Both the position numbers and the translations under genes were made by a program. Positions 1-30,661 of a stretch of DNA of 30,661 nt are shown here, piece after piece. Each line of letters starts with the position of its first letter. Position 1 is the stretch's first letter. The notes below the pieces were generated by a model that saw only the letters and a program-made list of their open reading frames with translations, ran no database searches and was not told the origin of the DNA. Origin of the DNA: a virus (lineage: Duplodnaviria > Caudoviricetes); IMG/VR virus record IMGVR_UViG_3300032295_003276, positions 1-30,661 of that record; one strand, written 5' to 3'.

Positions 1-98
1 CCGTGCAGCAAGCGCACGCCGCCATGGTCACCCCGGCCCCCGAGCCCGCCACCACAACGCCGCCGCGCCGCCCGCGCAAGGCCGCTTCAAAGGACTGA
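1..98 (+). CDS. 3' end of a head-region protein (partial), Pro/Arg/Lys-rich C-terminus
   Basis: Frame from nt 3 reads VQQAHAAMVTPAPEPATTTPPRRPRKAASKD*; TGA at 96-98, 3 nt before the next ATG. Confidence 0.55.
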   Translation, partial: VQQAHAAMVTPAPEPATTTPPRRPRKAASKD

Positions 99-101
99 CG
101 C

Positions 102-731
102 ATGGACATCATCGGCGACGCCACCCTCACCAACATCCAGGCCCCGGCCGCCATCAGCGCCGACGGCAACAGCGCCGGCATCGACGCGCGCAGCCTCAAG
201 GGCCAGGGCGCCATCGTGCTGATGGCCCGCAACACGGCCGGCAGCACGCCCACGCTGGCGCTCAAGCTGCAGGGCTCGCCTGACACCGATGCGGTGACCA
301 GCGTCACCCCGGGCAGCAACACCGGCACGGGCAACTGCTTCGATGTCGTCGCTGGCCCCGATGCGGTGGCCGAGACCATCACGCTGACCTTCAGCAACGC
401 CACCACGGCCGCAGTCGTCGGCGCCACCTCGGGCGCCCTGGGCAACGCCACGGTGGGCCAGCGCTTCACCAGCGCTTACGTCGCCTTCGACCTGGTGGCC
501 GGCGGCACCGCCTTCGCCAACGGCGACACCATCGCCATCGTCACCACGGCCCGCAGCTACAGCGATGTCGACGGCGGCGCCTTCACCGGCCTGACCACCG
601 GTGTGTCCACCCAGAAGCGCGCCATCAACTTCGACCGCTGCCCGCGCTACCTGCGCATGAACTACGACATCGGCGGCACCAGCAGCCCGGCCTACACGCT
701 GGCCGTCGTCGCGCTGAGCGAGACCGACTGA
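102..731 (+). CDS. Capsid decoration/cement-type protein with an inserted Gly/Thr-rich beta domain
   Basis: 209 aa with GIDARS..., LKLQGS.D, YSDV.GGAFT and PRYLRM motifs typical of cement proteins; lies just before the head-tail genes; AAGGA RBS. Confidence 0.6.
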   Translation: MDIIGDATLTNIQAPAAISADGNSAGIDARSLKGQGAIVLMARNTAGSTPTLALKLQGSPDTDAVTSVTPGSNTGTGNCFDVVAGPDAVAETITLTFSNATTAAVVGATSGALGNATVGQRFTSAYVAFDLVAGGTAFANGDTIAIVTTARSYSDVDGGAFTGLTTGVSTQKRAINFDRCPRYLRMNYDIGGTSSPAYTLAVVALSETD

Positions 732-760
732 GCCCGCCAACCCAAGCCCGCCCGCCGCCC

Positions 761-1045
761 ATGTTTGCCGAAAACCTTGCCCCCTTCTTCAAGGCCAGCG
801 GCCTGGGCGTGGCCGTCACGGTGGACGGCGCGGCGCGCGAGGCCATCTTCGACGCCGAACACCAGCTCGGCGGCCTGGCGGTGGCCGGCATCGCGGCAGC
901 GCAGCCCATGCTGACGCTGCCCACGGCGCACGTGCCCGCCAGCCCGGTGGGCAAGGCCGCCGTGGTCGGCAGCACCACCTACACCATCGTCGAGCACCAG
1001 CCCGACGGCACCGGCGTCAGCCGGCTCATGCTCGAGCGCGCCTGA
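761..1045 (+). CDS. Head-tail joining protein (lambda gpFII-like)
   Basis: 94 aa with AIFD, P.LTL and TYTIVEHQPDGTGVSRLML motifs; synteny. Confidence 0.7.
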   Translation: MFAENLAPFFKASGLGVAVTVDGAAREAIFDAEHQLGGLAVAGIAAAQPMLTLPTAHVPASPVGKAAVVGSTTYTIVEHQPDGTGVSRLMLERA

Positions 1046-1048
1046 GTC

Positions 1049-1501
1049 ATGAGCGCCCACCTGTCCATCCAGACCGCCCTGGTCGCGCTGCTCACCGCAT
1101 CGCCCGGGCTGGCATCGGGCAACGTCCGGGCCAACGCCACGCGCCCCATGGCCGCGCAGCACGCCGCGCAGGTCAACGTGCGCCTGGTCCAGAGCCGCGC
1201 CGACTACCCCCGCACCCTGGGCGCCGGCTACGAGTGGACAACCAGCTTCGCTGTTGACTGCCTGGCGCGCGGCGCCAGCTCGGCCAGCGAGCCCGCTGCC
1301 ACCGTCGACGCGCTGCTCGAAGCCGCCTGGGCGCGTATCGCCGGCTGGCAGCCCGCCGCCAACCTGGGCGTGATCGACGTGCGCATGACGCCCACGATTG
1401 ACTGGCAGACCGACGACGGCGACACGCCGCTCGTGGCCGCCACCATCAGCCTCGTCGTCCAGCACCGCACCCAGGCCGCCAGCCTGGCCGCGTGGCCGTG
1501 A
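1049..1501 (+). CDS. Tail completion/terminator protein (gpU-like)
   Basis: 150 aa, immediately upstream of the tail tube gene; size and alpha/beta pattern fit. Confidence 0.6.
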   Translation: MSAHLSIQTALVALLTASPGLASGNVRANATRPMAAQHAAQVNVRLVQSRADYPRTLGAGYEWTTSFAVDCLARGASSASEPAATVDALLEAAWARIAGWQPAANLGVIDVRMTPTIDWQTDDGDTPLVAATISLVVQHRTQAASLAAWP

Positions 1502-1710
1502 CGCCCCCATCCACCACCGCACCCGCCACCATGCCCGCCGCCAAGCCCGCCCCCGCACCCGCCGAGCCGCCCAACCTGCAACCGGTGGGCACGCCGCCGG
1601 CCGGTGGCCGCTGGACGTGGGACGCCGGCCACCAGGCCTGGGTGCCCTTGCCCGAACCCGCCGCGGCGCCCGCCGCCCCCGCCACCGAAACCGCCGCCAG
1701 CCAGGAGTAA
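1498..1710 (+). CDS. Small Pro/Ala-rich hypothetical protein (start uncertain: 1492, 1498 or 1531)
   Basis: GTGA overlap with the upstream stop; PPAGGRWTWD core; fills the gap before the tube gene. Confidence 0.55.
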   Translation: MTPPSTTAPATMPAAKPAPAPAEPPNLQPVGTPPAGGRWTWDAGHQAWVPLPEPAAAPAAPATETAASQE

Positions 1711-1716
1711 GCCACC

Positions 1717-2676
1717 ATGGGCCGCCTCATCCGCAAGACCGCCATCCTCGCCAAGACCGAAGTCAACTACGGGGTGGACCCCACGCCCGATGGCGCCGCC
1801 AACGCCATCCTGGTGTCGAACGCCTCGTTCAACGTCGCGTACACCAACGTCAACCGCGACCTGATCCGCGCCAACCTGGGCGGCAGTGAGCAGCTGGCCG
1901 GCACGCGCTTCGTCGAGTGCAGCTTCGACGTCGAGCTGGCCAACTCGGGCGCCGCCGGCACCGCCCCGGCCTGGGGCCCGCTGCTGCTGGCCTGCGGCAT
2001 GGCCGAAGCGGTGCTCACCACGCCTGCCAGAGTCGAATACACGCCCGTCAGCGCGTCGTTCAAGTCGGCCACCATCTACTATCACATCGACGGCACGCTG
2101 CGCAAGGCGCTGGGCTGCATGGGCAACGCCGAGCTCATGCTGAACGAAGGCGAAAGGCCAATGCTGAGGTTCACCTTCACCGGCCTGGACGGGGGCACCA
2201 CCGCCACGGCAGACCCCACGCTCACGCTCACCGCGTGGAAGGTGCCCAGCGTCGTCAGCGACGTCAACAGCGGCGACATCAACCTCGGCGCAACGTACAG
2301 CGCCGGGGCGCTGACCAGCGGCACCGCCTACCCCAGCCGCGGCCTGGCCATCAACCTGGGCAACACGATCGCGCGCAAGGCCATCCTGGGCGGCCAGTCG
2401 GTCAGCATCACGCAACGTGATGTCACCGGCTCGTGCCAGCTCGAGCTGAGCGCGGCGCAAGAAGCCACCTTCCGCACCGACATCAACGCCAACACCACCA
2501 CGACGCTGGGCTTCACGCACAGCACCGGCGCGGGCGTGGGGATCATCCTGCACGCCCCGCGCGTGCAGCGCATCGACCCGTCCGACGTCGACTACGAAGG
2601 CGAGCTTCACACCGGCCTCAACCTGCGCTTCGTCCCGTCCAGCGGCAACGACGAGCTCCGCATCGTCTGCCTGTAA
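1717..2676 (+). CDS. Major tail (tube) protein
   Basis: 319 aa with ILAKTE..YGVDPTP, FDVELA.SG.AGTAPAWG.LL.ACG and C-terminal GNDEL motifs; AGGAG RBS; no sheath gene present. Confidence 0.85.
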   Translation: MGRLIRKTAILAKTEVNYGVDPTPDGAANAILVSNASFNVAYTNVNRDLIRANLGGSEQLAGTRFVECSFDVELANSGAAGTAPAWGPLLLACGMAEAVLTTPARVEYTPVSASFKSATIYYHIDGTLRKALGCMGNAELMLNEGERPMLRFTFTGLDGGTTATADPTLTLTAWKVPSVVSDVNSGDINLGATYSAGALTSGTAYPSRGLAINLGNTIARKAILGGQSVSITQRDVTGSCQLELSAAQEATFRTDINANTTTTLGFTHSTGAGVGIILHAPRVQRIDPSDVDYEGELHTGLNLRFVPSSGNDELRIVCL

Positions 2677-2735
2677 GCCCCGCCGCCTGACCGCGCCGCC
2701 CTGCCCACCGCAACCATCCCCACACCGAGCCCCGC

Positions 2736-3074
2736 ATGGCCTTCCGCCTCTACGTCAGCAACACCATCACCGTCCCGGTCGCCGGCAAGCTGCCCGGCGC
2801 CGACGGCAAGCCGGCCGCGTTCTCGTTCTCGCTCCAGGCCAAGCGCCTGTCGCAGAGCGCGCTGCGCGACATCGTCGACAGCAACCAGCGCACGGTGCCC
2901 GAGTTGCTGGCCGATGTCGTCAGCGGCTGGGACGGGGTGCTCGACGACGACGCCAACCAGGTGCCCTTCACCCCGGCCAACCTGGCCGCGCTGCTCGAGA
3001 TCGTGGGCATGGCCGGCGTCATCTTCGGGGCGTACCTGGAAAGCTGCGGAGCCAAGGGCACGGCAAAAAACTAG
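2736..3074 (+). CDS. Tail assembly chaperone (gpG-like)
   Basis: 112 aa with V.GWDGV.D...VPFT motif, ending in KN* on a slippery A-run. Confidence 0.85.
   Translation: MAFRLYVSNTITVPVAGKLPGADGKPAAFSFSLQAKRLSQSALRDIVDSNQRTVPELLADVVSGWDGVLDDDANQVPFTPANLAALLEIVGMAGVIFGAYLESCGAKGTAKN
3065..3071 (+). promoter_or_regulatory. -1 programmed ribosomal frameshift site A AAA AAC
   Basis: X XXY YYZ heptamer immediately before TAG; the -1 frame is open from 3065 to 3475. Confidence 0.8.
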
Positions 3075-3475
3075 AGGAGGCGGCGCGCCTGCTCGCGCGC
3101 GGCGAGCTGGACTTCGGGAGCACGGAAGATGACGACGCCGCCGACCACGAACAAGACGCCGCGCTGGCCGCTTTCGGCCTGGTGCTCGACCAATCCGACA
3201 CCGGCGGCCCCAAGCCCTTCTTCCTGCTGCCCGAAAACCAGCGCGCGCTCACCACGTGGCTGGCGCTGCAGACGCAGTGGGTCTACGCCGGCATGGGGCA
3301 GCCAACGGGCCTCAATTACGCGGGCGTCGAAGCCTACCTGCGCCTGGCCCGCCTGGCCCGCCCCCCGCGCCGCGCCAAGGGCCTGCTGGCCGACATACAA
3401 CGCATGGAGCGCGTCACCCTGCACGAATGGGCCGACCGCGCCCGCCGCGAGCGCCCCGCCTCGGCGCGCCGCTGA
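3071..3475 (+). CDS. Frameshift extension of the tail chaperone (gpT-like, DUF1799-type)
   Basis: -1 frame reads LEEAARLLARG...PENQRALTTWLALQTQW...GLNYAGV...IQRMER. Confidence 0.8.
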   Translation, partial: LEEAARLLARGELDFGSTEDDDAADHEQDAALAAFGLVLDQSDTGGPKPFFLLPENQRALTTWLALQTQWVYAGMGQPTGLNYAGVEAYLRLARLARPPRRAKGLLADIQRMERVTLHEWADRARRERPASARR

Positions 3476-3493
3476 ACCACGGGCCTGAGCACC

Positions 3494-6400
3494 ATGGCAG
3501 AACAAATCGGCATTCGGCTCAACCTGCAGGGCGCCGCCCAGGTAACGGGCGGCCTGGCGGGCGTCGTCCGAAGCCTGGGTGATCTGGACAGCAAGACATT
3601 GAAGGTGGGCGACGCCTTCAAGGCCCTGGGCCCGCAGCTGGCCGCCGCGCTGTCGGTGGGCACCATCGCCGCGTGGCTGAAGTCGGCTGTCGACGCCGTC
3701 GACGCCATGAACGACCTGGCCGACGCCACCGGCTCCACGGTCGAAGAGATCAGCAAGCTCGACCGCTTCGCCCGCACCACCGGCACCACGCTCGATGCCG
3801 TGGGCGGCATCATGGTGAAGTTCAACGCGGTCTTGAAAGACGCCGACGGCACCAACGCCGTCAGCCAGGCGCTGCAAGCCATCAACGTCGACGTGGCCGC
3901 CCTGCGCCGCGCCGACCCCGTCGACGCCCTGCAGCAGACCGCCCGCGCCCTGGCCGGCTTTGCCGACGACGCCAACAAGGCGCGCGTCGTGCAAGAGCTC
4001 TTCGGCAAGTCCGTCCGCGAGGCCGCGCCCATCCTCAAGGATCTGGCCGACGCGGGCACGCTGCAGGCCAGCGTCACCGCCAAGCAGGCCGCCGAGGCCG
4101 AGAAGTTCAACCGCGCGCTGGCCGCCTTCAAGAAAGAAGTCAGCGATGTCGCCCGCCTCATCACGCAGACCCTGCTGCCCACGCTGAACAACTGGTTCGG
4201 CCAGCTCAGCGATGGCCTGGCCACCTACGGCAGCTTCACCCGCGCGCTGGGTGACATCGCCTTCAACATCAAGCCCTGGCAAACGCTCAACGAGAACTTG
4301 GCCGAGACCGTCAAGGACATCACGCTCTACCGCAACGTCATCAACGAGCTGAAGAGCAGCCGCCTGCCCGACCCCTTCGGCGCCCGCGCGCGCCAGATCA
4401 CCGAGTATCAAAGCAAGCTCGACAACGCCATCGCGCGCGAGCAGTACCTGCTGCGCCAGCAAGGCCGCGAAGGGGGCAGGGCGGCCGACCCCCGCGCGCG
4501 GCCGACCGAGCGCCCCAGCATCGCCCTACCATCCCCCGGCGCGGCCGGGGCAGCCGCCGCCGCCAACGCCGAGCGCGACATCCGCGCCCGCCAAGACCTG
4601 GCGCGCCTGGGGCGCGAAGACGCCGCCCAGGCCGCCGCTGACGAAGCCGCCCGCCGCGCCGCGCAGCTGCAGCTCGAAGCCGACGAGAAGGACAGCCTCA
4701 ACCGCCTGCTGCGCTACGACCGCGCCGTGGCCGATGCCGAAGCCGCGCACCAGACCGAGCTGGAGCGCATCGCGCAGGACGCCCTGCGCCAGCAGGCCCG
4801 CTACGACGACGCCACGCTGGCCGCTGAGCAAGCCAGCGCCGAGGCCGTGCAGCGCGAGCTGGAGCTACAGGCCGACCGCGCCCTGGCCCAGCAGGTGCGC
4901 GAATACGATGCCGAGCGCGCCGCCGACGCCGCCATCAAGGCCGAGCGCGAAGTGCGCGCCGCCCAAGACCTGGCCGCCATCGCCCGCTACGACGCTGCCG
5001 AGCTGGCAGCCGAAGCCGCCCACCAGCGCGAGCTGCAGCTGCAGGCTGACATCGCCCTGGCCGCCCTGGTGCGCGAGTACGAGGCCGAAGAAGAAGCGAC
5101 CCGCGAGTACCTGCGCCAGCGCGAAGCCTACCGCGACTACCTGCTGACCCTGCAAGACCAGATCACCCAGGCCCAGATCCAGGACGCCGCCGCCGTCCAG
5201 AAGTACCTCGACGACCAGACCGAAGCCGCCCGCCGCAACCTCGAGTCCATCCAGGCCCGCACCGCAGACCTCGAGCTCGACGCCAAGGCCAGCGCCCTGG
5301 CCGCCGCCCAGGCCATCAGCCTGGCCGAAGCCATCGAGCTGGTCACCATCGCCCGCCTGCGCGAGCAGCAGGCCATGTACCGCGCGGGCACCGAGGGCTA
5401 CGACGCCATCGAGCGCGAGATCCAGGCGCGCGAAAAACTGCTCGGCGCCCTGGGCGACCAGCGCGTGCGCCAGGCCAACGACCAGGCGGCCAAGGACGCG
5501 GCCGCGCAGTGGGAACGCACCGTCGACCAGGTCGGCCAATCGCTGGCCGACGCGCTGATGAATGGCGGCAAGTCGGCCGGCGACGCACTCAAGCGCTACT
5601 TCAAGACACTGATCCTGCAGCCCATCATCCGGGCCGTGGTGGACCCCGTGGCCCGCGTGTTCATGGGCATGATGGGCTTCGGCGGCGCTGCAGGCACTGC
5701 GGCAGCCGGCAGCGCGGCAGCCGGCGCGGGCGCGGCCGGTGCGGCAGGCGGTATGGGCAGCGCTTCGGGCCTTGCCGGCCTGCTTGCTTCCGGCAGCAGC
5801 ATCTTCAGCGCTGGCGCGTCCGCAGGTATGGCGGGCAACATCATGGGCGGGTTCAGCTCGGCCGGCTCCATGTTGTCTGCCGGCGCAACCACGCAGGGCC
5901 TGGCTATGGGCGCCGGCACGCTGGCAGGAATGGTGGCGCCGGCCATGATCGGCCAGATGATCGGCCGCGGAATCAGCGGCGGCTACTCGGCCATCGGCGG
6001 GCGCAGCGGCAGCAGCGCGGTCAATCTGGGCACGGGGATCGGCGCTCTGTTCGGGCCCATCGGCGCCGGCATTGGCGCGGCTGTCGGGGGCATCGTCAAC
6101 CGCGCTTTTGGCCGCAAGTTGGCCGACACCGGCGTCCAGGGCAGCTTCGGCGGGGCCTCGGGCTTCAGCGGGCAGCAGTTCACGTTCGAGAAGGGCGGCT
6201 GGTTCCGCAGCAATCGCACCACCACCGAAGCGCTGAGCAGCGACCTGCAATCCATCCTCGGCGGTGGCTTCACCCAACTGCGCGACGAAACCGTCAAGAT
6301 GGCCCGCGATCTGGGCTTGGCGTCGGAATCGGTGGCCGCCTTCACCAAGGACATCAAGCTGAGCCTCAAGGGCCTGACGCAAGGGCAAATCCAGCAGAAG

Positions 6401-8521
6401 CTGTCGCAAGAACTGGGCCTCGTCGCCGACGAGATGGCCCGCCTGGCCGGCGGCGCCGGCACCACCGCCGACAGCCTGCGCCAGCTCTACCAGCAGGTCA
6501 TGTCAGAGCGCGCCCAGCTCGAGACGCAGCTGCTGCAGCTGCAGGGCGACACCGCAGAGCTTCGCCGCCGCGAGCGCGAAGCCATCCACGAATCCAACCG
6601 CGCCCTGTACGACCGCATCAATGCGCTGCGCGACGAGCAGGCCGCGCTGGCCGCCGCCACCGCCGCCGCCACCAGCGCCGCCGCCGACGCCCTGGCCAGG
6701 CAGATCAGCGCCAGCCAGTCCGCCGCCAACGCTGCGCGCCAGGCTGCCGATGCCTACGCCCAGGCCGGCAGCAGCCTGCGCCAGACCATCGCCGCGCTGC
6801 TGGGCACCGGCAGCCCGGGCGCCAGCGCCGCCAGCGCCTACCGCACCGGCCTGGCCGCCGCGCAAGCTGGCGACGCCACCGCCATGGGCAACCTCGGCGC
6901 CCTGGCCAGCACCTACGCCGAAAGCCTGCGCGGCACCGCACGCACCCGGGCCGAAGCCAACATCGGCGCCGCCCGCATCGCGGCCGAGCTGCAGGGCGTG
7001 GCCGCCCTCAGCGACACCCTGGGCACCCAGCGCAGCGCCCAGGCCGCGCTGCTGGACATCAACACCGCCGCCCTGCAGGTGCTGCAGGAAGACCTGCAGA
7101 ACGGAAACCTCACCGTAGAAACGCTGCAGCAGCACACCACGCTGCTGCAAGCCATCAATGCTTCGCTCGGCTCCAGCGGCGCCATCGCCAGCGCGATGCA
7201 GGCGCTCGACGCCAACGTCGACGGCCTGCTCACCTTCGAAGAGCTGCAGCGCGGCCTGGCGGGCAAGGCCAGCGACGACCAGATCCGGGCGCTGATCGCG
7301 CGCGTGGATACCAATGGCGACAGGCAGGTCAGCGTGCAAGAGCTTGCGGCCGACCAGGTGCGCCAACGCCTGGAACTCGTCAACCGCAGCACCGTCGATG
7401 TCGCCCAGCGCATCCTGACGCTGACCGGCGAACTGATCGCCGGCTTTGATGGTCTGGACGCCAACGTCGACGGCCTGCTCACCTTCGAAGAGCTGCAGCG
7501 CGGCCTGGCGGGCAAGGCCAGCGACGACCAGATCCGGGCGCTGATCGCGCGCGCAGACAGCAACAGTGACGCCCAAGTCAGCCTGCAAGAGCTGACCGCA
7601 GAGCGCGTGCGCTCGGTCATCCTGGGTACCGGCGACATCGTTACCGCCGCAAACCGCACCACCGACACCACCGGCTCGGTCGCCGATGCTACCGGGGGCG
7701 TGATCGACGAGCAGAGCCGGGCCATCAGCTTCCTGGCCAGCAGCGATTCAACGCTCGCTCGCGTGCTGGCCAAGCTGAGCGAAAGCGACCCCACCAGCCT
7801 GCTGCTGGTGGACCGCGTCACCAGCGGCAACACGCTGGTGGCCGACCGGCTGTCGCAGGTCATCAGCGCGATCAACATGCAGACCGCCGCGCAGCAGGCC
7901 GAGGTGAAGCGCCAGCAAGACCTGCAGCGCGCGCAGGCCGATCTGCAGAGCGCCGCGGCCTATCTAGGCAGCCTGCAAGGCAACGTACAGACCGCGCAGG
8001 CTACGCTGGCCGGCACGCCGGCCACCACCAGCGTGCGCGTCGGCACGCGGTATGACTGGCTGGGCTTCGCCAAGGGCGGCATCTACGAGCAGCGCGCCAA
8101 CCCCGCCTTTGCCGCCGCACAGCAAGCCGAAGCCGAAGCCCAGGCGGCGCTGCGCGCCTACGAGCCCCAGGTCAACGCCCTGCGCGACCTGATCCGCTCC
8201 CTCGGCGGCGTCCCCCAGTTTGCGATGGGCGGCATGCACTCCGGCGGCCTGCGCATCGTCGGCGAGCGCGGCCCCGAGCTGGAAGTAACGGGCCCCGCGC
8301 GCTACTGGTCCGCCGCCGACACCACCGCCATGCTGGGCAACTCCCAGCGGCGCGAAGAGCTGCTCGCCGCTGAGATCCGCGCCCTGCGGGCCGAGGTGGC
8401 GGGCCTGCGCACCGAGGCGCGCGTCACGGCCGTGGCCGCCAACAAGACCCAGCGCCTGTGGGAACGCGTCACGCGCGACGGTGAGTCGATGCAGATCACC
8501 GACGTCACCCCCACGCCCTGA
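3494..8521 (+). CDS. Tail tape measure protein
   Basis: 1675 aa, Ala-rich helical, follows the G/T chaperones; Gly-rich hydrophobic centre; C-terminal FAMGG.H.GG.RIVGERGPEL motif. Confidence 0.92.
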   Translation: MAEQIGIRLNLQGAAQVTGGLAGVVRSLGDLDSKTLKVGDAFKALGPQLAAALSVGTIAAWLKSAVDAVDAMNDLADATGSTVEEISKLDRFARTTGTTLDAVGGIMVKFNAVLKDADGTNAVSQALQAINVDVAALRRADPVDALQQTARALAGFADDANKARVVQELFGKSVREAAPILKDLADAGTLQASVTAKQAAEAEKFNRALAAFKKEVSDVARLITQTLLPTLNNWFGQLSDGLATYGSFTRALGDIAFNIKPWQTLNENLAETVKDITLYRNVINELKSSRLPDPFGARARQITEYQSKLDNAIAREQYLLRQQGREGGRAADPRARPTERPSIALPSPGAAGAAAAANAERDIRARQDLARLGREDAAQAAADEAARRAAQLQLEADEKDSLNRLLRYDRAVADAEAAHQTELERIAQDALRQQARYDDATLAAEQASAEAVQRELELQADRALAQQVREYDAERAADAAIKAEREVRAAQDLAAIARYDAAELAAEAAHQRELQLQADIALAALVREYEAEEEATREYLRQREAYRDYLLTLQDQITQAQIQDAAAVQKYLDDQTEAARRNLESIQARTADLELDAKASALAAAQAISLAEAIELVTIARLREQQAMYRAGTEGYDAIEREIQAREKLLGALGDQRVRQANDQAAKDAAAQWERTVDQVGQSLADALMNGGKSAGDALKRYFKTLILQPIIRAVVDPVARVFMGMMGFGGAAGTAAAGSAAAGAGAAGAAGGMGSASGLAGLLASGSSIFSAGASAGMAGNIMGGFSSAGSMLSAGATTQGLAMGAGTLAGMVAPAMIGQMIGRGISGGYSAIGGRSGSSAVNLGTGIGALFGPIGAGIGAAVGGIVNRAFGRKLADTGVQGSFGGASGFSGQQFTFEKGGWFRSNRTTTEALSSDLQSILGGGFTQLRDETVKMARDLGLASESVAAFTKDIKLSLKGLTQGQIQQKLSQELGLVADEMARLAGGAGTTADSLRQLYQQVMSERAQLETQLLQLQGDTAELRRREREAIHESNRALYDRINALRDEQAALAAATAAATSAAADALARQISASQSAANAARQAADAYAQAGSSLRQTIAALLGTGSPGASAASAYRTGLAAAQAGDATAMGNLGALASTYAESLRGTARTRAEANIGAARIAAELQGVAALSDTLGTQRSAQAALLDINTAALQVLQEDLQNGNLTVETLQQHTTLLQAINASLGSSGAIASAMQALDANVDGLLTFEELQRGLAGKASDDQIRALIARVDTNGDRQVSVQELAADQVRQRLELVNRSTVDVAQRILTLTGELIAGFDGLDANVDGLLTFEELQRGLAGKASDDQIRALIARADSNSDAQVSLQELTAERVRSVILGTGDIVTAANRTTDTTGSVADATGGVIDEQSRAISFLASSDSTLARVLAKLSESDPTSLLLVDRVTSGNTLVADRLSQVISAINMQTAAQQAEVKRQQDLQRAQADLQSAAAYLGSLQGNVQTAQATLAGTPATTSVRVGTRYDWLGFAKGGIYEQRANPAFAAAQQAEAEAQAALRAYEPQVNALRDLIRSLGGVPQFAMGGMHSGGLRIVGERGPELEVTGPARYWSAADTTAMLGNSQRREELLAAEIRALRAEVAGLRTEARVTAVAANKTQRLWERVTRDGESMQITDVTPTP
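7208..7553 (+). repeat. 97-bp perfect direct repeat (7208-7304 and 7457-7553) within the tape measure gene, encoding EF-hand-like units
   Basis: Identical GACGCCAACGTCGACGGC...CTGATCGCGCGCG, 249 bp (83 codons) apart. Confidence 0.95.
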
Positions 8522-8542
8522 CGCACGACGGAGCAGCGACCC

Positions 8543-9430
8543 ATGAAAGTCATCGACCCCGTCGTCTTCGCCCCGGCGCAACTGGTCAGCAGCACCGCCG
8601 TCGAAACCGCCGCCGCTTGGGCCAGCGGCACCACGTATGCCAAAGACGCAGTCGTGGACTACGGGACCTATTACTGGATCAGCCTGGCCAACAACAACAC
8701 CGGCCACCAGCCCGACACATCCCCGACATTCTGGTCAAACGTCGGCCCGGACAACACCCATGCCATGTTCGACGACCAGGTGTCGACCGCCACCACCAGC
8801 ACCAGCCCGCTGACCGTGGTCATCGACACCGGCTTGTGCAACAGCCTGGCGGTGCTGGGCCTGATCGGCGCACAACTGCAGGTCACGATCACCGATGGCC
8901 CCACCGGCCCCACGATTTACAGCCGCACCATCAGCCTGGACGGGACATTCATCTTTGACTGGTACCAATACTTCTTCGAGCCGGATGTGCAAATCGGCGA
9001 AGTGGTATTGACCGACCTTCCGCCATACCCCAATGCGCGCATGACGGTCAGCCTCACCGGCACCGGAACCATTAAAATCGGCCAACTGTCCTGGGGCACG
9101 CAATACGACCTGGGTGACGCCGAATATGGCGCCAGCCTGGGCATCATCGACTACTCGCGCAAAGAGACCGATGAATTTGGAGTCACCACGTTCGTCCGCC
9201 GAGATTTCAGCAAACGCCTGAGCGCCCGCGTGCTGCTGCAAAACACCCAGATCAACCGCGTGCAGCGTGTGCTGGCCGGCCTGCGCGCCAGGCCCGCCGT
9301 GTGGATCACCGCGCCCGACGTGGCCGACCTGGCACCGCTGACCGTCTTCGGCTTCTTCCGCGACTTTCAGATCGAGGTGCCCTACCCCCGCGAAAGCCTG
9401 TGCAGCCTCGAAATCGAAGGCCTGACCTGA
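8543..9430 (+). CDS. Tail tip/distal tail protein with an N-terminal carbohydrate-binding-like (CBM5/12-type) insert
   Basis: 295 aa after the tape measure gene; AWASGTTYAKDAVV...YYW...P...PTFW motif; GIIDYSRKETDEFG; ends SLEIEGLT. Confidence 0.7.
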   Translation: MKVIDPVVFAPAQLVSSTAVETAAAWASGTTYAKDAVVDYGTYYWISLANNNTGHQPDTSPTFWSNVGPDNTHAMFDDQVSTATTSTSPLTVVIDTGLCNSLAVLGLIGAQLQVTITDGPTGPTIYSRTISLDGTFIFDWYQYFFEPDVQIGEVVLTDLPPYPNARMTVSLTGTGTIKIGQLSWGTQYDLGDAEYGASLGIIDYSRKETDEFGVTTFVRRDFSKRLSARVLLQNTQINRVQRVLAGLRARPAVWITAPDVADLAPLTVFGFFRDFQIEVPYPRESLCSLEIEGLT

Positions 9431-9463
9431 CCCCCTGACCGACACCGCCAGGAGCCACACCGC

Positions 9464-9934
9464 ATGCCCGCCAGCCCGCCCACCTACACCCCGCTGCCCA
9501 CGCCGGTGCCGCAGCGCAGCGACCCGGCCAACTTTGCCGTCCGCGCCGACCTGCTTCTGACCGCGCTGCCCACCTTCGGGACGCAGCTCAACGCGCTGGC
9601 CGCCAACGTCTACGCCAACGCGCTCGAGGTGCTGGCCAACGCCAACGCCACGCAGGCCGACCGCGCCCTGGCGCAGGCCGCGCTGGCGTCCATCGTCGCC
9701 GCCAACCCGGCCGCCAACGCCGCCGCCGCCGCCGCATCGGCCGCCGCCGCCGCCGCCAGCGCCGCCCAGGCGCAGGCCGTCAGCCCCGACAGCCCGGTGC
9801 GGCTGAACACGCGCCGCATCTCGGCCGCGCTGACCATCCCCAGCGCCTACAACGCCGCGTCCGTGGGCCCCATCGCCATCGACGACGGGATCACCGTCAC
9901 CGTCCAAGACTTTGCCACCTGGAGCATCCAATGA
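9464..9934 (+). CDS. Tail fibre proximal/adaptor protein
   Basis: 156 aa with P.RSDPANF..RAD N-terminus, poly-Ala coil, and C-terminal TIP..YNAASVGPI.I..GITVTV...ATWSI module; ATGA overlap with the next gene. Confidence 0.6.
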   Translation: MPASPPTYTPLPTPVPQRSDPANFAVRADLLLTALPTFGTQLNALAANVYANALEVLANANATQADRALAQAALASIVAANPAANAAAAAASAAAAAASAAQAQAVSPDSPVRLNTRRISAALTIPSAYNAASVGPIAIDDGITVTVQDFATWSIQ

Positions 9935-11271
9935 GCACCCTCACCATCCGCAACATCCAGACGCCCGACGGGTCGCCCGTCGCCTTCCCCTTCGGCATCC
10001 GCATCGGCCAGGGCGCGGCCGGCAGCATCAACCACATCGGCGTGCCGGGGCAGCAGGGCTTCGGCGTGGGCATCGCGCCCGAGATCCCGAGCGGTTTTGC
10101 GCGTTTGCCCGGCACCGAAGACCCGGCTTCCGAAAACTACGGGAATTACCTGTACAGCGACGGCTCGGTCATGGTCTACGTGCCGGCCTTCTTCTACAAG
10201 TACGGCACCGGCAGCAACGGCAACGCCGTCAACGTCGTCGACGTCAAGCCCTTCAGCCACTTCGCCAGCGTGGCCGACGCCAACGCCGCGGGCTACGCGC
10301 TGCACCGGGCCTTCTACAACGCTGGCTCGATCCGCCCGGGCTTTTTCGTGGACAAGTACCTGTGCAGCAACAACGCGGGCACCGCCAGCAGCCTGAAGAA
10401 CGGGGTCGTGCTCAGCAGCGCGCAGCGCGGCAGCGTCGTCAACACCGCCTTCGCGACGTTGACCGGCACGCCCGGCAACAACCTGGCCGGCGCCATCGCC
10501 GCAGCCAAGACGCGCGGCACCCGCTTCTTTTGCAACACCCGCTTCATCCGCGGCGCCCTGGCCCTGCTGGCCAACGCACACGGCTCAGCCGCCACCGGCA
10601 CCGCCTTCTGTGGCTGGTACAGCGCAGGCGCGACCAACTTCCCCAAGGGCTGCAACAACAACGCCCTGGGCGATGTCAATGACGCCGCAATCGCCTTCGT
10701 CGACGACGGCACCGCCACCAACGCCGGCCGCACCGGCAGCGCCAACCTGCCTGCGCGCGTGGCGCACAACGGGCAGGCGTGCGGCGTCATGGACTTGAAC
10801 GGAATCGTCTGGGAAACCGAGCTGGGCATCACCAGCGACGGCACCAACTTCTATTTGTTCAAGACCACCGCAGACGCCGCCGCCGTCACCGGCGGCACCA
10901 CGCTGGCCACCGACGCCTGGGGCGCCACCGGCCTGGCAGCGCTGTACGACAGCTTGGGCGCCACCTACGAGAGCCTGACCGACAGCGCCAGCAACAAGAC
11001 CTTCGGCGCCGCCGCGCAAGTGCTCAGCGCCGCCACCAGCGGCAACGCCTGGGCCTTTGCCAGCCTGGGTATCCCACTGGCAACCGGCGTGGGCGGCAGC
11101 AACCAGTTTGGCAACGACTATCTCTACGACGATCGCCCGAACGAGCTCTGTGCGATCTCTGGCGGCGACTGGAGCTACGGCAGCTTTGCCGGGGTCTGGG
11201 CGCTGGCTCTGAACATCGTCCGCGGTAACTCGCACACCTTCATCGGGTTCCGCGCCGCCTCTTACCTGTAA
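9931..11271 (+). CDS. DGR target: tail fibre/receptor-binding protein with a C-terminal CLec (FGE-like) domain, Mtd-analogous
   Basis: 446 aa with GFFVDKY, VMDLNGIVWE, GGDW and IGFRAA motifs; its 3' end is the variable repeat. Confidence 0.9.
   Translation: MSTLTIRNIQTPDGSPVAFPFGIRIGQGAAGSINHIGVPGQQGFGVGIAPEIPSGFARLPGTEDPASENYGNYLYSDGSVMVYVPAFFYKYGTGSNGNAVNVVDVKPFSHFASVADANAAGYALHRAFYNAGSIRPGFFVDKYLCSNNAGTASSLKNGVVLSSAQRGSVVNTAFATLTGTPGNNLAGAIAAAKTRGTRFFCNTRFIRGALALLANAHGSAATGTAFCGWYSAGATNFPKGCNNNALGDVNDAAIAFVDDGTATNAGRTGSANLPARVAHNGQACGVMDLNGIVWETELGITSDGTNFYLFKTTADAAAVTGGTTLATDAWGATGLAALYDSLGATYESLTDSASNKTFGAAAQVLSAATSGNAWAFASLGIPLATGVGGSNQFGNDYLYDDRPNELCAISGGDWSYGSFAGVWALALNIVRGNSHTFIGFRAASYL
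11145..11262 (+). repeat. DGR variable repeat (VR)
   Basis: 118 nt, ungapped with 11806-11923, 105/118 identical; all 13 mismatches lie opposite TR adenines. Confidence 0.97.
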
Positions 11272-11277
11272 CCCTGT

Positions 11278-11301
11278 GCCCTGGCGCGACAGCGCCTGGG
11301 C
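11278..11301 (+). promoter_or_regulatory. DGR target-recognition hairpin/cruciform downstream of VR
   Basis: GCCC-T-GGCGC [GACA] GCGCC-T-GGGC: GC-rich stem with a GRNA-type 4-nt loop, 6 nt after the stop codon, as described for BPP-1-type DGRs. Confidence 0.8.
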
Positions 11302-11319
11302 CCCTTGTGCCACACGATC

Positions 11320-11802
11320 ATGAGCCACAACACCCGCAGCATCCACGCGCAAGCCGGCTTGCATCGCAAGCTGATCTTGTTCGCTGCTCAATTGGAGTTG
11401 TACCTGGCTCACTTTCCCTCATGCCACAAATACGCGCTCACGCACCAGATCCGCGCCGCGTATGTGGACGTCTACAACCTCGTCACGGAGGCCCAGAAGC
11501 GCTATCACAAGCGCACCGCGCTCACCCAGCTCGACATCCGTCACGAGCAGTTGCGCATGCTGCTGCTGCTGGCGCACGAGCTGGGCTTGTTCAACTTCAG
11601 CAAGGGCAAGCAAGACCCTGAGCGCCCGGGTGAACACCGGGCCTTGGTGATCTTGCGCCTGGTCGACGAGCTGGGCCGCATGATCGGCGGCTGGCTCTCG
11701 AGCCAATCACAAGCCGGGCCCCAGGCCGCGGCTGAGCCGGCGCAAACCGCGTCGGCGCATGAATCCGGCAGCTTTGCGGCTGCTGGTGCGGTAGGGGCTT
11801 GA
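11320..11802 (+). CDS. avd: DGR accessory variability determinant (four-helix bundle)
   Basis: FP..HKYAL..QIR, K.TALTQLD..HEQLR and LVDELGRMIGGW motifs; located between VR and TR; ATG 11320 preferred over TTG 11305. Confidence 0.9.
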   Translation: MSHNTRSIHAQAGLHRKLILFAAQLELYLAHFPSCHKYALTHQIRAAYVDVYNLVTEAQKRYHKRTALTQLDIRHEQLRMLLLLAHELGLFNFSKGKQDPERPGEHRALVILRLVDELGRMIGGWLSSQSQAGPQAAAEPAQTASAHESGSFAAAGAVGA

Positions 11803-11805
11803 CAT

Positions 11806-11923
11806 GCTCTGTGCGATCTCTGGCGGCAACTGGAACAACGGCAGCAATGCCGGGGTCTGGGCGCTGAATCTGAACAACGTCCGCGGTAACTCGAACAACA
11901 ACATCGGGTTCCGCGCCGACTCT
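11806..11923 (+). ncRNA. DGR template repeat (TR)
   Basis: Adenine-rich counterpart of VR with 11 AAC/AAT codons and 26 adenines; located between avd and RT. Confidence 0.97.
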
Positions 11924-12093
11924 GAGCCTGGCTTGCCACATGCGGCATCGGCCGACCGGCAGAGAGGGAGCCCCCGTCGCGGCTGGTGCCGAAATGTTCT
12001 GTTGCCGCGCCCTGCAGTAGCCCCGGCCGCCCGTGTTGGCAGCCCGGCGACCCTTGGCGCAGCAACCCCTTTGCCCAGCAGGTTGCGCGCACG

Positions 12094-13161
12094 ATGAAAC
12101 GCCACGCAAACCTGTTTGACCAGTACGCGCACCCCGATGCGCTGCTGCAGGCCTACCGGCGCGCCCGCGAGGAAAAGCGCAACAGCCGCGGCTGTTTCCT
12201 GTTCGAGCGCAACCTGGGCGCCAACATCCACGGTCTGCACGCGCAGCTTCTGGACGCCACGTATGCGCCGCTGCCGGTCAATGCCTTCTGGATCAACGAT
12301 GGGCGCAAGCCCCGCCTGATCGAAGCGCCGTCATTCCGAGACCTCGTCGTGCAGCACGCCGTCTATGGTGTCGTCGGCCCACTGTTCGAGCGGCGCTACA
12401 TCGCCACCAGCTTTGCCTGCCGCACCGGGCTGGGCACGCACGCCGCCGCCGATTGGCTGCAGGCCGCCATGCGCCGCGCGCCGCGCAGCGCCTGGGCGCT
12501 GCACGTGGACGTGCGCAAGTTCTTCTACAGCGTCGACCGCGCCACGCTGGCCGCGCTGGTGCGCCGCGTCATCAAGTGCCCGGACACCCTGCGCCTGCTC
12601 GACCTGTTCGCCCAGCGCCCGGCGCCCACGGGCATCCCCATCGGCAACCTGATGTCGCAGACGTTCGCCAACCTGTACCTCAACAGCCTCGACCACTTCT
12701 GCAAGCGCACGCTGGGCGCGGCCGACTACGGGCGATACATGGATGACGCCGTGATGATCGCCCCGAGCCGCGCCGTCGGCCAAGACTGGCTGCACCGCAT
12801 CGGCGAGCACCTGGCGCTGCTCGGGCTGGAGATCAGCCACCACAGCCTGCAGCCCATTGCCCGCGGCGTCAACTGGGTCGGCTACCGCACCTGGGCGCGC
12901 GCCCGCTTCGTGCGCCCGCGCCTGGTCCACCAGATCCGCGCCGACGCCCGCGCGCACCGCCTGCAACCCCTGGTGTCGCGCCTTGGCCATGCGCGCCGCA
13001 CCGCGTCTTTCCGGCCCCTCATCCAGTACATCACGGAGCATCACCATGCCGTCGCTCATCGCCTACCGCAAAGTTTCCACGCCCATGCACACGTGGGAGC
13101 TTCGGCTGCCCGAGGCCAACGCCGCCCAGCGCCAGGGCCAGGAACTCGCCACGCTGCCTGA
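12094..13161 (+). CDS. brt: DGR reverse transcriptase
   Basis: 355 aa from MKRHANLF; KPRLI.AP.FRD.VVQHA, DVRKFF.S, GIPIGNLMSQ.FANLYL and RYMDD motifs. Confidence 0.95.
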   Translation: MKRHANLFDQYAHPDALLQAYRRAREEKRNSRGCFLFERNLGANIHGLHAQLLDATYAPLPVNAFWINDGRKPRLIEAPSFRDLVVQHAVYGVVGPLFERRYIATSFACRTGLGTHAAADWLQAAMRRAPRSAWALHVDVRKFFYSVDRATLAALVRRVIKCPDTLRLLDLFAQRPAPTGIPIGNLMSQTFANLYLNSLDHFCKRTLGAADYGRYMDDAVMIAPSRAVGQDWLHRIGEHLALLGLEISHHSLQPIARGVNWVGYRTWARARFVRPRLVHQIRADARAHRLQPLVSRLGHARRTASFRPLIQYITEHHHAVAHRLPQSFHAHAHVGASAARGQRRPAPGPGTRHAA

Positions 13162-13471
13162 CGGGCGCACCGTCGTCGCGCTGGACGACGGGGCCACGCT
13201 GCCCGCCACGCAGCCGGCGCAGATTGCCGCCAGCATCGAGCACCTGCCCAACCCGCTGCCGTCTGACCTGCGTGACGCCATCCGCGCTGCCAGCCCGCAA
13301 GTGCGGCTGATCCAGCAGCGTGTGGTCGATGCCATCCGCAGCCGCTACAGCGTCGACGACGAAATCAAGCTCCTGCGCACCGCCCCCAGCGCCGAAACCG
13401 AGGCATGGAACTCCTACGTCGAAGACTGCCGCGCTTGGGGCAGGGCAGAGCGCGCGAAGCTGGGCCTGTGA
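13046..13471 (+). CDS. Hypothetical protein, possibly a tail fibre assembly/chaperone protein
   Basis: 141 aa from MPSLIAYRK; GGAG RBS at 13035; IRSRYSVDDEIKLLR...WNSYVEDCR motif; overlaps the RT 3' end. Confidence 0.65.
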   Translation: MPSLIAYRKVSTPMHTWELRLPEANAAQRQGQELATLPDGRTVVALDDGATLPATQPAQIAASIEHLPNPLPSDLRDAIRAASPQVRLIQQRVVDAIRSRYSVDDEIKLLRTAPSAETEAWNSYVEDCRAWGRAERAKLGL

Positions 13472-13484
13472 TGGCGGGATCGCC

Positions 13485-13820
13485 ATGCGCATGCCTCAAG
13501 TCCCACGCATCCGCCCCTTGCGCGGCCCCATGCGCTGGCTGTTCGACGCCGCCGGCTTCGCTGGCCTTTGCCTGCCCCCCATCGGCGTTTGGCTGCATCC
13601 AGACCTGATGTCCTGGCAACGGGCCGGCATGGCCGCCCCCGCGCCCGGCACCGCGGCCGATCGCCTGCTGCGCCACGAGATGGCGCACTGGCGCCAGGCG
13701 CAGCGCTTCGGCGTCATCGGGTTCTATGCGCGGTACGTGGCCGGCCTGTTGCGCTACGGCTACCGCAACCATCCGCTCGAAATCGAAGCCGTGCGCGCCG
13801 CCGCGCCGCCGCCGCGCTGA
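13485..13820 (+). CDS. Small HExxH zincin-like protein
   Basis: LLRHEMAHWRQ...FY..Y...GY.NHPLEIEA. Confidence 0.65.
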   Translation: MRMPQVPRIRPLRGPMRWLFDAAGFAGLCLPPIGVWLHPDLMSWQRAGMAAPAPGTAADRLLRHEMAHWRQAQRFGVIGFYARYVAGLLRYGYRNHPLEIEAVRAAAPPPR

Positions 13821-13899
13821 GCCGCATCACACATTGCGCCCGCCGCCGCGCCTTACCCGCACCCACGCCCGCCCACCACCCGCACTGAAGCCGCCCACC

Positions 13900-14235
13900 A
13901 TGCACACCACCGAGGCCCCATCATCCAGCCCAGCCGCTGACGTGCTCAACCACCGTCTCGACACGCTGCATGGTGATGTCGGCGAGATCAAGACCGCCCT
14001 GCGCGAGCTGGCCGCCGCCGTCGTGCGCCTGGCGCTGGTCGAAGAGCGCCAAGCCCAGGCCGCCGCGGCGCAAGAGCGCGCATTCACCGCGCTGGAGCGC
14101 ATCGAGCATCGGCTCAGCGTCCTTGAGCAACAAGCCCCCGCAGCCACCCGCGCCGCCGCTTGGATGGACCGCGCCATGTGGGCCGCAGCCGCCGCCGCGT
14201 GCATGTACATCGCCAAGAGGGCAGGGCTCATCTGA
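13900..14235 (+). CDS. Coiled-coil protein with a C-terminal TM helix (holin/antiholin-associated)
   Basis: 111 aa with LHGDVGEIK...LALVEERQ motif and hydrophobic C-terminus; first gene of the lysis cluster. Confidence 0.6.
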   Translation: MHTTEAPSSSPAADVLNHRLDTLHGDVGEIKTALRELAAAVVRLALVEERQAQAAAAQERAFTALERIEHRLSVLEQQAPAATRAAAWMDRAMWAAAAAACMYIAKRAGLI

Positions 14236-14633
14236 TGCACCGCTCCACCGACCCGCACGACCATTTTCCTGACCGTAGGAATATGGTGCGCGACCGCCCG
14301 CTGCGCCTCACCATCACGCTGACGGCCAACTGGCGCCGCGCCTGGCGCATGCTCAGCGTGCAGGCCGCCGCGCTGGCCTGCGGCTTCGGCCTGCTGCCAC
14401 CTGACCAACAGGCCGCCCTGCTGGCCGCCGTCGGCGTGCCCGAGCACCGGCTGCCCCTGGCCCTGGGCCTGCTCTTTCTGGCCGCGCGCCTTGTCGGCCA
14501 GCCGGGCGTGGAGGCGCAAGGTGTTCCCGAATCCAACTTCGGGAACATGACGCCCGCCAACCACGCCGTTCGGGCTGAGCCTGTCGAAGCCCCCGTCACG
14601 CCCGTCAACCCCGCGGCCGCGCCCCGACCATGA
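14235..14633 (+). CDS. Holin-like membrane protein (alternative start at 14283)
   Basis: NWRRAWRMLSVQ motif, two hydrophobic segments, ARLV.Q; ATGA overlap with the endolysin. Confidence 0.65.
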   Translation: MHRSTDPHDHFPDRRNMVRDRPLRLTITLTANWRRAWRMLSVQAAALACGFGLLPPDQQAALLAAVGVPEHRLPLALGLLFLAARLVGQPGVEAQGVPESNFGNMTPANHAVRAEPVEAPVTPVNPAAAPRP

Positions 14634-15103
14634 GCCTTGTCGATCAACCAATCAGCGCCAACTTCCGCCTGTCCGAGTTCCTGCGCAGCGAAACCGCTGT
14701 GCGCCACGGCCTGGACAACACTCCGCCCGCCGCAGCGCTGGCCAACCTGCGCAACGTGCTCGGCCCGAGCATGCAACGGGTGCGAGATCTGCTGATGCAA
14801 CCCATCCAGATCACCAGCGGTTACCGCAGCCCGGCGCTCAACGCCGCCATCGGCGGCAGCGACAGCAGCCAGCACACCCTCGGCCTGGCCGCCGACTTCG
14901 TCGCGCCCGCGTTCGGCGCACCGCGCGCGATCTGCCGCCACATCGCCAACCACGCCGAGCAGATCCGCTACGACCAGCTCATCTTCGAGGGCCAGTGGGT
15001 GCACATCTCTTTCCTGCCCCCAGGCCGCGGCACGCCCCGCGCGCAGGTGCTGACCGCGCACTTTGCCGGGGGCCGCGTCACCTACAGCCCGGGAATCGCC
15101 TGA
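14630..15103 (+). CDS. Endolysin, peptidase M15A family
   Basis: NFRLSEF..S, ITSGYRS..LN.AIGG...SQH..G.AAD, DQLIFE and WVHIS motifs. Confidence 0.9.
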   Translation: MSLVDQPISANFRLSEFLRSETAVRHGLDNTPPAAALANLRNVLGPSMQRVRDLLMQPIQITSGYRSPALNAAIGGSDSSQHTLGLAADFVAPAFGAPRAICRHIANHAEQIRYDQLIFEGQWVHISFLPPGRGTPRAQVLTAHFAGGRVTYSPGIA

Positions 15104-15190
15104 GGCACCAGCGCCACATCTACAGCGCAAACGCCGCACATCCGCACCAGATCCACACCACCCCGCGCAATCCACACCAGCCCACCCGCC

Positions 15191-15781
15191 ATGCTGATCG
15201 ACCGCGCCCTCACCGCCCTGGCCACTGCAGCCGCCATCGGCCTGGGCGCGCTCAGCGCCACGCTGTGGATGGACGTGCGCGACGCCGAGCGCACCGCCCA
15301 GCGCCTGCGCGCCACCCTCGAAGAAGAGCGTGCCCAGTGGGCCACCGAGCGCGCCGCCCTGGCCACCGCCGCCGCCCAGGCCAGCGAGCAAGCCCGCGCC
15401 ACCGAAACCGCCTGGAGAAGTGCCCATGACGACATCGCCGCCGCCGCCACCCGCCAGCAGGCCGCTGCCCGCGCTGACGCTGACCGCGCTCGCGCTGCTG
15501 CTGACAGCCTGCGCCAATGGGCGGCAGCCTACGCAGCCCAATGCAGCGCCCCTGCCGCCCCCGGTCACACAGCCCCCGGCCATCCCCCCGCTGCCCCCGG
15601 CAGCCCGCCAGCCGGCAACGCCGGCGTGGTGCTCGCCGACATGCTCAGCCGGCTGGACGCGCGAGCTCGAGAACTGGCAGCGCTCGCAGACGCCCGCGCC
15701 GCCGCCGGCACCACCTGCGAGCGCGCCTACGACGCCCTGACGACCACCCCGCGCCCGCCGGCCGCCGCCCCGCCGCACTGA
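15191..15781 (+). CDS. Inner-membrane spanin (Rz-like)
   Basis: N-terminal TM helix, Ala-rich coiled coil, C-terminal G.TCERAYDAL. Confidence 0.8.
   Translation: MLIDRALTALATAAAIGLGALSATLWMDVRDAERTAQRLRATLEEERAQWATERAALATAAAQASEQARATETAWRSAHDDIAAAATRQQAAARADADRARAAADSLRQWAAAYAAQCSAPAAPGHTAPGHPPAAPGSPPAGNAGVVLADMLSRLDARARELAALADARAAAGTTCERAYDALTTTPRPPAAAPPH
15426..15740 (+). CDS. Outer-membrane spanin lipoprotein (Rz1-like), embedded in Rz in the +1 frame
   Basis: GGAG RBS at 15414; lipobox LALLLTAC; Pro-rich mature part with WCSPTCS. Confidence 0.8.
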   Translation: MTTSPPPPPASRPLPALTLTALALLLTACANGRQPTQPNAAPLPPPVTQPPAIPPLPPAARQPATPAWCSPTCSAGWTRELENWQRSQTPAPPPAPPASAPTTP

Positions 15782-15820
15782 CCCCGCCGCCCACCCCCAG
15801 CCCAGCCCAGGAGCCCCAGC

Positions 15821-16120
15821 ATGCGCCTACTCGCCCACGCCCTCGCCGCCGTCCTGCTGATGCTGGCCATCGCCCTGACCATCCAGCCCGCCGCCGCCGC
15901 CGTCATCGCAGTCGCCACCGACGGAGACCGCCGTGCCGAGCTGCACGATCAGCCTGGGCCGTGCGTGGGCGCCGCGAAGCTGGCGGTGTTCATCCAGGGC
16001 CCGGTGCGCGTCGGCGGCTGCTGGGTCATGGCCGGGCCGGAAGTGGTGCAGATCGCGTGGCTCGATGGCGAGGTGTCCAACGTCGCCACCCGCCACTTCC
16101 GCAAGCCCGACGAAGGCTGA
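15821..16120 (+). CDS. Small exported protein of unknown function
   Basis: AGGAG RBS; signal peptide ending in AAA; two Cys; 99 aa. Confidence 0.7.
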   Translation: MRLLAHALAAVLLMLAIALTIQPAAAAVIAVATDGDRRAELHDQPGPCVGAAKLAVFIQGPVRVGGCWVMAGPEVVQIAWLDGEVSNVATRHFRKPDEG

Positions 16121-16250
16121 GTCACGCACCCGCCACGCACCGGCTGTCGGCCGCGCCCGGTGTAAATCCTGGTGTAAATTGGGGTCCGCCAAGGCCCCAA
16201 AACGGGGTGTTTTGCCGGCGTCTCTCCCTCGTAAGCCAGGTCAGACACCG

Positions 16251-16298
16251 GCCTTCACACGGCAGGGGTCGCAGGTTCGAACCCTGCACCGCCCACCA
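16251..16298 (+). other. attP core: 3' half of tRNA-Val(CAC)
   Basis: GCC TTCACAC GGCAG GGGTC GCAGG TTCGAAC CCTGC ACCGCCC ACCA = anticodon loop, T-arm, acceptor 3' strand and CCA; no 5' half; adjacent to int. Confidence 0.9.
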
Positions 16299-16302
16299 AG
16301 GA

Positions 16303-16315
16303 AATCAACGACTTA
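16303..16315 (+). promoter_or_regulatory. IHF binding site
   Basis: AATCAACGACTTA matches WATCAANNNNTTR exactly. Confidence 0.7.
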
Positions 16316-17336
16316 CAGCGGCCCTTCGGGGCCGTTGGTCTTCCTGGTGTAAATCGGCGGTGAAGATTGTTGCGGCGCCCAGGGCCTCCAGGGCCTGGCG
16401 CTGGGGTTGCACCAGGGCGTGGGCGTAGCGCTCGGTCACCTTGATGCTGGTGTGCCCCAGCACGTCGCGCACCACGTGCAGCGGGGCGTTGATCGGGGGC
16501 GCCAGCAGGATCGTGGCGCAGCTGTGGCGCAGCGTGTGAAAACCTACACCGGGCAGGCCGGCCTTGGCGCGGGCGCGCCGGATGCCGCTCTTGACGCCCT
16601 CGAAGGTCACCGGCAATGGGATGTACTGCAGCCACGGGCGCAGCGCCGGCACGATGGGCACCTCGCGGTAGCGCAGCGTCTTGGTGTTGCCGGCCTGGAT
16701 GCGCAGCGTGGTTTCGCCGATGTCCTCGCGCTGCAGCTTGCAGATCTCGCCGCGGCGGCAGCCGGTGAGCAGGCCGATCCAGATGGCGGCGCGCACCGGC
16801 TCGCTGGCCGCGTCGGCGAGCTGGCGCACCTGGTCGATGGTGAGGTACAGCGTCTTCTCGTTTTGCTCGGGCAGGCGCTTGACCAGGCCCGACCAGTCCT
16901 GCGTGGTGTCGCCACGCTCCCAGGCCATGCGCAGCGCGCGCTTCAGTGTGCCCAGGCTGCGGTTTATGGTGGCCGGCCGGTAGGCGGTGCTGAGATCCTG
17001 CACGATTTGCGCGACGACCTGGCGTACCTCACTCGCGCGCCGGCCCTCGAGCCAGCGGCCGATGCGGTAGGCGTGGTGCTGGGCGGTGTCAGTGCTGCGC
17101 AGCGTCAGCGCGTGGCGCTGGGCGTAGTCGGCCAGGATGGCGGTCAGCGGTGGGTCGCCGGGCACGCTGACGACACGCTGCGGCGCCGGCTCAGCGTGCA
17201 GCGCGCGCGTCAGCTCAGCTTCGGCGAGCTTGGCATCACGCGCAGTTGCGCCCGCCGGCAGGCGTCGGTGAAGGCGTCGACGACGGACGCAGACCTCGAC
17301 GTGCCAGCGGCCTTCGGTGTCTTGTCTGATGGGCAT
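16305..17336 (-). CDS. int: Tyrosine integrase
   Basis: TGCRRGEI, TKT, FHTLRH, LGH and TERYAH catalytic set; next to attP; start taken as MPIRQD. Confidence 0.95.
   Translation of the reverse strand: MPIRQDTEGRWHVEVCVRRRRLHRRLPAGATARDAKLAEAELTRALHAEPAPQRVVSVPGDPPLTAILADYAQRHALTLRSTDTAQHHAYRIGRWLEGRRASEVRQVVAQIVQDLSTAYRPATINRSLGTLKRALRMAWERGDTTQDWSGLVKRLPEQNEKTLYLTIDQVRQLADAASEPVRAAIWIGLLTGCRRGEICKLQREDIGETTLRIQAGNTKTLRYREVPIVPALRPWLQYIPLPVTFEGVKSGIRRARAKAGLPGVGFHTLRHSCATILLAPPINAPLHVVRDVLGHTSIKVTERYAHALVQPQRQALEALGAATIFTADLHQEDQRPRRAAVSR
16316..16343 (+). terminator. Hairpin, probably the terminator for the tRNA reconstituted on integration
   Basis: CAGCGGCCC-TTCG-GGGCCGTTG, then a weak T tract. 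Confidence 0.55.
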
Positions 17337-17512
17337 GGTGCAGCGTCCCTCTCGCGCATCCAGCGCAGGCATTCGGCCGCATCGTAAACGCGCCGGCCGC
17401 GCACCAGGATGCTGGGCATGCCGTCGATGACCAGGCGGGCGACGGTGCGCTCGCTGCAGCGCAGCAGGGCGGCCAGTTCGGCGCCGGTGTGTAGGCGGTC
17501 AGGGGTGTGCAT
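17210..17512 (-). CDS. xis: Excisionase-like HTH protein
   Basis: T.AELAALLRCSERTVARL...GMP...RGRRVYD; upstream of and overlapping int by 127 nt. Confidence 0.75.
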   Translation of the reverse strand: MHTPDRLHTGAELAALLRCSERTVARLVIDGMPSILVRGRRVYDAAECLRWMRERDAAPCPSDKTPKAAGTSRSASVVDAFTDACRRAQLRVMPSSPKLS

Positions 17513-17516
17513 GGGC

Positions 17517-18098
17517 TTATGCGGGCAGGCGCTTGAACTGGACGACCCAGACCCAGGGGTTGGCGGCCCAGGAGTTGAGATAGACCCCCCACGGGTTCCC
17601 TTCGGCAATGAAATCTGCCTCGCTGATTTCCTGCAGCCGCTCCACGCGCACGCCGGTCACCTCCAGCGTGATGCGGCTGGCCCAGCGGGGCATGTGCACC
17701 GACGGGCGCCAGCAAAACCCTCCGTTGCTGCGGTCCCACCCTGCGCGATAGATTGCCGCGTCGTGGTCATCGTCTGGCCGCAGCACCTGCTGCACGCCTT
17801 TGCTGCAGCGGTATGCCGTGCGGGGAACAATGGCGAAGGTCTCCCGCACCCACAGCCGGTCGCCGGGCTGGCCATAGGGGCAGAGCCTCGCGTCGTCGGG
17901 GTTCGCAGCGGCGTCGCACCACCACACGCCAGAGTGGCCGCCAACGACCCACCCGCCAATCGGGTCAGTCGCAGGCATCTCGGCAGGCACTGCATCGGCC
18001 GCAAACTGCGGCTTCATCACCCGCCGCGTCTGCGTCTTCGCGCCAGCCAGGATCGCGCGCACCATCGGCGCGCTGAAGATGATCGGCCGCTCTTTCAT
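17517..18098 (-). CDS. ASCH/PUA-like phage protein
   Basis: MKERPIIFSAPMVRAIL.G.KTQTRR, CPYGQPGDRLWVRET, WRPSVHMPRWASRI.LE and NPWVWV motifs. Confidence 0.85.
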   Translation of the reverse strand: MKERPIIFSAPMVRAILAGAKTQTRRVMKPQFAADAVPAEMPATDPIGGWVVGGHSGVWWCDAAANPDDARLCPYGQPGDRLWVRETFAIVPRTAYRCSKGVQQVLRPDDDHDAAIYRAGWDRSNGGFCWRPSVHMPRWASRITLEVTGVRVERLQEISEADFIAEGNPWGVYLNSWAANPWVWVVQFKRLPA

Positions 18099-18099
18099 G

Positions 18100-18348
18100 T
18101 CATACGCTCCTCGGGTCATCTGAATCGTCTTCCTCGACGATGGTCTGCAGCACCTGCCGCACAGTCACCAGCTCCGCGCGCAGGGTCACCAGCTCGGCCA
18201 GCATCTGGCCGTAGTGCGTCAGCAGCTCGAGCCGCGCGCGCTCGGATTCGTCCAGCAGCGCGGCGGCTCGGATCAGCATCACGCAGTCGCGCTGCGTCAG
18301 CTTCTGGCCGCGGCGGAAGGCCAGGGTGCGCAGGCGGGCAGCGCTCAT
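18100..18348 (-). CDS. Hypothetical protein
   Basis: 82 aa, tightly packed in the leftward operon. Confidence 0.65.
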   Translation of the reverse strand: MSAARLRTLAFRRGQKLTQRDCVMLIRAAALLDESERARLELLTHYGQMLAELVTLRAELVTVRQVLQTIVEEDDSDDPRSV

Positions 18349-18611
18349 TTGCCGAACACGCTTTCCAGCCAGCCCGCGTATTCCCGCATGCTGGTCGACA
18401 AGATGACGCGGCTATCGTCGGCGCCACGCACGCTGCCGTCGTTGCACTCAAGGCAGGCCATGCTGAACTCAGCCACCGCATCGGCCGCCGCCTGCAGCTT
18501 CTCAGCCGCGCGCAGCGCTGCCTTGCGCCGTGCGGCCTCGGCCCGGGCCTGGGTCTTGCGGTCGCGGTCGCTGAGCCAGTCTTCGCCGGTCATGGTGAGT
18601 TGGTGGGTCAT
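18345..18611 (-). CDS. Hypothetical protein
   Basis: 88 aa from MTHQLTM; ATGA overlap with the downstream gene. Confidence 0.65.
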   Translation of the reverse strand: MTHQLTMTGEDWLSDRDRKTQARAEAARRKAALRAAEKLQAAADAVAEFSMACLECNDGSVRGADDSRVILSTSMREYAGWLESVFGK

Positions 18612-18613
18612 GA

Positions 18614-18910
18614 TCAAGGCTTCTTCGGTGGTGGCAACGGAGCACTTTTGACGACGGGCGACGCTGGAAGCGGCATCCAATGAGTGACCCTGGAGATGAC
18701 TGGAAACCACCTGTTGGTCTGTTCGCAGTCCCACTTTGGGCCATCTGCAGTCAGACGACATCTGGAAATAATGGCCTCACTTTGTCTGCGATATACGTGC
18801 AGCAGCGTTCGTTCACACCAAACCAATACTCGCTGACCTGAGCGAGGCAACATTTCGTTGCAATGAATCCAGTTGCATGACAACTGGTTTTCAATATCTA
18901 CAGCAGCCAT
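18614..18910 (-). CDS. DUF551-like protein
   Basis: WIHCNEMLP...VLVW...VTHWMPLP.SP motif; low-GC segment. Confidence 0.75.
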   Translation of the reverse strand: MAAVDIENQLSCNWIHCNEMLPRSGQRVLVWCERTLLHVYRRQSEAIISRCRLTADGPKWDCEQTNRWFPVISRVTHWMPLPASPVVKSAPLPPPKKP

Positions 18911-18911
18911 A

Positions 18912-19622
18912 TCAATCCCCCGCTTTGGCCAACGCCGCGCGATCGCGCCACGCCGCCCACAGTTGCCGTGTTCTCATGGCGTGCGGATCAATGTTTCCGT
19001 CTTGTTCATAGTCGCTGAGATACTGCGTGCCGCTCCACCTGGCGCAAAGCGCCCAACAGTGGCCGCGCATCCAGGCTTCAAAAGCAAGACGTTCAGCGTC
19101 ACTGGCAGGCCCGCCTTTGGCGCCCATTTCGTAGGCAGCTTCAACCGTTGGGGCTCTCGCCGGCTGCTGCGCCTGCTGCGCCAACGCCGCCTCAGCCGCC
19201 GCCTGAGCCACCGCCCGCACCCGCGCCGGCAGATCATCCGGCCCGCCGCCCAGCACGCCGGTCACGTGTGCCGGGTTGGCAGACCAGCCCATCAGCTCGG
19301 CGATGCGCTGGTCGCTGATCACTTCTCCACCACCCCATGCCAGATGGTCGTGGATCTGCCGCGGGTCTTCGCGCGTCAGGTTGCCTTCGGGCGTGGAGAA
19401 CATGATCGACGAGCCGCGCTCCTCCTCCGGCAGCTTGAGCTTGATGTCATCAAACACCTCGATCTGCCCGCCCTTGCCGGGCTTGAGCTGCAGATCCAGC
19501 GTCAGCCGGCCAGCGCGGCCGGTTTCGCCGCACTTGAGCGTCAGCTCGTGCAGGGCCTTGGTGAGGTCGTCGCTCAACGTGCCGAAGCGCAGTTGGTTGA
19601 GCGTGTCGGTGAATGGCCGCAT
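18912..19622 (-). CDS. Chimeric hypothetical protein with an N-terminal domain like the small partner of DUF2303/YfdQ
   Basis: RPF.DTL..LR.G...G.LTL.L..KP...F.T.EGNL.R.DPRQ followed by unrelated segments. Confidence 0.6.
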   Translation of the reverse strand: MRPFTDTLNQLRFGTLSDDLTKALHELTLKCGETGRAGRLTLDLQLKPGKGGQIEVFDDIKLKLPEEERGSSIMFSTPEGNLTREDPRQIHDHLAWGGGEVISDQRIAELMGWSANPAHVTGVLGGGPDDLPARVRAVAQAAAEAALAQQAQQPARAPTVEAAYEMGAKGGPASDAERLAFEAWMRGHCWALCARWSGTQYLSDYEQDGNIDPHAMRTRQLWAAWRDRAALAKAGD

Positions 19623-19690
19623 GGTGGGGCCTCCTTCTGGTGGTGTGCGGCGCCATGCCCGGGCGCTGCGGTCGGGGTGTTGGTGGTGGC

Positions 19691-20257
19691 TCAGGGGCGC
19701 CAGTTGAAGACACTGGCCCCGGGCAGCGCGGCCGAGTGCGTGAGCCCCTTGCGCACCTGGTAGATGACGAACTTGCTGACGCCCAGCCGGTCGGCCAGGG
19801 CTTGCCAGGGTTCGTCGGTGCTGTTCAGGATGTCCTGCCGCATCTCAGGCGTGACCTTGCGGCCCCGGGTGTCCCAGCCGCGCCGGCTGGCCGCGCGCTT
19901 GCCCAGCAAGTTCTTGACCTTGCCGCTCTTGGTCAGCCATTGGCCGTGTTCCTTGCGGTTGCCGCTGCGGCTGTGCTCAGGGTTGACGCAGTCGTCGGCC
20001 TGGCAGCAATGCCGCGCATAGGCGGTGTGGCCGCGCGGAAGACCGCGCCCGGTGGCCAGCAGCAGCGCGGCGCGCCGGCCGCGCATGGTGACCTTGCGGC
20101 CGTCTTGCGGGTGCTGCAGATGCACACGCGGCGCTCCTTGCGTGATGGCCATGCGCCAGTGCCAGCAGCCGCTTTCCGCGTCGATGACGCAGCGCTGGCG
20201 CAGGTCGTCCAGCGTGCGGATGCCGCCCAGGTAGGTGCCGGGTGCGTGGGGCATCAT
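19691..20257 (-). CDS. HNH-endonuclease-like protein with a C-terminal HTH, possibly degenerate
   Basis: GCWHW, HCC...CVNPEH and LADRLGVSK.VI motifs. Confidence 0.75.
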   Translation of the reverse strand: MMPHAPGTYLGGIRTLDDLRQRCVIDAESGCWHWRMAITQGAPRVHLQHPQDGRKVTMRGRRAALLLATGRGLPRGHTAYARHCCQADDCVNPEHSRSGNRKEHGQWLTKSGKVKNLLGKRAASRRGWDTRGRKVTPEMRQDILNSTDEPWQALADRLGVSKFVIYQVRKGLTHSAALPGASVFNWRP

Positions 20258-20712
20258 GCGCCCCCTTCGGCGGGCAGCTCGCCCAGGGGGCGAATGTCCC
20301 AGTGGCCGAGCTTGCGCATCTGCGCGATCAGGCCGGCGTCGTCGGTCAGGCGCCAGGCTGCGTGCTCGATGCCGATGGTGCGGAAGCGCCAGGCCACCGG
20401 CGCCTGCTCCTGCTGCACCACCACAGGGTCATAGACCAACGCGCCACACCGGCCACACACGCCCGGCTCCTGCTCCTGCTGCTGCTCATAGTGCGCCAGC
20501 TCTGCGCGGAGGGCGATGATGGCTTTCGCTTGCGCCGGAGTACGCCAACCCGGCAATTCGCCTTCCATCGCCCCCAGCGCCTGCCGCGCAGCGCCCACCA
20601 ATCCGAGCTTCTGCTCGGGATGGTTCTGGGCAGCAAACCCCCGCTCCAACTGCTGCAGCGCCTGCCGCAACACCCGGCCCGACCCGGGCGGCATCACCTC
20701 AAAGTCGCTCAT
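20254..20712 (-). CDS. Hypothetical protein
   Basis: 152 aa from MSDFEV; CGRCG and QAPVAWR motifs. Confidence 0.65.
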   Translation of the reverse strand: MSDFEVMPPGSGRVLRQALQQLERGFAAQNHPEQKLGLVGAARQALGAMEGELPGWRTPAQAKAIIALRAELAHYEQQQEQEPGVCGRCGALVYDPVVVQQEQAPVAWRFRTIGIEHAAWRLTDDAGLIAQMRKLGHWDIRPLGELPAEGGA

Positions 20713-20714
20713 GC

Positions 20715-20801
20715 TCACCCCCCCAGCGGCGCAAACAGCGCAGTCGTCAGCACAATGACGATGCAGATGCTCCAAAACAGATCCAGGTCGATGCGGCTCA
20801 T
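20715..20801 (-). CDS. 28-aa single-pass membrane peptide (absent from the ORF track)
   Basis: MSRIDLDLFWSICIVIVLTTALFAPLGG*; ATGA-coupled to the upstream gene; stops 2 nt before the next ATG. Confidence 0.6.
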   Translation of the reverse strand: MSRIDLDLFWSICIVIVLTTALFAPLGG

Positions 20802-21106
20802 GCTGTGCCCTCCGCTTTGGCGATGGCGGCGCGGGCACTGACGAGCGCCGCGTCGTAAGACTGACTGTCATCTGCCGCGAAGAGCAGCGTCTTCAACGCG
20901 TCCAGCAAGTCTGGCGCGGCGGCGATCAGGCGGCGATCCGCGTCGAGCTCGGCCAGCGTGTCCGCGTTCGAGCGTCCCAGGAAGCCAAAGCCGCCATCTG
21001 CGGTCAGGATCGACGACACGGCCATGTGTTGCGGGTCTGGGTTTACCGGACACAGGTCATTGCTGTCGTGAGGCCAGTGCCACGGGCCCGGCGTGTGCTT
21101 GCTCAT
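20798..21106 (-). CDS. Phage hypothetical protein (HTPGPW...LIAAAPDLL family)
   Basis: MSKHTPGPW, RLIAAAPDLLDAL and ARAAIAKAEG motifs. Confidence 0.8.
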   Translation of the reverse strand: MSKHTPGPWHWPHDSNDLCPVNPDPQHMAVSSILTADGGFGFLGRSNADTLAELDADRRLIAAAPDLLDALKTLLFAADDSQSYDAALVSARAAIAKAEGTA

Positions 21107-21714
21107 GCCTGGGCCTCCTGTTCACGCGGCACGCAGCCATCGCGCAGGGCGCGCAGTAGGGCGGCGCAGTGGGCGGCCTGGTGCATGGCGTCGCGCAGCG
21201 CGTTGTGCTTGTCGGCCTCGTCGCGCTCGGGCGCGGGCACGTGGGGCAGCAGCTTGCGCAGGGTGCGCAGGTCGCGCTGCTGCCAGTAGGCCCAGCCCGG
21301 GGCCAGCTTGTGGCGCGCCAGGGCGCTGCGCAGAATGACCAGATCGAAGTCGATGCCGTTGGCCCAGATCGGGGCACCAGCCAGATCGGGCGCTTGCAGG
21401 CGCCAGTTCAACTGCACCAGCGCGTGTTCTTCGGGCTGCCCACCGTGGCCGTCTTGCCGAGCCTGCAGGCCACGCAATCCGCGGCGCGCGTGCTCGGGCT
21501 GGGTGAGCCACCAAGCGACCGTCTCGCCGTCCACCGTGGCGCCCTGGCGGATGGAATCGGCCAGGTCGATGTGCCAGTGGTAGTGCTCGTAGGGCAACAC
21601 GCCATCGGCTTCGCTGAAGCGCACCAAGCCGATGCTGAGCATCGCGGCGCTGGGGCCGACGCCCATGGTTTCGATGTCCAGCATGAGCTGGATGGCGCTC
21701 TCGTTCACGGTCAC
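21103..21714 (-). CDS. DEDDh 3'-5' exonuclease (exonuclease VIII N-domain/Rv2179c-like)
   Basis: MLDIETMG, WANG.DFD, RDLRT and HNAL.DA.HQA motifs. Confidence 0.88.
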   Translation of the reverse strand: MTVNESAIQLMLDIETMGVGPSAAMLSIGLVRFSEADGVLPYEHYHWHIDLADSIRQGATVDGETVAWWLTQPEHARRGLRGLQARQDGHGGQPEEHALVQLNWRLQAPDLAGAPIWANGIDFDLVILRSALARHKLAPGWAYWQQRDLRTLRKLLPHVPAPERDEADKHNALRDAMHQAAHCAALLRALRDGCVPREQEAQA

Positions 21715-22211
21715 GTTCTCAACTCCTTCGGTGGCTCAACCACCATCACCGCGGGCCCCATGCCCCCGGCCAGCGCCGCCTTGGTGCGGCGCTCCACCAG
21801 TTCCTCGGCCGCGAATCGCTCGCTGTGCGTGATGCCGTCCAGCAGATCCACCCAGGCGGCCTGCAGCTCGCGCAGCGCGGCCAGTTCGCCGGCCCGGGCG
21901 GCGCGGGTGCCTGTGGTGCGCTGGCGCTCGAGGATGGCCACGCAGGCGTCCTGCGCGGCGCGCACGGTGCCCTGCGGGTCGCGCGCCACGCGCTGCAACA
22001 CCAGGGCTTCGGCCAGGTTGATCGTGTTGAAGATCTCGGTCCACGCCTGCTCGCCGGCCTGGCCGCGGCGCACGTCGTCCAGCGCCAGCAGCAGCTGCAG
22101 GGCCCAGCGCTCGCGGTCTGCCAAGCTCAGCAGCGCGGCGCCTTGCATGGCCATCACGTGCGCCTGCGGGTTGATGCCGCGGGGGCGGTAACGGCTGCGT
22201 TTGCGGCTCAT
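21711..22211 (-). CDS. Hypothetical protein
   Basis: 166 aa from MSRKRSRYRPR; 4-nt overlaps on both sides. Confidence 0.7.
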   Translation of the reverse strand: MSRKRSRYRPRGINPQAHVMAMQGAALLSLADRERWALQLLLALDDVRRGQAGEQAWTEIFNTINLAEALVLQRVARDPQGTVRAAQDACVAILERQRTTGTRAARAGELAALRELQAAWVDLLDGITHSERFAAEELVERRTKAALAGGMGPAVMVVEPPKELRT

Positions 22212-22624
22212 CGCGCGGCCTTTCGCGCAAGCTGGGCCAACACCACGCGCTGGGCAAAGTCCCACACGCTGGAAGCCGGGCGGATGGCGGCAGGCTGCAC
22301 CGGTGCGGGCTTGTCAGCGGCGGGCGCAGGCTTGGCCTTGCGCGGCACCGGCAGCAGGGCCGGCTTGACCTTGGGCACGTGGGCCCACAGGTAGTAGCGC
22401 GTGTTGATGCCGCGCTGCGGGATCGAGCCCACCAGCTGCAGCCGGCGCAGCACGCGCATGTCGTTGCTGACGTTGCTGCGCGCAATGCCGCCCAGGCGCG
22501 CCGACAGCGCACCCAGCGCCACTGGCTCCATCTCACCCACCAGCGCAAGCAGCGTCAGCTGCCGGGTGGAAAGCGGCGGCAGCGGGCACCCCGGCCGCCA
22601 ATGCTTGGCCTTGGCCGGCGTCAC
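22208..22624 (-). CDS. Winged-helix DNA-binding protein
   Basis: LSTRQLTLLALV...LGALSARLG.IARSNVS...RVLRRLQLV; GTGA-coupled start. Confidence 0.6.
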   Translation of the reverse strand: MTPAKAKHWRPGCPLPPLSTRQLTLLALVGEMEPVALGALSARLGGIARSNVSNDMRVLRRLQLVGSIPQRGINTRYYLWAHVPKVKPALLPVPRKAKPAPAADKPAPVQPAAIRPASSVWDFAQRVVLAQLARKAAR

Positions 22625-22836
22625 CACAGCGCGTCCTCCAGCTCGGCCGCCGGCACGTGCCCGCGCAGGTAGCGACTGGGCAGGCGCGTGCACTGCCGGC
22701 GCTGGGCGATCACGGGCGGGGCTGGGAAGGGCCAGTCCGCCACGATCGGCGCCACGCGCAGCAGGCCGCCCTGGCTGCCTTGCAGCTCCAGGGCTTCGCG
22801 GCCATCGGGCAGCAGCCAGCGGTCGCCAGCGCTCAC
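22621..22836 (-). CDS. Hypothetical protein
   Basis: 71 aa, coupled to both neighbours. Confidence 0.6.
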   Translation of the reverse strand: MSAGDRWLLPDGREALELQGSQGGLLRVAPIVADWPFPAPPVIAQRRQCTRLPSRYLRGHVPAAELEDALW

Positions 22837-23477
22837 GCCGCCGCCCCCTCACCCTGCCGCGCCTGCTCATACGCCCCGGCGCGCAGTTCCTGGTAGCGCT
22901 CCAGCCACGCCGCCGCCCAGTCGTCGTGCGTCATGCCGCCGCCGTCGCGCAGGTGCAGCCAGTCGGCGGGCTGGATGCCGGCCAGCACTTCCCAGGGCAG
23001 GCCGCCGGGGTGCATCAGGTCGCGGCGCTCGGTGGCCAGGGCCACCAGGTCGCAGTGGCGGATGAGCTCGCGGGCCGCGTGGTGCGCTTCCAGCAGGCCC
23101 CATTCGGCCAGCAGCATGCTCTGCACCGTGTCTTCCACCGCGTGCCAGTGGTCGGCGTCCAGGGCCTGCACCGCGCGCAGCGCCAGCAGCTGCTTGACGG
23201 GCGACGTCATGTCGCCGATCAGGCACTCGTGCGCGTCGTGGCACAGGGCGGCCAGCAGCGTCTCGCAGTGGGTGACGCCCAGGTCGCGCTCGAGGATCTG
23301 GCACACGTGCAGGCTGTGCTCGGCCACCGAGTACAGGCGCGTGGTGTGCCCGTTGTAGCGGTTGATCTTGGCCAGCGCCTGCGCCGCCTCGCTGTGGGTC
23401 AGACCGGTCTTGCCGCGGCCGTTGGTGATTGCGCGCAGGTCGACCACGCGGCCGTGAATGGTGAGGATCCAGGTCAT
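22833..23477 (-). CDS. HD-domain phosphohydrolase (YfbR/YfdR-like 5'-deoxynucleotidase)
   Basis: ALAKINRYNGHT, YSVAEHS, HDAHE..IGD..SPVK and D..ALATERRDL motifs. Confidence 0.88.
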   Translation of the reverse strand: MTWILTIHGRVVDLRAITNGRGKTGLTHSEAAQALAKINRYNGHTTRLYSVAEHSLHVCQILERDLGVTHCETLLAALCHDAHECLIGDMTSPVKQLLALRAVQALDADHWHAVEDTVQSMLLAEWGLLEAHHAARELIRHCDLVALATERRDLMHPGGLPWEVLAGIQPADWLHLRDGGGMTHDDWAAAWLERYQELRAGAYEQARQGEGAAA

Positions 23478-23971
23478 AGCGCTGCCCCCATCAGCGGGCG
23501 CGGCACGGGCGCGGGTTGCGGCTGCGGCTGCAGCACGCAGCCCATCAGCCGCGCGGCATCCAGCCACAAGTCCAGGCTTGCCACGCTGAACCGCTTGACG
23601 CTGCGGCCGTGCAGGCGCACCAAGCCGTGCCGTTGGTGGGCGTGCACCAACAGGCGCTGCTTGGCCGCCTCGGCGTCGGCTGAGGCCTGCTCGGCGGTGG
23701 CAGCGGTCTGCAGCCAGATGAGGGCGTGCAGCAGCACGCCGCTGCGGCGGTATTCGGTCGGCGCGGTTTGTTGCGGCTGCGGCTGCTTCAGCACCACGCG
23801 CAGCACGGGCAGCGCCGCGCCGCCGTTGCCGTCCGGCCTGACGCTGGGGTACACCGCCACCACAGAGCCGGCGGCTTGCACCTCACCAGGCAGCGGCTGG
23901 GTGATCCAGTCGGGCAGGTGTTGCGCGGGCTGCACATCTGCCGGACGCTGCGCGACAAGCACCGCGCTCAT
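23474..23971 (-). CDS. Hypothetical protein
   Basis: 165 aa, ATGA overlaps on both sides. Confidence 0.65.
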   Translation of the reverse strand: MSAVLVAQRPADVQPAQHLPDWITQPLPGEVQAAGSVVAVYPSVRPDGNGGAALPVLRVVLKQPQPQQTAPTEYRRSGVLLHALIWLQTAATAEQASADAEAAKQRLLVHAHQRHGLVRLHGRSVKRFSVASLDLWLDAARLMGCVLQPQPQPAPVPRPLMGAAL

Positions 23972-24336
23972 CGCCCGGCCTCCACCTGGGCCAGCTGCAC
24001 GCGCAGCTCGCTGACGTAGCCGCGGTGCGCGGCGATCAGCAGCGGAATGTCCCGCGCTTCATCCTGCAGCCACCCGATGTCGCGCTCGGCGCCGGCGATC
24101 AGGTGGCGCAGGTAGGCGGCGCGCAGCGCAATCCGCAGGCGCAGCCACCAGGGCCGGGGCACGCCCAGCGCGGCCACCGCCGCCGCGTGCGGGCCGATCA
24201 GGCCCTCGAGCTCCACCCAGTGCACCAGCGCCACCGCGCCGATGACCGCCAAGATCAAGCAAAAGACGAACTCATACGCCGCGGCGGCGCGGCGCTCGGC
24301 CCGGGTGGGCGCGTGGGGGACGACAGGCACCGACAT
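23968..24336 (-). CDS. Membrane protein, first gene of the leftward (PL) operon
   Basis: TM segment FVFCLILAVIGAVALV; GGGAG RBS. Confidence 0.7.
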   Translation of the reverse strand: MSVPVVPHAPTRAERRAAAAYEFVFCLILAVIGAVALVHWVELEGLIGPHAAAVAALGVPRPWWLRLRIALRAAYLRHLIAGAERDIGWLQDEARDIPLLIAAHRGYVSELRVQLAQVEAGR

Positions 24337-24383
24337 CGCATCTCCCGCCCCCGGCGTAAGCCGTTGTCGTGGGGCTGGGTGCG

Positions 24384-24427
24384 ATTCTTAGCCTTGGGCT
24401 AACTCATGTCAATAGCCTTTGGCGAAT
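24384..24427 (-). promoter_or_regulatory. PL promoter with two operators
   Basis: Minus strand TTGACA-N16-TAAGAAT; perfect palindrome TTAGCC-N3-GGCTAA at 24388-24402; ATAGCC-N3-GGCGAA at 24412-24426. Confidence 0.85.
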
Positions 24428-24460
24428 GCCCTGGGATTTTTGTCGCTGAGTCTGCTCAAG

Positions 24461-24733
24461 CTACTGCGGTATCAGCGTGATGCCGCAGTGCTTGCACCGC
24501 TTGGCGTCGCGCAGCACCAGCTCGCGGCAATCGGGGCAACGCACGTGCGTGTCTGGGGTGGCACGTTGTGACTGCGGGTCATTGAGGCGCGGCAGTGCCA
24601 ACAGCAACAGGCCAGTGAGCAGCGGGCTGATGAACACCGTCAGCAGGAACCAACCAAAGCCAGAGCGCCCCCGATGGGAAGCGGCTACGCCGATGACCAC
24701 TGCCAGGCCAAGCCAGAGCACAGCAATTTCCAT
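24461..24733 (-). CDS. Two-TM membrane protein with a C-terminal zinc ribbon, downstream of the repressor
   Basis: Hydrophobic N-half with RGRSGFGWF; CPDC...CKHC. Confidence 0.8.
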   Translation of the reverse strand: MEIAVLWLGLAVVIGVAASHRGRSGFGWFLLTVFISPLLTGLLLLALPRLNDPQSQRATPDTHVRCPDCRELVLRDAKRCKHCGITLIPQ

Positions 24734-24787
24734 GGATTTCCCCTTGCGGCAACCATCGCCGCGGCCGCGATTGTGCGACCAGGCCGA

Positions 24788-25186
24788 TCAGGTGCCCGTG
24801 CGGACTACGGTGGCCGTCGGCGATTGAGCAAGCGCATCAAGGAGCCGCAGGGCCGTGGGCCATTGATCGGGCGCCATCTGCTCCATCAGCAGCAGGGCCT
24901 TGGTGCGCGGATCTTCCTCACCGTGCAGCTCTGCAAACGTGGGCGGGGTGTCCATCCAGCCGCGTGGCAGCTGCAGCGTCGCCTCGATCTCGCGCGCCAT
25001 CTCGTCGCCCATCTGGTAGGGCTTGTCGCGGCCAGAGCGCATGTTCTGGTTGCGGATCTGCAGCAGCTTCGGGTCTGTGCGTGGCCAGCCCAGCGCCTCG
25101 TTCAGCGCCGCAACGGTGCCGTAACGCTGGATCAGCATCTTCAGGCGGGCCAGCCGCGTTTCGTGAATGGTCAGCACAAGCAGCAT
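24788..25186 (-). CDS. CI-like repressor without a peptidase S24 domain
   Basis: R..RL..LI...MGD..AR.IE..L.LP.GWMD repressor N-domain pattern; divergent from cro; GGAGG RBS. Confidence 0.8.
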   Translation of the reverse strand: MLLVLTIHETRLARLKMLIQRYGTVAALNEALGWPRTDPKLLQIRNQNMRSGRDKPYQMGDEMAREIEATLQLPRGWMDTPPTFAELHGEEDPRTKALLLMEQMAPDQWPTALRLLDALAQSPTATVVRTGT

Positions 25187-25212
25187 TCCAAAGCCTCCGG
25201 CGATCTATGCAA

Positions 25213-25257
25213 ATTCGCGCCCGGCTATTGACAGCGCATAATCCAATGGCTAAGAAT
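25213..25257 (+). promoter_or_regulatory. PR promoter with two operators
   Basis: TTGACA (25228-33)-N17-TAAGAAT; operators TTCGCG-N3-GGCTAT (25214-28) and TAATCC-N3-GGCTAA (25239-53). Confidence 0.85.
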
Positions 25258-25266
25258 GCGCGACGT

Positions 25267-25554
25267 ATGAACCTCCTGGACTGGCTTTCACAGAAACGCG
25301 GGCGTCAAGCCGCCCTGGCCGGCGAGCTGGGCATCAGGCCGCCGACGGTCTCAGATTGGGCCGCGGGCGACAAGCGCGTGGCGCTGGACCGCTGCCCGGC
25401 CATCGAACGCGCCACCCAAGGCGCCGTCACCGTCGAGGTGCTGCGCCCCGATGCGGCCTGGAGCCGCATCCCTGATCCGAGCTGGCCGCACCCGGCCGGC
25501 CGGCCCGTGATTGACGTTGCCCGGCCGGTGGTGGCTGTGGCGCAAGAGGGGTGA
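25267..25554 (+). CDS. cro: Cro/YdaS-like HTH regulator
   Basis: GRQAALA..LGI.PPTVS.W..G...V...RC..IE.AT.G.VT...LRPD. Confidence 0.88.
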   Translation: MNLLDWLSQKRGRQAALAGELGIRPPTVSDWAAGDKRVALDRCPAIERATQGAVTVEVLRPDAAWSRIPDPSWPHPAGRPVIDVARPVVAVAQEG

Positions 25555-25558
25555 GCGC

Positions 25559-25858
25559 ATGACCAACACCGCGGACACTGCCGAGATCCTGACCGAGCTG
25601 CGCGCCATCCGCGCGCTGCTGGAGCGGCAGCTTGTGCTGTCGATGTACCTTACGTTCAAGCGCGAACCGCCTGAGTTTGCCGAGCAGCTCAACCAGGCGT
25701 GGATGGATTCGCAGCTGGCCGCTCCGGTGCTGCCTGGTGAGCGGCAAGCAGCTGCTGCAGCAGCAACTCGATGCGCGCAAGAGCCTGCATCGTGTCTTCG
25801 TGCATCTCCCACAGTTCCTGCATCGGCTGCGGAAACTGCGGGGGCGGCTGCGGAATGA
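25559..25858 (+). CDS. Hypothetical ORF, cassette 1, sense strand
   Basis: 99 aa from MTNTADTAE; GAGGGG RBS inside repeat A1. Confidence 0.5.
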   Translation: MTNTADTAEILTELRAIRALLERQLVLSMYLTFKREPPEFAEQLNQAWMDSQLAAPVLPGERQAAAAAATRCAQEPASCLRASPTVPASAAETAGAAAE

Positions 25859-25874
25859 ATCGACTGCTGTCCAT
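25689..25874 (-). CDS. Hypothetical protein, cassette 1, antisense strand
   Basis: 61 aa MDSSRFIPQPPPQF...; AGGAGG RBS in B1. Confidence 0.6.
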   Translation of the reverse strand: MDSSRFIPQPPPQFPQPMQELWEMHEDTMQALARIELLLQQLLAAHQAAPERPAANPSTPG

Positions 25875-26038
25875 GGGCGCCCTCCTGGCGGCACTGGTTG
25901 GGGTGAGAGCCGCCATTGTCAGCCGGGCAGGGCGCCCGCCCTTTGTGAACCGTAAGCCCGGCTGGCCGCACCCGGTCGGTCGGCCCGTCATCGACGTCGC
26001 CCGGCCTGTGGTGGCTGTGGCGCAGGAGGGGTGAGCGC

Positions 26039-26281
26039 ATGAGCCAGGAACGCGAAGCCGCGCTGGTGCAGGAGATTGCCAGCATCCGCGCGCAGCTTGG
26101 GCAGCTCAGGGCTGAGGCGGCAGCCTGGCGCGCAGCACCGCCAGCAGCTCGCCTGCAGATTCGCCGGCCGCGGCCGCTCGTGCGTCGGTCATTGACGCTG
26201 GCCGATCGCCCATCGCGTCGAGCAGTGCGTCGTGCAAAGCTTGCGGCGCTTCGTGCACTTGCAGCAGGGCCTTCAGCGTGA
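26039..26281 (+). CDS. Hypothetical ORF, cassette 2, sense strand
   Basis: 80 aa from MSQEREAAL; GGAGGGG RBS in A2. Confidence 0.5.
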   Translation: MSQEREAALVQEIASIRAQLGQLRAEAAAWRAAPPAARLQIRRPRPLVRRSLTLADRPSRRAVRRAKLAALRALAAGPSA

Positions 26282-26372
26282 CGCGGTGCGCGTGCAACTG
26301 CGCCTGCAGCTCGGCGCACTCGTCTTTCAGATCGCGGCACAGCGCGGTCAGGTCTGCGATCAACGCATGCAT
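26106..26372 (-). CDS. Hypothetical helical protein, cassette 2, antisense strand
   Basis: 88 aa MHALIADLTALCRDLKDEC...; AGGAGG RBS in B2. Confidence 0.65.
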   Translation of the reverse strand: MHALIADLTALCRDLKDECAELQAQLHAHRVTLKALLQVHEAPQALHDALLDAMGDRPASMTDARAAAAGESAGELLAVLRARLPPQP

Positions 26373-26671
26373 GGGCGCCCTCCTGGCGGCAACGGTTGGG
26401 GTGAGAGCCGCCATTGTCAGCCGGGCAGGGCGCCCGCCCTTCGTCGCGTCCGATCCCTCCCTGCGCGGTGCCCATCGCCGTGCGTTTGCGCCACGCTGGC
26501 CGGCCGTGATGCCGGCCGCCCGGCCGGTGCCGCTGCGTACCGTCTCCTCCGCATGCGGCCTGGCCGGGCGGCGCGTTTTTTCTTCCATGAGTTGAGGCCA
26601 CACGCGATGGTGCCTGCCCAGCTACAAACGTCTGGTGCGCAAACGCAACTTCGAGCACAAGGGGGTTTCTG

Positions 26672-26932
26672 ATGGCAGGCCGTACCGTCACCCCCGGCTT
26701 GGTGCGCCACCGTGCCTTCGAAGCACGAGTGGGCGCGCAGTACCTCACCCGCACAGGCCGCCTTGCACGCCTGGCCAAGATCGAGCCGGATGCCAGCGGC
26801 GACGACATCCTGCACTTCGAGTACATCGACCCGCCGCCCGATGCCGGCGCGCTGGGGCCGACGAAGACCCGCAAGGATGGCTTCCAGATGCACGAGCGCG
26901 TGGCATCGCGCCTGATGGTTCGCGTTGACTGA
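26672..26932 (+). CDS. Hypothetical protein upstream of the primase
   Basis: 86 aa; AAGGGGG RBS; codon usage typical of the phage. Confidence 0.65.
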   Translation: MAGRTVTPGLVRHRAFEARVGAQYLTRTGRLARLAKIEPDASGDDILHFEYIDPPPDAGALGPTKTRKDGFQMHERVASRLMVRVD

Positions 26933-29375
26933 CGCAGGCCGCGCCATGACACAGGAAGCCGCCTTGATGCAGCCGCTGCTGGACAACCTGCCCGCCGCCA
27001 TGCGGGCGCTGGACCAGTGGCTGGTCTGGCGCTTCGAGACTTACCCCGGCGACAAGAAGCCGCGAAAGGTGCCCTACTACTGCAGCGGGCGCAAGCGCCG
27101 CGGTGAGCAGGGCAGCGCCGAAGACCGCGCCCAGCTGGCCGGCTTTGCCCAAGCGCGGGCGCTGGTGGACACCGGGCGCTTCGATGGGCTGGGGTTCGCC
27201 TTCCTGCCCGGTGACGGGCTCATCGGCATCGACATCGACGCCGCCATCGACGCCGACACCGGCGAGGTGGCGCCGCACTGCCTGCGCATCATCGAGCAGT
27301 GCGCCAGCTACACCGAGCGCAGCCCCAGCGGCCGGGGCGTGCACATCATCGTGGCCGGGCACACGCAGACCTTCAAGGACAACAGCATCGGTGTCGAGGT
27401 GTTCTGCGGCCGCCAGTTCTTCACCTGCACCGGCGACCGCTGGGCCGGCACGCCGGCCGAGGTGGGCCCGATCACGCCGCAGACGCTGGCGATGTTGCGC
27501 GAGCTGGTCAAGCCAGCGCGCGACCAGGCGCCGCGCGCCGCTGCACCACGCCCCGCCACGCCCGCCGCCGATGACCTGGGCCGGCGCCTGGAATCCGCAC
27601 TGCTGCAGCTGGACAGCGACATGCCGCACGACGACTGGGTCGAGGTGGGCATGGCGTTGAAGGCCGCGCTGGGCGAAGGCGGCCTGCGGCTGTGGGACTG
27701 GTGGAGCAGCAAGGGCAGCAAGTACCCGGGCCATGAGGTGCTGGCCCGCAAGTGGGCCAGCTTCCGCGGCCAGGGCATCACCGAGGCCACCATCTTCCGC
27801 CGCGCCATCGACGCCGGCTGGTCACCGCCGCGCAGCCGCAGCCCGCTGCGTGCACCGCCGCCGCCGCAGGACGCGCCCGATCTGCAGGACGACGGTGCGG
27901 CCGGCGACGACCAGGCCGAAGACGCGCCCGAGTACCACGCCGACCCCGAGGGCGCCGAAGCGGCCGAAGCCCGATCTACCCCTGCGCCCGGCTCCGCGCC
28001 GGGTGGCAGGCGCAAGCCCCGCAACAACCTGCCCCCGGCGCTGGACGCGCTGCTGCTGCGCAACAGCGAAGGCGGTGTGGCCGACTGCCGTGAAAACGTC
28101 TTCCTGACGCTGAAGCACCATCCCGAGCTGGCGGGCCTGGTGGCCTTCGACGAGTTTGCCTACCGCGTGCTGAAAACCCGCACCACGCCCTGGGGCAGCG
28201 AGCCGGGCGAGTGGGCCACCGACGACGACTACAGCCTGGGCTACTGGCTGGCCACGCAGTTACGCCTTCGGGTGCGCGCTGAGGCCACGCTGGCGGCCGG
28301 CGTGGCCATGGCTGCCACGGACAACAAGTTCCACCCGGTGCGCCAGTACCTGGACAACCTGCCCGCCTGGGACGGCATCGACCGCCTGACGCACTGGCTG
28401 CACGAGTGCGTGGGCGCGGCCGACACCACCTACACGCGCCTGATCGGCCCGTGGTTCGTGATGAACATGGTGCGCCGCATCCGCCAGCCGGGCTGCCAGG
28501 CCGACTACATGATCGTGCTCGAGGGCAAGCAGGGCAAGCAAAAGAGCACCAGCCTGCGCACCCTGGTGGGCCGCAACGACTGGTTTGCCGACACGCCCAT
28601 CCGCATCGGCGACAAGGACGCGCTGCTCAATCTGGCGGGGAAGTGGCTGTACGAGATCGCCGAGCTCGACAGCTTCAGCCGCGCCGAGACCACCGCCGTC
28701 AAGCAGTACCTCACCAGCCGCATCGACCGCGTGCGCGAGCCCTTTGCGCGCCGCCCGGCTGACCGCCCGCGCAGCTGCGTCTTCGCCGGCACCACCAACC
28801 AGGACGAGTACAGCAAAGACAGCACCGGTGCGCGCCGCTTCTGGCCCGTGGCCTGCGACGACGAGATCAACCTCGACAAGCTGGCCGCCGACCGCGACCA
28901 GATGTTTGCCGAGGCCATCGCCCGCCTGGCCAGCGACGACGCCGAAACCCGGCGCTGCTGGCCCACGCGCGAGGAAGAACAGCGCTACCTCGTCCCCGAG
29001 CAGGAGCGCCGCGAGATCGGCGATCCGTGGTTCGAGCGCATCGCATCGTGGGTGGACAGCAGCGCCCGCTTCGGTGAGGCCCACACCGAAGCCTGTGAGC
29101 GCGACAGCTTCACCACGCACGAGCTGCTGGTGTACTGCCTGGGCGTGCCCAGCGACCGCATCGACGGTGCCCGCCAGATGAGCACGCGCGTGGGCATCGC
29201 CATGCACAAGCTCGGCTGGACGAAGAAGCGCGACGCCCATGGCGCCAGGCTCTGGCGCTACGTCCGTCCAACCTCGAAGCCGGGGCAGGGCGCGGACGAT
29301 CAGAACGCGGTGGGTGGTCCCACCAGCGAGCCGCAGGCCGGTGGTCCGGCCGAGGAAACGCTCGATGAATTCTGA
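26925..29375 (+). CDS. Primase-helicase: AEP primase + PriCT-2 + VirE/VapE-type P-loop ATPase (start may be 26946)
   Basis: QWLVW/KVPY/GIDID/E.SPSG.GVH; DDWVEVGMALK...WS..G.KY; LEGKQGKQKST, EIAELDSF, CVFAGTTN and TGARRFWPV motifs. Confidence 0.9.
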   Translation: MTDAGRAMTQEAALMQPLLDNLPAAMRALDQWLVWRFETYPGDKKPRKVPYYCSGRKRRGEQGSAEDRAQLAGFAQARALVDTGRFDGLGFAFLPGDGLIGIDIDAAIDADTGEVAPHCLRIIEQCASYTERSPSGRGVHIIVAGHTQTFKDNSIGVEVFCGRQFFTCTGDRWAGTPAEVGPITPQTLAMLRELVKPARDQAPRAAAPRPATPAADDLGRRLESALLQLDSDMPHDDWVEVGMALKAALGEGGLRLWDWWSSKGSKYPGHEVLARKWASFRGQGITEATIFRRAIDAGWSPPRSRSPLRAPPPPQDAPDLQDDGAAGDDQAEDAPEYHADPEGAEAAEARSTPAPGSAPGGRRKPRNNLPPALDALLLRNSEGGVADCRENVFLTLKHHPELAGLVAFDEFAYRVLKTRTTPWGSEPGEWATDDDYSLGYWLATQLRLRVRAEATLAAGVAMAATDNKFHPVRQYLDNLPAWDGIDRLTHWLHECVGAADTTYTRLIGPWFVMNMVRRIRQPGCQADYMIVLEGKQGKQKSTSLRTLVGRNDWFADTPIRIGDKDALLNLAGKWLYEIAELDSFSRAETTAVKQYLTSRIDRVREPFARRPADRPRSCVFAGTTNQDEYSKDSTGARRFWPVACDDEINLDKLAADRDQMFAEAIARLASDDAETRRCWPTREEEQRYLVPEQERREIGDPWFERIASWVDSSARFGEAHTEACERDSFTTHELLVYCLGVPSDRIDGARQMSTRVGIAMHKLGWTKKRDAHGARLWRYVRPTSKPGQGADDQNAVGGPTSEPQAGGPAEETLDEF

Positions 29376-29851
29376 TCTCGTCCAACCTCCGTCCAACCTC
29401 CGTCCAACCTCTGCGCAAGGTTGGACGGGCGGTTTTTACCTCGGTGGCAGGGTGCCGTCCAACCTCGTCCAACCTGCCTCACGTGCACATGCGTGTGTGC
29501 GTGGGGGCGCGCGGACGCCCGCACGCCCCCGCACGCCCCCGCAGGGGCGCGCACAGGGGGAAAGGGGTTGGACGAGGTTGGACGGTTGGACGAGAGAGCA
29601 AAGAGCACCACAACACAGCACCATGCAACAGCAAGGCCAAGGCAGCAAGGCAGCAAGCCTGCGATCCACCATGCCCCAGACCGCCGCGCTGGTGGACTGG
29701 CTGCGGGCCGAGCTGGGCAAGCAGGCCGCCGACCGCGTTGTGCTGAGGGGGAAGCAGGGCAAGGGCGGCTTCTACGCCGCCGAGATCGGGCCGGATGGCG
29801 TGCTGCGCGAGTTCGGCAGCACGGTCAGCGGCCGGCGGGTGCGGTTGGACG
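29265..29851. repeat. Iteron array (CGTCCAACC), probable replication origin
   Basis: Direct copies at 29265, 29379, 29390, 29401, 29456, 29466; inverted copies at 29419, 29566, 29576, 29584, 29843. Confidence 0.8.
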
Positions 29852-29886
29852 GGCAGGGTGGGTTGGTGTGGGGGGCGGCGCCGTGA
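29623..29886 (+). CDS. Hypothetical protein
   Basis: 87 aa with LR..MPQTAA.VD.LR...G and F.A.E motifs; GTGA-coupled to the next gene. Confidence 0.65.
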   Translation: MQQQGQGSKAASLRSTMPQTAALVDWLRAELGKQAADRVVLRGKQGKGGFYAAEIGPDGVLREFGSTVSGRRVRLDGQGGLVWGAAP

Positions 29887-30593
29887 GGATCACCATCGAC
29901 ACCAACATCGCCCAGGTGCGCGAACGCCTGGGCGCGCTGGCCGGGCAGGCTGACTTTGCGGCCAGCGTGGCGCTCAACGCCACGGCCCGCCACGTGCAGG
30001 CCATCGTGCCCGGCCTGCTGCGGGGCGCGCTGGATCGACCCACCCCCTTCACGGCCGGCGAGCCCACGGGCAGCCGCGCATCGACCTTCATCGCCCGCGC
30101 CGACAAGCGCAAGCTCGAAGCCGGCGTCTTCTTCAAGACCCGCCAAGCGAGCTACCTGCGCTGGCAGCTGCAGGGCGGCACGCGGCAGCCGGCGCGCAAG
30201 GCCCTGCGCCTGCCTGCTGCGGTGGAGCTCGACGCCTTCGGCAACCTGCCGCGCGGCACTATCACCAAGCTGCTGGCCGTGGCCCGGCGCGAAGGCAAGC
30301 TGAGCAAGCGCCAGTCGCGCACCATCCGCGTCAGCCGCAACGTCGAGATCTTCTACGGCGACCCCACCGAGGCCGGCGTGCCCGGCAGCCCGCCCGGCAT
30401 CTACAAGCGCATCGCGCGCCCCGATGGGCGCTCGCAGCTCATCCCGTTGATCGTGTTCCCGCAGCGCTCGGCGCGCTACGAGAAGCGCGTGGACTTCCTG
30501 GCCGCCGCGCAGCCCGTCGTCGCCCGCGAGTTGCCGCGCGAATGGGCGCGGGCCATCGAGCAGGCCATGCGCACCGCGCGCGCCAGGTCATGA
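29883..30593 (+). CDS. Conserved phage protein of unknown function preceding the packaging region
   Basis: 236 aa from GTG; ALNATA, LDRPTPFT, YL..Q..GG.R..K, D.FGNLPRG and PGIY.R motifs. Confidence 0.7.
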   Translation: MRITIDTNIAQVRERLGALAGQADFAASVALNATARHVQAIVPGLLRGALDRPTPFTAGEPTGSRASTFIARADKRKLEAGVFFKTRQASYLRWQLQGGTRQPARKALRLPAAVELDAFGNLPRGTITKLLAVARREGKLSKRQSRTIRVSRNVEIFYGDPTEAGVPGSPPGIYKRIARPDGRSQLIPLIVFPQRSARYEKRVDFLAAAQPVVARELPREWARAIEQAMRTARARS

Positions 30594-30622
30594 GCCGAGC
30601 CAGCCAGCCCACCCCCCGGTCT

Positions 30623-30661
30623 GGGTCCTTCCTGGGCCCTCGATCGCGGGTCATTCGCGAG
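30623..30661 (+). other. cos-like packaging signal
   Basis: GGGTCCT (the lambda cosQ heptamer) followed by TCC and CGCGGGTCATTCGC, at the window end after the last early/middle gene. Confidence 0.45.

Follow-up and report, generated by a model that had tools for sequence, protein, structure and literature searches.

Exchangeable antisense gene cassettes behind cro in a freshwater temperate phage, with a selected reading-frame relay on the sense strand

A freshwater temperate phage carries tandem, interchangeable accessory cassettes in a polymorphic slot behind cro. Each cassette holds a small gene on the strand opposite to the early lytic operon, headed by a conserved element (B). We regard it as probable that these antisense genes are on in the lysogen and off on induction, and that a selected relay of coupled sense-strand reading frames keeps ribosomes on the early lytic mRNA. 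The DNA analysed (the window) is the 30,661 nt IMG/VR record IMGVR_UViG_3300032295_003276 (positions 1 to 30,661; Duplodnaviria; Caudoviricetes).

Results

The immunity region and the array

The window encodes an integrase (Pfam search), and the sequencing runs that contain this stretch are mostly freshwater metagenomes; genomes that bear B are labelled mostly as Rubrivivax, Roseateles, Aquabacterium, Piscinibacter or Methylibium. The features of the immunity region are listed in Table 1. A promoter scan found 2 sites (0.2 expected), including the PR-like site 5' of cro. On its downstream side the repressor gene is adjoined by a gene for a small membrane protein with a zinc ribbon [24461-24733 (-); phrog_9201, phrog_8436], a candidate lysogeny accessory gene.

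Table 1. Features of the immunity region and the cassette array (positions in the window).
Feature	Position	Strand	Evidence or remark
cI-like repressor gene	24788-25186	-	phrog_12107 transcriptional repressor, E=2.5e-11
PR-like sigma70 promoter consensus, predicted, 5' of cro	25228-25257	+	10/12 match
cro, YdaS family	25267-25554	+	Pfam PF15943, E=1.1e-16; last 74 nt form A1
A1: end of cro, containing an RBS, the cro stop and the start codon that follows	25481-25562	+	75/82 identical to A2
Sense ORF of cassette 1, 99 aa	25559-25858	+	no Pfam/PHROG/PADLOC match
Antisense cargo gene 1, 61 aa	25689-25874	-	6-member family in loci
Relay ORF through B1, ending inside duplicated cro tail	25855-26034	+	ATGA overlap at 25855
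B1: sense-strand hairpin; minus strand with -10-like hexamer 25915-25920, SD 25881-25886, ATG 25872-25874	25872-25943	.	fold, covariation, model
Tandem-junction linker, 17 nt	25944-25960	+	junction seen in 4 runs
A2: duplicated cro tail supplying RBS, stop and start	25961-26042	+	75/82 identical to A1
Sense ORF of cassette 2, 80 aa	26039-26281	+	no Pfam/PHROG/PADLOC match
Antisense cargo gene 2, 88 aa, predicted three-helix protein	26106-26372	-	database homologues, structure model
Relay ORF through B2 and over downstream structured element	26278-26595	+	GTGA overlap at 26278; frame kept in relatives
B2, like B1; -10-like hexamer 26413-26418, SD 26379-26384	26370-26441	.	fold, model
Three-way-junction RNA, then U-tract; putatively terminator-like	26488-26584	+	z=-5.1; 17 IMG/VR loci
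21-codon ORF joining relay to next gene	26607-26672	+	coupling
Early gene, conserved	26672-26932	+	similar ORFs at matching place in relatives
Primase-helicase	26946-29375	+	phrog_15962, E=4e-175; PriCT-2 and VapE domains

An earlier note on this DNA had described two cassettes after cro, set between repeats A and B, each with a convergently overlapping ORF pair; the layout, the repeats, the six ORFs and both overlaps are confirmed. B1 and B2 are identical at 70 of 72 positions, and the repeats recur at a spacing of 480 nt (A) and 498 nt (B). The description of A as an independent conserved flank does not hold, as A1 consists of the final 74 nt of cro and the start codon of the next ORF, and A2 is its copy. 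The two cargos had been called dissimilar; a single weak match of 27 nt links the heads of their sense ORFs (score 29, equalled in 1 of 200 shuffles), and they are otherwise unrelated. The sense-strand relay runs on past 26595 through the 21-codon ORF and the conserved early gene to the primase, whose start lies 13 nt past the stop of the early gene. At the place of window positions 26587-26670 close relatives hold an 89-aa gene (L004 3956-4225, L005 3817-4086) that is cII-like by position only; the 21-codon ORF replaces it in the window, with coupling retained.

Two further features lie elsewhere in the window. A diversity-generating retroelement (11145-11262, 11806-11923 and 11986-13161) has a 118-nt repeat pair at 89% identity, in which all 13 differences are at adenines of the second copy; the repeats adjoin a reverse transcriptase (Pfam RVT_1) and the first copy lies within the end of ORF 9931-11271. 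A 1675-aa ORF [3494-8521 (+)] matches EF-hand Pfam models above cut-off near residues 1231-1367.

A polymorphic slot

Pattern scans for B yielded 43 viral, 18 genome and 87 metagenome loci. The B profile gave 203 matches in 169 of 195 overlapping sequences, at 1-3 per locus, and these collapse to 136 distinct units; three pattern matches (L095, L097 and L116) were not recovered by the profile and are taken as chance. Related loci are non-independent, which the use of a single representative per family reduces and does not remove.

The slot behind cro is either empty or holds 1-3 cassettes of unrelated cargo. Among 17 viral loci anchored on the element downstream of B, 10 (several of them near-identical) lack B, 6 have one B and 1 has two. 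One locus (L167) has the arrangement of the window minus cassette 2, another (L004) has different cargo with the same flanks as the window, and a variant of cargo 1 is the sole cassette in L005 and L001. Counting that of the window, 22 distinct tandem junctions were found, some near-duplicates and one doubtful; in the others B is mostly followed, in place of A, by a short stub with an RBS and a stop at its end. These comparisons bear out the earlier proposal of an exchange hotspot, with a variable copy number and a fixed junction at B. Comparison of L001 (2850-3105) with L005 places the same cassette 1 after an unrelated cro allele in L001, the switch falling within the cro tail.

A search of the annotated phage collection with 25200-26950 gave no match. 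The cultured phage PP438427 (L195; its deposit names a Synechococcus phage) shows the same layout: cro is followed by two antisense genes, whose heads are unrelated to B in sequence and barely scored by the B model. This one example has a complete, unbroken ATGA chain from cro to a 337-aa gene.

The antisense cargo genes

Complete antisense ORFs headed by B are present in 124 of the 136 distinct units; all are 57-176 aa long and they form 66 BLAST families. ORFs in the same size range arise from 34% of control starts (n=310), and ORFs of at least 57 aa from 46%. The pooled pN/pS among close pairs is 0.45, indicating purifying selection (pairs are not independent, and parts below 40% identity were dropped). 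The narrow length range and the pN/pS support the view that the antisense genes are real.

Two of the 66 families pass the Pfam cut-off (BssS and DUF2513) and 64 have no Pfam match above it; six match PHROGs. PADLOC (2023) identified no defence family among 69 proteins at E<0.001, and when cargo proteins were searched against the annotated phage collection two had no match and one gave 3 records. BssS is matched or approached by several families [L154 1558-1803 (-), L131, L067; L196 1995-2246], and a homologue in Salmonella phage F1055 lies across the repressor, against the leftward genes there. By analogy, cargo function is most likely anti-phage or host-modulating.

Members of the cargo 1 family are 39-72% identical to the window copy where compared, and there are 3 database homologues. 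Cargo 2 has 6 database proteins at 80-97% identity and no relative in the viral contigs; its structure model has a pLDDT of 79 and a pTM of 0.43, and it is linked to 8 other cargo families in a loose helical group of nine. Foldseek comparison of the cargo folds with the PDB and BFVD returned nothing at E<=0.001. The Pfam score of cargo 2 for HopW1-1 is weak and below cut-off. Its likeness to the anti-adaptor IraP (Atlas 0.87; a hand-picked profile reaching 8GKV at E=0.0018) is a weak lead only: it was not recovered when the members were chosen algorithmically, a control profile matched a designed coil at E=0.0013, Foldseek gave no IraP fold likeness, and the IraP model PF10796 matched 0 of 17 aligned members at E<=10 and nothing in the window.

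The sense-strand relay

Measured against synonymous nulls, the unbroken relay of coupled sense ORFs suggested earlier proves to be under selection. By a strict rule (RBS plus coupling to an upstream stop) a first sense ORF (ORF1) is coupled in 84 of 112 units, and the hand-over to the frame that reads through B falls within -14 to +13 nt in 81 of these 84 units, representing 44 of 46 families; the five corresponding nulls have means of 13-22 families and a maximum of 31. With a rule free of the RBS the relay is found in 108 of 112 units, among them 26 of the 28 that the strict rule excludes, and in 60 of 62 families against null means of 30-33 and a maximum of 43. The B frame merges into the downstream frame in 16 of 18 units, and at the B-less sites that were read this downstream frame starts at the cro stop by overlap. 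Downstream coupling is seen in 89 of 104 cases, a bare count that is given no weight here. Of seven new matches to the RNA model, three pass the relay test, one fails, two have no ORF1 by the strict rule and one could not be oriented.

The length of B is 1 mod 3 in 109 of 125 cases. Stops within B number 0 in 124 units in the relay frame and 2, 7 and 11 in three other frames, with shuffle means of 32-48; the depletion is not specific to the relay frame and does not serve as a stand-alone argument.

What is selected is the relay, the sense ORFs themselves being mostly without protein-level constraint. This bears on the leading alternative, in which each cassette is a cognate defence/counter-defence pair whose overlapping sense ORF encodes a specific inhibitor made on induction. 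The geometry fits that of TerI/LMRG_02984 (overlapping opposite strands in an early lytic operon) and of Tab/atab (sense partner coupled upstream). However, pooled pN/pS of the sense ORFs (pairs not independent) is 0.80 in the head, outside the overlap, and 1.15 within it, against the 0.45 of the antisense genes. Of 56 pairs taken from within a family, 24 have unrelated heads, and in 5 pairs similar heads accompany cargo of different families. The length of the sense/antisense overlap (49.7 codons) is not above the null (39-53 codons). A cognate antitoxin role is disfavoured in general because the sense ORFs mostly lack protein-level constraint, and for cassettes at large we consider the paired reading unlikely. 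It gains ground for cassette 1, a possible exception to non-cognate sense ORFs judging by its alignment: all 5 of the 5 family members aligned share an unvarying N-terminal helix motif in the sense head, and identity is at a similar level in sense and antisense. Complex prediction for the cassette 1 sense/antisense pair gave a score of 0.03, which weighs neither way.

The structured RNA at 26488-26584 (+) is closed by a stem, occurs behind cro with or without cassettes and is always crossed by an open frame. It has no Rfam match and may be an attenuator or antiterminator.

The B element

B is the real module of the array. The head is 64-79 nt long among the units, and its two strands carry different signals. 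The antisense strand has an SD in 121 of 124 cases and, in 117 of 124, a -10-like hexamer whose distance to the ATG is 34, 37, 40 or 43 nt; no -35 consensus was found 17 nt upstream of the -10, and the promoter scan did not report B. B is the likely promoter of the antisense gene. The sense strand forms a long hairpin that is stabler than the antisense fold in 118 of 124 cases, with 339 G-U pairs in sense against 80 in antisense; for B1 the fold has z=-3.7 (sense) and -1.7 (antisense). Over 42 distinct rows of the alignment, both partners vary in 8 of the 19 base pairs and 97.7% of cells are paired, a level reached by 0 of 500 shuffles and far above slid controls; the search pattern partly imposed the outer stem, and the covarying pairs lie mostly outside the imposed part. 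B1 scores 76.9 bits against the RNA model, which had the window in its training set. Rfam returned nothing below E=1.7 for 24000-27200, with no match to B, and there is no U-tract consensus after B. Since the upstream arm precedes the predicted start site, the full hairpin would form only in the sense transcript or in a read-through antisense transcript. It could serve as a pause, a processing site or a shield against premature pairing.

The lambda PRE is an activator-dependent leftward promoter for the establishment of lysogeny, and B could be its counterpart, with cargo expressed only briefly after infection; B does lie between cro and the next regulator-like gene, points leftwards and lacks a -35 box. 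This reading is improbable, as the B-less loci among the 17 anchored ones are otherwise similar sites and B occurs in loci without the downstream 89-aa gene, for example in the window. B also follows genes other than cro: with 13 of 46 upstream ORFs left out as B-derived stubs or wrong frames, 21 of 33 are Cro/HTH, one is an antirepressor and 11 are without assignment.

We give still less credence to B as an attC-like single-strand recombination site at which a site-specific recombinase builds the array, although it is an imperfect inverted repeat with strand asymmetry and stands beside unrelated cargo in tandem arrays. B is not a dispersed repeat: with the pattern, each of 5 host genomes has a single match, and with the model 1-2 matches occur in 8 of 151. 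An attC core motif is expected at the ends of an integron repeat; by eye on the alignment, the conserved ends of B are instead the SD/start arm and its complement. The junctions downstream of B vary in sequence and length, and homologous exchange at B and the cro tail suffices for the observed forms.

Integrity of the assembly

The junction B1-linker-A2-cargo 2-B2 was recovered on contigs of 4 of 4 runs from four studies, with 0-4 differences; one of the runs is probably the source sample. None of the four has the whole array on a single contig, and in all of them contig depth, which is not a copy number, is lower over cassette 2 than over cassette 1. The earlier note had named an assembly chimera of two strains as a danger; it is unlikely because the tandem junction recurs in four studies. 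That the duplication is chimeric and the overlapping ORFs are shadow frames of GC-rich DNA (GC is about 70%, and long ORFs are frequent among control starts) is hardly credible, given strain-level differences between the junction contigs, 21 other tandem junctions (some near-duplicates), and relay and ORF-length statistics above their nulls.

Discussion

A model for the array

The exchangeable cassettes with their relay suggest the following course of events. With PR under CI repression, B would fire leftwards; after induction it would be overridden by transcription from PR, through collision or antisense pairing. Ribosomes would then pass from the cro stop to ORF1, by the stop-start overlap to the B frame, and from there into the pre-existing frame coupled to cro. 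This last frame would cross the terminator-like structure, where ribosomes may prevent polarity on the primase. Recombination at B and in the cro tail would exchange, add and remove cargo, and loop-out between B1 and B2 would yield the arrangement of L167 up to the downstream element. The cargo proteins would most likely oppose competing phages or tune the host.

Tentatively, the array may represent a general plug-in design of temperate phages. A portable promoter-hairpin head and a selected, non-protein-coding ribosome relay would admit almost any small gene, in backward orientation, to an early lytic operon, active in the lysogen and silent after induction, with no polarity. In that case the 66 families could be mined, by the head alone, as a largely unannotated library of anti-phage and host-modulating proteins. 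One element of 64-79 nt marks all 66 families and so gives a direct listing of candidate defence or host-control proteins that lysogens may express. For the question of how backward insertions are borne without polarity, the relay is a testable answer. Overlapping sense ORFs at such sites are not necessarily antitoxins or useful proteins.

Comparison with known systems

The earlier note knew of no named system with this layout; in general form it has precedent, in antisense genes that lie in lytic operons with a coupled sense partner (TerI, Tab). The array resembles named systems in how it works; neither the cognate partner of the TerI and Tab pairs, as a general feature, nor the strong promoter of the PeSL cassettes was seen in it.

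In the TERi system of Listeria phage 10403S (TerI, anti-TerI1/2), as in the array, a small opposite-strand gene in an early lytic operon overlaps a sense ORF; the TERi gene has its own promoter, and the accessible part of the preprint reports both protein-level rescue and antisense silencing (bioRxiv 10.1101/2025.02.27.640495). TERi is described there as one conserved system, whereas here one head serves 66 cargo families with sense ORFs that are mostly not cognate. Tab/anti-Tab of Pseudomonas phage JBD26 likewise places within a lytic operon a gene on the minus strand that has a promoter of its own, and its sense partner overlaps the upstream gene by 1 bp (PMC10884400). It differs in belonging to a late operon and in being a fixed pair with shown binding, and the accessible part of that account describes no shared hairpin head or relay (PMC10884400). 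A convergent opposite-strand pair in a lytic operon, as in TerI and Tab, is present in the 84 of 112 units that follow the strict rule; the sense gene is not a conserved cognate partner, with pN/pS of 0.80-1.15 and heads that are exchanged among families, the cassette 1 family being a possible exception.

Noncontiguous operons, including Tha/Ith of S. aureus phages, also nest an antisense gene in an operon; in the parts of these accounts that are accessible they are linked to reciprocal switching between lysogeny and lysis, and 80alpha has further such loci (orf11, orf17, orf72) (PMC11087260, PMC11034616). They are defined there from transcripts, while the array is known from sequence alone, and in Tha/Ith the antisense gene is an inhibitor inside the cI operon, whereas here the antisense gene is in the lytic operon (PMC11087260, PMC11034616). 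An opposite gene within a same-strand run is present in the array; of a promoter of its own, the fixed -10-like hexamer and SD are present and the -35 is absent.

The PeSL cassettes of T4-type phages resemble the array in their repeated promoter-plus-hairpin elements beside non-essential genes and in modular shuffling by recombination (PMC2839356), and a repeated hairpin beside variable ORFans is found here too. PeSLs, as far as the accessible text describes them, belong to lytic phages and have strong sigma70-like promoters and terminator stem-loops (PMC2839356), whereas B lacks a -35 and is missing from the promoter scan, so that no strong sigma70-like promoter is seen, its genes oppose the surrounding operon and its other strand is read through. 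In sieB/esc/sas of P22 an accessory exclusion gene is likewise under the control of an opposite-strand antisense RNA (PMC13397905, PMC12197685, PMC7067206). Searches of Rfam and of the annotated phage collection gave no similarity to B, and exchangeable cargo is not described in the accessible parts of those sources (PMC13397905, PMC12197685, PMC7067206).

A literature search that covered little of the subscription journals and bioRxiv supplements found no published description of a head combined with a relay. Earlier examples of antisense genes in lytic operons (TerI, Tab, noncontiguous operons) came singly, and in the array a common head is shared by many families.
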